DNA from: Dictyostelium discoideum
Lineage: Eukaryota
Length of the DNA stretch: 64,000 nt
NCBI GenBank assembly: GCA_000004695.1
Contig: CM000151.3
Coordinates: 1,024,001-1,088,000, forward strand
Direction of reading: 5' to 3'
Shown here: positions 1 through 64,000 of the stretch, piece after piece
Numbering within the stretch: the stretch's first letter is position 1
Layout of the letters: each line of letters starts with the position of its first letter
Made by a program: the position numbers and the translations under genes
The notes under the pieces: model-generated
The model's database searches: none
The model's input: the letters and a program-made list of their open reading frames with translations, nothing else
Told to the model about the DNA's origin: nothing

Positions 1-187
1 TTTTATTTTATTTGTTATTTCTTGAAAATTTATAAATTTAGTAGTTGTATTTGTGGATTTGGTTTTTTTTTTTTTTTATATAGTGTGTATATAGAGATAA
101 ATAAATAATGAATATAAAAAATTAATTTATATACAAAATATATATATATACATAAAATCAGAATTTAAGTTGTTTAACCTTTTTGCG

Positions 188-227
<40 letters not shown>

Positions 228-731
228 AAAAAAATTAAAAATTAATTAAAAAAATAATATATAAAACTCAGGTAGCAAACACACTAAATATACACTAAAA
301 AAAAAAAAAAAAAAAATTAAAAAATTAAAAAATTAAAAAAAAACAGTTTTTGTGAGTTTTTTATATCACAACATATGTTTGTTTGGACACAAAAAGTAAC
401 TTTTTTTTTTTTTTTTTTATTTTTTACCATTTTCATTTTCATTTTTTTTTTTTTTTTTTTTAATGTGTTGTATTTTTAGATTATTTCCATTTTAATTAAT
501 TTTTTTTTTTGTGTGAAAATTTTAAAAAAATAAAATAAAATAAAAAATAAAATAAAAATAAAATTTGTTTTTTAAAAATAAAAAAAAATATTAATATGAA
601 ATGATTATTTATTTATTTTTATTTTTATTTTTTGTTATTTTCTATTTTTATTTGTTTGTTTTTTTTAATTTTTTTTTTTTTTTTTTGAGATATTTTCCAA
701 ATTTCAAAATTAATTTTTTTTTTTTTTTATT

Positions 732-1457
732 TTATGAATCATTTCCTGGGGTTGTGTTTAAAGATAATTTGGAATAACCCATTGATAATTTCTTTTTCTT
801 GTCAATGAAATAAAGAATTGTACAAGTTATTAATGTAATAATTAATAAAACTAATAAAGCAGATACAAGGAATAAATAGATTTTAACAACATCAACTTTA
901 GATTCACAAGCAGAGTCACCCATAATTGCAATTTCCAAGTTACAATTATTTGGAGATCTATTTACAACAGAGATAACGGTATTTGGTTGACCTTTAGCAC
1001 AATACATTGAAATTGTAGTTTTCATAATGCCACCACTAGCACCACATTTATTGGATGGTGCATAGTAAGTTAGAATACCACCTTCAACTGTATTTTCCTT
1101 TAATGATCCGATTGCTAATGTTAAATTTGAAGTTTCACCATAAACGATATCATTGAATTGATTATCTCTTGAGCAAACTGAAATTAAAGAATTATCACAT
1201 TTTGAAGAGCCAGAGCAAATATTGAAATAATATTCAACATCAATTTCTTCACCCAATTCATTCAATTTCTTTGATTTGAATTCATAAGAACCTTTTTCCT
1301 TTTTAAATCCACTAAAATCATATTTACCAATTTTACAATGTTGATGACGACTTTGTTCTTGTTGTTGTTGCTTTAAAATTAAATCATGTTCAATACTAAG
1401 ACCATTTACATAATTAATTATTAAAATAATTAATAAATATATTAATAAATTTTTCAT
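732..1457 (-). CDS. Type I membrane protein with signal peptide, Cys-rich luminal domain, one C-terminal TM helix and a short cytosolic tail containing a YSKL (YxxPhi) sorting motif; possibly an MRH-domain / Atg27-like protein
   Basis: 241-aa ORF. N-terminal hydrophobic signal (MKNLLIYLLIILIINYVNG). About 10 Cys in the ectodomain. Hydrophobic stretch LFLVSALLVLLIITLITCTILYF followed by the basic tail KKKKLSMGYSKLSL. The Atg27/MRH assignment is inference from topology only. Confidence 0.5.
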   Translation of the reverse strand: MKNLLIYLLIILIINYVNGLSIEHDLILKQQQQEQSRHQHCKIGKYDFSGFKKEKGSYEFKSKKLNELGEEIDVEYYFNICSGSSKCDNSLISVCSRDNQFNDIVYGETSNLTLAIGSLKENTVEGGILTYYAPSNKCGASGGIMKTTISMYCAKGQPNTVISVVNRSPNNCNLEIAIMGDSACESKVDVVKIYLFLVSALLVLLIITLITCTILYFIDKKKKLSMGYSKLSLNTTPGNDS

Positions 1458-1863
1458 TTTTTTTTTTTTTTTTTAAATTATTTATTTATTTAAATAATAA
1501 TTATAATAATAATAATAATAAATTTTTAATTTTAAAAAAAAAAAAAAAAAAAAAAATTGAAATGAATAAATAGTTTATATTGTTTTTTTTTTAAAAAATT
1601 TTTTTTTTAATTAAATATTATAATAATTATTTATTATTATTTTTTTTTAACAATTTATTATAATAAAAACAAAAAACACTCTCTAAAAAATATTCCAAAA
1701 AAAAAAAAAAAAAACTGTTTAGATTATTTTTAGAAGTATTGTGGTGAGTGGGGTAAAGTTGAACACAGTGTTAAAGTTACAATTTTAGAACATCAAGTGG
1801 TGATCGCCATTATAATAACAATCATAGTTTAAAAATAGGATTAAGGGGTTACATATTATAAAA

Positions 1864-1866
1864 TTA

Positions 1867-1920
<54 letters not shown>

Positions 1921-1922
1921 TT
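1864..1922. repeat. (ATT)n microsatellite, about 19 units
   Basis: Seen directly: uninterrupted attattatt... run. Confidence 0.9.
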
Positions 1923-1933
1923 TATTGTTTATT

Positions 1934-3238
1934 CTATTTTTTATTAAGATTTAATTGTCTTTGTTGTGAATTATTAAATTCATCATAAAAATGTATACTT
2001 TTAATTGATTTTGGAATTAAAGCATAATTAGGAATTGATTTTAAATTATATATACATAAATTTTCAACAGTTGAAGGTAAAGATTGTAGCGATTCATTAA
2101 ATCCATCAGGTAATAAAATCCATTTACAATTAATTGGTATTTTATCTGGTAAATGTTGTCCTTCACCAATTGTTATAAATTCAATATCGTTTGGTATATT
2201 TACTCCATCTTGATATACCATTGATTTCTTTTCATTATATATACCAAATTGACTTTGTTTCATATTAAATTTTTCATTTTCATTATTTATAATAATATTT
2301 TGGTTTGGTAAATAATTAAAATACTTAAAATTATTATTATTATTATTATTAATATTATTAATATTTAATTTTTCTATAAATGGTTTAGTTTGAGTAAAAT
2401 GAGGTTTATATGATGGTTGAATTGGTCTGATTAATTGTGATGTATTAATATCCTTAACTAATAATTCTTCATTTTCTTTACAATTATAATTATCATTTGG
2501 AATTAGTGTTATTATTGAATTTAAACATTCTTTAATTATTTCTGAAGATTCCTTTTTTATTGACACAATTTTATTATTAAATTTTGAAAAATTAATTTCA
2601 CCAATACAACTATTATTATTAATATTATTGATATGATTATTATTATTTAATTGTTTTTTAAAGTGATAATATGTTTTTATTATTTGTATTAATTGATATT
2701 CATCATCATTATTATTATTATTTTTATTATCAATTATTTCACAAGTTTTTAAAATTATTTTTAAATTATTTTCAATGAATGATTTTATAATTGTATTTGT
2801 TTGAAGATTTTCATCAAAGTTTGTTTCTAATTGTTTAATTAGATCATTTTCAATTATTTGTAAAATTAAATGTAATTGTTTAAATTCTTTATTAATTAAA
2901 GTTATATTAGTTTTATGAGTTGATGATAATTCTTTGAATTTAATATCCAAATTATTTAAAAACTCTTGACTTTTATTTGAATATTGTATTAGTTGTGGTT
3001 TTATTATATCTTTAAATTCATTAATTATTGGTGTTATTGTATCTTTATTAATTGTTTCAAGTATATGACCTTGATGAAATAATTTATTAGTTGCACATTC
3101 TAAACAAACTGGTGTATTCATACATTGAGAACATATTGCTATAATATCTTTATTTTCATGTTGAAAACATTTATTATTATTTTTAAAATAAAAATTTTTA
3201 AAATAATTTTTATTATTAACATTATTTTTATTTGACAT
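1934..3238 (-). CDS. B-box-type zinc-finger protein with a C-terminal FNIP-like repeat region
   Basis: 434-aa ORF. N-terminal C-x2-C...C-x2-C...H-x-H arrangement (CSQCMNTPVCLECATNKLFHQGH) typical of B-box fingers. C-terminus (LPDGFNESLQSLPSTVENLCIYNLKSIPNYALIPKSIKSIHFYDEFN) resembles dictyostelid FNIP repeats. N-rich linkers. Confidence 0.55.
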   Translation of the reverse strand: MSNKNNVNNKNYFKNFYFKNNNKCFQHENKDIIAICSQCMNTPVCLECATNKLFHQGHILETINKDTITPIINEFKDIIKPQLIQYSNKSQEFLNNLDIKFKELSSTHKTNITLINKEFKQLHLILQIIENDLIKQLETNFDENLQTNTIIKSFIENNLKIILKTCEIIDNKNNNNNDDEYQLIQIIKTYYHFKKQLNNNNHINNINNNSCIGEINFSKFNNKIVSIKKESSEIIKECLNSIITLIPNDNYNCKENEELLVKDINTSQLIRPIQPSYKPHFTQTKPFIEKLNINNINNNNNNNFKYFNYLPNQNIIINNENEKFNMKQSQFGIYNEKKSMVYQDGVNIPNDIEFITIGEGQHLPDKIPINCKWILLPDGFNESLQSLPSTVENLCIYNLKSIPNYALIPKSIKSIHFYDEFNNSQQRQLNLNKK

Positions 3239-3508
3239 TTATTATGAAAATAAATAAATAAATACAATAAGTATATATAAATAAATATATATATAAATAT
3301 ATTGGTGTGTAAGCATATGTTAAATATTGAAAATAAAAAAAAAAAAAAAAGAAAATAAAAATTAATAAAATTACAAAAAAAAATTAAAAAATTAAAAAAT
3401 AAAAAAGTGTTAAGGGTTAATTTATTTTAAAGTAATCAATTTTTACATACTAAAATAGAAATTATCATTCAATGGCATTTGAACAAAAACCTTTTCTCAA
3501 AATAATTA

Positions 3509-3518
3509 ATATATATAT

Positions 3519-3551
<33 letters not shown>
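3509..3551. repeat. (AT)n dinucleotide microsatellite
   Basis: Seen directly. Confidence 0.9.
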
Positions 3552-3553
<2 letters not shown>

Positions 3554-3708
3554 TATTAAAAATAAGATTATAATAAATTGTTTAATTAATGATATTTGTT
3601 TATTTAAGTAATATTAATAATTTTTTTAAAATTTTAATGATTTTTTTTTTTTTATAAAAAAAAGGAAAATAGAAATTTTAAAATTCATTGGGGGTATGAT
3701 TGTTCTCC

Positions 3709-3887
3709 TTAAAGAAATACAACTAAATCAAGTAAAGGGTTAATACTGAGTTGTGTTTGAATTAATTCACCTCCCAACAATCCAGCATTTTGTTGTTGAG
3801 TAAATGAGTTTGTGGTTGGAACAACTTCATTATTAATTCTTTGTTGTCTTTTTAATGATTGATTATTTGAAATTGATAAAATTGATT
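3709..3887 (-). CDS. Probable 3'-terminal exon of an unplaced minus-strand gene (...ESILSISNNQSLKRQQRINNEVVPTTNSFTQQQNAGLLGGELIQTQLSINPLLDLVVFL*)
   Basis: Open frame preceded by an acceptor-like ...ataaaatag| and ending in TAA. Upstream exons not found. Not in the ORF track because it is under 60 aa. Confidence 0.2.
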
Positions 3888-4960
3888 CTATTTTATTTTA
3901 TAAATTTTAAAAAAAAAAAAAAAAAAAAAAAATATATTTTAGTATTAGTATTTTAAAAAATTGACAAAAATAAATTTAAATTTAAATAAAACCAAACACA
4001 TACTAATGATTGACATTTTGATTTATGTTTTTTAATTTGTTTTAGGATTTAGTTAATTGTTTGATTTGTTATTTTATATTATTAATTTTTTTTTTCTCCT
4101 TTTTATAGATTGTTTTTTTTTTTTTTTTTCATTTTTATTTTTTTTTTTTAAATATATTGTTTTAGTAATAATTTACAAATTTTTTTTGAATTTTATTGAA
4201 TGGGCCAATAAAATTTAAGATTTTAATTTAAAAATAAAATTTTTAATAAAATCATTTATACACACCAAAAATAAGAAAAAAAAAATAAAAAATTAAATTA
4301 TAGGAAATAAATAATAATTAAAATTAGTCATACGAAATAATATAATTAAAAAATGATTGTAAAATCGAATTGGATTGGGATTTTAAAATATAATTAATAG
4401 TGGGTTTAATATAAAAAAAGTTACAATTCTTTTTTTTCAATATTTTTAATAATAAAAAAAAGTATAAATTGGGTGTGTGGGAGGTGTACTATTTAAATTA
4501 TTTTTTCACATATATAAAATTACATTATTAATTATTAAAATTATAAAAACTATTAGATTTTAAAAATGACAATTATTAGTATGTAAATTATAGAATAATT
4601 AATTAATTTAAAACAAATCCCATTCAATATTTATAAAAATTATTTTCTAACAAAATTCTGTGTTTTGAATTATAATTTTTAAATATTTTTTATATTTTAT
4701 AGAATCAATATCAATAATTGCAGATAAATCAATATCAAAAACTAATTTTATTAAAATTAATAATGAAAATGATAGTATAGTTATTATGTATACAAATAAT
4801 CAAAAAATATCAAAATCAAGGGGTCAAATATTAGATTCCCATATAGTTGTAAATCCATTAATTGATTTTAATTTAATTTTTTAAAAAAAAAAAAAAATGA
4901 TTAAAAAAAAATTAAAATAATAAAAATAAAACTGTATTAATTTATTTTTAAAAATTCTTT

Positions 4961-5265
4961 TTACAACCCTAATGTAGCACCAACAACAAGACCAAGTATT
5001 AAAACAACCCCACCAACTAATTCTAATAAACCACTAACCAATCCTGTTTTTTCGTTTGACCCTTGAATATTATTTGGAGGATTGATTGAATTGTTTATGC
5101 TATTTAAATTATTTTGACTTTTATTTTTATTTGTGATTTTTCCTAATGAAGAAATTGAGTCTATTATTTTTTAAAAAAAAAAAAAAAAAAATATTAGTTT
5201 ATTTTATTTTATTAAATAATAATAATGTGGTTTTTTTTATTTATTTAACCTACTAATTATTGTCA
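4961..5265 (-). CDS. HssA/2C/7E-like small Ser/Gly-rich protein (family member 1), 2 exons
   Basis: Exon 1 about 5253..5265 (ATGACAATAATTA|GTAGGT). Intron to ...aataatag| at about 5161. Exon 2 about 4961..5160. Spliced product: [70 protein letters not shown]. The M-T/A-I-L/I-x-S-I-S-S-L/I-G N-terminus is the family signature. Confidence 0.45.
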
Positions 5266-6365
5266 TTTTTATAAATATTTATAGTTTTAAAGTTTTAAAT
5301 TTATTAAATTAATTTATTAATTAAACAAGTTGTTTTTTTTTTTTTTAAATTTTTTTTTTTTTTTTATTCTGTTATTAACTCTATTTATAGAGTAAAGTAT
5401 TTAGATTAATTTACTTGTTTGCAAATTGTAAAAGGAATCATACTTTAAGAATTTAAGATTTTAATAAATTTATTAATTAATTAATTATTTTTTGTATAAA
5501 AATTAAAAAAATAACAAATACTACATAATATATTTTTTGTTGATTTATTAATAAATTATTATTTCCTTTTCAAATTTAAACCACCTAGCCTACGTTTCTT
5601 AAAAAAATAAAAAATAAAATAAATAAAAAAAAAATAAAAAAAAAAAATAAAAAAAAATAAAATTTGGTTTTTTTTTTTTTATTAATACAAATATAGGTGT
5701 TCTCCAAAAATGTAATTAATTAAAAAAAAAGCGAAAATATGATGGTTTTAAAGATATTTTAATTTGAAACTTTATTTACCAAATAAAGAATCATTAACAT
5801 TTTAAGCATTTCGGACAGTAGCAAATGTGTACCAAATTAGTAGATTAAAAAATTTTTATTTTCAATTAAAAACACCAAAATTTTAAACCTTCAAATACCA
5901 AAAAAAAAAAAAACATTAATACTATTGAAATTACCAAAAAAAGGTGAAAGGAAACACTCAAAAAAAAAAAAATTTTGAGATATACTAGTTAAAATAAATT
6001 AATTTTTTATTTTTTTATTTTTCTTTTTTTTTTTTTCAAGTAGATATTTTAATCTAAAAAGTTTCTATTTTTGAAATAAAAAAAAAAAAAAAAACAAACT
6101 GTTTTTCACTACAATCAAACGTTTGGATCCTGGAATCAGTTTTTTTATTTTTTTTTATTTTTTTTTTTATTTTTTTTTTTAAAATTTTAGGTGGATCTTA
6201 TTAAATAAATTTTCTTTAAGATTTCCGGAACACCTGCATATAAAATAAAATGTAAAAAGTTAGATATTTTTTTTTAAAAAAGTAAATTGATTGCAACATA
6301 TTACGAAAAAAAAAAAAAATCTAAAAAAAAAAAAATAAAAACAATTAAAAAAAAAATAAAAAACA

Positions 6366-6410
<45 letters not shown>

Positions 6411-6509
6411 AAAAACTGTGAATAAAAAAAAAAATAAAAATTATTTGGTACAAGCCCCTGAAACAGAAAAAAAATAAAAAAATAAAAAAAAATAAAAAAA
6501 AATAAAAAT

Positions 6510-6545
<36 letters not shown>

Positions 6546-6562
6546 ATCAACAAAAACCAAAA

Positions 6563-7142
6563 ATGGAATTGTTAAAAATAATTATAAAATTTTTTTTAAA
6601 ATTAAGAGTTCAAATTTTAGTTTTAGGTTTAATTGCTTGGGCTGTTGCATTCTCGATTGACAGAACATTGGTCGAAGATTATAGAAATAAAAGTGATGAT
6701 ATTTTTACAAATGAAAATAATTTTAAAATGGTTCGTACAAATAGAGAGAGTGCAGCATTTATAATATTAAGTATTTTTGAAACTGGGTTATTCGGACTTG
6801 GTATTGGATTTTTTGTATCATTAGGATTTAGAGTTTTTAAAATTAAAAATAAAATGTTAAGAAAAAGAATGATATGGTGTTGGGCTGCCATTAGTTACTT
6901 TTGTGTAACTTGGTGGCCACATTCAACTTCTCATTTCTTAATTTTAACAACTGGTAGATCACCAATTGATAATTATATAACAATGGAAACTACTTTCCAT
7001 TGGACACTTACATTTTGTTCAAGTACTTTAGCATATTTTCAATATGGTAAATAAATTATTAATATTAATTAAAAAAATGAGGGGACAGGGGTTTTTCATA
7101 CTACCCCTCTTTTTTTTCCAAAATTTTAAAAATTAAATATTA

Positions 7143-7179
<37 letters not shown>

Positions 7180-7954
7180 CCAAGATTTAATTCAATTAAT
7201 GAGAGATGTTGCAATTATGAGGAAAAGAATGGTAGCAAGTGGAAAGGAAGAAGTTGATCCATTAAAACAAGAATGGTATAAGAATTATCATTATCATTCA
7301 ATTGTGATTGCAATTATAGTTTTAGCAATAGCAATACCTGTTGCATTTCATTTTGATCCACTTACAGATAAATTAGAAAGATATCAAAGATTCTTTTATG
7401 TAACATTTCATATTGTAAATTCAGCAGTTGCAGCAGTTGGTTTTGCATTTGCATATGCCGTTACTAGAACGATTTTACTTTTACCTCCATCACCCGGAAG
7501 AAAAGTTTCAATAGTTTCTTCCCTTGCAATTACATTTTTATTTATAATTCAATATATTCATCCAATGGTACATGTAAAAACTAAACCAAGTATGAAAAAT
7601 ACAATTGCAATTGATTTTGGATTTCATGTACCAATTGTTTTGGCAACTGGAATTTTAGCATTTTATCAATTTAGAATGATGGAATTAGCAACTGATGATA
7701 AATCTTCACTTTCAATAGCAGTTAGAATGAGAAGTGATTCAAAATCTGCTTCAAAAGGTTCATCTTTAAAATCTGCTGATAATGCTTCACAATCACAATC
7801 TTCAAATTCTTTCTCAACAAGTATTCAAATTGATCATTTAAAAACAAAAACTCCTCCTATTGATGAATCAATTAATAATAGTTCAATAGAAATGAAAGAT
7901 TTAGAAACCAATTCAAAAGATAATAATATTTCAATTTGTATCGAAAAAGAATAA
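6563..7954 (+). CDS. Multi-pass (about 7 TM) integral membrane protein of unknown function, 2 exons
   Basis: Exon 1 6563..7046 (true ATG is MELLKIII; the track's MCKKKK... start lies in a poly-A tract). Donor TATG|GTAAAT. T-rich intron ending ...ccaag|. Exon 2 7185..7954. Phases close as G+AT = Asp (...AYFQY-D-LIQLMRDVAIMRK...). Seven hydrophobic helices. Ser-rich C-terminal tail. Confidence 0.6.
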
Positions 7955-8902
7955 TAATATGTATTATTAAAATAAAAAAATGTAAAAAAAAAAATATAAA
8001 AAAAAATAAAATAAAAAAAATAAAATAAAAATTGTATATTTAAAAAATTAATCATTATATTATTTTTTTATTGAATTAAATTACTTCTAGAATTTATTTA
8101 AATCAATAATGAATTTCAGTTAAATATTTTCTAAATTAATAGGATTATAATCCAATAAAAAAAAAAAAAAAGTGTGGGCAAGAAGAAAAAAACTTCTTTA
8201 AAATAAAAAAAAATTGTGGATAAACCAAAAATATTATTCAGGTGTGCAAAACACAATTATTTTTTAAAAAATACTCGATGATATTTTATTGTGTTTATTT
8301 TTTCCTGATATAAACAATTTTATAATTCAATTGTTTAATTATTTTTTTTTTTTATTAAATTTCTTTTTTTTTTTTTTTTCAAAATACTATGATAGTTGAT
8401 AAAAAACATTTTAGTTTATTTTTTTTTTAGATTTTTTTTTATCGTTTTATATTCTAATGTATCTTCATCTATTAAGATGATAAAAAATATATAAAAAAAA
8501 ATTAAAATATGTTACACCACAAGCCATTTAAAAAATTAAAAATATAAATTGCTTGTAAAAAAAAAAAAATTTAAAAAAAAATAAAAACAACTTAATTATA
8601 TATAGTGTCATTAAATATTTTACATAAACTTGATTAACCAAAACTAGTGTAAAAAAAACTATAAACATTTTAGATTAAAGATTAATTCTTATTAAAATTA
8701 TTTATATAGAAAAAATAAAAAAAATAAAAAAAATAAAAAAAAATTAAAAATAATAAAATTAAATATATATAAATATATAAATATATTGTTTTTAATTATA
8801 AAATAAAAAAAAATTTTATATAAATAAGTTTAAAAAAATTTTATTATTTTTTAAAAACAAAATTCAATTTTTAAAACATTAAATAAAATAAAATAATAAA
8901 GA

Positions 8903-9206
8903 ATGACAATAAGTGGTAAGTAAAATTTTTTTTTTTTTTTTTATATCTTTAAAATAAATTTTTTCTAAAATTTTAAAAAATTATAAAAATAAAGGATCAT
9001 TTTCATCTTTTGGTACTACCAATTCACTTAATGTAAAAAATAATCAAAATCATTTTCTATCAACATCTCCAAATTTAAATGGTAATTCAATATTATCAAG
9101 CTCATTTGGTGGATCATCATCATTCCAAAATTCAAACTACCTTATTGCTTCAGTAAACTCAACTGTGATTACTGAAAGTTTTAAACTTCTTGATAATCCA
9201 TGGTAA
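8903..9206 (+). CDS. HssA/2C/7E-like small Ser-rich protein (family member 2, Cys-free variant), 2 exons
   Basis: Exon 1 8903..8915 (ATGACAATAAGTG|GTAAGT). Intron to ...aaataaag| at about 8994. Exon 2 8995..9206. Product: MTISGSFSSFGTTNSLNVKNNQNHFLSTSPNLNGNSILSSSFGGSSSFQNSNYLIASVNSTVITESFKLLDNPW*. Confidence 0.45.
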
Positions 9207-9388
9207 AAACAAATCTGAAATAGTTTACAAAGTCACCAAAAAAAAAAAAAAAAAATTGTAACAACATCTTAAATTATTTTTAAAAAAAATATTTATTTAA
9301 ATAAAAAAAAGTGTAGTTTTAATGTTTTCTAGTACAATAAGAGAAAAAAAAAATATATATATATTTAAAAAAAAATAAAAAGATAATT

Positions 9389-9423
<35 letters not shown>

Positions 9424-9464
9424 TTAATTTAATTTTATTTTTTATTTTTTGATATTAATTAATT

Positions 9465-10604
9465 TTATAATTGTTTTATAAAATTTCTTAATTTATCTTT
9501 ATATTGATCGATTGAAGTTGAATGAAAAGCAGTTTGATGAGTTTTATTATGAACAGTCCATAATTCTTTTGGATGATTTGCTTTTTCATATAGTAAAACT
9601 GATTGACTATAGGGTACAACTGGATCATGAGTTGCATGAATGAAAAGTATTGGTTTTGGTGATATTTTATCTACATAATTTAGTGGTGTATCATCTTTGC
9701 TAACATTGATAGTAGTGGAGATGATACGATATTCAGTGAGTTTTAAAATCGTGTCAACAATGATCTCTGGTGGATTCTTTGGTAATAATTGGTCATATGG
9801 TGATTTAATGAATGGAAAGAATGAACTGATTCCAGCGCCCAAGAATCTAAATATGTTATGTCTCCAAGCGGAAGAGGCCAAGGCATATGGACTCTCTGCA
9901 ATTACACCGTCGATTAAATGTCTGTCTTTTGCAGCTGCAATAATCACGCTGCCACCACCCAATGACATACCGGTGAGCAATAATTTCTTGCAGATTTTAT
10001 TATAGGGTTCAGTGGTTTTCAATAATCTAATAGCGGAACGAACGTCTTTATGCTCCCTATAACTGTAGCCCACACCGCGATTTGCGCTATCAGATTTACC
10101 AACACCATCAATTGAATCGTAGTTTAATATTGATATACCCTCATCATGGAATAATTTAGTATGGTTTATCCATTCATAACGGTCTCTACCACTACCATGA
10201 ATTGAGATTACACATAATTGTTTACAATTTTCTTTTGATGCTGGTATCCACCATCCCCTAATTTTCATACTACTATTATTATTATTATTATTTTCACCAT
10301 CAAAACTTGGAAATTCTATATCTTGAAAATCAATTCCAAATTTTGTCTTTGGATCACCAATATTTGGTTTATGTTGTGTTCTCAACCATGGAAAATATAA
10401 TAATGAATGTGATGTAAATCCAATGAATCCAATAGAAATAATTATTGAAATTATTAATATACTAATTGATGTATATATTATAAATTTATTTAAACATTTT
10501 GATTTACTTTTTATTTTTGTTGTTGATTTACTTTTTAATTTATCATTATTAATTGTTTTTATTTTATTATTTTTATTATTATTATTATTTGTTGTGACCA
10601 TCAT
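9465..10604 (-). CDS. Alpha/beta-hydrolase fold protein (ABHD/BEM46-like serine hydrolase) with an N-terminal membrane anchor
   Basis: 379-aa ORF. GxSxG nucleophile elbow (GMSLGGG). HGSG oxyanion-hole-like motif. Downstream Asp and His candidates. Single TM helix after a poly-N/K N-terminus. Confidence 0.7.
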   Translation of the reverse strand: MMVTTNNNNNKNNKIKTINNDKLKSKSTTKIKSKSKCLNKFIIYTSISILIISIIISIGFIGFTSHSLLYFPWLRTQHKPNIGDPKTKFGIDFQDIEFPSFDGENNNNNNSSMKIRGWWIPASKENCKQLCVISIHGSGRDRYEWINHTKLFHDEGISILNYDSIDGVGKSDSANRGVGYSYREHKDVRSAIRLLKTTEPYNKICKKLLLTGMSLGGGSVIIAAAKDRHLIDGVIAESPYALASSAWRHNIFRFLGAGISSFFPFIKSPYDQLLPKNPPEIIVDTILKLTEYRIISTTINVSKDDTPLNYVDKISPKPILFIHATHDPVVPYSQSVLLYEKANHPKELWTVHNKTHQTAFHSTSIDQYKDKLRNFIKQL

Positions 10605-11062
10605 AAAAAAAAAAAAAAAAAAAAAAGAAAAGTGAAAAATATTTTTTCTAAATATGTTTTTACAAAAAATAAAAAAAATGAAAAAAAAAAAAATATTTTA
10701 CTTTGTTTAAAAAAATGAAAAAAAAAAAAAAAATAAAATAAAATAAAAAAAAAATTAAAAAAAAATTAAAAAAATTAAGTAGATAAATTTAGTAGGTCAA
10801 GACGTCTGTTTTCAAAAAAAAAAAAAAAAAAAATAAAATAAAATAATATAAACAATTGTCAAAAAGGACATTGCCCTTTGAAACCACGCGCACCAAATTT
10901 TCAAAAAAAAAAAAAAAAATGATTGCGCAATTTCACCCCTTTTTTTTTTTTTTTTTTCAAAAAATTTAAAAATATCTTTTTTTTTTTTTTTTTTTTATTA
11001 ATTCCTATTTTTATATATAATTTATAATATAAATAAGAAAAAAAAAAAGGTAAATTAATTTT

Positions 11063-11919
<857 letters not shown>

Positions 11920-13221
11920 TATTTTTATAAAGTTTTTAATTTTTTACTTTTTTTTTTAAGGGATATTTATTTATTTATTTATTTATTTTGATTTGTTAAT
12001 TGATAAATTGGATTAAAAAAATTTTAATTTATAGTGTTAGGGTGTAAAAAAATTAAAAAAGTAAAAAAATAAAAAAAAAAAATTTGAAAAAAAAAAAAAA
12101 AAATGTTCTAGAATATTAAATTAATTTACAACAATTTTTAATATCTAAAAAATGAAAAGAATATTAGAGGACACTTAAAAATTGTTTTTTTTTAATTTTA
12201 ATAATTTAATTCATGAAGGGAACATTGTTCCACAACTAAAATTATTGTTATAATAAAATTTTTTTTTTTTAATATCATTTTTTTTTTTTTTTAGTGGATG
12301 GTATCTTTTTTTTTTTTTTTTTTTTTTTTTTTTATTATTTTTTTATTTTAATTTAATGCTCACAAAAGGAAATAAATAAAAAAAAGATTATTATGATGTA
12401 TGAAATTATCTTTTTTTTTTTTAATCCTGGTTGATAATTTTTATTTTTCAAAGTAAAATTATATTTTTTTTTTTTATTTTTTTTTTTGTTGATGAAAATT
12501 TTGTGTTATTGGTGGGCATATGAACATCCCTTTATTAAATATTATTTTTTTTTTTATTTTGTTTTTTCAAGTTAAATATAAATTTAAATAATTTTTTTTT
12601 TTTTTTTCTTTTTTTTAATTATGTATTTTTTTTTATTTATTTATTTATTTTATTTTTTTTTTATTTAGGAATCTAAATATATCATGATTTTACCAGGATT
12701 CGGAAATGCTTAAGACAAAAAGATTTTTTTTTGAATTTTTCGTTTTTATTTGGTTTTTTTTTTATTTTTAAATTTATTTTTATTTTTATTTTTTTTTTTT
12801 TTTTTTTTTTTTCAATTCGTTAGTTTCCCAAAAATCCTTTTTTTTTTTCTTTTTTTTTTTTTTTCAAAACAGAATTTTCTATAATATTATTGTGTATTCA
12901 TATTTAAAGAAAAAAAATAAAAAATAGAATAAAAATAAAAACAAAGAAAAAAAAAAAATAAAAATAATTTTTAAATTGAAAATTTTAACTTTTTTTTTTT
13001 CTTTTTTATTTTAATTTATTTTTAATTTTTGTAATTTTACACACAAAAATAAAAAAAATCGAGATAAGACTATTAATAAATCTCAAAAAAAAAAGATACT
13101 TCTCAAAAAAAATAAGATCTTTTTGAATAAAATAAACAATACACAAATACATATATATATAAATTAATAAATAAATAAAAATAAATAAATAATACATATA
13201 TATATATAAATATAAATATAA

Positions 13222-13566
13222 ATGGGTAGATCACCAGAAGAAACCCAACCATTGGTTGGTGGAGGAGGAGGAGGAAAATCAGATCCATATAGTTTTATGT
13301 ATCCAGGTAGTGGTAGTATTTCAACATTAAATATTAATGGTAGTTCAAATTCATACCCATTGGATAATGTACTTCAACATAAAGGTTCAGATTATATTGG
13401 TGAAAATAATGATGTATTAGTAGGAACAGAGGCTAAAATGGTTTTAACAGGTGAAGTTGAAAATAAAAAAGTTTTAGATGGTTCTGATGAACATAAAATT
13501 GGTCAATTATTTTCAACAGCAATTTGTGGTAACGATGTAATTTATCACTATTTAAAAAAAAAGAAG

Positions 13567-13597
<31 letters not shown>

Positions 13598-15393
13598 AAT
13601 TTTTTAAATTATCTTTTTTTATTTTATTTTTATTTTTTTAGATTACAAGTTCAATTTTTTATACATCATCATTATGTACAGCAGCAGCAGGAAAATATGC
13701 ACCAGTATCATTGATTTTAGTTTGTATTGTACTTTATTTATTTAGAAAAGTTTATGGTGAAGTTGGTAGTGCATTACCATTGAATGGTGGTGCATATAAT
13801 GTACTTTTGAATACAACAACCAAACAAGTAGCAGCTTTGGCTGCAGCATTAACAATGATTTCATATATGGCAACAGCGGTAGTTAGTGCATCAAGTGCCA
13901 TGTCATATTTAAAGGTGTTATGGGAGGGATGTGATGTTTATTGGGCAACTATTATATTATTGGGTGGATTTGCAGCATTAAATTTAATTGGTATCAGTGA
14001 GAGTGCAGTGGTAGCCTTTGGTATTTTCGCACTTCATATGTTAACATTGGCAATGTTTGTAATTGGTGGTTTCGTATTGTTTTTCATTCAACGTGAAAGC
14101 ACATTCCAAATCATTCGTGACAATTGGTATAATCCAGAAGGAAATTGTCCAGTGGGTACACCAACACCATATTATTTTGGAAAGAATTTCGCAGAGGCAA
14201 TTTACTTTGGTTTTGGTGCTGCAATGTTGGGTGTGACTGGTTTTGAAACAAGTTCCAATTTCATCGAACAACAAGAACCAGGAGTTTTCCCAAAAACACT
14301 TAGAAACATGTGGTTTATCGTATCGATTTTCAATCCATTAATTGGGTTTTTAAATCTTTGTTTCATCCCAGCTTGCGAGATCGCCTCCGATACATCTGGT
14401 GGTATTTTAGCAAAGGTTGCAGGCAAGGCATTTGGTGCATGGTTCGAGAAATGGGTTGGTATCGATGCTGTGTTGGTTTTATCAGGTTCAGTTATCACAA
14501 GTTATGTTGGTGTCATTGGTTTGGTTCGTCGTATGGCTTTGGATCGTGTTTTACCTCAATTCTTAATTCAAACTAATCCATGTAGAAAAACAACCCATTG
14601 GATCATTGTTCTCTTCTTTGTGATTTGCTCTTCACTTTACATGTTGGTCGATGGTGATACCACTACATTGGCCGGTGTTTATACATGTGCTTTCTTGGGT
14701 GTAATGTCATTGTTTGCCATTGGTAATATGTTGTTGAAATATAAACGTTCCTCACTTCGTAGAGATATTAAGTCACCATGGATTGGCGTATTGATTGCAT
14801 TGTTTTCCGTTATTCTTGGTTTAATTTCAAATATTATCAAGGATGATTCAATCGTTTACTACTTTGGTATTTACTTTGGTGTTACCATTTTCATTATCAT
14901 GTTAATGTTTATTCGTGCACGTATTCTCAAGTTATTCCTTTTCTTCACTCAAATCATTCTAAGTGGTGCTGGTCGTGATCGTGTTGCTCGTTGGATTGGT
15001 GATGTCATTAAAAAGATTAACTCTCAACCAGTTGTCTTCTTTGCTTCAAAGGATGATCCAGCCTATTTGAATAAAGCCATCCTTTACATTCGTGATAATG
15101 AACAAACCAATTGGGTTAGAGTCGTACATTGTTGTAATGAAGAAGAATCAACCGATTCTTTCTCTTCAACTATGGAATTCTTAGATAAATGTTATCCAAA
15201 GATTAGATTAGATCTCATTCGTGTCAACGCTGAATTCAATGCTTCCACTGTTCAAAAGATCTCTCAAGAATTAAAGATTGACTTAAACTTTTGTTTCGTA
15301 TCTTGTATTAAAGACCGTGATGATGGTGATCCTTCAATGATTCCAGTTACAGTTGGTGATCTTGGTGGTGTTAGAATGATTACTTCAGCTTAA
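13222..15393 (+). CDS. APC-superfamily amino-acid/polyamine permease with about 150-aa cytosolic C-terminal extension, 2 exons
   Basis: Exon 1 13222..13536 (MGRSPEET...AICGND|GTAATT). Intron 13537..13641 (...ttttttag|). Exon 2 13642..15393 (ITSSIFYTSSLCTAAAGKYAPVSL...). About 12 predicted TM helices, G-rich TM1 region, soluble tail after the last helix. Confidence 0.75.
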
Positions 15394-15721
15394 AAAAAAA
15401 AAAAATAAAAAAAAATAAAAATAAAAATAAAAATAAAAAAATAAAAATAAAAGAAATAAAAAAAAAAAAAAAACCAATATAAATAATTAATTAATCTTAT
15501 ACATTCATAAGAAAAATTAAAATAAAAATTATAATAATAATAATAATAATAATATATATTAATATTAACATAATAAAAATAAAAAAAATAATTATCCCTA
15601 AAAAAAAAAAAAAAAAAAAAAAAAAACTATTTTCATTTTAAAATTAATATTTTTTATTTACAAAGTTTTATAATGTGTTACTAATTTAATATTTTTAAAT
15701 GTTATTTTTTTTTTTTTTTTT

Positions 15722-16055
15722 TTAATATCTACATGCACAACCACCACAAGAGCCACAACCACGAGAAATTGATATATTAATATCAATGTTAATTGAAGTT
15801 TGTCTAATTGGGAAAATACCACCACCAACACAACCAGTATAGCATTGAATACTATTTGAACTTTTTGATGAAGTGGAACCAGTTGAAGCAATCATTGATG
15901 ATTTTGAAGCAGATTTTAAATTACTAAGAGTTGAGATTGATTCTGTATTTTTTAAAAAAAAAAAAAAAAAAAAAAATAAGATAAAAGGAAATTGTAAGTA
16001 TTTAGTTATTTTTAAAAGATAGTTTTTTTTAAAAAAAAAACATACCAAATAACAT
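15722..16055 (-). CDS. HssA/2C/7E-like small Cys/Gly/Ser-rich protein (family member 3), 2 exons
   Basis: Exon 1 about 16046..16055 (ATGTTATTTG|GTATGT). Acceptor ...aatacag| at about 15943. Exon 2 15722..15942. Product: MLFESISTLSNLKSASKSSMIASTGSTSSKSSNSIQCYTGCVGGGIFPIRQTSINIDINISISRGCGSCGGCACRY*. Confidence 0.55.
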
Positions 16056-17428
16056 TTTAGATTTTAATTAGTTTTCTTTTTTTTTTTTTTTTTTTTTAAA
16101 AAAAACTTGGAATTTGATTATTAATTGTTTGTTTTTGAGTGAAATTGAATTTAAAATTTCAGACTATTTATATCAAAAAATGAACGTATGTTTTTTTAAA
16201 ATTTAAAATAAATTAATAAAAATTAATTGAATATGGAAATTGTAATTTACCAAAACAAAAAAAAAATATTAGATTTTAACGTTTTATTAAATTACAAGTT
16301 TTTATCATATGAGCAATTTTCCAAATATTTGTTCAAAAACAAAAATTACAATTAATAATATGATAGTAAAATGAAAGTGGGGGAGTTATTGTTTGTTTCT
16401 ATTATCATTTAGAAGAATAAAAATAAATATAAAATAAATAATTATAAATAGAAAAAAACCAGATAAACATGAAGAATATTAAACAATAATTTAACCCCCA
16501 CCGCTATAACATGTCACAAATTATGCTAATTTTTTTTAATAAATGATAGTTACTGAGCGTTTTTAACACACTTTGGTGTTTAATTAATAAAATAATCAAC
16601 TCACCCCCAAAAAAAAAAAAATTGATGAAAAAAATAAATGAAATGTATAGTTTATTTAGTTATTAAGTTTATAAATATATATTAAATAAAAATATTAAAA
16701 TTTACTGAAGAATTTTAATTATTAAAAATTTTATTTTAATTTTTTAAAGATGACTAAATGTACTTTTATTCACCCCAATTTTGAGTATTGTTGGTAGTTT
16801 AATAAATAATTTTTATGTTTAGTTTTATTTTTTAAACATTTTGAATCTTTTTTTTAACTAAAATTATAGAGAAAGGTTTTTATAGTTTATATTTCTTTTA
16901 AAATAATTTAAGAAAATTTATTAAAATAATTAGTAACATCCCAAAAAGTATTTTAAATAAAAATAATATTATTGCTTTTTGGGTAGAAATAAAAAAATTA
17001 ATTTTCCAGTTTGTATAGAAATTAAAAAAAAAAAAAAATATATATAATTATTAACACAAAAAGGTCGGGTCTAATTAATAAAAACTAGTAAAAATAAATC
17101 AGTTTATAAATATTTAAATCATGATTTTAATAAGGAATTGAAATTAATTACAATATTGGTTGTTTTTAAAATTTTTTCAAAGAATATTTATTTATTCAAA
17201 ATTAATTGTTTTTTTTTATTCTTTTTTTTTTTTTTTTTTTTTTTTTTTCATTTTTTTTTTTTCAAAATTAAAACAATAAAATCTAAATATGAAAATAATT
17301 TAAAAAATGTAAACTTTCTTTTATTTTAATAATTATGATTTATTTAATTTTCTATTTACAACCAGTCATAGTTATTATTTTAATATAAATATTATAATAT
17401 TTTTTTTTTTTTTTTATATATATTGATT

Positions 17429-17803
17429 TTAATTACAACCACCACCAACTAAACCATTAACAACACCACCAACAATACATAAGACACCACTAACGGCACC
17501 TCTATTTATAATAACACCACCAACAATTGGTCCTGTGGAATTTCCACAACCACTACTATTACTCATTGGACCATTGCATTGTATAATATTATAATTCATG
17601 TTTGATGATTGTGAAGAAATATTATTTATTATTAATTTTGAAGAGTTTGTTTTAATATTACCAATTGAACAAATAGATGCTATAATATTTTTTTTAATTT
17701 TAGAAAAAAATATTTATTAATATTTTGAAAGTTTTAAAATATATATAATAATTTTTTTTTTTATTTTTTATTAAAACTAAAGATATTTACCTAAAATTGC
17801 CAT
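17429..17803 (-). CDS. HssA/2C/7E-like small Cys/Gly/Ser-rich protein (family member 4), 2 exons
   Basis: Exon 1 17791..17803 (ATGGCAATTTTAG|GTAAAT). Acceptor ...attatag| at about 17680. Exon 2 17429..17679. Product: MAILASICSIGNIKTNSSKLIINNISSQSSNMNYNIIQCNGPMSNSSGCGNSTGPIVGGVIINRGAVSGVLCIVGGVVNGLVGGGCN*. It matches my recollection of HssA (MTILASISSIGN...IQCGG...G/V-rich tail). Confidence 0.6.
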
Positions 17804-18984
17804 TTTTTTTTCTTTTAAATTTTTGTCGAGTATATTATAAAATTAAATAATTATATATTTTATAAAGGTTTTTTTTTAAGTTACTACTTAATTTTGATTT
17901 GATTTTGAAATGAAATAACAAATATTTTCATTCTATTTATATAGAAATTTTTTTTTTTACTTTTTATATACAATTTTAATAGTTATCAACAATAACAATT
18001 GTATTCAAATAAATAAAGTCATTCATTCATGATGGTTTTGAAATTGGGGAGTTTAACTACCCTCTATTATACACATACCCACACAAAATATATATCAATA
18101 AAATAAAAAAGGTAGCAGATAGTACAATTGAGAAACTTTTCAAATAATTTACAAAATATTTTGAATAGTTGAGATACTACTTCAAAAAAAAAAAATAATA
18201 ATATTTAACATTATAAAGAGGGTTAGTTTTTTTTTTTCTTAATTTTACACATCAAATACATACATACATAATAAAAACTTAATTTTTTTGTTTTTGTTTT
18301 TAATCATCATCATCATCATTATAATTATAATTTTTATTGGTATTGGTGGTTTGTTTTTATTATTATAACAAATATATCAATAACAAAAACCACAATTACC
18401 ACAAAATACCCCCTTTTTTTATTTAAAATAAATGTATTTTTTTTTAATATTGTTGTTTATACTCACTTTCTATCCCATCATAAAATAATATTATTTTCAG
18501 TTAATGTATTTATACAATTTAATGGAAAGGTGTGAGTTTTATTTTTAGGTTTTTTTTTTTTTTTTTTTTTTATCGGTATTGATTTATCAATTTTTTAATT
18601 TAATTATTTTTTTTATTTTTTTTTTTTTTTAATTAAATAAAATTATGAAAAAAATGATGATATATTTCTGGGTAATAGATTTTATTGACATTTTTAAATT
18701 TGATCTAAAAAAATAAATCTTTAAATTGACAAATTTACAAAAATATGTAAAATGGTTTTTTTTTTACTAAATTTAATAATTATTAATTTAGGAAGAGTAT
18801 ATTAATTTATTTATTTTTTTAAATTACAAATTAATTATTAATTCTATTGTTATAATTAATAAAAATATATTCTTCAAACACACACACATTTATTTTTACT
18901 TTTTCCTTTTACCTCTTTTTCTTTTTTTACATTCTTTTTTTTTTTTTTTTTTTTTTTAAATTAATTATTTAAATAATTAAATAA

Positions 18985-19533
18985 TTAAATAATTAATAAA
19001 ACCAATAAATATGAGAATAATGTTATAAAATTATATTTTGAATGTTTAATTGAATTTGAGGATAAATCAGTTTCATGATGATTAAAATTATTTAATTGTA
19101 AAAAATCATCATCATGAGATGAATGTGACATCTCATTAAAGCAATAAATTTTTGAATTTAATTTTGAAAGTGAAATTTTACCATCATTAATATTTGCTTC
19201 AATACCATTTAAATTAATTTGAGGTAATATTGAATTTTGACCATTTTGACCATTTTGATTTTCAATTGGTATTGTTGAACAATTTATAAATGAATAATTT
19301 ATACCAGTTTCACATTTATTTTTATATAAATATAGTTCATACAAATTTCCAGAAACATGAGTGATTTTAAATGAAGTTGTATCATTACATTTATTTGTTG
19401 TACATTGACCAATATTTGTTTCCATTATATTGTTACAACCATCCATTTGAATTAGAAATGATTTATATTCTGCTTTTACGATTGAAATATTTAAAAATAC
19501 AAATAAAATTAAAATTGAATTTGATAATTTCAT
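18985..19533 (-). CDS. Secreted / probably GPI-anchored Cys-containing protein of unknown function
   Basis: 182-aa ORF. Signal peptide (MKLSNSILILFVFLNISIVKA). About 8 Cys, N-glycosylation sequons. C-terminal hydrophobic stretch with no cytosolic tail (ITLFSYLLVLLII*). Confidence 0.5.
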   Translation of the reverse strand: MKLSNSILILFVFLNISIVKAEYKSFLIQMDGCNNIMETNIGQCTTNKCNDTTSFKITHVSGNLYELYLYKNKCETGINYSFINCSTIPIENQNGQNGQNSILPQINLNGIEANINDGKISLSKLNSKIYCFNEMSHSSHDDDFLQLNNFNHHETDLSSNSIKHSKYNFITLFSYLLVLLII

Positions 19534-20060
19534 TTTTTAAAATAATAAAAATAATAATAATAAAAATAATATATAATAATAATAACCTTAAATTTTTTAA
19601 AATTATTTATTTATAAATTTTAATTTATCATATTTTAATATCTATTCTTAGTTAAATTAAATTACATTTTTTTTTTTATAAATAAAAAATAAAAATAATC
19701 TTTTTTAAAATAATTTATTAGAATTTAATTACTAGCAATTTTTTTTTTTTTTTTTTAGTTTAGTTATTTCTAAATCTGTATTTGAAAATAAAAAAAAAAA
19801 AAAAGAAAATTTAAAACAATAACCACACCACTTCACATTTTATTTATATTATAAAAAAAAAAAAATAATTCTTTTAATAATTTTTTTTATCTTGAAAAAA
19901 TAAATACCTACCCAAACCACACCAAAATACCCCCCTTTCTTTTTTTTTTTTTTTTACCAGATTTAAAAATAAAAAAATAAAAAAATAAAAATAAAAATAA
20001 ATTAATATCTTTATTATTTTTTATTAAATTTATTAAATTATAGTTTATTATTATTATTTT

Positions 20061-23000
20061 TTAATTATAATTTATTTTTTTATATTGAATATTATTATTA
20101 TTGGAATTTGTGAAATTATCAAGTGAAATTATGTTTGGTAAATTATGATGAATATAATTTCTTTTTTTTAAAATAAATCTAAAGAAAAGATTTTGGAATA
20201 AAGTTCCAATTGAGGAGCAAACTAATGAAACACCATAAAATAAAACCACAACACTAATGGTTACAGTGAAAACAAAAGATTTTGTTATCATAAAATTATA
20301 ATAGCCTAAATGGAAAAAGAATAATGAACATAATAACAATAACATTAAAAAACCCCAAACTTGAGAATTTAAACTTTCTTGAATTCTATTAAAATCTGCA
20401 TTACTCTTTGATTTATAACCAAATATAAAACCACCAGATTTTCTTCTACGTTCTTGATCATCACCAATATTTTCACCACCATTATTTGTATTACTATTAT
20501 GAGTATTTTGAGAAAACCAATATTTTGGTACCAAAGCAGGTGGACATGGATTTGATAATTTAATTAAAAATGCACCTAATAAAAAGAAATAGCCTAATTT
20601 ATGGAAACCCATTACAAAACCAGAGAAAATTGGACGAGTGGGAGGGTCATAAACACCAGGGACATAGATTGCGACATCACCAATTTGAAAATTCATATCC
20701 ATTAATTTGAAACATGATAACGCTATTGAAGTCATTAATAGAACTATGAAGGGTAAGAAATGGTCGGTTATACCTGAAAAGAAATTTATATCTTTTAAAC
20801 TATAATTGAAAATTGATTTACAAAGTCTATTGATTTTATATTCATCTTTATATTGAGTTGATGATGCTTTTCTATATTGTTTAAGTATTGGTTGAAATAC
20901 ATTAAACAATTTATAATAGAAAACATTGCTTATACAATAGAACTGTGGTATAACGAATAAAACTAAATATAATCTTTCTTTATCATTTGATAAAAAGTAA
21001 AGTAACATTGAAATTGGTAAAAACAAATCTGATTGATAATATCTCGGACTGAATAGCAACCAAATCGAATGAACACCTAACACCAAATAAACCAATACCG
21101 CCAACTCTGTATGAATGAACTTTTGACTTCTCCAAGCCTTGTCATAATAGTGGATTGCAACCATCACCAATGTATAAATAAAGAATTTCAAATAAACCGA
21201 ATAGAAATACTCTTTCATTGGTTTAATATTACTTTTTTCACCACCTGCATAATGTGCTCTTAATCTTTTAATTTGAATATAAAATTCAATCATTAAATAA
21301 ATGAATGCTATAATTGATGATCCTTTATAAAAATGAACTAATAATAAATCTTCTAATGGTATTGTTAAAAGGAAAACATTTACTGCCATAAAAAATATAT
21401 AAAATGAATAAATTATAATCCATTGATTTGGTATTTTATATTCAAATGCTAATGGTGTTGTTAAATCTGTATCAATTCCATTACCACTATTTCTTAAATT
21501 TGAATTTTCTAATAATGATAAATTATTAATTGAAATACTATTAATTATTGTTGATGTTGATGATGATAATGATGATGATGTTGTACTTGATGTTGATGAA
21601 TTTAATCCAATTTCAACTTGGTTATTTTCATTTTCATTTAAATTATTATTATTATTATTGTTTATATTATTATTATTATTATCACTAATATTACCGCTAT
21701 TATTAGTGTTATTATTATTATTATTATTTATATTATTATTTATATTATTATTATTTATATTATTGTTATCATTTTGTTGTAATGATGATAATAATGGTGA
21801 AGGTTGTAAAGAATTTGATAATGGTGATGATTGTAAATTTGGTGTTAAAGTGAAATTATTATTATTATATTCAATTTTAATTGCAGATGGTGCATAATGC
21901 ATTACTAAAGTTGTTAAAAGTGATGCAACAAACATATGAATTGATTCATTATTATCATGCCAATATAGTACCCAAAATCCACTAAATAAACCAGTTATAC
22001 CAGTGATAATTAAATATGGTATTAGGATATGAGCGAATTGTAAACGAAATTGAATTCTTAAATTTTTAAAACTTCCATATTGTTTTGAGAGTAAAGATGC
22101 AACTAATAGACCAATTGTAATTGGAAACATGACAACTTCAGTGGTTGGAAACTTTTTTAAATTTAAAAATGGTATCTTTAAAGAATTGATATAGTGGATG
22201 AATAACTCTATGGAATGATTGATATCCTTATTCATGGTTTCAACGGCTTGGTTGTAATCTGAAGTTCGAAGTTTATAATTCCAACGTTTACCAAATCGAT
22301 TCAATTGATTTGCATTTAATTTATAGGTGTAATAGATTCTCTCTGGGTCGGTGGTTGTTGGTGAAATTTTACCAATATTTTCCGAAGGTAATGATACGCC
22401 AGAGCCAGAGAAATGTTGCCAAATGGTTGAGCAAACGTCAACTTGGTCAATGAATTTATCTTGTAAATTGGATGGGAGGGGGTCGATGGTAGGATTGTAA
22501 ATCACCATAAATGCCTCATTGCCACCATTGTTTGCACCGTGTGCGGCGGTTTCTGATGTTAACTTTCCACCATGATCAGAGAATATCACCAATAGATACT
22601 CTGGATTTTCATCAACCCATTGTTTAATATATTTCATATTTCCAAACCATTCATTTATAATTGATATTGTGGTTTTATCATATTTATCACCAGTGTGATG
22701 ATTCCTCTCGTCTACTATATCACCAGAGAAAAAGATACTTAGACCTTTCTCTTTCTTTTGATCGAGGAATTGTTGTGAGCATTTTTCAGGTGAATTCTTT
22801 GCACATTTGAATAGGTTTTCATAGAGTTGTGAACCCTCTTTTAAATACTCGATATTGACTTGATCCTTTTCAAAGTATTTACCCTCCTCCAATACGTCGT
22901 ATGCTGGCATTCTCGTGCCGAAATAACCCATTGGTATTCCATTGGATGTTAATTGATAGATTAGATTATCCGATAGAATTGGGTTTCCCATGAAATTGGT

Positions 23001-23414
23001 TGGTGGTGTGCCAGTGACATACGACGAGAATACAGCGTATGATGCTGGAAATCCTTCATTTTGAATTCTAAATGTGTTGGAACTCTGTTTAAACATTGAT
23101 ATTAATTCATCGGATAAATCTCTAGCTAAACCATCATTATAAAAAAATAATACTCTTTTGAATTGATTACCTGTTTTCAAACAATCACTATTATTTATTT
23201 TACCTGTAGTTGGATTGATTTTACATTCATCATTATGAAATTCTTGAATCGTTGTCTTATTATCCAACATTTGAAATTTTGTAACTGCTTTATTAATTAA
23301 ATAAATTAAAATCATAACTTGTAAAAATACAATCATTTGTCTAATAAAATATGATTTCCAAAACATTCTCCATCTTTTTTTTAAAATTTCTATTCTTTTA
23401 ATTAAAATTTTCAT
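20061..23414 (-). CDS. Alkaline-phosphatase-superfamily polytopic membrane protein, probable GPI ethanolamine-phosphate transferase (PIG-G/PIG-O/PIG-N family)
   Basis: 1117-aa single-exon ORF. N-terminal TM. Luminal catalytic domain with AP-superfamily motifs (VLFFYNDGLARD; LLVIFSDHGGKLTSETAAHG). Then 10 or more TM helices. An approximately 120-aa poly-N/S low-complexity loop is inserted. Family assignment is from motif recall, not a search. Confidence 0.55.
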   Translation of the reverse strand: MKILIKRIEILKKRWRMFWKSYFIRQMIVFLQVMILIYLINKAVTKFQMLDNKTTIQEFHNDECKINPTTGKINNSDCLKTGNQFKRVLFFYNDGLARDLSDELISMFKQSSNTFRIQNEGFPASYAVFSSYVTGTPPTNFMGNPILSDNLIYQLTSNGIPMGYFGTRMPAYDVLEEGKYFEKDQVNIEYLKEGSQLYENLFKCAKNSPEKCSQQFLDQKKEKGLSIFFSGDIVDERNHHTGDKYDKTTISIINEWFGNMKYIKQWVDENPEYLLVIFSDHGGKLTSETAAHGANNGGNEAFMVIYNPTIDPLPSNLQDKFIDQVDVCSTIWQHFSGSGVSLPSENIGKISPTTTDPERIYYTYKLNANQLNRFGKRWNYKLRTSDYNQAVETMNKDINHSIELFIHYINSLKIPFLNLKKFPTTEVVMFPITIGLLVASLLSKQYGSFKNLRIQFRLQFAHILIPYLIITGITGLFSGFWVLYWHDNNESIHMFVASLLTTLVMHYAPSAIKIEYNNNNFTLTPNLQSSPLSNSLQPSPLLSSLQQNDNNNINNNNINNNINNNNNNNTNNSGNISDNNNNNINNNNNNNLNENENNQVEIGLNSSTSSTTSSSLSSSTSTIINSISINNLSLLENSNLRNSGNGIDTDLTTPLAFEYKIPNQWIIIYSFYIFFMAVNVFLLTIPLEDLLLVHFYKGSSIIAFIYLMIEFYIQIKRLRAHYAGGEKSNIKPMKEYFYSVYLKFFIYTLVMVAIHYYDKAWRSQKFIHTELAVLVYLVLGVHSIWLLFSPRYYQSDLFLPISMLLYFLSNDKERLYLVLFVIPQFYCISNVFYYKLFNVFQPILKQYRKASSTQYKDEYKINRLCKSIFNYSLKDINFFSGITDHFLPFIVLLMTSIALSCFKLMDMNFQIGDVAIYVPGVYDPPTRPIFSGFVMGFHKLGYFFLLGAFLIKLSNPCPPALVPKYWFSQNTHNSNTNNGGENIGDDQERRRKSGGFIFGYKSKSNADFNRIQESLNSQVWGFLMLLLLCSLFFFHLGYYNFMITKSFVFTVTISVVVLFYGVSLVCSSIGTLFQNLFFRFILKKRNYIHHNLPNIISLDNFTNSNNNNIQYKKINYN

Positions 23415-23721
23415 TTTTTTTTTTATTTTTTATTTTTTATTTTATTTTATTTTATTTTTATATACATATATCTCTCTTTTATAAAAAAATAAAATAAAAA
23501 AGATTTAAATGTTAATTTATTATTGTTATTTTTTTATTTTTTATTTTTTATTTTTTTTATTATATTTTTATTATAATAAAGTGATTGTATATATATATAT
23601 ATATTATATAACTAAGATATATATATAAGATATAAAAAAAGTTATTTATGGATATATCTTATTTTGAACATTTATTATTGTTTAATTTCATAAAAATAAA
23701 AAATAAAAATTAAAATAAAAA

Positions 23722-23754
<33 letters not shown>

Positions 23755-23766
23755 AAAAGTTAACTG

Positions 23767-23802
<36 letters not shown>

Positions 23803-24489
23803 GCCCGAAATAAAGTTTTTAAAAAAAAAAAAAAAATCAGCAGGCTATCTGGCAAATTCTGAAAACAATGTAAAAGCGAAACCAAAACCAATTTTTATCT
23901 TGAATTTTTATGGTTTATATATCTTTTTTTTTTATAATACACCAAGCGAATTTTTAATTTTTAATACCTTTTTTTTTTAATTTTTTTAATTTTTTAATTT
24001 TTTTTTCGATTTCTCTCTCTCCCCCTCTTTTTCATTATTTTCACGAAATGATTTTTTGACATTTTAATTTTTTTTTTTTTTTTTATTTTTTATTTATAGC
24101 TTTAAAGTATACTATAATTAATTTGTTTAATTATTATTTTTTTAATTTTTTATTTTTTAATTTTTAATTTTTTAATTTTTTATTTTCAATAGTTTCAAAG
24201 TCCATAAGATTAGATTCCTTTTTTTTTTTTTTAATTTTTTAATATTTTTTTTTTATTTTTTTATTTATTTTTTTTTTTTTATTTTTTTTTTAATTTTTTA
24301 TTTATTTTTTGAAATTTTAATTAATTTTTTTAAATTTCATTTCGTTTTATTTATTTTTTATTTTATTTAAAGCAACCCTTTTTGTACTTTAATATTAGAT
24401 ATTTTTAAAAAGTATTATAATTTTAAAAGATATAATTTTTTTTTTTTCCCCTAACACTATATAAAAATACACATAAAATAAAATATACA

Positions 24490-24523
<34 letters not shown>

Positions 24524-24527
<4 letters not shown>

Positions 24528-25907
24528 TTGATATTTTAAAAATTGTTCCAACATTAAAAACCTCTACAAATCTTAATAATAGTAATAATAATAATGATAA
24601 TAATGATAATAATACATTAACAGCAAGTTCAAATGGTATAACAAGTGGTAATATGAATATATTAAATCATGGTGGTAATAATAATAATATTAACGATGGT
24701 GATGATAAAATCTTTGAAGATATTTCAATTAATAATTTAGCATCGTCATCATCAAAAACCAATACATTATTACAAAGTTCAGCCTATTTAAAAAAGAGAG
24801 GTAATATATTCATAATTTATACAGGTGGTACATTAGGTATGAAAAGAGATCCAGTCTCTGGTACACTAAGACCTGAACCACATTATCTAAAACAACAATT
24901 ACAAGGTTTACCTGAAATGAAATCTTTAGATATGCCAACTTATACAATTACAGAGGTATGTTTATTTTTATATAGTAGCTATAGCGCCGCTAAATATTTA
25001 TTTTTTTATTAATATTTTAAAATATTTTTAGTTTGATCCACCAATTGATTCATCAGATATGGAACATTCAGATTGGATAAAGATTTGTCATTTAATAGAA
25101 AAGAATTATTATGATTATGATGGATTTGTAATATTACATGGTACAGATACGATGGCATATACAGCAAGTGCATTATCATTTATGTTGGAGAATTTGGGTA
25201 AACCAGTGATATTGACAGGTTCACAAATCCCATTTGCAGAGTTAATTAATGATGCAAGAAGAAATCTATTGACTGCGATTATATTTGCTGGTAAAGTTGA
25301 TTTACCAGAGGTTTGTGTATTTTTCAATAATAATCTATTACGTGGTTGTAGAAGTCGTAAAGTTGATTCATGGAGTTTGGATGCTTTCGAGTCACCCAAC
25401 TGTCCACCATTGGCAACATTGGGTATGGAGATTAATATAAATTATGATTTGGTGTTGAATCAGCCAAAGGGCAGATTCCGTGTACACGAAACCATTAATA
25501 AGAATATAGCAGTATTGCATCTAGTGCCTGGTTTCAGTGATGAAACTTTCACAAATCTATTAGCTGAGCCATTAGAAGGCTTGATCTTGCAATCCTACGG
25601 TTCTGGTAACGCACCTGCAAAGAAAAGTAGATTCCTCGAAGCAATCACTCTTGCTGTCAAACGTGGTGTCATTGTTATAGTTACTTCTCAATGTTTACGT
25701 GGTTCTGTAAATTTAAAACAATATGCAACCGGTAAAAGTTTATTAGACGCTGGTGCAATCAGTGGTTATGATATGACTGTTGAAACTGCTGCCACTAAAT
25801 TAGGTTGGTTATTAGGTTTAGGTATACCAAAAGAACAAGTTAAATCTTTAATGGAAATCGATTTACGTGGTGAATTAACAAGAAAAGCAACAAAAAGAAT
25901 AAATTAA
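24524..25907 (+). CDS. L-asparaginase, type I (bacterial-type, cytoplasmic AnsA-like), 2 exons
   Basis: Exon 1 24524..24955 (...YTITE|GTATGT). Intron 24956..25031. Exon 2 25032..25907. Both asparaginase signatures present: IFIIYTGGTLGM (Thr active site) and VILHGTDTMAYTAS. N-terminal poly-N extension. Confidence 0.85.
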
Positions 25908-26007
25908 AGAAATAAATAAATAATAAACAACAATATATTAAATAAAATTTAGATGATAAGCGAATCTAAAAAAAAAAATTACTATAATTTGATTTTTATT
26001 ATTATTA

Positions 26008-27024
26008 TTATTGAGAGAAATTTGTTAAAGTATCTCTAAAGAATTCAACAATATATAACATGAATGCAGCTGGTGGTATTGAACGTGCTAAATTTGGACC
26101 AATTCCTTTATAAAATCCTTTAATACCATTGGTTTTATAAATTCCTTTAACTGCTTCAGACATTGATTTATATGGACATGTTTCAGATTGAAGTGATGAT
26201 CTAATTAATAGATATGGATAAGTTAAAACGCCTGCAATTAATCTTGCTGTACCACCTGCAAATAAATAATTTCCAACTGATAATTCACCACCATTCATTT
26301 TTAAATTTGATTCTTTCATTTGATTTAAAATATATTCATAAGATACAAATTGAAATAAGCCTTCAGATACACCAATAAATGAAACACCAACACCTTTCCA
26401 AAAACCACCAACTCCTTCAGATCTTAGAATTGATTGGAATGCATGCTTCATACCTGAATATTTCTTTGAGGTTGCTAAACGAATTTTTAACACCCAAAAT
26501 GGATTAACAATTGCCGTTGTAATTACACCGGCCGTAATAGCAGATACTGAATGACCAACCCAAGCAGGACCTTGATATTGATTTCCATTGATATCGGTTG
26601 AATTCCACCAATGATTAGTTGCTCTATAGATTGAGAAATAAACACCCCAATTAACTGCATTACCTAATATAGTTGGACTTACGCCTTGATAAAATCCTTT
26701 AAATCCTTCATTTCTTAATATACTTTTTGCCATTGCTATTGGTCCATTTGGTGTTTGATGACTTATACTACTACTACTACTACTACCACTACCACTACCA
26801 CCATTCTTTTTTAAACCTAACATTGTTGCCGCTACTGCTGTTGAAGATGATTGTACTTGGAGTTTCGCTTCTACACATTCTAATGGATAAAATAAAATAC
26901 AAGATGATACACCCGCTAGTGTACCCGCTAATAATTCAATTCCTAAATTGAATTTTACATCTTTTCTAGTTTCTTCATCATGTATTAAATTTGGAGTCTC
27001 TACATATTCTTCACCATTTACCAT
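26008..27024 (-). CDS. Mitochondrial carrier family (SLC25) protein, folate/FAD/NAD+ carrier-like subfamily
   Basis: 338 aa. Three carrier repeats with P-x-[DE]-x-x-[KR] motifs ([29 protein letters not shown]). [10 protein letters not shown] matches the NP-x-WV-x-KTR signature of MFT/Flx1/Ndt1-type carriers. Ser/Gly-rich insertion in matrix loop 1. Confidence 0.8.
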
Positions 27025-27682
27025 ATTATATATTATATCTAAATAGTTTTATTTTTAAATAAATAAATAAAAAAATAAATAAAAATAAAATAAAATAAAT
27101 AAATAAAATAAATAAATAAAAAAAAAAAAAAAAAAATTTATAAAATTTATAAAATAATTAGTTATAATAAATAATTAAAAAAAATAAATAAAAATTAATT
27201 AGTATCCCAATTTTCTGAATATAGAAAAACGTTATTTTTTTTTCTTTCTTTTATTTTTTTCAATTATTCGTTATTTATTTTAATTTATTTTAATTTATTA
27301 TATTTTAATTGTTTTATTTTATTTGTTATTTTTTTTATTTATTATTTTTTAAATAAATTAAATTACTTTTATTTTTTTTTTTTTTTTTATGTTTATTTTT
27401 TTTTATACTTTTAAATCTTTTTTTTTTTTTTTTCTATTAATTTTTATTTTTATTTTTATTTTTTTTTATTACTATTTTTTATTTTTTATTTTTTTTCTGT
27501 TTTGTGAACTTACTTAAAAATAAAAAATATAGTAAAATACTAAATGAAATTCTTAGTAGTAACATTTTAATTTTTTTTTTTTTTTTATATAGTTTTGGTT
27601 GAAATTAATGGTTATGAGTTCTTTAGATATTTAAGGACCAATTGTAAATCATTTATGACAAATAAAAAAATATTCCAAATCA

Positions 27683-27726
<44 letters not shown>

Positions 27727-27869
27727 TATTTTTTTTAATATTATTTTTTTTTTTTTTTTTTTTTTTTAATTTCATTTTTTTTATTTTTTTATTTTTTTAT
27801 TTTTTTATTTTTTTAAAATTTTTTTTTTTTTTTAATTATTGTAATAATAAAAATTATTATAAAGATCTC

Positions 27870-27900
<31 letters not shown>

Positions 27901-27904
27901 CTTT

Positions 27905-27937
<33 letters not shown>

Positions 27938-28157
27938 ATTAAATGTAAATTAAAAAATATTATCTTTTTTCGAAGAATTTTAAAAAAAAATATAAAAAAA
28001 AATGATTTATATTTCTTTTTAAAATTCTGCGAAAAAAGATAATATTTCATTTTTTTCATTTTTTTATTTTTATAAAGATTTCCTTTTTTTTTTTTATTTT
28101 ATTTTTTTTTTTTTATTTATTAAAAAATTTATTAAAAAATAAAAAAAAAAAATTTTC

Positions 28158-28188
<31 letters not shown>

Positions 28189-28189
28189 A

Positions 28190-28420
28190 ATGAATTTAAT
28201 ACTTTTTCACCAAAACACAAATAAATTTCCTGATAATTCGGTCAACAAAGAAGAAAACAATTTTAATAATAATAATAATAAAAGTGAAAACATCAATAAT
28301 AATGATATAGAAAAAGATAAATATATGGATGAATCAGATTTAAATTATTTTGAGAATGAAAATGAAAAACTAAAAAAACAAACTCAACAAGATACTTTTT
28401 CATTGCCAACTCCCATTGAA

Positions 28421-28466
<46 letters not shown>

Positions 28467-29896
28467 GTAATAACAATAATAAAAACTTAACACCAACTAA
28501 AACAACAACGACAACAACTACAACTACAACAACAACAAACAATAATGAAAAACTTTGGAAACCAAAGAATAAAACACCATGGATTGGAGCAAAAATAACA
28601 ACAATAAATTCATTTGAATTTTATAATGGTTTAAAATTTGAAGGAATCGAGTATTATACAGATTTAACTGTAATGTTAAATAAATTCTCTGATAAAGATA
28701 CAAAGTAAGTTTAGATTCATACATACATACATACATACATACATACACATTTATATTTACATTTACTAATTTTTTATTATTTTTATTATTATTTTATTTT
28801 TTTTTATAATTAAAAAAATAAAAAAAAGAGTTTCTTCATCATCAATTTATAAGATATCATCATTTTTTGAGAATAGAATTAATGGAATATCTTATGTGGA
28901 ATTAATTAAAATTTATAGACCAGAAGAGACTCCAAATGGTAGAAAACCATTTCATAGTCAAAAAGAATTAATACCAAGTAAAGATACAGATATAATGAAA
29001 GTTGAAAATATTAAAAGATTAGTTCATTGTACCGTTCAACCAATCTCTGAATATAAAAAGAGATTACAATTCCCAATGAATGCATTTTGTTGTCAAGACC
29101 AATATATAGATGTTTTAATGAACCATAAAGCAAAATATAGATTATTATATGATACCATTGTATTGGAGAAAGGTAATAGTACAGGTTCTTTAAAAAATCA
29201 AGAAAGTGATAACTCTCAAAATAATAATAATAGTGATGACTGTGATGATGGTGAAGATGATGATGATGATGACCGTGATGATGGTGATGTCGATGATTAT
29301 CAAAATATAAATGATAATATAAATGAAAATATAAATCAAATTGTAAATATAAATATAAATAAAACTAAAAAAGAAAAAGAAAAAGAAAAAGAAAATGAAA
29401 ATGAAATTGAAAATGAATATAGTGGATTTAAAAAATTTAATAATAATACCAGTTTTGATAAATCAGTTGAAAGAAAAGAAAAGAAGCAGAAGAAAGATAC
29501 GACAATAATTGAAGATGATGATGATGATGAAGAACCAGTGGTTATAGCTACTTCACCCAAAAAAAGAAAAGAAGCTGAAAAAATCTATGAAAATGTATTT
29601 GATATACCAAGTAGTAGTAGTAGACATAGTCATAATAGTTACAGAAAAGAATATTCATCTTCATCATCTTCATTTTCATCTTCAACATTTAACAGTAAAA
29701 GTACACAATATAAACCAACATCAGAAGAACATAAGAAAACAATTGATAGATTAAATAAATTGGTTGAAAATAGTACTCAAGCAATTGAAATGGATCTTAA
29801 TAATCATAATTCAAATGGTGTAGGTGAAGCAATTAAAAAATTATTAGAAGAAAAAGAAAGAAAAAAATCAAGAAGATTACATAAAATTGAAATTAG

Positions 29897-29935
<39 letters not shown>

Positions 29936-29966
29936 CGAAAAAGGTGATGAAGAAGAACAAAAAGAA

Positions 29967-30031
<65 letters not shown>

Positions 30032-30640
30032 GAAAAAGAAAAGTAGTAGTAATAGTAATGGTAGCAAAAATAATAGTAACAATAATAGTAAAAATAATTC
30101 ATTTAATTTGGATTTTGATGAAGATGAAGATGAAGAAAAAGCTAAACCATTTAATATTTATAGTCAAGAAGAAAGTAATAGTCAAAAATATTTTAAAAGT
30201 AGTCAAGATTTTAATTCAATCATTGCAACTTTTGGTGATTCAAATGATGGTGATGTTAGTAGTTTCAATATTAATATAACTATTGGTAGTACTAATAACA
30301 ATAACAATAACAATAACAATAGCAATAATAATAATGGTAACGGATATCAAATTGATGGTGAGGAAAGTAGTGGTATAGGTTTAAATAATGATGATGAAGA
30401 TAGATATAATGAAACAATGGCAATACTTTTAGAGGATAAAAAAAATAGAGAAAATAAAATACTTGATAATAAAAATGGTGATGATTTTTATGAATATCAT
30501 TCATCTAAATTTATAAATTTAGATTCAAAAAGATATGATAATAATAATAATTTAAAGATAACAAACTTTTTTCAACCTGTGAAAACACCACCTAAAAAAC
30601 AACAACAAACACAACAACATCAAACACAACAACATCAAAC

Positions 30641-30692
<52 letters not shown>

Positions 30693-32618
30693 GGTTTAAT
30701 GTCAACAGATGATTCAGAAAGAATTAAAAAGAATAGACAATGGGAAGATTTTACAAAAAATAGTCCAAAGAAAAGAGTTTTACAATTTGAAAATGTTTCA
30801 CCAACACACCAACCATCAAAAACATTTGATCCTGAAGTTAGAGCTCATTTATTCTCTTTGGTTAAAAATAATAATAATAGAATTGACAATTATTTCGATA
30901 AAACATCAACCAAAATAACATCGCCAAATAAAATAAATAGTGATTTTGTTACAGATGTTGATTTAGATAATGATATTGATGTTCAACCACATAGAGCCAT
31001 TGTAAATATAGATAATGATTTAACTTTAATACCAAATAAAAATGAAAAATCACCAAATAAAAATCGTAGAAATAATAGTGATAGTAGTAGTGGTGGTAGT
31101 AGTGGTGATGAAAGAAAAAGAAAAGCAAAACTAAAGTTTGCTGATAAAAGTGGTGTTATAATATCAGATAATGAAGATAGTGATACCAATAACAAACCTA
31201 ACCATAAGCCATATAAAAGATTAAGACAAACAACATTAACATCAACTATTAAAAAAGTTAAACCAACAAAACCATCATCATCTTTACATATTGGTAAAAG
31301 TAATATTTTAAGTGATAGTGATGATGAAGAAATTGTAATGAAGAAACCAAGAAGAGTTTCAACACCAAGAAAGAAGAGAACTAGAGGTCAATTCTTTATG
31401 GATAGAGATAAAAGTGATGAGGAAAGAGGTGATGATACCTATCAAATTGATGATTTTGTAGTTGAGAATGGTTCAGATGTTGATGGTTCAAGTGAAGAAG
31501 AGGAATTAAAAAGAAAATCGAGAAGAAGAGATAGAAAAATAATAATAAATGATGAAAAGGATAATGAGGAGGGAGAAGAAGAAGAAGAAGAGGAAGAAGT
31601 TTCAATTCTTTATGAACCTAAAATTAAAGAAAGAGAAAAAATTAAAGAAGGACCAATTGATATTGATACAAATGAACCAATTTATTATACTCCACAATCT
31701 GGTTCAACTAAAAGATCATCAAGTATTTTAGATTATTTCAAAAGAGATGATAAAGATTATCATGATCATGATGATAATAAACCAACCACTACAACTACAA
31801 CAACATCATCATCATTATTATCACCATCATCATTTGATGAGGATGATTTTGAAAATAAGAAAAAAATGAAAGAATTTCAAAAACAACAACAAATGAAACA
31901 ACAACAAACTCATCAAGATCCAAATTTTATTAAAGAAAAAGTATTAAAAGAGTTTTCTAAAAAGTTTACCATTAAAGAATCATTTTCAATCTTTATTCAA
32001 TATGTAATTAGTTGTATTGTTGATGAAGAGTTTTCAAGAGCAGTGATTGAAGATAAGGATGAATATTTCTTGGATGCAATTAATAGAGTTAAAAGTTTTA
32101 TCGTTAGTAAAAAGGAAGCATTGGTATTGGGTAATATGTGGCATGATGAATATTTACATGATATCACACATAGACCATTTCTTCATTCTGCCGAAGTTTC
32201 AGAATATGATTATGAAGGTAGAAAATGTAAATCATGTAATAAAGCCAAACATAATGTTACCATCATTATCTATTTCTCTGGTAGATCCTATGATGTCGAT
32301 GATTTTTGGAGTGGTTATTTTGAAAATCCAAAACGTTTAAAAGGTACCACCAAAGATGAACCAAAATCAATCGAATATGAATTGGGTTCATTCTGTTTCA
32401 AACGTTCACAACTTTTTCATCAACTCCATCATTTTCCTTATAAATTCTTTAGAGATGTTAAACAAGATGTTAGAGATTTACAACAACTTCATTCGGATTG
32501 GACAAATCAAGATATTCTTTTTCATATGACCTCTCCAGATAATAGTTATGTTTCAAGCTATTTTAACTTTTTAGAAAATTTATTGGATTGTGTTGATAGT
32601 TTTTCAAAATTAAATTGA
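28190..32618 (+). CDS. Large (about 1400 aa) low-complexity, probably nuclear, protein with a conserved Cys/His-containing C-terminal domain, 2 exons
   Basis: Exon 1 28190..28704 (ends ...DKDTK with AA|GTAAGT). The intron carries a (CATA)n run. Acceptor ...aaaaaaaag| at about 28828. Exon 2 about 28829..32618 (VSSSSIYKISSFFENRINGISYVELIKIYRPEET...). Poly-D/E, poly-N, poly-Q, K/R-rich NLS-like runs. Ordered last about 230 aa (GNMWHDEYLHDITHRPF...CKSCNKAKH...). Confidence 0.6.
28716..28750. repeat. (CATA)n tetranucleotide microsatellite in the intron
   Basis: Seen directly. Confidence 0.85.
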
Positions 32619-32758
32619 CAATTTTTATCATCCATCTTAAAAAAAAAAAAATAATAAAATAAAAAATGAAATATAATTTACATATATGTTTTTTTTTTTT
32701 TTTTCTCTCTCAAACAACAAAATTAATTATCTTTTTATTTTATTTTATTTTTTTTTTT

Positions 32759-34327
32759 TTAAGATGATAAAATAAATTTAGTTAATAAAATTACAATTTG
32801 GTCAATTATATCAATTATATCAGTATTTTGAGCAGGACTATTATTTGCAATTATTGAAAAGAATATTGAATTTTGTTGATCATCAGAAAGACCATTTGGT
32901 AAAATGACACCAGTTAGAGAATTAACACCAGTCATTGAACCAGTTTTTGCATGGACTATACCACTGGCGGGTGTATTAATGAAACGTTTCGATAGGGTAC
33001 CTGATAATGATGCAACGGGTAAATATGAGATATAGTCATGTTGTGGATCACCAACATTTGTATAAACATTTTCAATAACTGTTATTAATGATTTTGGTGT
33101 AATGAAATTATTTCTACTTAAACCAGAACCATCCACTTGAGTATATAATGATGTTGGAATTGATAATGTTTGTTGAATATATTCTAAACCAGCTTGATAA
33201 GTTGGTGTTGATTCAGAAGCTGCTGAATTAAAAGTGCCCATTTGTCTGAGAAAAGTTTCAGCATATAAATTATTTGATGTTAATAATGTATAATTTAACA
33301 TTTCTGATAATTCGGGTGAAATCACTTCAAATGATTTATAATCCATACCAGTGTAATTACAACTACCAATAGCTGTTTGACTAATTTCAACGCCACCATC
33401 TTCCAACAATGCTGAGAATACTGTTAAAAAGTATTGCTCAGGATCTAAAATTGGTACTGTAATAATTTGAATTCCACCATTAATATCACAATTACCTGTA
33501 ATATAAATTGATTGACTTGACATTTTAAATGAATAGTTTAATGTTGATGTTGAACTATTACTTGTGGTGGTGGTGGTTGCTAATATTATAACTGGTAAAT
33601 ATTTATCTTCACCAGAATATTTAAATGATGCAGTTGGTTTACCACCAATGACATTGGAAGGTGTGATATAAATATCCATTGTGTTTTCATTGATAATTAA
33701 TGGTGTTGGAATTGAACCATAGGTTGAAGTTAAATCTTCCCATTCCCAAGCACTTGGAATATTACCATCAACTCCATTACCAATATTATAGAAGCTAGTA
33801 TCCAATAATAATTTATTAACTTTTTTCATTGTTGGATTTGATGAAAAGAATTTTGCTGCTTCAATTAAATTATCAATTGACATTGATGGATCACCCATAC
33901 CTTTGACACAAATGAAATCTAATTCACTATTACTACTACCACCACTAACACTATTAAATGGTTTATCTGTAAAAAATGGTGTAAAAACTTTGAAATCTTC
34001 ACCAAATGTATAGAAAATACTAATTGTTGTAAATAATTTTGTATTACTTGCTGGTGTAAATGCTTGTAATTCATTTAAACTGAAAATATTTGTAAATTCT
34101 CCATTACTTGGTGTATAAATATCTGCTACAACACCCCATTGTGTACCAAAGCATGAACTACTTTCACTTGATGAACAATTATTTAAAATATCATTTATTA
34201 AAATTTGAATATCTTGATTACCGTTACTTCCGCTATCACTATCTTTTAAAGAAATTTTATTTGACCTAATAATATTAAATAATATTGAAATAATTAATAA
34301 TAATGTTATAATTTTATAATTTTTCAT
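32759..34327 (-). CDS. Peptidase S13 family D-Ala-D-Ala carboxypeptidase/endopeptidase (PBP4/DacB-like), secreted
   Basis: 522-aa intronless ORF. Eukaryotic signal peptide (MKNYKIITLLLIISILFNIIRS). All three penicillin-binding active-site motifs in correct order and spacing: SxxK (PASNTKL), SxN (DGSGLSRNN, compare E. coli DacB DGSGLSRHN) and KTG (HAKTGSMTG). Confidence 0.8.
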   Translation of the reverse strand: MKNYKIITLLLIISILFNIIRSNKISLKDSDSGSNGNQDIQILINDILNNCSSSESSSCFGTQWGVVADIYTPSNGEFTNIFSLNELQAFTPASNTKLFTTISIFYTFGEDFKVFTPFFTDKPFNSVSGGSSNSELDFICVKGMGDPSMSIDNLIEAAKFFSSNPTMKKVNKLLLDTSFYNIGNGVDGNIPSAWEWEDLTSTYGSIPTPLIINENTMDIYITPSNVIGGKPTASFKYSGEDKYLPVIILATTTTTSNSSTSTLNYSFKMSSQSIYITGNCDINGGIQIITVPILDPEQYFLTVFSALLEDGGVEISQTAIGSCNYTGMDYKSFEVISPELSEMLNYTLLTSNNLYAETFLRQMGTFNSAASESTPTYQAGLEYIQQTLSIPTSLYTQVDGSGLSRNNFITPKSLITVIENVYTNVGDPQHDYISYLPVASLSGTLSKRFINTPASGIVHAKTGSMTGVNSLTGVILPNGLSDDQQNSIFFSIIANNSPAQNTDIIDIIDQIVILLTKFILSS

Positions 34328-34889
34328 TTTTTTATTCAGAATTGAAAAATAAAAAAAAAAAAATAAAATAAAATAAAAAAAAAAAATCGAAAATATCCCC
34401 AGGTAAAAAATTAAATAAAAAAATAAAATGATGGGATTTTAAAAAAATCCAATTATTTTCATGGGTTAAAATTTATTCTTACATTATTATTTTTTTAACA
34501 TTCCACTCCTTTTTATTTTGAAAAAAAAAAAATTAAAAACAAAAATTAACTTAAATAAAAAAAAAAATATATAAAAATTACAATTTTATTAAGGGTTTTT
34601 TTTAGAGCAATCAATTAACCATTTTTGTATAAAAAAAAAAAAAAAAAAAAATGGATAAAAAAATTTATTTAAAAATAACAAAAAAGGAATAAAAAATAAT
34701 AAAAAAAGATAAAACTAAAATTAAAAAATATATTAAATAAAGATTAAAATAAATTTTTAAAAAAAAAAAAAATAGACAGATTATTAATAGGTCGGATATG
34801 GATTTTTTATTTTTTATTTTTATTTTTATTTTTATACATATATAATAATTTTTTATAATTAATTATATATTTTTTTATTTATTTTTATT

Positions 34890-37065
34890 TTAATCTTTAT
34901 TTAATCTATTTTCTAATTGATCCATTTGATTTTTAATTTCATTTGGTAATCTATCACCAAATTGTTGACAAAATTGTCTCATACTTTTAAGATCATGTAA
35001 CCATTCAGATTTATTTAAACTAAATAATTCTTTGAGTGAAGATTTATTAATTTCCAAACCATTGAGATCAATTGAATTATTTGAAGGTACGAAACCGATT
35101 GGAGTTTGAGTTGCTTTACCATCGGTTGTATCGAGAGTAGAGTTACAACGATCAAAGATCCATTTTAAGACTCTAACATTTTCACCAAAACCTGGCCATA
35201 AGAATTTACCAGAGGTCTTGTTCTTTCTAAACCAATTGACATAAAAGATCTTTGGAAGTTTATCAGCATTTGAACCGGCTTTTTGTTCCATTGATAACCA
35301 ATGAGCAAAGTAATCACCCATATTATAACCACAGAATGGTAACATAGCGAATGGATCATGTCTAAGTGTACCAACGGTACCTTCGGCAGCGGCAGTTAAT
35401 TCTGATGCAGTGCTAGCACCCATGAAAACACCGTGTTTCCAATTTAATGCTTGATAAACCAATGGAACGGTGGATGAACGTCTACCACCGAAAATGACTG
35501 CAGAGATTGGTACACCGGTTGGATTATTCCATTCTGGATCAATGGATGGACATTGGGAGAGTGGTGCAGTGAAACGTGAATTTGGATGAGCGGCAAATGT
35601 ATTGTTACCTTCACCATTTGGATGCCATTCATTACCTAACCAATCGATTGCAGTTGGTGGTGGTGAACTTAATCCTTCCCACCATACATCATTATCTGGT
35701 GTTAAGGCAACGTTGGTGAATAGTGTATTCTTTGAGATTGCAGCCAAAGCATTTGGATTTGAAGAGGCAGAAGTACCTGGTGCAACACCAAAGAAACCAA
35801 ACTCTGGATTGATTGCATAGAGTTGACCATTTCTCATGGTCATCCAAGCGATATCGTCACCACAAACTTGAACTTTATAACCTGGGAGAACTGAATTTGC
35901 CATGGCGAGATTAGTTTTACCACATGCCGATGGGAATGCAGCTGCAATATATTTCTTTTCACCCTTGTCATTGGTCAATGAAAGAATGAGCATATGTTCA
36001 GCTAACCAACCACCCTCCTTTGCCATTGATGAAGCGATACGAAGTGAGAAACATTTCTTACCCAATAATGCATTACCACCATAACCACTACCAAATGATT
36101 GAATTGATCTCTCCTCTGGATAGTGTACAATGTATTTATTTGGATTACATGGCCAATGGGAATCTTTTTGACCTTTTGCCAATGGTGCACCAACACTATG
36201 TAAACAAGGTACGAAATCATCATTCTCTTTAATTTGATTTAAAACTTTATCACCCATACGTGTCATTATTTTCATATTACACACAACGAATGGAGAATCG
36301 GTAACTTGTACACCGATATGACTAATATCACTTCCCAATGGTCCCATTGAAAATGGCATAACATACATGGTTCTACCTTTCATTGAACCATTAAATAATG
36401 GTTTCAAAGTTTGTTTCATTTGATTTGGGTCCATCCAATTATTTGTTGGTCCTGCATCTTCTTTGGTCTTTGCACAAATGTATGTTCTACTTTCAACTCT
36501 TGCAACATCTGATGGATCTGATCTTGCTAAAAAACTATTTGGTCTTTTTGAATTTAATTTAATTAATGTACCGCTTTTAACCATATCATCTGTAAATCTA
36601 AATTAAATTTTTAATAAATAAATAAATAATTTAAGAATTATTGTTATTTTTTTTTTTTTTTTTGATTTTAAAATTTTTGACCAGTGAAATAATAAAATTA
36701 ATATAAAATTTTAATTTTTAAGATTTTTTTTTTTTTTTTGATTTTTTTTTTTTTTTTTCTTCATTATTTTATATATTAATAATAAAATTTTAAAATTATG
36801 ATGATACATACTTTTTAAATTCTTCTTCACTACCATCACAAATATAAATGTTATCTGGTTTACATAATTTGGCTTGTTCTTCTACCCAATTAATTAATTT
36901 TTGATTTTTTGTTTTTTTCTTTAATTGTTCAAGTGAAAAGAATCTACTACCAACCCATGCACCACTATTAAATCCATTATTATTTAAAAATGTTGATGAT
37001 TGAAATGATGATGAAGATGAAATTGAATTTATAAGTTTACCTTTTTGAATAAAATTTTTTAACAT
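34890..37065 (-). CDS. pckA: Phosphoenolpyruvate carboxykinase (GTP), 2 exons
   Basis: Exon 1 36812..37065 (MLKNF...[30 protein letters not shown] with AA|GTATGT). Intron 36598..36811. Exon 2 34890..36597 ([14 protein letters not shown]...). Hallmarks: kinase-1a P-loop [36 protein letters not shown]. Aligns along its length to my recollection of vertebrate PCK1. The pckA symbol is by analogy. Confidence 0.9.
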
Positions 37066-37224
37066 TTTTTTTTTTTTTTTTTTTAAATTTATTTATTTAT
37101 TTTATATTTTTTATATTTTTATATTTTTAATTTTATATTTTATAATAATATTATTATTAATATACTGTTACAAATAAATTTATTATTATTATTATTTTTT
37201 TATTTTATTTTATTTTATTTTATA

Positions 37225-37259
<35 letters not shown>

Positions 37260-37765
37260 ATTTGTTTAAATAATTTATATGTTTTTTTTAATAATCAAAT
37301 ATTTTAAAAAAAAGGATAGTTTAATTTTAATAATGATAATTTTTTTTTTTTTTTTTTTAAATTTCAATTTTTTAATTTTTTTAATTAAAATAAAAAAAAA
37401 AAATAAAAAATAAAAAAAAATAAAAAAAAAATATCAGACAATTTTCTGTCGAAATTTGATTATTTTAAATTAAAAAAAAAATTTATAAAAAAAAAAAAAA
37501 ATTAAACACTTAGATCACCCACATTACTTTAAAAGTAAATTAAATATCTGTTTATTTATGTTGTAAAAATTTCATTTTTTCTATTTTTAATATATTTTTT
37601 TAATTAGGAAATTTCATTTCTATTTATAAAGAAAGAAAAAAAAAAAAATAAAAATAAAAATAAATTGATATATTATTTATCACATTTTACCTCATTAGTT
37701 GAATTTATAAAATAAAACTATAATATATTAATTAATTTCAAAAAGTGTTTAAATAAAAAAAGAAT

Positions 37766-37804
<39 letters not shown>

Positions 37805-37859
37805 AATTGTTTTTTTATTTGATTAAAATTATCCAATTTTTTTTCTTTTAAAACAGAAT

Positions 37860-37898
<39 letters not shown>

Positions 37899-38207
37899 AA
37901 TTGTTTTTTTATTTGATTAATATTACCAATTTTCAAAAAACAAGTATAGGACTACAATTACTTTTGGCACATTCCACTAATAAAAACCCCAATATTAATA
38001 TTAATTTTTTTTTTTTATTTTTTTTATATTTATTTTTTTTTATTAAATTCAATTAACTATTTTATAATTTTTTAGAATGAAATAGAAATCCAATTGAATT
38101 TTGTAAAGAAATGAAACCAAGTTAAAAGTTTGAATAACAATTTTATAAATTAAACTTAATTAATATATTTAAAAAAAAAAAAAAAAAAAAAATTTTTTAA
38201 ATTAATT

Positions 38208-39989
38208 TTATTTATTTAAATTTAAACCATTTAATAAAGTTTTAATAGTTTTATCTTTACCAAAAGTTTCAATTGCTAATGGTATACCACCACCAACAGG
38301 TGAACCTAATAAAATGTAACGTAAATTACTCATTAATTGATTTGTTTTAGTTGTTAATTCCTTTTCAGTTAATTGTTGATCTTTATAAATATCTTGACTA
38401 CACGTTAATTGTAATTGTTTATAAACATTTGCCATTGTAAAATCTTGAAGATCTTGTAATCTTTTAATTACAAATTCAATATTTCTAATTGAATCATCAC
38501 CTTTCCAAACTTTTTGTTTCATTTTAATTGCTTCTTCAGTTGTATAATCGATTTGATCAATAAAAAATGGTTTTAATAAGTTATTAAAATCTTCAATTAA
38601 ATGAACTCTTTCTTTAACACAGTTAATTGATTTTAATAAATATTCTGTATCAATTTCTTTTTTAAAATCTATATTATTATTATTATTAAAATATTCTAAT
38701 AATTGATTTTTAATTTTTAATAAAATTTCATTTTGTTTTAATGGATCATCAATTTGTAATCTAATATGATTAACATTTAACCAATCTAAACGCTCCATAT
38801 TAACAACACTACCACTCTTATTAATACCATCTAATGAAAATGATTCAACCAATTCTTTAAGTGTAAATATTTCTTTTGAACTTGTTTCTTGATCAGTTGT
38901 TGTTGTTGTTGTTGTTGTTGTTGATGATGTTGTTGATGTTGATGGTGACCAACCTAAAAATGAAACGAAATTAATTAATGCTTCTGGTAAATAACCTTTT
39001 GAGATGTAGGAATCAACTGAAACATCACCTTGACGTTTTGATAATTTTGATTTATCAGAATTTAATAATAATGGTACGTGAACCATTTGTGGTGGTTTCC
39101 AACCAAATGCTTGATAGAGTATGATATGTTTTGGTGTTGAATTTAACCATTCTTCACCACGAATAATGTGTGAAATTCCCATTAGATGATCATCAACCAC
39201 CGATGCTAAATGATAGGTTGGGTAACCATCTGATTTCATTAATACTTGATCATCAATTAATTGATTATTAAATTGAACTGTTCCTTTGACATGATCTGTG
39301 AATTTGGTTATACCAGGTGGGATTTTTAATCTAATTGTATGAGATTCACCAGACTGTAGCTTACGTTGAATTTCATCTTCTGATAATTTTAGACAATGAC
39401 GATCGTATAATGACATTGCATGTTGATTCTTTAAATTGATACGTGACATTGATAATCTTTCACTGCTGCAAAAGCAGTGATATGCATGACCACTCTTTAC
39501 CAATTTCTCAGCATACTCTTTATAAATTGGTAATCTTTCAGACTGCACATATGGTCCACATTCACCTGGTCTTGATGGACCTTCGTCATATGGTATACCT
39601 GCCCATTCTAAACATCCTGCTAAACTCTTTGCTGATCCTTCAACGAATCTCGTACGATCTGTATCTTCAATTCTTAAAATAAATGTACCATTATTCTTTT
39701 TTGCAAATAAATAATTAAATAATGCTGTTCTTAATCCACCTAAATGTAAATATCCTGTTGGACTTGGTGCATATCTAACTCTAATTTTATTTTCATTATT
39801 ATTTTCATTATTATTATGATTATGATTATGAATATGATTATGATTATCACTTGAACAACATGAATAATTTCTTTTATTATTAAAATTTAATGAAAAAATA
39901 TTTGTTGTTGATTTTAAAATTTTACTTGTTGTAGTGGTTGGCTTTATTAAAAATTTAATCATTTTTTTTTTTTTTTTTCTGGTAAACAA
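38208..39989 (-). CDS. Glutamate--tRNA ligase, bacterial/mitochondrial type
   Basis: 593 aa. Class I aaRS HIGH motif (PSPTGYLHLGG) inside the canonical RVRYAPSPTGYLHLGGLRTALFNYLFAKK...FILRIEDTD block. KMSKS variant KLSKRQG. N-terminal Lys/Thr-rich presequence consistent with mitochondrial targeting. Confidence 0.9.
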   Translation of the reverse strand: MFTRKKKKKMIKFLIKPTTTTSKILKSTTNIFSLNFNNKRNYSCCSSDNHNHIHNHNHNNNENNNENKIRVRYAPSPTGYLHLGGLRTALFNYLFAKKNNGTFILRIEDTDRTRFVEGSAKSLAGCLEWAGIPYDEGPSRPGECGPYVQSERLPIYKEYAEKLVKSGHAYHCFCSSERLSMSRINLKNQHAMSLYDRHCLKLSEDEIQRKLQSGESHTIRLKIPPGITKFTDHVKGTVQFNNQLIDDQVLMKSDGYPTYHLASVVDDHLMGISHIIRGEEWLNSTPKHIILYQAFGWKPPQMVHVPLLLNSDKSKLSKRQGDVSVDSYISKGYLPEALINFVSFLGWSPSTSTTSSTTTTTTTTTDQETSSKEIFTLKELVESFSLDGINKSGSVVNMERLDWLNVNHIRLQIDDPLKQNEILLKIKNQLLEYFNNNNNIDFKKEIDTEYLLKSINCVKERVHLIEDFNNLLKPFFIDQIDYTTEEAIKMKQKVWKGDDSIRNIEFVIKRLQDLQDFTMANVYKQLQLTCSQDIYKDQQLTEKELTTKTNQLMSNLRYILLGSPVGGGIPLAIETFGKDKTIKTLLNGLNLNK

Positions 39990-40189
39990 ACACCACCTTG
40001 TTTTAAAATGATTTTTTTTTATTTTTTTTACATTTCGTTTATTGGTTGAAAATTTTTTTTTTTTTTTTTTTTTTTTTGTTTTTTCTGATTTTTTTTTTTT
40101 ATTTTTTAATTCTAATTTCTTTTTTTTTGTTTTTTTTTTTTTTAAATAATATAAAAATTAAATTAATAAATGTTGATATTTAGATACAA

Positions 40190-40263
40190 ATTTTTTTCTC
40201 ACCTTATTAAAAGTTGTTTTGTTTTTTTCTCACCTTATTAAAAGTTGTTTTGTTTTTTTATTT
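40190..40263. repeat. Tandem duplication of a 36-bp unit (tttttttctcaccttattaaaagttgttttg x2) abutting repeat R copy 1
   Basis: Seen directly. ttttttctcacc also precedes copy 2 at about 41346. Confidence 0.8.
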
Positions 40264-40264
40264 A

Positions 40265-40620
40265 TTGAAAATAATGAATCCCAAAACAAAAACAATTTAA
40301 AAATTAAAATGTAATAAAAGTAATATTAATTTAAGTTTTAAAACAAGTTGTATATATGATTGGAATAAAAGATGCATAAAAGGTATTGTCCTTCATCGTT
40401 AAATAATAAACAAAGTCTAAAAATTGTTAATGGGAAGGGTAAGCCAAACGTGTGAGTTGAAATTGGTCTAAAAACTAATTCGAAGAAAACCGTGGACTTC
40501 TGATGGCGAATGCCATTAGAGGAAAACAAAAAAAATTCCTGGGTATAATCAAAAAGATTAAACTCTCAACAAACTCATGACAAGCTGCAACTATCTCCAC
40601 CCAATCAAACAACCCTTTTT
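40265..40620 (+). repeat. Interspersed repeat R, copy 1 (about 350 bp, GC-richer than surroundings)
   Basis: About 93% identical to copy 2 (41400..41750) and, in reverse complement, to copy 3 (42065..42330). Shared core ...ggaataaaagatgcataaaaggtattgtccttcatcg...gggaagggtaagccaaac...gaagaaaaccgtggacttctgatggcgaatgccattagaggaaaac...ctgcaactatctccacccaatcaaacaaccc. Confidence 0.75.
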
Positions 40621-40627
40621 TTTTTTT

Positions 40628-40720
40628 TTTAAATATTGATTAATCAGTAATTATCCATTAAATAGACTATAATTAATAGTTTTATTTATGAATTTTAATT
40701 TTAAAATATTTAAAAATGGA

Positions 40721-40765
<45 letters not shown>

Positions 40766-40895
40766 AATAATAATAGCATTACTATATTTTTAAATTCTTT
40801 ATTAGATAATTTAAATTAAAAATAAATTGCATTAAAATTTAAAATTAAAATTCATATTTATTTTGTTTATTTCCTTTAATGGATAAACTTTGATT
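40628..40895. mobile_element. MITE-like segment bounded by imperfect terminal inverted repeats (attgattaatcagtaattatccattaaa ... tttaatggataaactttgattaatc)
   Basis: The two ends are reverse complements of one another over about 25 nt. The same TIR motif recurs at 41760-41797 and as a tight palindrome at 41965-42062. No ORF inside. Confidence 0.35.
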
Positions 40896-40902
40896 AATCT
40901 TG

Positions 40903-40945
<43 letters not shown>

Positions 40946-41209
40946 AAAAACTGTTATTTAAAATATATTGATTAATTTAAATAAATCAAGAAGAAATTAT
41001 CTCGATCATTAAGTTTATAATCAACAATTTTTAAATAATAAATAAAAGTTGTTAAATATATTTATTAATTTTTTTTTTATTATAAAACAAAATATTGATG
41101 GTTTGGATTAGTTTTTTTTTTTTTTTATATTTTAACAAAATACCACAATTTAGAAACACTCTTTAAATATTTATTTTTTATTTTATTTTAGAATTGGAAA
41201 CAATATGGT

Positions 41210-41240
<31 letters not shown>

Positions 41241-41399
41241 TATTTTTATTTTTATTTTTATTTTTTTTATTTTTTAATTTCAATTTCTCATTTTTTTTTT
41301 TTTAAAAAAATTTAATTAACAAGCACTGAAATCCAGGTCCAAATTTTTTCTCACCTTTTTTTTTTTTTTATTTATTTTATTTTATTTTTTTATTTTATT

Positions 41400-41750
41400 T
41401 ATAATGAATCCCAAAACAAAAACAATTTAAAAATTAAAATGTAATAAAACTAATATTAGTTCAATTATTAAATCAAGTTGTTAAATATGATTGGAATAAA
41501 AGATGCATAAAAGGTATTGTCCTTCATCGTTAAATAATAAACAAAGTCTAAAAACTATAAATGGGAAGGGTAAGCCAAACTCGAGAGTTGAATTGGTCTA
41601 AAAACTAATTCGAAGAAAACCGTGGACTTCTGATGGCGAATGCCATTAGAGGAAAACAAAAAAAATTCCTGAGTATAATCAAAAGATTAAACTCTCAACC
41701 AACTCTCGACAAACTGCAACTATCTCCACCCAATCAAACAACCCTTTTTT
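41400..41750 (+). repeat. Interspersed repeat R, copy 2
   Basis: Direct repeat of copy 1. Followed by poly-T and the TIR motif, as copy 1 is. Confidence 0.75.
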
Positions 41751-42064
41751 TTTTTTATTAAATATTGATAAATAATCAGTGTTTATCCATTAAAGAACAT
41801 TAAATAAACAATAATTAATAGTTTTATTTTTAATTTAAAATGTATAGTTATTTTATAATTTGTATTATTATTATAATTTTTATTATTATTATTTTTTTTT
41901 TTTTTTTTTTAAGACACCATTAAAAAAAATAGACTATGAACTTGCAGTTTTTTTTTATTTTTTTTAAATATTGATTAATCAGTGTTTATTTATCCACTAA
42001 AGGACAATAACCAATAGTTTTATTTATGCCCTTTAATGGATAAACTCTGATTAATAAATATACA

Positions 42065-42330
42065 AAAAAAAAAAAAAAGGGTTTTTGATTGGGTGGAGAT
42101 AGTTGCAGTTTGCCGAGTGTTTTGTTTTTTGTGAGTTTAACCTTATGATTATACTCAGGAATTTTTTTTGTTTTCCTCTAATGGCATTCGCCATCAGAAG
42201 TCCACGGTTTTCTTCGAATTAGTTTTTAGACCAATTCAACACTCAGCTTTGGCTTGCCCTTACCATTGATAATATTTATACTTGATGTATTTAGCGATGA
42301 ATGACAATACCTTTTATGCATCTTTTATTT
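42065..42330 (-). repeat. Interspersed repeat R, copy 3 (inverted, 3' portion)
   Basis: Reverse complement of the copy 1/2 core (gggtttttgattgggtggagatagttgcag...ctaatggcattcgccatcagaagtccacggttttcttcgaattag...). Confidence 0.7.
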
Positions 42331-42555
42331 CAATCAAACTTTCAAAACCCAATTTTTAAACACATTTCAAAAAATATAAAAATGTTCAACCTTCAAGATT
42401 TGCAAAGGTTTTGGGATATTTTTTTTTTTAATTTTTTTTTTTTTTTTTTTTAATTTTTTTTTAATTTTTTTTTTTTTTTTTTTTTATAATTATAAACTTT
42501 TAAAACAAAGTTGTTAAATTTTCCTTAAAAAAAAAGACTAAGAATTAGTGAATTA

Positions 42556-42607
<52 letters not shown>

Positions 42608-42639
42608 TTTTTATTGGAAATGTGAAAATACACATTTTA

Positions 42640-42670
<31 letters not shown>

Positions 42671-42722
42671 TTTCATTTCATTTTATTTTATTATTTTTCA
42701 AAATATAGACAAACAAAATTAA

Positions 42723-43872
42723 ATGCAAATAAGTGAGACCAATATTAATTATTCTGAAGATGAACAACAAAACTATTACCAAAATCAATACCCAATATCA
42801 ATAAAAACTCCAATAATTAATAATAAAAATTATAATTCATATCATTGTCAAACATTATATTTAAAGAAAAATAAAAATGAATTTGTTAAAGTTATTATAT
42901 CAATCTCAATACCAAATGTAATTCAAATATTTTTAATTGATAATATAAATAACAACATAGACAACAAAAATTACAATGAAAACAAAATCAATAATAATGA
43001 CGATAATAATAATGATGATGAACCAAAAGTTAAAACAATAAAGGTACATATATTAAATAAAAATATTCATTAATAATATTTATCAATCTTTTTTTTATTT
43101 TATTTTTCGATCGAAAATACATATTAATTTTAATTTTAATTTTTATTTTTATTTATTTATTATTTAGGTTATTAAAACAAAATATACAATAAGAGATACA
43201 GTTGTTTTTAGTGAAAAATCAAATTCATATTTATTAATTTTATTATCAAATAATTCAATATGGTATATTAATATTTCAACAATTATAGATTCAGTTATTA
43301 AAGATGATGATGATGATGATACAAATGAAAATTTTAATCCAGTTATGATACTAGATGATAGAAATTTATCATGTTATATAGATACTGTTGATACAATTAG
43401 ATATGTATTTTGTTTACAACCTTCATCTTCATCATCACCATCCATAAAATCAACATTAGTATTCCTTTTAAATTGTATTGATGATGAACAATTTATTGAA
43501 TGTAAATCAAGTATTAAATCAAAGATATCAATATTATTTCAAAATAAAGAAGTTATTTGTTTAAATTATAAAAACTCTTTATTAAATTCTTATAAACCAT
43601 TATTATTAAAATCAGATAGTAATAATGATAATAATAATAATAATAACATTATTAATTCAAAACTTAAAGTATTTCATATTGAGTCATTAGAATTAAATTC
43701 TCAAATTACTTCAACAAAATCAACGATGAATGAAAATAAAAAAGTTAGATTGACTAATAATGATCCTTTATTAACAACTGTACAACAACATCAACAAACT
43801 TATAATTTAATTTACCAAGATCAAACAACCCTATTAAATAATAATACTCATTCACTATTTAAATTTTATACC

Positions 43873-43958
<86 letters not shown>

Positions 43959-44234
43959 AATATATTTTATATCGATTTTAAATTCAACACTATCAATATT
44001 AAATATATCGAATAATAACAATAATAGTAATAATAATAACTATTTACAATTTAAATTGAATGGTCATACAAATATAACAAATATGGAATTAATTTCAAAT
44101 GATACATTAGTTTATTTATCAAATGGTTCATTGTTTTTTATTTGTTTAAAACAATTAATATTAAAAAGTAATTATTTAAAATATAAAAATAAAAAAATAG
44201 AAAGATTATAATAATTAATAATAAGCAAATAATA

Positions 44235-44266
<32 letters not shown>

Positions 44267-46060
44267 AAAAAAAATAATTATTAGAGAAATTAATATATAA
44301 ATATTATTATTCATTCCCAAATAATATATTGTATTTTAATGTTAATAGAGATGAATTTGATTTAAATCAACAAACATTATCATTATTTAGTTTAAATGGT
44401 TATTTACATCTTTATTCATTTTTAGATAATAGTGATTTTAATTATAATAATAATAATCAAGATGAACTATCTACCTCTGATATATCAAGTATTAAAAGTG
44501 AAGAAGATGAAGATTTTATTAAATCTTCTCTAGATCAAATTAAACAACAACAAAAAAAACAAAATTTTTCAAATATAAAAAATAATAAATCTTTATTATT
44601 TACTCATCATTTAAAAGATATGCAACAATTACATAGAAAATTAGATTTAAAAATTAAAGTAAGTTTTTTAAATATTTTAAAAATAGTTTTAAAATATATA
44701 CATATATATATATTAAATAAAATAATAATATTATTTAAATAAAAAGGATCTAGATATAAAAATTAAAGATGTAAATAAAAAGATAGCAACATTATCAAGA
44801 TTACAACAAAAACAAAAACAATTAAATAATTTATTTCCTTGTAAAATACAATCACTGATTTCACCATTAATTAATATAAATAATAATAATAATAATAATT
44901 CACCATCATTAATACTTAGAATTGGAATAATGAATAAATCATTAATGGATTTAAATAGTAGTTGGAATTTATTGATTAGATTTACTACACCAGATTTCCC
45001 ATTCTATACAATTAATACAATATCATATCCAATTCAAACTTTATCACCAAATCAAACATTAAATTTAGATTTACCATTAGAATATAAATCATTTGATAAA
45101 TTTAAATTAGTAATTATACTATCTTATCAAGTTGATTTAATTATTAATAATAATAATGATGATGATGATGATGATGAAAATTATAACAATAATAATAATA
45201 AAAAAAAATCAAAAACTGGTGGTATAAATTTATTAGTTTTAGAGAAAATAATTCATTTATTTGATTTATTAAATATAACTAATAATAGTAATAATAATTG
45301 TGATAACATTATTATTAATAGTTCAATGAATCAATTAAATCCTTCAAACTATGGTTCAATAATAAAAATAATTGATACATTAAAAAAATTATCAAATATT
45401 ATCATTGGTAATAATATTAATAATAATAATAATAAAAATAATAATAATAAAAATAATAATAATGATAATAATAATAATACCATATATAAACCAATGGAAC
45501 AATTAAATTTTGTTTTATTATCATATAATTTATTACCAAATATTAATAATGATGATAATAGTTATTCAAGTAGTATTAGTAATAATAATGAAAAAATGGT
45601 TAATAATTTTTTTAATATCTTTTTTAGAAAATTAAATATTTCAATAAAATCAAATAATAATAATAATAATAACTTTAATAGTAATAGTAATAAAAAAGAG
45701 TATAATATTGAATTTCAAACACCAAAAAAAGATAAAATTAATTTTAAACTTGATTCAGTTGGATCAATGTATAGAATTTCAGTTTCAAGTAATAATCAAT
45801 TAATGAAATCTTTGATTTTACAATCAATGTTTATACAATTTAGAGAATCAGAATTTTTAATCGATGATCAAAATATAATCATAAATCTATCAGCATTAAA
45901 AGATAAATATAAGCAATGGAAACAACATCAAAGTTTTGATCACTCACTTTCAAAGTTAATAGAACAAAATAATTTAAATCAATTTGAAAATAACAATCTT
46001 CAATTTTATGATCAAATTTCAAAAATTATTCAACAATTTGATTCTTTTTTTATATTTTAA
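42723..46060 (+). CDS. Asn-rich, coiled-coil-containing protein of unknown function, at least 4 exons
   Basis: Exon 1 42723..43043 (...KVKTIK|GTACAT). Exon 2 43168..about 44167 (or to the stop at 44211 if exons 3-4 are a separate gene). Exon 3 about 44351..44658 (...KLDLKIK|GTAAGT). Exon 4 44747..46060. The exon 3/4 junction and exon 4 extension are in frame, with the track ORF at 44930 lying inside exon 4. The exon 2/3 junction is less certain. Confidence 0.5.
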
Positions 46061-46121
46061 ATAAATTTTTTCTTTTTTTTTTTTTATCAATTAATAATAA
46101 TAATTTTCTTTGGAGATTACA

Positions 46122-46122
<1 letters not shown>

Positions 46123-46182
<60 letters not shown>

Positions 46183-46184
46183 GT
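46123..46184. repeat. (TTA)n microsatellite
   Basis: Seen directly. Confidence 0.9.
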
Positions 46185-46323
46185 TTTTTTTTTTTTTTTT
46201 TTTTGAAAAATAAAGATTAAAATTCTTTTGATAATTAAAAAGGTTATTTAATATTTATTTTTAATATTATTTTATTAAATGAGAGTTGAATGCTGTTTTT
46301 ATTGATTTGCGACCCTAATTCAT

Positions 46324-46369
<46 letters not shown>

Positions 46370-46521
46370 AAAAAAAAGTGTAATATTATCTCATTTCAAC
46401 TTTTTTTAAACCCGATGCCTATAAAAAATATAACCATTCACGAAAAAAAAAAAAAATATCTAATTTTTTTTTTTTTTTTATAAACTGAGAAAAATTGATT
46501 TCTTTTAATTTTTTTTTTTTT

Positions 46522-46557
<36 letters not shown>

Positions 46558-46728
46558 ATGATCCCTAGGTTTATTATTATTATTGGTAGATTTTTATGAA
46601 TTTGGGTTGATTATTATAATAATAATAATTGGTAGATTTTTTTTTTTTTTCCACTTGATCAAAATCTTTTTCACAGAAAAAACTAAAAATAAAAAAAAAA
46701 TAAAAAAACCTCAAAACTATTTTTTTTA

Positions 46729-46765
<37 letters not shown>

Positions 46766-46816
46766 TTTTTTATTATTATTTTCATTTTAATTAAAAAAAT
46801 ATATTAATTAAAAAAA

Positions 46817-47869
46817 ATGAGTTTTAAAAAAAATATTTTAATAATTATTTTTTTAATATTTTTAATAAAAAATATTAATTCTCAAAGTTTTAAAGGAAAT
46901 CAAAAACAACAAGTTAATGCACTCCTTTCTCAAATTTACCAGGGAAATGTCTATGAGGGTTTCCAATGTATGCTTAATATGGTCATGTGTTCTGGTGATA
47001 CTGTAATTGGTATTAACATCTTCACAGGTGTTCCAGTTACATTGACAGTTGATTTTTCAGTTTTTGAAGATCTTACTTATTTTATTTCAAGTAGTGCTAT
47101 TAGCTTTAGTCCAAATATTTTTTCAAGACTTCCAAATTTTACTTCTCCAGAAGTTTATTTGTAAATATAATTAAAATTTTTAAACATTTAATTCATCTGA
47201 TTCTTTTCTTTTTTTTTTTTTTTTTTTTTTTAATAAAAAATTTTAACACCCATTTTTTTTATTTATACCAAAAACTTTTTTTTTTTTTTTTTTTTTTTTC
47301 ATTTATAGTAATATAGGTAAAATGAATGACCAAATTCCAGAAGATATTGTTTTACCAGAAAATTTATATACTGTAGAGTTTAAATCCATTTCTGTTCCTT
47401 TACCAAATGCCTTTTTTTCAACTGGGGCTATTGGAACTATATTAATAAATAATGCCAATCCAGGTTTTGCTCTCCCAAACCAATTCCCACAAAATAATTT
47501 TTTAAAACAATTAAATTTGAATATAATTGGAAATGGATTTTTCCCAAGTAATGCTGGTTCTGCTTTAAGCAATTTAACCGAATTGACTTTAAATATCAAC
47601 AACTATAATACAAAAAATATAACTTTCCCAACATTTGAACCATTTAACCAATTAACAAAATTAGCTATTAATTTCCATAGTGCGGATCCATTAAATCAGT
47701 TATTCGAATTTGAACCTACAATTAACAATATTAATACTTTGGAAGAATTGCACATTGAAAACCTTGGTTTCAATATTTCAAATGATGTAGATCTTACAAA
47801 CTTATCAAAAAATCTAAAATTGTTTGTATTCTTAAAAAAAATATATTTTTCTCCTCAAAATTTAATACT

Positions 47870-47905
<36 letters not shown>

Positions 47906-49403
47906 GACATTTTCAAATCATATATTGCCATTAAATAAATTTAAATATCCATTAAATTGTAGTCTGTATGTAATAATTTAAAATCCATTATTATTATTAT
48001 TATTTTATTTACTCATTTAAGTATTTAAACATACATATTAATTACTTTTTATTTTTTTTTTTTTTTTTTATTATTTTTTTTTTTTTTTTTTTAATAAAAT
48101 AAAAATAAGTGATTTGAGTAATTATCCAGTTTCAATTTATGATGTAGATTTTAGAAATCTTACATCCTTATCACTTTCAAATGTTAACTATGGTGAAAAT
48201 TTACCACCAGCTTCAAATTTTGATTTTGAAAAATTGACCTATTTATTATTAAGCTCCAATCAATTTAATGGATCACTCCCAGAAGAATATTGTTCATTTG
48301 TTAAAGGTTCATTGGCACTTGGTTCCAATGATTTAACAGGTTCAGTGCCAGATTGTTTCAAATGTTTGGGTGGTGAAGAGTTTCCAGGTTTATTCCCAAA
48401 TAATTTCGATGATTTCTTTGATGATACACCAGCTGATGTTTGTACTGCATTCTCTTTGGATGTTCCTGTCAATCAATTATTGAAAACCAATGAAACTACA
48501 GTTTTTGAGTTTACAGGTTCAAATTTAGGTTGGGATTCTGATATTGAATCAACTCAAGCAAATGTTGAATTAGCAATCATTGAACCAAATAAGAAAATTA
48601 AGATTACTATTCCACCAGGTGCTGGTATTCAAAATGCAACTTTAAAATTTGGAAGTAATTTTTCAATTGAAGTTATTTTAAATTATGAATTTTATGGTCC
48701 AACAATCGATTCATACTATGTTCAAGGATCTGGTATCTTTTTCAGAGGTTCTTATTTTAGTTACAATCAAGATTATGAAAATATTTTTACAATTAATAAA
48801 GACTATAAATTCACTGCCCATATTCAAACAATTGAAGACCAAAATCTAAACAATGGAGTTGGTTTTGAAAATGATGATACACCAATCTCTGTATTGAAAA
48901 ATCGTGAAGCTTTCAATGTTTCAATTGATGTAGCTGGTAAACAATCAGAAACTGTAACATTTATTTATTTTGGAAATATTACTATGCTTTCAGATCTTTC
49001 CTCAATTCAATTGAATACAACAGGTGGTGATTTCTCATTCGATGGTGAATTTGGTTGTAATACAACTGATTTTTCAAATCCTATCTTTAAGATCAATGAT
49101 ATTGATGTTCAAATCTTAGAAATTACAGAAACTAGAATTAATATCACTTATCCACCAATTGAAAATGCTGGTACATATTCACTTTATATTGAAGTTGGTG
49201 ATTTCTCTTTCACTAATGAAATCAAATTCATTGAAACCCCAACTTTCCCACCAACTCCAACTCCAACTTCAACCCCAACTCCAACTCCAACTTCAACTTC
49301 AACTTCAACTTCAGATGATGAAGGTCTTTCCACTTCTCCAACTCTTTCAATCTCATTTATTTACTTATTTTCTATAATTTTATTAATCAATTTTGTTTTT
49401 TAA
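46817..49403 (+). CDS. Secreted leucine-rich-repeat surface protein with beta-rich (IPT/TIG-like) region, Thr/Pro-rich stalk and C-terminal GPI-anchor-like signal, 3 exons
   Basis: Exon 1 46817..about 47160 (signal MSFKKNILIIIFLIFLIKNINS; TT|GTAAAT). Exon 2 about 47309..about 47825 (LRRs: LSNLTELTLNINNYN...LTKLAINF...LEELHIENLGFN). Exon 3 about 48104..49403 (more LRRs, Cys pairs, TPTFPPTPTPTSTPTPTPTSTSTST, hydrophobic tail LSISFIYLFSIILLINFVF*). The exon 2 donor is non-consensus (GTTTGT), so that junction is tentative. Confidence 0.6.
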
Positions 49404-49667
49404 ATAAGTTTTTTAAAAAACTAAAAAAAAATAAACTATTTTTATTTAATATTTATTTCATTATAGTGGTATTATTTAATATTTTAAAAATGATAATCAT
49501 GAAAGGAGTTTTAATTACAAAAAAAAAATAATAAAAAAATAATTATAATTAAATTAATTTATTTGGTCTGTCTTAAATTATTTTTATTTTATTTTTTTTG
49601 TTGTTCTAATTCACCAAAAAAGGAAAAAATTATAATAATTGTTGTGAAATAAAAGGTTTTTATTTAC

Positions 49668-49708
<41 letters not shown>

Positions 49709-50211
49709 ATCAAAAAAGGAAAAAATGTTTTTTGTAACCAATTAAAATACCCATAAATATTGTAAACCCAAATTAAATATAAAATATGGAATAGTTTTTT
49801 TTTTTTTTCATTGTGGATAAAATTTGGTGTTGGATCAACATCAAAAAGGAATTGAAATTCAATTCCTTAAAAATAAATAATTAATTATTTATTTTTAATT
49901 CTTGCAAAATTATTTCCCATTAAATGTGAAAGATTATTATATAATCTACGGAGCAAGTATATCTGGTTCCAATGCTTGAACTGATATAGGTTTTGCAGCT
50001 ATTGGTTTTTATAAGCGGATAGTATTTGTCCACCCCTATAAAAAAAAAAAGGAAAATCTCAAAAATAATATTATTTTCTTTCAAATAAAAAGGAATAAAA
50101 CATAAATTTGATTATTCTTAAATATCTTATTTTTAAATTGTATTTTTTTAATTTTATTCATGATCACTCAATGGTTAATTAATTTTAAATATTTATTAAA
50201 AAAATAATAAG

Positions 50212-50288
<77 letters not shown>

Positions 50289-50421
50289 ATTATTATTATT
50301 TTTTAAAATTTTATTTTATTATTTACAAGATGTTTTTGGTTTTTTACTACCTTTATTTTTCTATTTACAACCTTTTCTTTTCATTTTACTTTTCCTTTCA
50401 AAACACATTTATAAATAAAAT

Positions 50422-50740
50422 TTATAATGCATTAATTGCAATACCTAAATCATTTGAAAATTTAATTCCATTATTATTTAAATTATTTAAACTATTATTA
50501 TTAAAATTATTATTCATTAAATTATTTAATTTTTTAATAGAATCTCTTTGGTTTATTAATTCTAACCATTTATTAATATTTGAAAAACGAGAAATGATTT
50601 GATTTGAATTTGAATTTTTTAATAAATGTAATAACCAAACTGAATTGCTAATATCGGCAATTGAATATTGTGAACCACCTAAATATTGATTTGTTGATAA
50701 TCTATCATCCAATAATTGTAATACTTTTTTAACTTCATTT

Positions 50741-50801
<61 letters not shown>

Positions 50802-51280
50802 ATGATGGAATTAAATTTACAAGTTGCCAAACACTCTTTGAAATAATTTGAGAATTATTATTTTGTAATGTTGCATTCAATCTAAAGTCTGGTAAAAGTT
50901 TTGAAAATTTATTGGCTAAATATATTAAAACTGATCCACTTTCATAAAGAATATTTGGTACTTTAAATGTATTATCAATTAATGCTGGAATTCTATTATT
51001 TGAATTATTCTAAATAAAATAATATAAAATAAAATAAAATAAAATAAAATAAAATAAAATAAAATAAAATAAAATAAAATAAAATAATTAAAAATTAATA
51101 TTATTTTTTTTTTATTTAATTTTTTTTTTTTTTTTTTTTTTAATAATTTACCTTTAAATAATCATTAATTGATATTGATTCATATGAAACTCCTAATTCT
51201 ATTAACATTAATTCTACTTTGTAGGTATTTGGTGATTTATGGTCGTTAATAATTGTAAAATCAAATTTATTATTTTGCAT
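50422..51280 (-). CDS. Glutathione S-transferase (paralog 2), 2 exons with a microsatellite intron
   Basis: Exon 1 51152..51280 (MQNNKFDFTIINDHKSPNTYKVELMLIELGVSYESISINDYLK|GTAAAT). The intron 51010..51151 contains (AAAAT)n. Exon 2 50422..51009 (NNSNNRIPALIDNTFKVPNILYESGSVLIYLANKF...GGSQYSIADISNSVWLLHLL...). Phases close cleanly. Poly-N insertion in the C-terminal domain. Confidence 0.65.
51027..51086. repeat. (AAAAT)n pentanucleotide microsatellite in the GST paralog 2 intron
   Basis: Seen directly. Confidence 0.85.
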
Positions 51281-51825
51281 TTTAAAAGTTTTTTTTTTTT
51301 ATGTGTTTAGTTTTTTTTTTTTATATGAAAATAAATTTTTTGTATATGTGTATTTTTTTAAAAAAAGTATTATTATTTTTTTTTTTTTTTTCTAAAAATA
51401 AATTTTTTCAGTGTGGTTCCCACTTTTTGTTTTTGTTTTTAAATTTTTTTTTTTTTTTGTTTTATGTTGGAAATTTGGATTTTTTTGAAAAAAAAAAAAA
51501 ATAAGAAAAAAATAAAAAAAAAAATAAAATTTTAAAAATAGGGGCATATTGGAGAAGCAAAAAGAATGTCATTCTTTTAATAAAATTTTTGATACCAAAC
51601 AATTATACCAAAAAAAAAAAAAAAAACAAAAACAAAAAATAAAAAAAAAGAATTTATTCTTATAATTTTACATATTTTTTATTCTTTTTGTTGATTTCTT
51701 TTTTTTTTTTTATTTTTTTTTTTTTTTTAAAAAATGTTTAATAAAATTTTTTAATAAAAAAAAATTTGTTTGTGTTCTTATAATTTTACATATTTTTTTT
51801 TTTATTTTTTTTTATTATTTTTTTT

Positions 51826-53094
51826 TTAATAATAATCATCATAATTACTATTATAATTATAATTATTATTTTCTTGAGTATAAGGTTTAACTTTTTTATC
51901 TAAAATTGATTGTAAATTTGAAGGATCAATATAAGCGAATTTATCTTTAATGAAAACTGTTTTTTCTTTTTTCTTTTCATTTTCTTTAAATGATTCTAAT
52001 TGATCTTTTGGTAATTGTTTAATTGGTTCATTATTTGCATCTAAGAATAGATAAGGTTTACATTTTTCAAAAGCATCCATTAAATCCTTTGAATAATGAG
52101 TATTACATAAGAAATTGCCAAAAGAAAGAGTAGATCGAGAACAAATTAAACATTTTGATTGATTAATTGAATCTTTTAATGGTTCTAAAATTTCAATGGA
52201 ACTATCTTTTGATACCAAATTTGGTAACTGTTCACCATAGGTAACTGTTCTACCATCATTAACAGCACGACTTTGAAGATATCTAAAAAGAATTAAAAAA
52301 TTTAATTTTAACCATGTAGCATTTCTTTCACTATTATTATTATCATTATGGTACACTATTGGTTTACATGGTTCAGGTCTAATTGATGGTGAGTAGAAAT
52401 TAGTGATTTGCTCACTTGGTACACCCATGTATTTTGTAAAACCGTATTGTGGTATTGAGAAATCTGATTTAAATTTGTCAATAACGTATGGACATTTTAC
52501 TCTATCGATTTTAACTGGATCACCTTTATATCCTTTAAAATATTCAGTGGTGCCTGTGAAATTATAGGTTGATGTGAATTTAGTTGTTGGATTCCATCTA
52601 TTTCTGTGGATTGGGAATGACCCGAATTGGATTAATAAATGATTAGGTTTTAGTAATTCCGGATCACTGAATTCAATTGGAATTAATATTGTTTCGGATG
52701 GTGGCGAATAGTTATAAAATTCATTTGGTTTGGCAGTTCTTTTATCATTGATAATCATTTTAAAAATGAGTAATGTTGAAATTGATTTTTCATAATCCAA
52801 TCCAACAAATTTATAAATTTCTTTTAAAATGTCTGTTTTAGATTTATCCTTAATTGCTATTAAATCACTTTGATAATTACATGCTTTATCTTTAAAATAT
52901 AATACAATATTATTACCAATATCTTTATGAATTGTATAACTATCTTTTACTTTTAATGGATATTCTTTTACTTTATTTGATTTTTCATTATCAATATTTT
53001 TATTTCCAATTAAATTTGAATTCTTTTTAACTATAATTGGATCTTTAATTTTAATTACATAAATGTCATCATCTTTTTCAATATTTTCATTTAA

Positions 53095-53180
<86 letters not shown>

Positions 53181-53842
53181 TACTATTATTACTATTATTT
53201 ATTTGATTATTGGAATAATCTTCTTGTTGATAAAAAGAATTATTATTATAATTATCATTTAAATTATTATTATTACTATAATCATAAGTATTACTATTAT
53301 TATTATTATTATTTTCATAATTATAATTATTATAATAATCGTAGGTATTACTATTATTGGTTGTATCTGTTTGAAAATCATTATTTAAAACTGGTATAAC
53401 TTGATTATAATAATCATTATTATTATTACTATAGTTGTTGTTATTTGTTGTTGAATCATTTTGATAATCATTTTGAATTACTGGTATAATTTGATTATAA
53501 TCATTATTACTATAATAATCATTATTATTATTATTATTATATGATGATGATGAATAATTATTATTATTATAATAATCATTAGAATCATTGCTGGTGGTTT
53601 TATTGTTTATTGAATTATTATTATTATCATCATCAACACCTAAATCTTTTTTTCTATTATTATATTCCCATTCTGTAATAAAACCCATTGAAAAAAGTTC
53701 ATTTAATTTTTCTAATTCGGTTTTTGGTACTTTTTAAATTATAAAAAATAAATAAAAAAATAAATTAAAATAATTAATAATTAATAATAAGAAAATTAAT
53801 AATTGAAAATATAAGAATGAGGAAAAACTAACCATAATCCAT
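51826..53842 (-). CDS. Protein with N/Y-rich prion-like N-terminal half and an ordered about 400-aa C-terminal domain of unknown function, 2 exons
   Basis: Exon 1 about 53833..53842 (ATGGATTATG|GTTAGT). Acceptor ...ttaaaaag| at about 53730. Exon 2 51826..53729. Product starts MDYVPKTELEKLNELFSMGFITEWEY.... The track ORF starts at the internal Met 53688. Confidence 0.55.
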
Positions 53843-54392
53843 TTTATATTATTTTTTTTCTATCTACCAACTATTTTTTTTTTTTTTATTTATAATATTT
53901 TTTTTTTATTTTTAGTAAAAACAAACTTTTTTTTTTTTTTTTTTTTTTTTTAAGCAAAAGAATGAAAATTAATTTAATTTGGCTAATAATAAAAAAAAAT
54001 AAATATATAAAAAAAAAAAAAAAAAAAAAATTAAAAATAAAAAAAACATTTTTTGTGATGGGTTGATCGACCCCATTCATCGAATTTTTTTTAAAAAATA
54101 TTATTAACCCCAAAAAATTCTTGAAAATATCAAGAAAAAAATCTTTTTTTAACGTTTCAAACAATTTATTTCATTTTTTAATTATATAATTTTATAAATA
54201 ATTTCAAAGAAATTAATTATAATTTTAATTATTACATTTTTATTATTTATTTCCAAAAATAGTTTTATTTATTTATTATTATTATTATTATAAAAATAAA
54301 TAAATATAATTATATTAAAATTATTATTATTATATTTTTTTTTTTTTAAACACTTTTTATTTTTTTAATTTTATTATTTTTTTATTTTTTTT

Positions 54393-56159
54393 TTACATTC
54401 TGAAAACACCAAAACCATCAGATGGTGGATTAATTGGTTGATTCATACAAGCACTTAAACTTAAAGCGATAACTTTACGAGAATCTTGTGGATCGATAAC
54501 ACCATCATCCCAACAACGAGCTGAACTGTAATAGATTGAACCTTCTTCTTCGAATTTATCAGAGATTGGTTTTTTGAAAGTATTTTCTTCTTCTGGTGAC
54601 CATTGTTTATTTTCTTTTGCCATGTTATCCTTTTGAATTTGAGCTAAAACAGAGGCAGCTTGTTCTCCACCCATAACAGAGATTTTAGCATTTGGCCACA
54701 TGTAAAGGAAACGTGGACTGTAGGAACGACCACACATACCATAATTACCAGCACCAAAACTACCACCAATGATCATTGTAATCTTTGGAACTTTGGCGGT
54801 GGCAACAGCCATGACCATTTTAGCGCCATCCTTGGCTATACCTTTAGATTCATAAGTTTTACCAACCATGAAACCAGTGATGTTTTGAAGGAAGACTAAG
54901 GGGATACCTCTTTGATTGCAAAGTTCAATGAAATGGGCACCCTTGACGGCACTTTCACTAAAGAGAATACCGTTGTTGGCGATGATACCAACTGGCATAC
55001 CATGTACACGTGCAAAACCACAAATTAAAGTTGTGCCATAGAGTTCTTTGAATTCATCGAATCTACTACCATCGACTAAACGTGCGATAACCTTACGAAT
55101 ATCGAAATTCTTCTTTAAATCACTTGGTACGATACCAGCCAATTCACTAGTTGGATAGAGTGGCTCCTCGGTTTCAGTGATCACTGGTGATGGTTGTTTC
55201 TTTCTATTTAAATTGGACACGATACGACGAGTGATGGCGATGGCCTCGGCATCGTCACGAGCATAATGATCGGTGACACCAGAGGTACGACAATGGAGGT
55301 CGGCACCACCCAACTCCTCGCTTGTTACAATCTCACCAGTTGCAGCCTTGACCAATGGTGGACCACCCAAGAAGATAGTGCCGGTGCCCTTGACAATAAC
55401 CGATTCGTCAGCCATGGCTGGCACGTATGCACCACCGGCGGTACATGAACCCATGACAACGGCAATTTGTGGAATACGTTTTGCAGACATATTAGCTTGA
55501 TTGAAGAAGATTCTTCCAAAATGGTCACGATCTGGGAACACGTCAGCTTGACGTGGCAAATTTGCACCACCGCTATCGACTAAATAAATACATGGTAAAT
55601 TATTCTCTTGGGCAATCTCTTGTGCACGTAAATGCTTTTTAACAGTGATTGGAAAGTAGGTACCTCCCTTCACGGTTGAGTCATTTGCGACAATAACACA
55701 TTCAACACCATGAATTTTACCAATACCTGTGATGATACCACCTGCTGCAACCTCCTCCTTACCATACATTCCCCAACCTGCCAATTGAGAAAACTCTAAA
55801 AATGGTGATCCAACATCAATCAATGCTTCAATACGTTCACGTACTAATAACTTTCCACGTGAAATATTCTTTTGATTTAATTTTTCACCACCACCTAATT
55901 TAATCTTTTCAATATTTTCTTTTAATTGTTTTAATGTTGAATTCATATTAATTAAATTATCTTTATATTCTGCTGAATTCTTATCAATTGTACCATCTAA
56001 AATATTAAATGTTCTATCAGTTGTTGATGATGAATAATTAATTTTTAATAATGATTTTGATGATAATTTTTCACCAACATTATTTATAATTCTACCATTA
56101 TTAATTATATTTTTTAATAATATTTGATTATTTTTTAATAATGAAATTGATTTTAACAT
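54393..56159 (-). CDS. mccB: 3-Methylcrotonyl-CoA carboxylase beta subunit (carboxyltransferase), mitochondrial
   Basis: 588 aa. Near-colinear match to my recollection of human MCCC2 (GGGEK...ISRGKLL-RERI..LID-GSPFLE-SQ-AG...GGIITGIG...[61 protein letters not shown]...[20 protein letters not shown]). N-terminal presequence. The mccB symbol is by analogy. Confidence 0.9.
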
Positions 56160-56454
56160 TATTATTTATATGTAAAACAATATTGTTTGATTTGAAAAAG
56201 GTTTGAAAACAATTTAAAAAAAAAAAAAAAAAAATCAAAAAAAAATGAAATTTAAAAAAAAAAAAAATTAAAAAAAATAAAAAATGAAATTTAAAAAAAA
56301 AAAAAAAAAAATAATGATCAAAAAAAAAAAAAAAAAAAAATAATCAATTTACCATTCGTTCGGGTTCAATTAATTAATAAAAAAAAAAAAAATAATAAAA
56401 AAAAAATTTTATTATATATTTATTTTATTTTTTATTTTTTTTTATTTTTTTTTT

Positions 56455-57855
56455 TTATGGTAATTTTCCACTTATTAAATTTAAATAAGCTTTTTGAAAA
56501 TATTTAATAAGTGTAAATAATTGAGATCTTAAAATACATCTTGTAATATTATGACCAGCAATACAATCTTTAATAAAAAATAAATCTTTTGTATCACCAA
56601 GTTTCATATCAACCAATGGTAAAACATGATTTTTATTATCATATTCTCTATTATTTTGAAATTTTAATTCTTCTTCTGCATCCATTGGTTCCTTTTTATC
56701 ATTATTATAATCCAATATATTCACCATTGAATTACGATAATCAAATATGTAACCAAAGTATTTGAAAAAGTAAACTAATAAATCTGCTATATCTCTATTA
56801 TCTACAACGTATTGAACCTCTTTAGAAGAGTTTTTAAAACTTTGAATATCTTTATACGATGGTAATAGACCCTTCTTTTGTAATACGAAAATCACCATAT
56901 TCGTTATTGAATAGGACGATAATGTGCCTTGAGATGCGTCATTTATATTTAAAACCGATGCCCAATTCTTACAAAAAATGATTAACACTGGAAGGATGGG
57001 CAATAATTGGCAAAACTCTTTAACCACTCCAGTGTTACCACTGTCTTTGGTTAATGTAATATCACAATGAAACTCTGTTTTTGGGTCAAAGAATTTCACA
57101 ATTGGAACTTTTGCATGTATGATTGGTTTGATGTTATAGAACCCATTGGCTCTTAAAATCGAAGAGAATTGATAGCACCATTTGGTGATATCATTCCTTT
57201 TGGTTAACTCTGTCTCGAAGCTCATCACAATATCAACATCACTCTTTTTCAATGCTAATTGAGTCGATGATGAACCAAATATTTCAACTTTAATTTCACC
57301 AAATTTATTTAAACTTGTTTCTCTTTTGATCACTTCTTCTAATCTCTTTAAAATGATCGTACGATCTCTATAACATCTAACCCTCTCTGAGAGTTTATTG
57401 ATATCAACTGATAATTTCCTTAATATTTCACCATTCAATTTATAATTTTTCTTTGTTTGTGTCTCTAATAACTTTACATTCTCATAGAAATTCTCACCTT
57501 CCAATACTCTATTATCTTCTAAATATTTTAATTCTTTAGCTCTTTTTGCTGTATCCCTTTGTCTTTGATCAACAACTGGTTCTAAATCTTTTTTAATTTT
57601 ACTTGGTTTCTTTTTATTTTTAAGACTAGTAATACTTTTTTTTACTTTTTTTCTTTCATTATTAATATTGCTGTGATCATCATTATCATTATCACTATTA
57701 CTTTTTACAACTTTATGGTGTTTTTTAGTTTTTTTTGACTTTGATTTAAATCTATCTATAGCTGATTCTGTTTTAACTTTTGTGGTTGATTCTGTTTTAA
57801 TATTTATTGTTGATTCAGTTTTAACATCTACTGATCTACTATGAGTTGCTCTCAT
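56455..57855 (-). CDS. Non-canonical poly(A)/poly(U) polymerase (Cid1/GLD-2/TUTase family nucleotidyltransferase) with PAP/25A-associated domain
   Basis: 466 aa. Pol-beta-type NTase motif (IFGSSSTQLALKKSDVDIVM, that is GS...D-x-D). Downstream PAP-associated region (LLVYFFKYFGYIFDYRNSMVNI). K/S-rich N-terminal extension. Confidence 0.7.
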   Translation of the reverse strand: MRATHSRSVDVKTESTINIKTESTTKVKTESAIDRFKSKSKKTKKHHKVVKSNSDNDNDDHSNINNERKKVKKSITSLKNKKKPSKIKKDLEPVVDQRQRDTAKRAKELKYLEDNRVLEGENFYENVKLLETQTKKNYKLNGEILRKLSVDINKLSERVRCYRDRTIILKRLEEVIKRETSLNKFGEIKVEIFGSSSTQLALKKSDVDIVMSFETELTKRNDITKWCYQFSSILRANGFYNIKPIIHAKVPIVKFFDPKTEFHCDITLTKDSGNTGVVKEFCQLLPILPVLIIFCKNWASVLNINDASQGTLSSYSITNMVIFVLQKKGLLPSYKDIQSFKNSSKEVQYVVDNRDIADLLVYFFKYFGYIFDYRNSMVNILDYNNDKKEPMDAEEELKFQNNREYDNKNHVLPLVDMKLGDTKDLFFIKDCIAGHNITRCILRSQLFTLIKYFQKAYLNLISGKLP

Positions 57856-57906
57856 TTTTTATTTATTTATTTTATTTTTTTTTTTTAAAAAAACTATTTA
57901 TTATTA

Positions 57907-57946
<40 letters not shown>

Positions 57947-58689
57947 TTGTATAAATAGTTTTGAAGTATTTGTATAGGTGGCAATAATATAGGAATGGGG
58001 TTTCTCGTTTTTTTTTCACTTTTTTTTTTTTTTTTTTTCCCCAAAATTTTTATTTTTTTTTTATTTTTTTATTTTTATTTTATTTTATTATTATTTTTAT
58101 TTATTTATTTCTTTAAGTTAATAAACATATATATATATATGTTTTACCTTTTATATAAGTTCAAAAAATTTTTTTATTATTTTTTTTTTTTTCATTTTTT
58201 TAAATTTTATATTACACCTATTGATTTTATATCCTTATTTAAATAATTTTTAATCTTCATTTTTTTTTTTTCCTTTTTATAACATTTGTTTGGTTTATAA
58301 ATTTTTTTCTGTAAATGGATATAATTAAATTTAAATTTATTATATTTTATTAATTAAATTAAATTAATTTTTTTTTCTTAGTATTATTGGTTAATAAGTT
58401 TTTTAGGTAAAAGTCATTTATATTCACAAAAAAAAAAAAAAAATAAAAAATAAAAAATAAATAAATTACTTATATAAATTTTTTTTTTTTTAATTTTATT
58501 TTTCAACATCAACATCAACAACTATACTAACAAAAAATTAAATTTAAATAAAGAAGTTGAACCTAATCAACTTAGATGTAAGTTGGTTATTTATTTTTAT
58601 TTATCAATTTATTTTTATTTATTTTTTTTATTTTTTATTTAATTAATTAATTATTTATATATTTATATATTTATTTATTTTTTAAAAAG

Positions 58690-58797
<108 letters not shown>

Positions 58798-60002
58798 ATA
58801 TAAATTATTAAATTAAATTAATTAAAAAAAGTGGTATGTTCTTTATTTTTATTTATTTATTTAATTTGTTTAAATACTACTATTTTTTTATGTACTAATT
58901 ATGCTTCAATGACAGCTGGTTGAAGTAGAATTGCAACAACATTGGTGGTATTATTTTCATCAGCACCACCATCAGCTACTACATTTCATCACCATGGTCT
59001 TACATGTTCCAAAGATCTTTATCATTTTTTGGTTCAGACAGTTCTATTTTATTTCCTTTTATTACAACTTTAAAACTCATTTAAATAATCTTTTTTAACT
59101 TAAGACTATTTTTTATATAATTTTTCTTTTGATTGTGATACTTTGATTTGATATTTCAATAAAGGATCACAATCAAAAGAATATTATTAAAAAATAATCT
59201 GAATTTAAAAGAGATTATTTAAATGATTTTAAAATTGTAATAAATAAAATTCTCATTAATGATTATTCATCAGTTTGTAAAATTTTGGATGGATTACCAC
59301 TAAGATTATTTAAATCTAATGATTTGATAGTTATTTTTTTTTAATATAATAATCTTCCCTTTTGAATTATATAGTATAAATTTCATTTCATATTTACTTG
59401 TGAGTTCATTGAAAATAAATAAAAAAAAAAAAAAATAAAATAATTATTTATTTTATTTATTTTTTCAAATATTATTTTTTTTAAATAAATTTTTTATTTT
59501 TTTTTGTAACTAAAATTTATTTTTTTAAAATAGATATGCATATATCAGAATGGCACACATAATTTCAAGCAATTAAATAATTTTTAATTACTTTTAATAA
59601 AATGGAAGGGTTTCGAAATTACTTAATACTATCAATTTAAATATAATACTTGAAGTATTTTTAATTGATAATTTTGAATTGTTATTGTTTAATTGTTTTT
59701 TTTTTTTTTTTCCCTTTACTTAATTTTTTTTTTTTTTTTTCTCACTACCCTTTTTTTTAGTCAATCTATTTTTTTTTTTTAATTATTTTTATCCATTTTT
59801 AAAATTAAAAAATAAAAAAAAAAAAAAAATTTCTATAAAAAGGTTTCCTTTTTTTAAAAAAATTTAACAGTAATTTCCTTTTTTAAAATTTTAAGTTTTT
59901 TAATAATATTATTTGATTGTGGAAAAAAAAAAAAGAAAAAAAAAGTATAAAAAGAATTTTTTTTAATTATTTATTATATTCAAATTATATTATTAAAACA
60001 AA

Positions 60003-60462
60003 ATGTCAATTATTTACTCTCCAGAAGTACCATTTCAATTATTTGAAGTTGAATTAAGAGATTTAGATGTAAATAGTGAAGAATTTAAGTTTGTTGCCCA
60101 AATTTTCAATGTTGGAGTTCCAAGTACTATTAAGAAAATTCAAGTTGTTTACAATAAAAGTGTTTGGAAAAATTATAATAAAAATTTGGGTAATTCATTA
60201 AAGGAAATTTTCGTGTTCCATGGTTCTAGACTAAATGAGCCAAAATTAATTTATACAAATGGTCTTCTAGTTGAAAAAACCAGTGCGGGTTTATACTTTG
60301 CTTAATCTTCAAGCTACATCACATGGATTTACTCATTCTAATGGTCATTGTAATCAAATTTTCATGTGTAGATTATTAGTTCCAATTGGTCAAGAATCAT
60401 CAAGTGTACATGTTATAAAGAATAATGATCATCATTATCCACAATATTTAATATCATATTAA
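60003..60462 (+). pseudogene. Minimal PARP-fold ADP-ribosyltransferase-like gene, copy 1, interrupted by a 1-bp frameshift at about 60300
   Basis: Frame 1 (60003..60305): MSIIYSPEVPFQLFEVELRDLDVNSEEFKFVAQIFNVGVPSTIKKIQVVYNKSVWKNYNKNLGNSLKEIFVFHGSRLNEPKLIYTNGLLVEKTSAGLYFA*. Frame 2 continues (60271..60462): ...LQATSHGFTHSNGHCNQIFMCRLLVPIGQESSSVHVIKNNDHHYPQYLISY*. Alignment to copy 2 shows a single-base deletion (gc-ttaatc versus gccattaaatc). It could alternatively be a sequencing error. Confidence 0.45.
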
Positions 60463-60663
60463 AAGACTTTTATTGTCTTTTATTATTTTTTAAAAAAAAA
60501 AAAAAAAAAAAGATAATAAAATAAAAAATAATAAAAAAAAAAAAAAAAAAAAGATTATTTTTTATTTTATCAAACCATTTAAAATCTTATTTTCTATTTT
60601 TTATTTTTCATATATTTTTTAGTTAGTTATATATTTTTTTTATTTTAATTTTAAACATTATTA

Positions 60664-60670
<7 letters not shown>

Positions 60671-60752
<82 letters not shown>

Positions 60753-60753
60753 T
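60671..60753. repeat. (ATT)n microsatellite between the two PARP-like copies
   Basis: Seen directly. Confidence 0.9.
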
Positions 60754-61002
60754 TATTTTTTTTTATTTTTTTTTTTCTAATATTAAATTAAGTTTTGAAC
60801 CTAATCTTTAAAATTAATAACCTTTTTTGTATATTTAATTTTTTTTTTTTTTTTTTTTTTTTTTTGTAAATTCTTTAACAAAGGTTTTTTTTTTTTTTTT
60901 TATTTATTTACTTTTTTTTTCAAATTAAATTATTAAATAAGAATGTCACCAATTGTATCAGATAATCTTTGGAAGTCGAAATAAGAGATTTGGATAGAGA
61001 AA

Positions 61003-61428
61003 GTGATGAATATAAATTTGTGGCAAATAACTTTTAAAAAAACAATGAATAGCTTTTTTGTTAAAAAAATACAAGTTGTTTATAATAAAAAGGTATGGGA
61101 TAATTATTATCAACATTGGTTAAAATCAAATCATTCACTTGAAGAACTTTTCGTGTTCCATGGTACATCATTAAATGATCCAAGCTTAATCTACACAAAT
61201 GGGCTAAGGGCGGAAAAAACTCAAAGTGGTTTATACTTTGCCATTAAATCAGAGTCAAATGGTTTCACTTATAAAAATACTGATTGTAGTCAAATTTTTA
61301 TATGTAGAATATTAATACCACGTCAGAATGTATCACCAAGATTTCATGTTATAAAAAACAATGATCATCATTACCCACAATATCTAATATCCTACAACTC
61401 CAAATATAGGAACTCAATTATGCTCTAA
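61003..61428 (+). CDS. Minimal PARP-fold ADP-ribosyltransferase-like gene, copy 2 (N-terminally degraded; ORF from an internal Met)
   Basis: 141-aa ORF: ...KKIQVVYNKKVWDNYYQHWLKSNHSLEELFVFHGTSLNDPSLIYTNGLRAEKTQSGLYFAIKSESNGFTYKNTDCSQIFICRILIPRQNVSPRFHVIKNNDHHYPQYLISY.... Contains H-G-[ST], G-L-Y-F-A and a terminal Y-P-Q-Y-L-I-S-Y, corresponding to the PARP H-Y-E triad with E replaced by Q. Upstream 60943..61002 is homologous to copy 1's N-terminus (ATGTCA...) but is out of frame and hits TAA. Confidence 0.5.
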   Translation: MMNINLWQITFKKTMNSFFVKKIQVVYNKKVWDNYYQHWLKSNHSLEELFVFHGTSLNDPSLIYTNGLRAEKTQSGLYFAIKSESNGFTYKNTDCSQIFICRILIPRQNVSPRFHVIKNNDHHYPQYLISYNSKYRNSIML

Positions 61429-62144
61429 ATTAAAATAAATAAAAAAATAAAATAAAGGATTATTAGAATTCTCCATGAAAAAAAAAAAAAAAAATTTCTT
61501 AATAATATTCTAAAAAAATTTAGTCCTCGTATAAATTTTTAAAAATAGTTATTTTTTTTTTTTTTTTCAAAACTCCAATGATATTATTATTTTTTTTTTT
61601 TTTAAGATATTAATTACACTGTGTAACTAATTCATTCACTTTGGTGTCTTTGAAAAGTATTTGGAATGAACTATTAATTTATATTGATATTAATTTTTAT
61701 TTTTTTTATTATTTCTCTAAACAATTTTTTATTTTTGTGATAGGGGTAAAAAAAAAAAAAAAAAATTTTTTTTCATGTTTTCATTTAGTGTGTGTGGTTT
61801 AAAAAATAAAAAAGGTTTGTCATCCAACTTTTTTTTTTTTTCTTTTTATTATTATTTTATTTATTATTATTAATTAAAACTATTATAATATTAAGTTCAT
61901 TACTAAATAAATTTTTTTTTATTTTATTTTTTTTTTTGTTTTTTTTAATTTTTTTTTTTTTTTTAAATGACCTAAACGAATTCAGTTTGACTTTTTGATG
62001 ATCAAGACTTTTTTTTTTTAATTTTTTTTTTATTTTTTTTTTTTAATTTTTCATTTTTTTTTTATTTTTAAAAAAAAAAAAGGTTTTTTTTTTTTTTTTT
62101 TTTATTTTTGTTACAACATTCATATTAAATAAAAGAAAAAAAAA

Positions 62145-63130
62145 ATGAATAAAATCTTATCAATACTTTTATTAAGTATTTTAATTTTATTTATCCTAAG
62201 AGTGGAATCATATCCAACATATGGTGGATCAAATTCAGCAAATATTAGAAGAGAGGACAGACATTCATTTAGAGCTCCATTCTTACAAAGTGGTACTGGT
62301 ATTTTATATTGGGATATCGAAGGTTCAACAATTGTAAATGATGATTTCATTCGTTTAACATCGGACCAAAAATCATTACATGGTGCAATTTGGAATACTG
62401 AACCAATGGAACAACCATGGTGGGAAGTTGTATTTGAATTTAGAGTACATGGTGCAGGTAGAATTGGTGCTGATGGTATCGCTCTTTGGTTAGTAGATAG
62501 AAAAGAAGGTAATTCTCAAGATTTCTCAATTTATGGTTCTAAAAATTTATGGAAAGGTTTGGCTATTATTTTTGATACTTTTGATAATGATCAAAATGTA
62601 AGTAAAAAAAAAAAATTAAAATAAAAAAATAAAAAAAAACCAACTAACCTTTTTTTTATTTTATTTATTTTTTCTATTTTTATTTTTATTTTTTTAGGGT
62701 GATCATCCATTAATTTCAGTATTTTATAATGATGGTACTAAATTTTATGAAACAGCAAAAGATGGTAGTAATATGAAATTAGGTAGTTGTTCATCAAGAT
62801 ATAGAAATGATAAACATAATGCCAAATCAAGAATTAGATATTATCATGGTTTATTGAGTGTTGAAATCGATCCAAATGGATCAGGTATTTTCGAGAAATG
62901 CGTTCAAGATGTTCGTCTTGATATTCCAACACGTTATACATTTGGTGTTTCAGCTGCCACTGGTGGTTTAACTGATAATCATGATGTTTACTCTTTTGAT
63001 ACCTTTAGTTTAGATGCTTCAGTTTCAAATCAAAATACAAATAATTATAATAATGTTCAATTTGAAAGAGAAAGATTAGAAAAACAAAGATTAGAATATG
63101 AATTACAACAAACTCAACAACAACAAACTC

Positions 63131-63165
<35 letters not shown>

Positions 63166-63954
63166 ACTCAACAACAAACCCAACAAAATAACCAAGATAA
63201 AGAATATCAAGAATTTTTACAATATAAAGCTCAACAACAACAACAAAATAACTATCAACAAACTCAAAATGATTTAATTGAAAAATTAAATGAAATTCAA
63301 CAAGAACAACAACAAACTCAACCACCACAACAACAACAACAACAAACTCAACCTCCACAACAAAAATTACAAGATGAAATTAAAAATTTATCAGAAAAAG
63401 AACAAATTGGATTTTTAGTTAAAAAGGTTGATTCATTAGTTGAAGCAATTCATTCATTACATGTAATTTTAGATGATCCAGATTATAAAAAGAGTTTTGA
63501 TGGTTTAAGAGATCAAGTTAATGTAATTAGTCAAGCATTAGTTTCATTATCACAAGGTTCACTTAAAGTTAAAGATTTTGAAAGTTTCCGTTCAACTTAT
63601 GATCAAAAGCAATCACAATTCATTAAAGACTTTTATGATTTCAAATCAACAATGCAAGATCTTAAAGCAACCATCAACAATAGATTCAATAATCAAGATA
63701 ATGACGTCACCAAATCAATTGAATCAGTTAATATGAATTTAAATTCTTTAAGAAAATTAGTTGAAGCTTCAACTAGAGATACTCAAAAAATCTCTTCCAT
63801 CTTAAATTCAAACGCTGATGAATTGGCAAACACAATTCAAAAACATAGTTCATTTGGTTTTTGGACTTACTTTTTATTCGTTCAAGCTATCTTTATCTTT
63901 GGTTTTGTTTTTTGGAGAAAATATAAAGATGATAATAATAAAAAATTAATTTAA
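62145..63954 (+). CDS. L-type (legume-like) lectin cargo receptor, ERGIC-53/VIP36-like, type I membrane protein, 2 exons
   Basis: Exon 1 62145..62597 (signal peptide; ...FDTFDNDQN|GTAAGT). Intron 62598..62697. Exon 2 62698..63954 (GDHPLISVFYNDG...). L-type lectin motifs (GADGIALWLVD; GLAIIFDTFDND). Long poly-Q coiled-coil stalk, one TM helix, C-terminal KKLI (KKxx-type ER retrieval). Confidence 0.85.
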
Positions 63955-64000
63955 AAAAAATAAAATAAAATAAATAAATAAAAAAAATAAAATAAAAATT

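What the first reader, a model, noticed from the sequence alone, without database searches (positions are those of the whole stretch)
32759..34327. Bacterial-type penicillin-binding protein (peptidase S13, PBP4/DacB-like) with intact catalytic motifs in an amoeba genome
Seen in the sequence: an intronless 522-aa ORF carries SxxK (ASNTK), SxN (DGSGLSRNN) and KTG (AKTGS) in the order and spacing of class C low-molecular-weight PBPs. The SxN context is nearly identical to E. coli DacB. The ORF starts with a eukaryote-style signal peptide, has amoeba-like codon usage and AT content, and sits between ordinary eukaryotic genes (PEPCK and the large acidic protein gene). A peptidoglycan DD-carboxypeptidase/endopeptidase has no endogenous substrate in a wall-less amoeba. 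The likely explanation is a domesticated horizontal acquisition, possibly secreted to degrade the murein of bacterial prey. I recall Peptidase S13 being among the bacterial-origin domains listed for D. discoideum, but I cannot verify that here. The exact orthology and biochemical role remain open.
Basis: partly seen in the sequence, partly recalled or inferred. Interest (0 to 1): 0.7.

Follow-up and report, generated by a model that had tools for sequence, protein, structure and literature searches.

The report
Known Dictyostelium penicillin-binding peptidase pscA
This is pscA, a bacterial-type cell-wall peptidase gene already described in the amoeba Dictyostelium discoideum; relatives also occur in many other bacteria-eating protists, so it is probably not a Dictyostelium-only acquisition.

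Summary
The 522-aa intronless ORF at 32759..34327 (minus strand) is real. It is a full-length member of Peptidase S13 (class C1 low-molecular-weight PBP, PBP4 type): Pfam PF02113 E=3.9e-60, TIGR00666 above its cut-off, and a model with TM 0.87 to the Actinomadura R39 DD-peptidase. The catalytic SxN is S351-N-N353. DGSGLSRNN is a separate family signature.

The gene is already known as pscA (DDB_G0271902). It is on the published D. discoideum horizontal-transfer lists, and papers held here cite Yasukawa et al. 2003 for an active, penicillin-sensitive peptidase. Its role in the cell is still untested.

It is fully adapted to the host (GC3 0.12, host codon usage, signal peptide, conserved synteny) and under purifying selection (dN/dS 0.16-0.24).

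New here: homologues exist in Ceratiomyxa, Pelomyxa, Nematostelium, Flabellula, Naegleria, a malawimonad and three unnamed eukaryotic contigs. They group with dictyostelids (NJ bootstrap 79%) and share signature residues. Four membrane-anchored variants carry lysosome-sorting motifs. Cyanobacterial PBP4s are the closest bacterial relatives, but the donor is unresolved.

Verdict: already known, low interest. The broader protist family is a modest extension.

The parts
32759..34327 (-). pscA coding sequence: 522 aa, single exon, stop codon included. Peptidase S13 / class C1 PBP.
   Evidence: ORF listed. PF02113 scores 204 bits over aa 79-515. TIGR00666 scores 174 bits against a cut-off of 107.8. 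AF2 model pLDDT 87.6. Foldseek hit to R39 1w79, E 3.9e-38, target TM 0.87.
34262..34327 (-). Predicted signal peptide, aa 1-22 (MKNYKIITLLLIISILFNIIRS).
   Evidence: Highest hydropathy window of the protein. Predicted as a helix followed by a disordered linker at aa 18-34. 39 of 48 clade members that start with Met (so are probably N-terminally complete) have a similar N-terminus. No SignalP run was possible.
34037..34048 (-). SxxK motif S94-N-T-K97: catalytic nucleophile Ser and general-base Lys.
   Evidence: Aligned to PASNMKL of R39 and PASTQKV of E. coli PBP4. Invariant in A1. Coordinates checked by translation.
33734..33748 (-). WEWED motif, aa 194-198. D198 aligns to R39 Asp142.
   Evidence: Alignment. 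W194 and D198 are invariant in A1. D is present in 96% of the eukaryote clade. Its role in binding the free end of the diaminopimelate side chain is from my memory of the R39/PBP4a structural papers and was not checked here.
33269..33277 (-). True catalytic SxN motif, S351-N352-N353.
   Evidence: Aligns to R39 S298-N-N300 and E. coli PBP4 S-D-N. S and N are 100% conserved in the eukaryote clade. Translation check.
33113..33133 (-). R405 aligns to R39 Arg351.
   Evidence: R in 83% of the eukaryote clade and 97% of the bacterial sequences. Translation check.
32939..32947 (-). KTG motif, K461-T462-G463.
   Evidence: Aligned to AKTGT of R39 and AKTGS of E. coli PBP4. 100% conserved in the eukaryote clade.
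34328..34889 (-). 5' intergenic region between the PEPCK stop and the pscA ATG. It is 12-20% GC, has long T runs, and has an AAAAAATG start context.
   Evidence: Sequence read. Composition. Promoter function is inferred and was not tested.
32619..32758 (.). 140-bp 3' intergenic region shared with the convergent DUF4211 acidic-protein gene.

Best explanation
The ORF is pscA (DDB_G0271902), the penicillin-sensitive carboxypeptidase of Dictyostelium discoideum. It is a three-domain class C1 low-molecular-weight PBP (peptidase S13, PBP4/R39 type).

Shown here:
- It has the complete acyl-enzyme machinery: Ser94/Lys97, Ser351/Asn353 and Lys461-Thr-Gly.
- It keeps the Asp198 / Arg405 / Thr466 positions that align to R39 Asp142, Arg351 and Ser415.
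- It keeps domains II and III inserted between SxxK and SxN.
- It has an N-terminal signal peptide and no membrane anchor.
- It has host codon usage and is under purifying selection.

Reported by others: the protein is an active, penicillin-sensitive peptidase.

Inferred:
- The protein enters the secretory/endolysosomal pathway as a soluble glycoprotein.
- In phagolysosomes (or after secretion) it attacks the stem peptides of ingested bacterial peptidoglycan. It would remove terminal D-Ala and/or cut D-Ala-(meso)DAP cross-links, helping the amoeba's many lysozymes dismantle and use the sacculus.
- The gene descends from a bacterial PBP4. The closest bacterial sequences are cyanobacterial.
- It probably came through a lineage shared with other bacterivorous protists, rather than through a transfer private to Dictyostelium.
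For: Family and fold:
- PF02113 E=3.9e-60 over the whole profile.
- TIGR00666 scores 174 bits, above its cut-off of 107.8.
- PDB sequence hits to R39, PBP4a and E. coli/H. influenzae PBP4, with the motifs in register.
- AF2 model pLDDT 87.6 and pTM 0.85.
- Foldseek: R39 E 3.9e-38 with target TM 0.87, then PBP4a, PBP4, and the Bdellovibrio predatory endopeptidases.

Functional state:
- Catalytic residues are invariant in A1 and at or near 100% in the eukaryote clade.
- dN/dS is 0.16-0.24.
- Synteny GluRS-PEPCK-pscA-DUF4211-carrier is conserved in D. citrinum and in a second D. discoideum assembly.
- GC3 is 0.119 and RSCU r=0.945.

Identity and activity from the literature:
[quoted passage not shown] Support for an endolysosomal role from relatives:
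- 39 of 48 N-terminally complete clade members have signal-peptide-like N-termini.
- All four C-terminally membrane-anchored variants have ExxxLL or YxxO sorting motifs in short tails.
- Every clade member with a species name is an amoeboid or flagellate protist known, from general knowledge, to feed on bacteria.
Against: - No localisation, expression or knockout data could be retrieved.
- pscA is absent from the differential-expression supplements of two studies of growth on bacteria.
- It is not mentioned in a 2026 review of Dictyostelium killing effectors.
- The primary biochemical paper (PMID 12843630) is not held, so the activity claim rests on citing papers.
- Activity at acidic phagosomal pH, and endopeptidase versus carboxypeptidase preference, are unknown.
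- The DAP-pocket interpretation rests on my memory of the R39/PBP4a literature.
- The signal peptide was judged by hydropathy only.
Confidence: 0.65

Rival explanations
1. The acquisition is private to Dictyostelia (the published and first-reader view): one bacterium-to-dictyostelid transfer. Under this view the other protist sequences are independent transfers or bacterial contamination of transcriptomes.
For: [quoted passage not shown]
- Several non-dictyostelid sequences are transcriptome-only (EukProt).
- Divergence within the eukaryote clade (p about 0.68) is as large as the distance to cyanobacteria.
- Internal nodes of the NJ tree are unsupported.
Against: - Genome-encoded copies exist in Pelomyxa (49.7-kb contig) and Naegleria gruberi (747-kb scaffold).
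- They also occur on three unnamed eukaryotic contigs. These carry a GT-AG intron in IleRS, or Atg4/Brix/cathepsin neighbours, or a DOCK GEF neighbour.
- All named eukaryotes fall in one NJ clade with 79% bootstrap, and no named bacterium falls inside it.
- The clade shares signatures that are rare in bacteria: C140, C323, P207 and L348.
Confidence: 0.15
2. The enzyme has been re-purposed. It no longer works on prey peptidoglycan but on an endogenous substrate or signal. Examples would be processing of a developmental peptide, or trimming muropeptides for sensing or for controlling carried or farmed bacteria. Insect HGT-derived peptidoglycan enzymes do the latter.
For: - Its in vivo function is explicitly unknown.
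- It was not found among genes induced on bacteria in the two supplements searched.
- There are precedents: LACTB-type PBP homologues in eukaryotes (PMC2266909) and aphid/mealybug peptidoglycan genes (titles).
- The Synstelium homologue is predicted as a fusion to TIG/EGF domains.
Against: - The positions aligning to R39's substrate-pocket residues (D198, R405, T466) and the DGSGLSR signature remain conserved, as in bacterial enzymes.
- The protein carries a signal peptide and no other targeting signal.
- Membrane-anchored relatives carry endolysosomal sorting motifs.
- The named clade members are, from general knowledge, bacterivores.
Confidence: 0.15
3. The ORF is a dead relic, or bacterial contamination of the assembly.
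For: The only support is the absence of expression data in what could be searched.
Against: - The ORF is intact and all catalytic motifs are present.
- dN/dS is 0.16-0.24 across three comparisons.
- GC3 is 0.119 with host RSCU.
- It is flanked by eukaryotic genes in conserved synteny in two further assemblies.
- Orthologues exist across the dictyostelid genera sampled (Dictyostelium, Polysphondylium, Tieghemostelium, Acytostelium, Heterostelium, Synstelium).
- Activity has been reported.
Confidence: 0.01
4. It acts mainly as a beta-lactam sink or weak beta-lactamase that neutralises antibiotics in soil.
For: - It is penicillin-sensitive, so it becomes acylated by beta-lactams.
- Domain I has the class A beta-lactamase fold.
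Against: - An amoeba has no beta-lactam target to protect.
- It has PBP-type motifs and a domain II/III insert, not a beta-lactamase architecture. Beta-lactamases match only at E about 1e-5 to 1e-6 and query TM of 0.31-0.37.
Confidence: 0.03

Closest known systems
D. discoideum pscA / DDB_G0271902 (penicillin-sensitive carboxypeptidase A; Yasukawa et al. 2003, Biol Pharm Bull 26:1018; HGT lists of Eichinger 2005 and Sucgang 2011)
   Same: It is the same gene. Sucgang 2011 Table 2 lists a single D. discoideum gene under Peptidase S13. The best database hit is a D. discoideum protein at 98% identity in the same PEPCK-S13-acidic-protein context. I recall pckA as DDB_G0271904, the adjacent gene number, but could not check that here.
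   Different: Nothing substantive differs. The window copy differs from assembly GCA_054859355.1 by 11 amino acids and one residue of length. PEPCK next door diverges equally (98.6% nt), so this is strain divergence.
Actinomadura R39 DD-peptidase and B. subtilis PBP4a (class C1 PBPs; PDB 1w79, 1w5d)
   Same: These are the best structural and sequence matches among solved structures (E 1e-21 by sequence; Foldseek E 4e-38, target TM 0.87). They share the three-domain layout, all three catalytic motifs, and the positions equivalent to Asp142, Arg351 and Ser415.
   Different: Identity is only 22-23% in the Foldseek alignments. The amoeba protein has a eukaryotic signal peptide, six N-glycosylation sequons, and Cys140/Cys323, which are typical of the eukaryote clade and rare in bacteria. 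It has no cell wall of its own to work on.
E. coli PBP4 (DacB)
   Same: Same family, same motifs, and a nearly identical DGSGLSR(H/N)N stretch.
   Different: It is not an equivalog: NF008322 scores 119.9 bits against a cut-off of 527. The structural match is weaker (target TM 0.79, 19% identity).
Cyanobacterial PBP4 (Nostoc, Microcoleus, Spirulina and others)
   Same: These are the closest named bacterial sequences in every search. They lead with the Dictyostelium query (31-34% identity) and with a 16-sequence eukaryote profile. Re-scored per domain against that profile they reach 460-478 bits, against 295-351 for Brevibacillus domains. They also lead for the GC-rich clade member P0176 and have the smallest p-distances.
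   Different: They fall outside the 79% eukaryote clade in the NJ tree, and a sister relationship is not supported. They lack the clade signature residues. Most also hit PF13354.
Bdellovibrio predatory DD-endopeptidases Bd3459/Bd0816
   Same: These are PBP4-family enzymes that a predator uses on its prey's wall rather than its own. This is the nearest functional analogy. They are found by fold search at E about 1e-14.
   Different: The match is much weaker (TM 0.48/0.61, 13-14% identity). From memory of Lerner et al. 2012, the Bdellovibrio enzymes lack domain III. The amoeba protein retains the full insert: 257 aa lie between SxxK and SxN.
LACTB-type (S12) PBP homologues of eukaryotes
   Same: They are also bacterial-type active-site-serine PBP relatives in eukaryotes, including four in Dictyostelium (PMC2266909).
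   Different: They belong to a different family (S12 / class B LMW PBP-like) and are mitochondrial. The window protein hits no Pfam family other than PF02113, apart from a weak sub-threshold Coiled hit.

Membership tests
Peptidase S13 / class C1 LMW PBP (PBP4 type) | Profile match above the curated thresholds (Pfam PF02113; NCBIfam TIGR00666). | tested here: met
   PF02113 scores 204.3 bits against 22.8, covering profile positions 30-441 of 444. TIGR00666 scores 174.3 bits against 107.8.
Peptidase S13 / class C1 LMW PBP (PBP4 type) | SxxK, SxN and KTG at positions homologous to the catalytic residues. | tested here: met
S94/K97, S351/N353 and K461-T-G463 align to the R39, PBP4a and E. coli PBP4 motifs. 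They are invariant in A1.
Peptidase S13 / class C1 LMW PBP (PBP4 type) | Three-domain architecture, with domains II and III inserted between SxxK and SxN of the penicillin-binding domain (definition quoted in PMC4604126). | tested here: met
   257 residues lie between S94 and S351. The AF2 model (pLDDT 87.6) superposes on the full length of R39 and PBP4a with target TM 0.87.
Peptidase S13 / class C1 LMW PBP (PBP4 type) | Penicillin-sensitive DD-carboxypeptidase (and DD-endopeptidase) activity. | not testable with these tools
   Two citing papers report it as active and penicillin-sensitive. The primary paper is not held. The status of endopeptidase activity is unknown to me.
E. coli-type DacB equivalog (NCBIfam NF008322 / PRK11113) | Score above the equivalog cut-off. 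| tested here: not met
   119.9 bits against a cut-off of 527.
Bdellovibrio-type predatory DD-endopeptidase (Bd3459/Bd0816) | Close structural and sequence similarity, and loss of domain III (the domain III loss is from memory). | tested here: not met
   Foldseek E 1e-14, TM 0.48/0.61, 13-14% identity. The window protein keeps the full II/III insert. This is a functional analogy only.
Class A beta-lactamase | Single-domain beta-lactamase fold without the II/III insert, and a profile match. | tested here: not met
   There is no beta-lactamase Pfam hit. Beta-lactamases match only domain I, at E about 1e-5 to 1e-6 and query TM 0.31-0.37.
Horizontally acquired bacterial gene domesticated in a eukaryote | Bacterial family affiliation, a eukaryotic genomic context, host-like composition, and purifying selection. 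| tested here: met
   The timing and the donor are not resolved.

The most novel reading that the evidence does not exclude
pscA may not be a Dictyostelium curiosity. It may be one member of an old family of endolysosomal peptidoglycan DD-peptidases tied to feeding on bacteria. That family would derive from a single cyanobacterial-type PBP4 and be retained patchily across at least three deep eukaryotic lineages: Amoebozoa (including Tubulinea and Archamoebae), Discoba (Naegleria) and malawimonads, plus marine protists. It would have been lost wherever bacterivory was lost. If so, a PBP would be part of the ancestral eukaryotic toolkit for digesting bacteria, alongside lysozymes. I found no paper in the held library that describes such a clade.
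Probability: 0.35. Interest if true: 0.55.

Novelty: already known. Interest (0 to 1): 0.22.

Why it matters
As submitted, the finding rediscovers a gene that was named and assayed in 2003 and has been on the Dictyostelium HGT list since 2005. It adds little by itself.

What remains worth knowing is the biology nobody has tested. Does a professional phagocyte use a penicillin-binding protein to take apart the peptide cross-links of its prey's wall?

The broader distribution found here makes pscA a tractable model for a possibly widespread component of protist bacterivory. That distribution includes genome-encoded copies in Naegleria, Pelomyxa and unnamed protists, and variants with lysosome-sorting tails. 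It also suggests that beta-lactams in soil could inhibit a predator's digestive enzyme, not only the growth of bacteria.

Tried and rejected
- The primary paper (PMID 12843630) and the genome paper (PMC1352341) are not held. Activity therefore rests on citing papers.
- I searched for expression data in the supplements of PMC7078664 and PMC2443395 using DDB_G0271902 and pscA. There were no occurrences. A full-text search for DDB_G0271902 finds only PMC3188802.
- A literature search for the R39 pocket residues (Arg351/Asp142) found nothing. The DAP-pocket reading is from memory.
- I tried to identify the bacterial donor by NJ. The position of the eukaryote clade relative to cyanobacteria or to the Brevibacillus-like group has 49% support or less. 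No ML tool was available.
- I suspected that pscA evolves unusually fast within D. discoideum, given 2% amino-acid divergence from assembly GCA_054859355.1. I rejected this because PEPCK next door is equally diverged and omega is 0.16.
- I suspected a duplicated 641-aa gene flanking the S13 gene on L001. I rejected this because the two ORFs are unrelated.
- I wanted to measure the Cys140-Cys323 distance in the model. The coordinates are not exposed.
- The identity of clade member P0176, which has a Tat-like SRRDFLS motif, is unresolved. Its close relatives are all unnamed.
Full report
**1. The observation**

The window holds one uninterrupted ORF at 32759..34327 on the minus strand. It is 522 aa and starts with ATG in an AAAAAATG context after long T runs. 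PEPCK lies upstream on the same strand (34890..36584). A 1240-aa acidic, repeat-rich DUF4211 protein converges on its 3' end.

The ORF has 28% GC and GC3 of 0.119. Its relative synonymous codon usage correlates at r=0.945 with nine other ORFs of at least 200 aa from across the window. The flanking intergenic DNA is 12-20% GC.

The N-terminus, MKNYKIITLLLIISILFNIIRS, contains the most hydrophobic window of the protein. There is no second membrane-span-like segment.

**2. Family membership**

- Pfam PF02113 (Peptidase_S13) matches aa 79-515 over essentially the whole profile, at E=3.9e-60 (204 bits against a gathering score of 22.8).
- NCBIfam TIGR00666 (PBP4) scores 174 bits, above its cut-off of 107.8.
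- The E. coli-type DacB equivalog NF008322 scores only 119.9 bits against 527.
- Among solved structures, the best sequence matches are the Actinomadura R39 DD-peptidase (E about 1e-21), B. subtilis PBP4a, and E. coli and H. influenzae PBP4.
- An AlphaFold2 model built on a 38-sequence alignment has pLDDT 87.6 and pTM 0.85.
- By Foldseek the model superposes on R39 and PBP4a at E about 1e-37 to 1e-38, with target TM 0.87. It matches PBP4 of E. coli and H. influenzae at TM 0.75-0.82. The Bdellovibrio predatory endopeptidases Bd3459/Bd0816 follow much more weakly (E about 1e-14). Class A beta-lactamases match through domain I only.

There are 257 residues between SxxK and SxN. Together with the full-length superposition, this shows that the class C1 hallmark is retained: domains II and III are inserted into the penicillin-binding domain. 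That definition is quoted in PMC4604126.

**3. Correction of the motifs**

In the HMMER alignments, SxxK is S94-N-T-K97 and aligns to PASNMKL of R39 and PASTQKV of E. coli. KTG is K461-T-G463.

The catalytic SxN is S351-N-N353, in LLTSNNLYAETF. It aligns to the SNN of R39, which is residues 298-300 when I count along the printed alignment. It also aligns to the SDN of E. coli PBP4, which is chain residues 287-289. Adding 19 gives S306/N308, and the same offset gives S62 for SxxK.

Its Arg405 aligns to R39 Arg351. D198 (WEWED) aligns to R39 Asp142, and T466 aligns to Ser415. From my memory of the R39 and PBP4a structure papers, these three residues hold the free amino-carboxylate end of the diaminopimelate side chain. 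I could not confirm this in the held literature.

All of these positions are invariant or nearly so across the alignments. Window coordinates of every motif were checked by translation.

**4. It is an already known gene**

Sucgang et al. [quoted passage not shown] It is one of 16 candidate bacterial transfers carried over from the 2005 genome paper. [quoted passage not shown] 2003.

Vanden Broeck et al. [quoted passage not shown] They speculate that such enzymes outside bacteria serve as weapons or for recycling walls.

The best database hit is a D. discoideum protein at 98% identity, lying in the same GluRS-PEPCK-S13-acidic protein-mitochondrial carrier context.

**5. Functional state**

Orthologues are present and intronless in D. 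citrinum, D. dimigraforme, D. purpureum, Polysphondylium violaceum, Tieghemostelium, Acytostelium, Heterostelium and Synstelium.

Nei-Gojobori estimates give:
- dN/dS 0.16 against a second D. discoideum assembly,
- 0.20-0.24 against D. citrinum,
- 0.16 against P. violaceum, where dS is saturated.

PEPCK next door is as diverged between the two D. discoideum sequences as pscA is (98.6% nt), so pscA is not unusually fast-evolving. A relic or a contaminant is excluded.

**6. Wider distribution (the part that goes beyond the literature I could find)**

An exhaustive phmmer search of 1.84 billion representatives found 157 proteins at E<=1e-30. Cluster look-ups named the following hits just below the dictyostelids:
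- Synstelium polycarpum
- Ceratiomyxa fruticulosa
- Pelomyxa schiedti (NCBI KAH3744581.1, 49.7-kb contig)
- Nematostelium gracile
- Flabellula baltica
- Gefionella okellyi, a malawimonad
- Naegleria gruberi (XP_002676886.1, 747-kb scaffold)
- a UniRef entry, A0A7S2W8Y0, whose accession series I associate with marine protist transcriptomes (from memory)
- several unnamed EukProt transcripts

Three unnamed metagenomic or SRA members sit on contigs that are clearly eukaryotic:
- L001 carries an IleRS gene split by a GTATGT...CAG intron.
- L003 has Brix, Atg4 (Peptidase_C54), cathepsin, ankyrin and P450-reductase neighbours.
- L004 has a DOCK-family GEF next door.

I aligned S13 domains to a profile (166 sequences, 446 columns) and built a neighbour-joining tree with Kimura distances and 200 bootstraps.
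- Dictyostelia are monophyletic at 100%.
- All named eukaryotes fall into one 53-sequence clade with 79% support.
- The named bacteria (Nostocales cyanobacteria; Brevibacillus proteins with two tandem S13 domains) fall outside it.
- Resolution inside the clade is poor. Dictyostelia plus Ceratiomyxa gets 45%.

The clade has signature residues that are rare in the 113 other sequences:

| Position | In the eukaryote clade | In the other sequences |
|---|---|---|
| Cys140 | 85% | 1% |
| Cys323 | 81% | 0% |
| Pro207 | 91% | 3% |
| Leu348 | 91% | 10% |

Pro191 and Gln397 also discriminate.

Caveats:
- NJ on sequences that differ at about 68% of sites is weak evidence.
- Within-clade distances equal the distance to cyanobacteria.
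- The Cys pair could be a convergent adaptation to the secretory pathway.
- One member, P0176, has a twin-arginine-like SRRDFLS motif and only unnamed relatives, so the clade may contain non-eukaryotic or plastid-targeted members.

**7. Donor**

Cyanobacterial PBP4s are consistently the closest named bacterial sequences.
- With the AT-rich Dictyostelium query they reach 31-34% identity.
- With a 16-sequence eukaryote profile they lead the search. Re-scored per domain against that profile, they reach 460-478 bits, overlapping bona fide eukaryotic members, against 295-351 for Brevibacillus domains.
- They are the closest by raw distance.
- They are the closest named sequences for the GC-rich P0176.

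The NJ tree does not support a specific sister group. I regard the donor as 'cyanobacterial-type, unresolved'.

**8. Mechanism**

Shown here:
- intact acylation machinery and substrate-pocket positions,
- a three-domain PBP4 fold,
- a signal peptide and six N-glycosylation sequons,
- no membrane anchor and no other targeting signal.

Reported by others: penicillin-sensitive peptidase activity.

Inferred: the protein is a soluble cargo of the secretory/endolysosomal pathway. It trims D-Ala-D-Ala termini and/or cuts DD cross-links of DAP-type peptidoglycan from ingested bacteria.

Indirect support comes from relatives. 39 of 48 N-terminally complete clade members have signal-peptide-like N-termini. 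The four that carry a C-terminal transmembrane segment all have canonical endolysosomal sorting motifs in short cytosolic tails:
- ESQALL in Gefionella
- EASYLL in P0245
- YNAM in P0172
- GYRTI in P0183, which resembles the GYQTI tail of LAMP1 as I remember it

Against this:
- No localisation, expression or knockout evidence could be retrieved.
- A 2026 review of Dictyostelium antibacterial effectors does not mention the gene.

I put the identity of the gene at above 0.95. I put the prey-wall digestion role at about 0.6-0.65.

**9. Rivals**

- A transfer private to Dictyostelia, with the other protist copies independent or contaminant (0.15).
- Re-purposing to an endogenous or signalling substrate, or to symbiont control (0.15).
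- A beta-lactam sink (0.03).
- A relic or contamination (0.01).

**10. Verdict**

The ORF and its family assignment are right. One of the three motifs was misplaced, and the gene is not an E. coli DacB orthologue. The finding as a whole has been known since 2003-2005, so novelty is 'already known' and interest is low.

The most novel reading that the evidence leaves open is this: pscA belongs to an old, patchily retained family of endolysosomal peptidoglycan DD-peptidases in bacterivorous protists from several supergroups. This deserves a proper ML phylogeny and a simple localisation and knockout experiment.

Noticed in passing
P0142 (Gefionella), P0172 (L004:1423-3180), P0183, P0245: Four eukaryote-clade S13 proteins carry a C-terminal transmembrane segment and a short tail. 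The tails hold canonical endolysosomal sorting motifs: ESQALL, YNAM, GYRTI and EASYLL. P0172 also has an EGF-like Cys-rich spacer before the membrane segment.
   Followed up: partly
P0121 (Synstelium polycarpum, 1335 aa): The S13 domain (aa 880-1328) is preceded by about 860 residues containing a TIG/IPT domain and a weak EGF hit. This is either a real multidomain extracellular protein or a fusion of two gene models.
   Followed up: partly
P0122, P0123, P0126, P0130, P0132, P0137, P0139, P0148, P0152, P0159 (about 900-966 aa; the named members of P0122's cluster are almost all Brevibacillus, the other nine are unnamed): These are proteins of bacterial type with two complete S13 domains in tandem. 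In three of them the C-terminal copy is shortened. Their high whole-protein scores in the representative search come from the doubled domain.
   Followed up: partly
L006 (GCA_054859355.1, labelled D. discoideum) against window 32759-36584: This assembly differs from the window by dS about 0.055 in pscA and by 1.4% nt in PEPCK. As I recall, D. discoideum isolates usually differ much less than this, so it may be a deep lineage or a cryptic species.
   Followed up: partly
P0176 (JGI metagenome, 552 aa): This clade member has an N-terminal SRRDFLS twin-arginine-like motif and no eukaryote-style signal peptide. Its close relatives are all unnamed, and the nearest named sequences are cyanobacteria. 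It could mark a bacterial or plastid-targeted branch near the eukaryote clade.
   Followed up: partly
L001 (Logan SRR23962323, 14.6 kb, 28% GC): This is an unnamed AT-rich eukaryote contig carrying an S13 gene (P0252). It also holds an amine oxidase and an IleRS with a roughly 230-bp GT-AG intron. The organism is not identified.
   Followed up: partly
window 28896-32618 (+): The convergent neighbour is a 1240-aa protein full of poly-N, poly-Q, poly-D/E and poly-T tracts, with a C-terminal DUF4211 domain (aa 1007-1135). The listed ORF starts at GTG, and the orthologous gene models in L005 and L006 are longer (1335 and 1497 aa). The true start is probably upstream or spliced.
   Followed up: no
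window 34890-36584 (-) and upstream: The PEPCK ORF here is 564 aa and begins at profile position 32 of PEPCK_N. The gene models in L005 and L006 are 653-660 aa and span more DNA, so a 5' exon and an intron should lie upstream of 36584.
   Followed up: no
window 25059-25907 (+): This is an asparaginase ORF (PF00710 plus PF17763), which I recall as the bacterial type II form. The match starts at profile position 57, so its N-terminal exon is probably separate.
   Followed up: no

Follow-up and report, generated by a model that had tools for sequence, protein, structure and literature searches.

A cluster of probable structured non-coding RNA genes, with upstream DUSE and terminal T-run signals, beside a glutamyl-tRNA synthetase gene of Dictyostelium discoideum

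What is the 34%-GC unit (hereafter R) that occurs in three copies within ORF-free, 21%-GC DNA of Dictyostelium discoideum AX4? The unit is located in a window of 64 kb, which is the whole stretch of DNA that was analysed. Each R copy has a G+C content of 34%, compared to 21% across the 64-kb window and 10-15% in the spacers. The first-pass annotation had described R as GC-richer than its flanks, free of ORFs, and without a tRNA gene nearby, and our results agree: no meaningful ORF was found in the R block, and a tRNA scan was negative. As candidate identities it had offered a solo LTR/ITR relic, a DNA transposon cluster, or a family of ncRNA genes with a conserved upstream element. We consider it highly likely that the R cluster is a family of functional, structured ncRNA genes carrying DUSE (Dictyostelium upstream sequence element) and T-run signals; this level of confidence does not carry over to a specific role in the cell. 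We read the block as three paralogous genes for one structured ncRNA of about 275 nt, two of the a/b-type on the forward strand and one of the c-type on the reverse strand.

A BLASTN search with positions 40270-40700 as query recovered copy 2 at 41401-41839 on the forward strand (90.5% identity over 442 nt) and copy 3 at 42336-42032 on the reverse strand (86.2% over 311 nt). The identity of about 90% or higher that had been given for the copies holds for the direct copy but not for the inverted one. The inverted copy is present where it had been placed (42065-42330); however, it extends further, to about 42352, and has a DUSE of its own. E values for the matches among the copies go as low as 1e-173, and the flank motif ATATTGATTAATCAG, with zero or one mismatch, is found inside the cluster only; chance is thereby excluded. 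Searches with nhmmer and a covariance model found nothing further in the 64-kb window beyond the three R copies.

The RNA predicted for copy 1 (a-type) spans 40345..40619 on the forward strand and is about 275 nt long; its terminal helix starts at 40347, and the predicted 5' end has a precision of about 5 nt. Copy 2 (b-type; 41475..41748, forward strand) is a recent duplicate of copy 1. Copy 3 (42075..42352, reverse strand) is a c-type paralogue; its terminal helix is GGGUUUU/AAAACCC, and the linker of its 3' strand carries a 5-nt insertion. A distal domain of three hairpins shows 100% identity across the three AX4 copies over about 80 nt. In copy 1 this invariant core is located at 40458-40545.

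The cluster adjoins the 5' end of the gene for a mitochondrial-type glutamyl-tRNA synthetase (GluRS; 38208..39962, reverse strand), which has 100% identity to the D. discoideum AX4 glutamate-tRNA ligase and whose transcription points away from copy 1. Nine further R copies were found at the same position in four other genomes, all of them directly upstream of GluRS and all with a DUSE and a T-run: three in each of two D. discoideum-complex lineages (L001 and L008), two in D. citrinum (L002), and one in D. firmibasis (L003). In these orthologues, TCCCAAAA is located 76-83 nt before a GATTG block, and CCC plus a T-run stands at the end. When AX4 was compared to D. firmibasis by BLAST, query positions 6-361, which reach from the DUSE to the T-run, aligned at 74%, and nothing outside of them aligned; the similarity between species ends at these two signals. 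The a-type and c-type paralogues have both been retained since before the split of D. discoideum and D. citrinum, which suggests that both are in use. No homologue was found beyond group-4 Dictyostelium: nhmmer, a DUSE scan, and the covariance model were negative for the GluRS loci from P. violaceum, T. lacteum, and C. fasciculata and for the D. purpureum PEPCK locus, and pattern scans of JGI metagenomes returned 0 matches.

An exact DUSE, TCCCAAAA, precedes all three AX4 copies on the correct strand, at 40279..40286 for copy 1 and 41409..41416 for copy 2 (both forward strand), and at 42409..42416 for copy 3 (reverse strand). The published consensus, [AT]CCCA[AT]AA, is located about 60-63 bp upstream of the transcription start (PMC3188802, PMC7919456), and the element of copy 1 is an exact match to it. 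In the three AX4 copies, the distance from TCCCAAAA to the first base of the terminal helix is 66-68 bp. All nine orthologous copies likewise have a DUSE at the same spacing. Copy 3 has an AAATGTG sequence (42361..42367, reverse strand) downstream of its DUSE and ahead of the predicted RNA start; this sequence is kept in the c-type copies of L001 and L008 and resembles the TGTG box, a motif of Class I genes (PMC7919456).

A different sequence, ttttttctcacc, had been noted before both direct copies. It was found there, before copy 1 as part of a 31-nt tandem duplication (TTTTTTTCTCACCTTATTAAAAGTTGTTTTG twice; 40191..40252, forward strand) and before copy 2 in the form TTTTTTCTCACC (41344..41355, forward strand). 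In all five genomes the core TTTTTTCTCA(CC) is conserved ahead of the a/b-type copies, at -38 to -81 from the DUSE; the c-type copies lack it. Because ttttttctcacc is absent from the c-type copies and its distance is variable, it is not the functional upstream element. The suggestion of an ncRNA family with a conserved upstream element was thus correct regarding the family, but the element is the DUSE TCCCAAAA, which had gone unnoticed, and not ttttttctcacc.

At the other end, each AX4 copy closes with CCC followed by 12-15 T. The predicted terminators are a T15 run for copy 1 (40616..40630, forward strand), a T12 run for copy 2 (41745..41756, forward strand), and a T15 run for copy 3 (42064..42078, reverse strand; an A-run on the forward strand). 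The first two are the poly-T tracts already reported after the direct copies, and the third is their equivalent. CCC plus T4-T22 terminates all 12 copies from the five genomes. Runs of at least five T occur in 0 of the 12 RNA bodies, compared to 78% of the 270-nt segments of the window, so that every copy has the 3' oligo-T of a Pol III terminator and no such run internally. The c-type copies, and in D. citrinum both copies, carry the shorter TTTT close to their 5' end.

The same signals could be read differently, namely that the R family is transcribed by RNA polymerase II, like the DUSE-driven U1, U2, U4, and U5 snRNA genes, that the T-run is just AT-rich flank, and that the 3' end is processed. 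The DUSE is associated with Pol II and Pol III genes alike (PMC7919456), runs of at least five T are commonplace in the window, as the figure of 78% shows, and some of the copies contain an internal TTTT. However, in all 12 copies the CCC at which the terminal helix closes, or which adjoins it, is immediately followed by the T-run, no body contains a run of at least five T, and there is no conserved Sm-site-like motif. Transcription by Pol II appears unlikely to us. In the reading that we prefer, each gene is self-contained, with a DUSE 66-68 bp upstream, a body devoid of runs of five or more T, and CCC plus oligo-T placed exactly at the end of the terminal helix. Transcription would depend on the DUSE and would most likely be performed by RNA polymerase III, and the transcript would stop in the T-run, which would leave a 3' oligo-U tail. 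Pol III is not certain, because the DUSE also drives Pol II snRNA genes (PMC7919456).

We used RNAalifold to determine a common fold for the 12 sequences. The fold comprises 58 pairs, and the consensus was identical with 9 or 12 sequences. For these 58 pairs, 98.3% of the cells in the 12 sequences are paired, compared to 33-48% when the partners were slid. Two-sided (compensatory) changes were found in 8 pairs and 15 cells, and in 0-3 pairs of the slid controls; the 12 sequences represent five closely related genomes only, and several of them share changes by descent, so that fewer independent events took place than the cell counts suggest. The observed counts were reached in no more than 1 of 500 shuffles, and the covariation score in 0 of 500. 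The helices are held by compensatory substitutions, as is expected of a structured RNA. The terminal stem is formed in 12 of 12 copies, even as it switches from GUUGU/ACAAC to GGGUU(UU)/(AA)AACCC. The fold of a single R copy has a z score of -3.3.

In the predicted structure the 5' and 3' ends pair with each other and close a rod of four stacked helices. The 5' branch contains two invariant, apparently single-stranded motifs, UUCAUCG and AAUGGNAARGGNAARCCAAA. No consistent fold was obtained for this branch (columns 58-121 of alignment A5), and the search for a conserved pseudoknot in R returned weak alternatives only.

The covariation also bears on the possibility that the conserved block is not an RNA gene but DNA that regulates the divergent GluRS gene in cis. 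From the coordinates, the DUSE of the nearest R copy is located about 250-320 bp from the GluRS start codon in five of five genomes, and TTTTTTCTCA is conserved between both genes. Compensatory changes that preserve helices, however, are not expected of protein-binding DNA. Furthermore, the b- and c-type copies are 1.5-2.4 kb away from GluRS and retain their own DUSE and T-run, and strand-specific signals flank every copy. We regard this explanation as extremely improbable.

How do the palindromes of the cluster relate to these genes? The motif that the first-pass annotation had placed downstream of the direct copies is present after all three copies: as AAATATTGATTAATCAG...TCCATTAAA...AATAGTTTTATTTATG at 40631..40700 for copy 1 (forward strand), at 41757..41839 for copy 2 (forward strand), and at 42062-42030 for copy 3 (reverse strand). 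Its inverted recurrence, reported at 40868-40895, was found to span 40831-40897; in the BLAST search, query positions 347-430 matched 40917-40831. Together with its T-run (an A-run at 40898-40943 on the forward strand), this solitary inverted 3' flank occupies 40831..40943 on the reverse strand. It has no gene body: neither nhmmer nor the covariance model detected an R body next to it or a degenerate fourth one in 40918-41300. The tight palindrome at 41965..42062 was confirmed as well. Its left arm is an extra forward-strand copy of the flank, preceded by its own T-run (about 41945-41964), and the 3' flank of copy 3 makes up its right arm; the palindrome is capable of forming a hairpin (DNA fold z = -5.3).

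In AX4 and L001 the flank or arm motif occurs in the cluster only, and it was not found elsewhere in the 230 kb of dictyostelid DNA searched. The flanks in D. cf. discoideum (L008), D. citrinum, and D. firmibasis lack it. What had been called TIR-like palindromes are 3' flanks that were copied along with the genes and that lie tail to tail between convergent copies, outside of the gene. Only two D. discoideum lineages, AX4 and L001, have them.

R and its arms could also be taken as a mobile element or its relic, either a solo LTR or a cluster of non-autonomous TIR/foldback transposons. Several copies lie close together in both orientations, a segment of 270 bp is enclosed by inverted arms of about 30-45 bp, and one of the palindromes is tight. 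Nevertheless, R is found at the identical syntenic position in five genomes, its conservation is restricted to the stretch from promoter to terminator, its base changes are compensatory, and the arms are outside R and absent from three of the five genomes. At one border of the segment between the arms there is a T-run, and at the other an A-run; there is thus no direct target-site duplication of the kind that the first-pass annotation had considered for this segment. No other copies of R or of the arms were found in the 230 kb searched, and there is no transposase or other ORF. We rejected a TIR/foldback DNA transposon or MITE, as the arms exist but have T-run/A-run borders and, within the 230 kb searched, are confined to the cluster in AX4 and L001. 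A solo LTR was rejected given the orthologous position of R in five genomes and a conservation that is bounded by promoter and terminator signals. On this evidence, the mobile-element identities proposed earlier are extremely improbable, and we discarded them. The first-pass annotation had named restriction of R to this locus as a refuting condition; with R conserved between orthologous loci, that condition carries less weight.

If R is a family of ncRNA genes, as we think, does it belong to one that is already described? The Rfam and covariance scan that had been proposed for R matched no family. With Rfam 15 at gathering thresholds, R had no match in a search of the whole window. At E <= 10, the block, one copy alone, and the orthologue from D. 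firmibasis returned noise only, namely mir-590 on the palindrome, mir-208, rliE, SCARNA7, and CRISPR repeats.

A diverged version of one of the universal RNAs (SRP/7SL RNA, RNase P, RNase MRP, U3, or telomerase RNA) might have been missed by the Rfam models. The length of about 275 nt, the external promoter, the T-run, and the paired ends fit the style of MRP, RNase P, and Pol III telomerase RNAs. In addition, the GGGAAGG of the a-type copies resembles the start of CR-I of RNase P, and ACCCAAUCA resembles part of CR-V, as judged against the human H1 RNA. However, GGGAAGG is not conserved (the other copies have GGUAAGG, GGAAAGG, or GGUAAAG), and ACCCAAUCA forms the 3' strand of the terminal stem, which covaries, and is not part of a P4 pseudoknot. 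Without an Rfam match and with no conserved pseudoknot helix, RNase P and RNase MRP RNA were rejected; in a manual check, the RNase P/MRP motifs CR-I, CR-V, ANAGNNA, and GARAR were either unconserved across the copies or inside covarying helices. The same applied to the SRP helix 8 motifs and the H/ACA box. SRP (7SL) RNA was rejected because it had no Rfam match at E <= 10 and because R has no helix 8-type AGCA motif and no GNAR tetraloop: AGCA occurs nowhere in R, and the hairpin loops are GAAU, CUAAAA, and AAAAA. The manual check revealed no U3 boxes, Sm site, or telomerase template in R. The ends of Dictyostelium rDNA are reported to carry A-G(1-8) repeats, and R has no C-rich template for them. 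The SRP RNA and the RNase P/MRP RNAs of D. discoideum have been described at other loci, which also counts against a universal RNA. We therefore judge this identity to be very unlikely.

R can also be read as intron-like, AAG/GUAUUG ... ACUAAU ... UUAG/ (slashes mark the supposed boundaries). This reading was rejected because the supposed intron is the best-conserved part of R and the supposed exons pair together.

The DUSE-associated ncRNA genes of Dictyostelium (U snRNAs and Class I/II RNAs; PMC3188802, PMC7919456) share with R an exact [AT]CCCA[AT]AA located about 60-68 bp upstream of the predicted start. Many Class I genes also have a downstream T-run. Like R, the DUSE-associated genes are multicopy and clustered and stand out from the AT-rich intergenic DNA around them by a higher G+C content; the two ends of their RNAs, 5' and 3', form a stem, and structure is kept more than sequence. 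R differs from the Class I RNAs in that it is five times longer (about 275 nt compared to 42-65 nt) and has a complex multi-helix fold, and the 11-nt CCUUACAGCAA is absent from the block even when two mismatches are allowed; Class I RNA was therefore rejected as an identity. No snRNA, snoRNA, or SRP model of Rfam matched R either. The type-3 Pol III genes (RNase MRP, RNase P H1, 7SK, and plant and ciliate telomerase RNA) share the upstream-only promoter and the T-run terminator with R, and their RNAs of 250-330 nt have closing helices formed from both ends, as does R; in contrast, CR-I, CR-V, the P4 pseudoknot, and a template with pseudoknot were not found in R.

Vault and Y RNAs of vertebrates and trypanosomes, small Pol III scaffolds that are bound by the TROVE-domain proteins TEP1 and Ro60, have a Pol III-style terminator and a terminal stem in common with R. 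The human vtRNA1-1/1-2/1-3 genes form a small cluster of diverged paralogues, and the R cluster is similar in this regard. The resemblance is architectural only, as R is two to three times longer than the vault RNAs (about 80-150 nt). By size and box content R was rejected as a vault RNA: it has about 275 nt, it lacks a box A, and the box-B-like TTCGAA is not conserved, with the sole box-B-like stretch, AATTCGAAGAA, changed to TTCAAAA in D. citrinum. D. discoideum possesses vaults, with MVP-A/B, a TEP1 orthologue (Q54CB5), and PARP4 (PMC13100048; PMC2116106), and the literature searched reports no vault RNA sequence for this species.

Our best reading is that R is a scaffold RNA of a ribonucleoprotein, probably made by Pol III, although its function is a guess. 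Invariant loops and linkers within covarying helices give R the look of a protein-binding scaffold RNA in a stable ribonucleoprotein, and the presence of several copies would supply dosage. As a more specific and decidedly speculative proposal, in which we place little confidence, R might be the RNA subunit of a conserved Dictyostelium ribonucleoprotein. The top candidate would be an unusually long vault RNA or partner of the TROVE protein TEP1; failing that, R might be a lineage-restricted scaffold RNA that has no Rfam counterpart.

R may already be listed in Dictyostelium ncRNA screens. Its conserved blocks had no string match in the paper texts searched or in 57 supplement files of PMC7919456, and the R locus is not mentioned in the lncRNA transcriptome paper or the small-RNA survey. 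R is a conserved, structured, and multicopy predicted RNA with no Rfam family match, in a model organism as well studied as D. discoideum. The locus is compact, with three genes in 2.1 kb, each with promoter and terminator, so a triple knockout is practical; affinity capture via the invariant 80-nt core is likewise feasible. Should R turn out to be the RNA that partners TEP1 and vaults, or some other orphan ribonucleoprotein, a real gap would be filled. Otherwise, R would add a long member to the DUSE gene class and provide a clean example of two paralogue types that have persisted from before the split of D. discoideum and D. citrinum.

Gene callers have put spurious protein models across the cluster, such as a 99-aa call in L008. 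The R cluster is of use for annotation in that it exposes such models.

The repeat R in the Dictyostelium discoideum AX4 window is very probably a multicopy noncoding RNA gene family with a conserved upstream element, the third of the identities offered by the first-pass annotation; its two transposon hypotheses (solo LTR/ITR relics and a non-autonomous DNA transposon cluster) were wrong. The unit of about 275 nt is present three times, at 40345-40619 (+, copy 1, a-type), 41475-41748 (+, copy 2, b-type) and 42075-42352 (-, copy 3, c-type). That these are copies of one unit was borne out by direct reading, repeat finding and BLASTN, which matched 40270-40700 to 41401-41839 on the same strand (90.5% identity) and to 42336-42032 on the opposite strand (86.2% identity). 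The inverted copy is thus 86% identical to copy 1 and not at least 90%, as had been estimated, and it extends to about 42352 instead of 42330. Searches with nhmmer and a covariance model recovered no additional copy or fragment in the 64-kb window. Each copy has 34% G+C, whereas the whole window has 21% and the spacers have 10-15%. Checks for ORFs and tRNA genes in the block found no meaningful ORF and no tRNA gene, in agreement with the description of R as GC-richer, ORF-free and without a tRNA gene nearby.

A 10-base sequence, ATCCCAAAAC, is located upstream of all three copies, each time on the strand of its own copy. It contains TCCCAAAA (at 40279 (+), 41409 (+) and 42416 (-) for copies 1, 2 and 3), which we identify as the upstream sequence element of Dictyostelium (DUSE). 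Its consensus has been published as [AT]CCCA[AT]AA, and many ncRNA genes carry it about 60-63 bp upstream (PMC3188802; PMC7919456). The span between the DUSE start and the first base of the terminal helix of R is 66-68 bp. The helix ends at CCC, followed directly by T15, T12 and T15 in copies 1, 2 and 3; those of copies 1 and 2 are the poly-T tracts reported previously. None of the RNA bodies has five or more T in succession, which 78% of the window's 270-nt segments do. Transcription of R would depend on the DUSE, begin about 63-68 bp past it and end in the T-run, probably through Pol III; an snRNA-like mode using Pol II is unlikely. The predicted RNA product has paired ends, a 3' oligo-U tail and a length of about 275 nt. 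The c-type copy also carries AAATGTG at 42361-42367 (-), about 49 nt past the DUSE start, as do the c-type copies of a second D. discoideum lineage and of D. cf. discoideum; the a- and b-type copies lack it at the corresponding position. This motif corresponds to the TGTG box, which until now was known from Class I RNA genes in D. discoideum and its near relations (PMC7919456).

The minus-strand ORF adjoining R (38208-39962) is 100% identical to the AX4 mitochondrial-type glutamate-tRNA ligase (GluRS). We sought orthologues at fetched GluRS or PEPCK loci. In every fetched locus that bears R, it occupies the same place, directly upstream of the GluRS 5' end, with three copies in the second D. 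discoideum lineage, three in D. cf. discoideum, two convergent copies in D. citrinum and one in D. firmibasis. All nine orthologous copies have TCCCAAAA at equal spacing and CCC plus a T-run at the end. In D. firmibasis the far-side neighbor of R is PEPCK, differing from AX4, and R is still found with GluRS. The BLAST match between AX4 and D. firmibasis (74% identity) covers query positions 6-361, from the DUSE to the T-run, with no alignment beyond them; this confinement shows that it is the unit from promoter to terminator, exactly, on which selection acts. The c-type copy, marked by an additional AAACA-type insert and by GGGUUUU/AAAACCC as its terminal helix, is common to AX4, the second lineage, D. 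cf. discoideum and D. citrinum. The a/c duplication therefore predates their split, and both paralogues were retained. Searches for R beside GluRS of P. violaceum, T. lacteum and C. fasciculata, at the PEPCK locus of D. purpureum and in JGI metagenomes found no homologue. Within group 4 the gene order around PEPCK and GluRS differs through rearrangement (the D. purpureum and D. firmibasis loci, L007 and L003): in D. firmibasis PEPCK flanks GluRS on the opposite side, and in 22 kb of D. purpureum sequence the two are unlinked. The public annotation of D. cf. discoideum contains a 99-aa gene model (4271-6969 of its GluRS locus, L008) that spans 2.7 kb over the R cluster; this is probably an erroneous prediction triggered by the higher G+C content of the RNA genes.

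A single copy of R folds at -58.4 kcal/mol (z = -3.3), and the RNAalifold consensus is identical whether 9 or 12 sequences are used. The terminal stem has an outer part (GUUGU/ACAAC or GGGUU(UU)/(AA)AACCC) and an inner part (GAUUGG/CCAAUC); it is formed by every one of the 12 copies, and the paralogue types differ by a G-C to U-A switch. A rod follows (AGAUG/UAUCU, GGU-UUGUC/GACAA-CU, GAGAGUU/AACUCUC), opening into a distal domain of three hairpins: AAUUGGU/ACUAAUU, an 11-bp stem capped by a GAAU loop, with a purine-rich 3x3 internal loop beneath, and GGGU-UAAUC/GAUUA-ACUC. A weaker point is that the distal domain includes an 80-nt stretch identical among the three AX4 copies. In the 12-sequence alignment the 58 pairs are 98.3% paired; sliding the partners by 1-3 columns lowers this to 33-48%. 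Changes on both sides affect eight pairs (15 cells) versus zero to three pairs in the slid versions, counts that overstate independent events because the five genomes sampled are closely related and some changes are shared by descent. At most one in 500 shuffles matched these counts and none of 500 matched the covariation score; the nine-sequence test had a similar outcome. The 5' branch consists of invariant UUCAUCG and AAUGGNAARGGNAARCCAAA flanking a variable AU-rich insert; no consistent fold was found for it, and a systematic search returned no convincing conserved pseudoknot in R. In all 12 sequences the long hairpin with the GAAU loop has one strand complementary to UCAUCG and one complementary to AAUGG (R alignment A5, columns 60-65 and 99-103 for the motifs, 171-176 and 183-187 for the hairpin; window about 40396-40401, 40435-40439, 40507-40512 and 40519-40523). 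Judging from this complementarity, the branch may take part in an alternative conformer or switch.

The Rfam scan that had been proposed as a check gave no family match: in Rfam 15 neither the block, one copy nor the most diverged orthologue matched at gathering thresholds or at E <= 10. We rejected SRP RNA (helix 8 features are missing), RNase P/MRP (stretches of copy 1 that resemble CR-I and CR-V are unconserved or within the terminal stem), Class I RNA (R lacks its signature motif) and vault RNA (on size and internal boxes). Invariant loops and linkers framed by covarying helices point to a protein-binding scaffold RNA, which R would provide to a stable ribonucleoprotein, with several copies supplying dosage. 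DUSE-driven small RNA genes are a known class; this family was found neither in Rfam nor in the accessible literature. A published de novo ncRNA screen of the D. discoideum genome was reportedly designed for G+C-rich, DUSE-linked, sequence-clustered candidates. R fits that profile, and so is likely already listed somewhere as an uncharacterized candidate. Vaults, MVP-A/B, TEP1 and PARP4 are present in D. discoideum (PMC13100048; PMC2116106), and a vault RNA sequence was not found in the accessible literature for this species; a long TEP1/vault partner is therefore the most interesting reading. Our analysis makes it a long shot that R might be such a partner or another orphan ribonucleoprotein subunit, both taken together.

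The downstream motif AAATATTGATTAATCAG...TCCATTAAA was found as described, including its inverted copy near 40868-40895, as was the palindrome at 41965-42062 (single-stranded DNA fold z = -5.3). This flank motif follows the T-run of every R copy in AX4 and the second D. discoideum lineage. The R flanks lack it in D. cf. discoideum, whose copies share a different flank, in D. citrinum, whose spacer has T/A-run symmetry only, and in D. firmibasis; a search of the rest of the window and of 230 kb of dictyostelid DNA gave no other occurrence. Solitary units of T-run and flank without a gene body lie at 40831-40943 (-) and about 41945-42027 (+), and the palindromes arise because each faces another flank tail to tail. 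The second lineage has the same layout with a wider spacer. Inspection of segment 40631-40897 for target-site duplications revealed a T-run on one side, an A-run on the other and no direct duplication. The palindromes are neither a mobile element nor a conserved part of the gene; in the simplest history, the duplication that made b from a also copied a palindromic spacer lying between convergent genes. Spacer lengths differ by hundreds of bp between AX4 and the second lineage, which indicates that spacers evolve fast. The AX4 spacers contain an uninterrupted A-run of about 43-46 nt (40898-40943) and an (ATTTTT)n microsatellite of about eight units (41217-41262).

The previously noted upstream ttttttctcacc is conserved in all five genomes before the GluRS-proximal (a/b-type) copies, at a variable distance from the DUSE (-38 to -81), and is not found upstream of c-type copies. 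Its core, TTTTTTCTCA(CC), lies at 40191-40252 and 41344-41355 in AX4, where a 31-nt tandem duplication includes it, and precedes the a/b-type copies in the other four genomes, between GluRS and the nearest R copy. The DUSE is 250-320 bp from the GluRS ATG in every case, and the motif may be an element of a promoter region, about 300 bp long, that R would share with the divergent GluRS. The start of the GluRS ORF (39786-39860, -) encodes a His/Asn-rich low-complexity tract, HNHIHNHNHNNNENNNEN, ahead of the HIGH-motif region, through att/atg-rich repeats (repeat finder labels D13, I3-I15). In the GluRS search, a 1021-aa protein labeled Asterias amurensis (starfish) scored 837 bits, versus 787 bits for the P. 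violaceum orthologue; this could reflect assembly contamination or score inflation through low complexity.

Follow-up and report, generated by a model that had tools for sequence, protein, structure and literature searches.

A tandem pair of compact PARP-domain genes in Dictyostelium discoideum: a disabled second copy and a probably assembly-private lesion in the first

Introduction

What are the two small, adjacent genes with PARP-like motifs in Dictyostelium discoideum, and why is the reading frame of each of them interrupted? The window analysed here, a stretch of 64,000 nucleotides of D. discoideum AX4-type DNA (contig CM000151.3, positions 1,024,001 to 1,088,000), holds a compact PARP catalytic domain in the form of two tandem paralogues: copy 1 spans 60003-60462 and copy 2 spans 60943-61428. 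Both lie on the forward strand, as do all features described below. Their starts are 940 bp apart, their coding parts are ~70% identical at the DNA level, and the motifs FVFHG[ST], GLYFA and HHYPQYLISY are common to both, as expected of the same-strand tandem duplicates, about 1 kb apart, that a preliminary description of this DNA had proposed. The search for further copies suggested there was run within the window by tblastn and returned no third copy of the domain; a tRNA scan of the window found no tRNA. Throughout the Dictyostelium discoideum species complex, the pair has a TUTase gene on one side and an L-type lectin gene on the other. The genome has an A+T content of 79% and many homopolymers.

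We consider it likely that the locus is a lineage-specific tandem pair of compact, stand-alone PARP genes (ARTD, clade-3-like), in which copy 2 is disabled and the lesion of copy 1 is private to this assembly.

Membership of the PARP/ARTD superfamily

The proposed PARP-fold ADP-ribosyltransferase (ART) domain was recovered consistently by Pfam, by PDB profiles, by a search of 1.84 billion proteins and by two AlphaFold models. Against Pfam PF00644 (PARP; cut-off 26.7 bits), intact orthologues were found to score 34.9 and 33.8 bits and the repaired window proteins 27.6 (copy 1) and 27.2 bits, all above the cut-off, whereas the actual truncated copy 2 products score 21.8 (140 aa) and 20.0 bits, below it. 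The PDB profile search returned PARP12 (3e-12), PARP15 (4e-10) and TNKS2 and PARP14 (both ~3e-9). Of the 1.84 billion proteins, 1656 were matched by the family profile at E<=1e-3, 219 of them at E<=1e-10, and the PARP HGT and YFA motifs were present in all seven proteins examined (P0011-P0017) among the best sixteen profile matches. The AlphaFold models of P0002 and P0008 are of moderate confidence (pTM 0.65 and 0.60, mean pLDDT ~63), with the D-loop and the stretch after GLYFA below pLDDT 50; Foldseek matched PARP12 (E 3.8e-8, TM 0.66), indicative of the ART fold at that moderate model confidence. The mini genes belong to the PARP/ARTD superfamily, with PARP12, PARP13, PARP15, PARP10 and PARP14 as the nearest members. 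The intact protein is 151-163 aa long, unusually small for this family, as had been supposed.

The catalytic triad and the putative NAD+ pocket

The pair had been described as carrying an H-Y-Q triad. In the HMM alignments, however, YPQYLISY falls on YPEYLITF of PARP12/15, which places the Gln in the last beta-strand, on the non-catalytic Glu of YPEY; the H-Y-Q reading is thus a mis-registration. The stretch SSVHVIKNNDHHYPQYLISY is aligned to PARP12 DPSIFVIFEKHQVYPEYVIQY, and a PARP15 stretch of 21 residues is aligned to it as well. The third triad residue, aligned to the Ile of PARP12 and the Leu of PARP15, is V in copy 1, F in copy 2 and V or I in other family members; the catalytic Glu of the H-Y-E class is absent. 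Copy 1 is therefore H-Y-V (His of FVFHGS, 60219-60221; Tyr of GLYFA, 60294-60296; Val, 60406-60408) and copy 2 is H-Y-F (His, 61159-61161; Tyr, 61234-61236; Phe, 61342-61344; non-catalytic Gln of YPQY, 61378-61380). PARP12 is H-Y-I and PARP15 is H-Y-L (PMC9189837). Judged from these alignments, the family is H-Y-hydrophobic, as in mono-ARTs. The H-Y-E register is easily misread, as clade-3 PARPs carry YP[EQ]Y one strand beyond the true catalytic position.

In the intact alleles the nicotinamide pocket is complete: they keep the His and Gly of HG[ST], the Tyr of GLYFA, the Ser at +8 and a Phe or Tyr at +11, the last aligned to the Tyr of PARP12 HHY; the H, G, Y and S are invariant in all eight intact proteins. 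The roles of these His, Gly, Tyr, Ser and aromatic residues in the NAD+ pocket are taken from PMC9189837. Some ~27-30 residues of PARP12 (chain 140-171), and likewise of PARP15, have no counterpart in the mini domain, corresponding to the acceptor loop and the strand before the triad-3 strand, and the D-loop is ~7 residues shorter than that of PARP12.

Disruption of copy 2

The start region of copy 2 is out of frame, as first described: the ancestral ATG at 60943 is followed, after 13 codons in all, by a premature TAA at 60982-60984 (60943-60984), and the segment homologous to the N-terminus of copy 1, SLEVEIRDLDRESDEYKFVANNF, lies in another frame at 60966-61034, where it ends at a +1 T insertion. 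This segment, the ancestral strand-1/helix-1 region, was found by tblastn to be 86% identical to residues 14-35 of the intact protein P0002. The remaining open frame of 141 codons (61006-61428) corresponds to the AX4 model XP_001134608.1/Q1ZXP0 (140 aa), and an alternative Met at 61045 yields a 127-aa model; the stop at 61426-61428 lies past the ancestral stop. Relative to L002 and L003, copy 2 bears four lesions. After ATGTCA, 12 bp are deleted in frame; a -1 deletion follows 60963 (TATCAA to GAT-AA); a +1 insertion at 61032-61035 (TTT to TTTT) brings the frame back; and the stop codon is lost, which adds a C-terminal extension.

Homopolymer sequencing errors had been offered as one cause of such breaks. 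In copy 2, the window shows zero differences from the long-read assembly L001 and 100% identity across the gene to three Logan assemblies, each built from the short reads of a different run (L005-L007); exact reproduction in all four begins at 60891/60914 and includes both frameshift sites. Because the lesions are reproduced in four independent assemblies, sequencing error is refuted for copy 2, and the copy in this genome is a real disabled allele of this lineage. Both the AX4 RefSeq and a newer annotation start the model at the internal Met. A literature search on Q1ZXP0, XP_001134608 and EAS66924 returned no paper.

An intron was also considered as the cause of either frame break and rejected: the ancestral peptide can still be read in the out-of-frame segment of copy 2, the frame is not brought back by any GT...AG interval of a plausible length, and the orthologues are intronless. 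Where the gene models P0004, P0010 and P0005 show "introns", the predictor has worked around lesions.

Interruption of copy 1

Copy 1 reads from 60003 through 100 codons to a TAA at 60303-60305, directly after GLYFA (frame 60003-60305), and its C-terminal part, ATSHGFTHSNGHCNQIFMCRLLVPIGQESSSVHVIKNNDHHYPQYLISY followed by a stop, continues in a shifted frame at 60313-60462, where it matches P0161, an intact orthologue, at 100% identity over residues 104-152. The split of the domain across two frames after GLYFA had thus been recognized correctly, but not the 1-bp deletion to which it was ascribed: relative to intact orthologues, the break consists of an AAA-to-TAA change plus a 1-bp insertion. 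Alignments to L001-L004 revealed a cluster of four differences at 60227-60311, namely T60227 (synonymous), A60282 (Arg to Ser), T60303 (the AAA-to-TAA nonsense change) and an extra A at 60311 (frameshift), all of them derived and present in the window alone. Their packing into 85 bp has a clustering P of 5.35e-5, and the lesions at 60303 and 60311 both lie outside long homopolymers. The assembly L001 is 99.77% identical to the window and carries an intact copy 1 (152 aa) from which the window copy does not differ outside the cluster. Copy 1 is also intact in all other strains and species examined, and an equal decay of the two copies is not supported.

The only record identical to the 100-aa product of copy 1 is an old UniParc entry, UPI00000028E7. 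Exact-product look-up of the 100-aa, 63-aa and 32-aa window ORFs in the Logan assemblies gave no match, and the intact 152-aa protein likewise has no exact match there; these assemblies are without the 100-aa product, yet contain the copy 2 product. Copy 1 also served as the query of a further homologue search, which found no fragments from read assemblies. Since the differences are packed into 85 bp and absent from L001, the lesion is probably a reference-sequence error or a private mutation cluster of the strain, either of which is more likely than old decay. Because copy 1 equals the intact L001 gene outside the cluster, any inactivation would be extremely recent.

Orthologues and family evolution

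Other strains and species of Dictyostelium carry intact orthologues of 151-163 aa at the syntenic locus. Across eight intact proteins, 55 columns are invariant, including FHGT, GLYF, QxFMCR and HYPQYLISY, and dN/dS is 0.41-0.70 in all orthologue pairs but one, the exception being the closest pair, L002-L004 (1.29, with 3 synonymous changes only). For copy 2, comparison of the window with L002 gives a dN/dS of 0.99, based on only 21 changes and with the intact L002 branch equally high, a value that does not tell the competing readings apart; the window branch has 6 nonsynonymous and 2 synonymous changes, few in number, and both branches are nonsynonymous-rich. The copy 2-type gene carries a frameshift at an A-run in L004 and an in-frame stop in D. 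dimigraforme, and D. citrinum apparently retains one intact gene only. The copy 2 orthologues share an in-frame Met (TMNSF, RMRSF or SMRSF). As read from these comparisons, the family evolves fast and copy 2 has taken independent hits in several lineages, which is a birth-and-death pattern.

Unusual divergence of the locus itself was considered and rejected. In L002, L004 and L003 the flanking DNA, too, is just 84-91% identical to that of L001, indicating that the "D. discoideum" labels span deep lineages and that the locus is not exceptional. The PARP-family surveys PMC2964712, PMC4245714 and PMC1266365 do not mention the mini genes in their main text.

Alternative explanations

Could both copies instead be decaying pseudogenes of a family that is being lost from D. 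discoideum? Both window copies bear disabling lesions, the copy 2-type genes of L004 and D. dimigraforme are damaged as well, D. citrinum apparently has a single intact gene, and the copy 2 dN/dS of ~1 between the window and L002 (on 21 changes, with the intact L002 branch equally high) would fit such a loss. Against it, copy 1 is intact in the nearly identical L001 and in every other strain and species examined, with the window copy identical to the L001 gene outside the 85-bp cluster; the 100-aa product is missing from read-based assemblies that do hold copy 2; and the NAD-pocket motifs are invariant, with dN/dS at 0.41-0.70 in all orthologue pairs but one. Loss of the whole family is thus a minority reading, with perhaps a modest chance of being correct. 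The converse, that both breaks are sequencing or assembly errors in two intact ordinary paralogues, is very improbable. The A+T-rich, homopolymer-laden genome invites such errors, the remaining indels between the window and L001 are all homopolymer-length differences, and the +1 of copy 2 sits in a T3/T4 run adjoining an A7 run; however, the copy 2 shifts, 12-bp deletion and lost stop are identical in long-read L001 and the three Logan assemblies, and both annotations of AX4 were forced to the internal-Met start.

A further reading takes copy 2 to be alive, as a functional, N-terminally truncated protein of 127-140 aa translated from the internal Met, acting as a smaller ART or a regulatory fragment. 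Its catalytic-core motifs are unharmed, copy 2 orthologues share the in-frame Met of TMNSF, and this Met lies downstream of the lesions in all three lineages concerned (window, L004 and D. dimigraforme). The frame of 141 codons has stayed open despite the high A+T content, but an open frame is uninformative at such a small divergence (dS 0.06). Moreover, the product would be without strand 1 and helix 1 (model residues 17-38), which are present in every PARP domain aligned, it scores under the Pfam threshold in both versions, the changes on the window branch are compatible with neutrality, and the lost stop with its C-terminal extension suggests that constraint is absent. We regard a living copy 2 as unlikely, and favor the tandem pair with a disabled copy 2 and an assembly-private lesion in copy 1.

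Proposed function

The mini-PARP is predicted to be an NAD+-binding module. If active, it would perform mono-ADP-ribosylation only, by substrate-assisted chemistry as in the H-Y-I/L PARPs; otherwise it would be a PARP13-like pseudoenzyme. The family may be catalytically dead, since the acceptor loop and one strand are missing. For copy 2 of this genome, translation from the ATG would end after the 13 codons and leave only the 127-140 aa frame without strand 1 and helix 1, and the function of the truncated product is presumably lost.

A more speculative proposal, to which we give little credence, is that the intact alleles are active and would constitute the smallest eukaryotic PARP-family mono-ARTs, with the invariant GL..EKT loop (P0002 residues 93-99) replacing the acceptor/catalytic role, at a polymorphic conflict- or immunity-type locus of social amoebae. 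If they were active, the fast evolution, tandem duplication and repeated strain-specific knock-outs of copy 2 would suggest a locus of that type, by analogy with the vertebrate antiviral clade-3 PARPs, which evolve rapidly (PMC4038475).

Significance

Two database records merit correction: the AX4 140-aa "PARP catalytic region domain-containing protein" Q1ZXP0 is the open remnant of a frameshifted gene, and copy 1 is probably missing from the AX4 protein set owing to four suspicious base calls. A mini-PARP that keeps the NAD+ pocket and has no acceptor loop is a possible minimal scaffold for the contribution of that loop to mono-ART activity, and the intact/disrupted polymorphism among Dictyostelium strains provides natural genetic material. 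The understanding of PARPs is not overturned; the interest of the locus is that of a modest curiosity in a lineage-specific gene family, and the mini genes are ordinary, uncharacterised additions to the known PARP family.

Comparison with known PARP systems

The best profile and fold matches are the human H-Y-I/H-Y-L mono-ARTs of ARTD clade 3, PARP12, PARP15, PARP14 and PARP10, with which the Dictyostelium proteins share the His-Gly, the Tyr, the Ser at +8 and the aromatic residue at +11 of the nicotinamide pocket, a hydrophobic residue where the catalytic Glu would sit, and a C-terminal YP[EQ]YLI[ST][FY] strand. Unlike these enzymes, the Dictyostelium proteins are stand-alone, without macro, WWE, zinc-finger, RRM or UIM domains, have the ~7-residue shorter D-loop and are without the acceptor loop and the YDSxV strand, a gap of ~27-30 residues that falls between their VLVG-type and triad-3 strands.

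The pseudo-PARPs PARP13/ZAP, TASOR and RCD1 are a precedent for PARP folds as non-catalytic modules. Human PARP13/ZAP, which is inactive (Y-Y-V), has Val at the third triad position, as does copy 1. PARP13 is without the NAD-binding His (PMC9189837), whereas the Dictyostelium family keeps it, so that an open NAD+ site in this family is plausible.

The nearest full-size relatives are the dictyostelid PARP+UIM proteins P0016 and P0017 (31% identity, E 3e-19), from the same organism group, whose motifs are similarly spelled (LFHGT, GLYFA, QMFLCR and AYPDYLISY). Unlike the mini proteins, they are 326-381 aa long, their PARP domain is complete (Pfam 64-69 bits), and ubiquitin-interaction motifs follow at the C-terminus; compared with P0016, 17 or more acceptor-region residues and all extensions are gone from the mini genes. 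A clade 3D PARP, DDB0304590, has been described as "relatively short" (Citarelli et al. 2010, PMC2964712) and may be compared. A representative search also returned other compact stand-alone PARP domains, P0141 (158 aa), P0086 (170 aa) and P0033 (214 aa), which resemble the mini genes in their small size and short connection from the LCRV-type strand to the triad-3 strand, but differ from them in loop sequence.

Locus layout

The window has a G+C content of 21%, and its last 8,968 bp are 99.77% identical to JBTAPE010000001.1, a D. discoideum assembly sequence (locus L001). The two PARP-domain copies reported in the preliminary description are real: copy 1 lies at 60003-60462 and copy 2 at 60943-61428, both on the plus strand, with a conserved leader of ~25 bp upstream of each ATG and an (ATT)34 microsatellite (60657-60757) between them. 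No third copy was found by tblastn within the 64-kb window, and the minus strand showed nothing notable. The open frame at 61006-61428 corresponds exactly to XP_001134608.1 (EAS66924.1; UniProt Q1ZXP0), recorded as 'poly polymerase, catalytic region domain-containing protein [Dictyostelium discoideum AX4]', which identifies the window as DNA of AX4 type. Downstream of copy 2, also on the plus strand, is an L-type lectin gene (62145-63954), identified by a Pfam Lectin_leg-like match in its L003 orthologue; its coding sequence is split by a short intron at ~62625-62772, and its product contains a long poly-Gln/Gln-Thr tract and a C-terminal transmembrane segment. Just past the window end, two genes downstream, lies a conserved Dictyostelium gene of 567-568 aa (L001 9935-11641), with orthologues in L002-L004 (the same locus in other 'discoideum' or 'cf. 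discoideum' assemblies) and in L010 (a further Dictyostelium assembly). Its precomputed Pfam match, PF27114 (Phage_tail_beta), is an unexpected label in a eukaryote.

Placement in the PARP superfamily

Assignment to the PARP domain proved sound in Pfam, PDB, profile and AlphaFold/Foldseek searches. Against the Pfam PF00644 cut-off of 26.7 bits, the window proteins with frames restored passed narrowly (27.6 and 27.2 bits) and the intact orthologues more clearly (34.9 and 33.8 bits). Single-sequence PDB searches returned PARP12, PARP15 and PARP14 at ~1e-6 to 5e-5, and a family profile returned PARP12 (3e-12), PARP15 (4e-10), and tankyrase-2 and PARP14 (both ~3e-9). Among 1.84 billion representative proteins, the same profile matched 1656 at E<=1e-3, of which 219 reached E<=1e-10. 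AlphaFold models of the intact copy 2 orthologue P0002 (pTM 0.65) and the copy 1 orthologue P0008 (pTM 0.60) were of moderate confidence (pLDDT ~63), and Foldseek ranked PARP12 first (E 3.8e-8, TM 0.66). The mini-PARP genes are a compact, uncharacterised new member of the known PARP family. The representative search also returned P0015, P0014 and P0011 (543, 709 and 1154 aa), with two, three and five head-to-tail full PARP catalytic domains, respectively, the repeats being nearly identical within P0011 and within P0014; these three may be true multi-PARP proteins or models that fuse the genes of a tandem array.

Catalytic triad and compact architecture

The triad had been described as H-Y-Q by equating Y-x-Q-Y-[LI]-[IV]-x-Y with Y-N-E-Y-I-V-Y of PARP1, a register that HMM alignments to PARP12 and PARP15 showed to be wrong. 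These place SSVHVIKNNDHHYPQYLISY opposite DPSIFVIFEKHQVYPEYVIQY of PARP12 and opposite a 21-residue PARP15 segment. PARP12 is H-Y-I and PARP15 H-Y-L (PMC9189837), the third triad residue being the I or L at the start of the xFV[IV]F strand. At the corresponding position copy 1 has Val (60406-60408) and copy 2 has Phe (61342-61344), the remaining family members having V or I; the Gln named earlier matches the Glu of YPEY, a non-catalytic residue of the final strand. Therefore, the family is H-Y-hydrophobic, a class common to mono-ARTs and the inactive PARP13 (Y-Y-V). The pocket residues His, Gly, Tyr (of GLYFA) and, eight positions further on, Ser are invariant, and a Phe/Tyr at +11 is aligned to PARP12's second stacking Tyr; apart from the third triad position, the nicotinamide pocket is complete.

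From the VLVG-type strand to the third-triad strand, the mini-PARPs are ~27-30 residues short, the missing part comprising the acceptor loop and the YDSxV strand, and their D-loop is ~7 residues shorter. The nearest full-size relatives, dictyostelid PARP+UIM proteins, have 17 residues in the acceptor-loop region that the mini-PARPs do not. Similarly shortened stand-alone PARP domains were found in the representative library (P0141, P0086 and P0033), so the compact architecture is unusual, not unique.

Orthologues and selection

Homologue searches returned sequences from the D. discoideum complex, D. citrinum, D. dimigraforme and D. firmibasis, and none from outside Dictyostelium. Three further assemblies labelled 'discoideum' or 'cf. 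discoideum' keep the order TUTase, copy 1, copy 2, L-type lectin. L001, L002, L003 and L004 all carry an intact copy 1 of 152-153 aa, and L002 and L003 also have an intact copy 2, of 163 and 161 aa, respectively. A tandem pair is found at the syntenic position in D. dimigraforme; D. citrinum has a single intact gene there, and D. firmibasis a single gene at another location. Pairwise dN/dS between intact orthologues was 0.41-0.70; the exception was L002-L004, the most similar pair, at 1.29 with 3 synonymous changes. The 55 invariant columns cluster in the motifs of the NAD pocket and in the last strand. By these comparisons, the protein evolves fast under weak purifying selection. Flanks are as divergent between strains as the genes, so the polymorphism of the locus is not exceptional, and the strains are deep lineages. 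The 'Dictyostelium discoideum' assemblies ACTFIW and ACTFIR show only ~88-91% identity to the AX4-type sequence across the 12-kb locus including flanks, which suggests cryptic species-level divergence under a single name.

Extra bases at an A-run in L004 and a stop codon in frame in D. dimigraforme have independently broken the copy 2-type gene. In model P0004 (134 aa; L004 6001-6494) a predicted intron bypasses the frameshift, in P0010 (145 aa; L011 5001-5483; D. dimigraforme) another bypasses the in-frame stop, and in P0005 (180 aa; L010 5001-5612) a third appears to add what is left of a second copy. These introns are annotation artefacts that mask pseudogenes.

Origin of the two disruptions

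The preliminary description attributed both disruptions to decay or to sequence errors at homopolymers. For copy 2 the disruption is real and sequence error does not apply, because the lesions are identical in L001, with zero differences from the window throughout copy 2, and in three Logan short-read assemblies from different runs, which match the window exactly across copy 2 and differ nearby only in the T-runs at 61829 and 61937. These Logan contigs (L005-L007; window 60891-61942) are ~1 kb long and end in T-runs. Relative to L002 and L003, copy 2 has lost 12 bp in frame following ATGTCA and a single base after 60963, and has gained one base in TTTT at 61032-61035, which restores the frame; at the C-terminal end it has TAA->TAT with a 6-bp deletion, by which the ancestral stop is lost and the C-terminus extended. 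The N-terminal segment was confirmed to be out of frame, translation from the ancestral ATG stopping at 60982-60984; between the two shifts, 23 codons encode the ancestral peptide in another frame (86% identity to P0002, tblastn). The residual frame spans 140 aa if read from ATG 61006 and 127 aa if read from ATG 61045. Its product is without strand 1 and helix 1, as seen in AlphaFold models of intact relatives, and scores under the PF00644 cut-off, so copy 2 is read as a disabled allele still annotated as protein-coding. Because the hits in the copy 2-type genes of the window, L004 and D. dimigraforme all lie upstream of a conserved internal Met, translation of a truncated protein retains a low probability. 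The dN/dS for copy 2 between the window and L002 (0.99, 21 changes) is equally high on the intact branch and is not decisive. Copy 2 is a confirmed disabled allele, already annotated in AX4 as a PARP-domain protein.

In copy 1, what had been taken for a 1-bp deletion is a nonsense change plus an insertion relative to L001 and other strains, and it lies outside any long homopolymer. Homopolymer runs aside, the window and L001 differ at only six sites over 8,968 bp. Four of these are packed into copy 1 over 85 bp: the synonymous T60227, A60282 (Arg->Ser), the AAA->TAA change T60303, and an extra A at 60311 (P ~5e-5 for such clustering under uniform placement). All other window-L001 indels are length changes in long intergenic A or T runs (56320, 60533, 60839, 61748, 62033, 62070 and 62084). 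L001 agrees with every other strain at all four sites; the window state is therefore derived. The truncated 100-aa product is known solely from an early UniParc entry and is absent from the records of read-based assemblies that carry the copy 2 product, where the intact copy 1 product was likewise not found. An error in this stretch of the reference is favoured, with reasonable though far from full confidence, over the alternative of a genuine, very recent AX4-private mutation cluster. The copy 1 defect is probably not biological.

Proposed function and comparison with known PARPs

An intact family member would be expected to bind NAD+ canonically. H-Y-I/L PARPs transfer a single ADP-ribose by substrate-assisted chemistry (PMC9189837), and a mini-PARP, without the catalytic Glu, might at most do the same. 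Alternatively, without the acceptor loop, it could be a PARP13-like binding or regulatory pseudoenzyme. Vertebrate clade-3 PARPs evolve rapidly and have been implicated in host-virus conflict (PMC4038475); by analogy, and not as evidence, the mini-PARPs recall them in their fast evolution, tandem duplication and recurrent loss.
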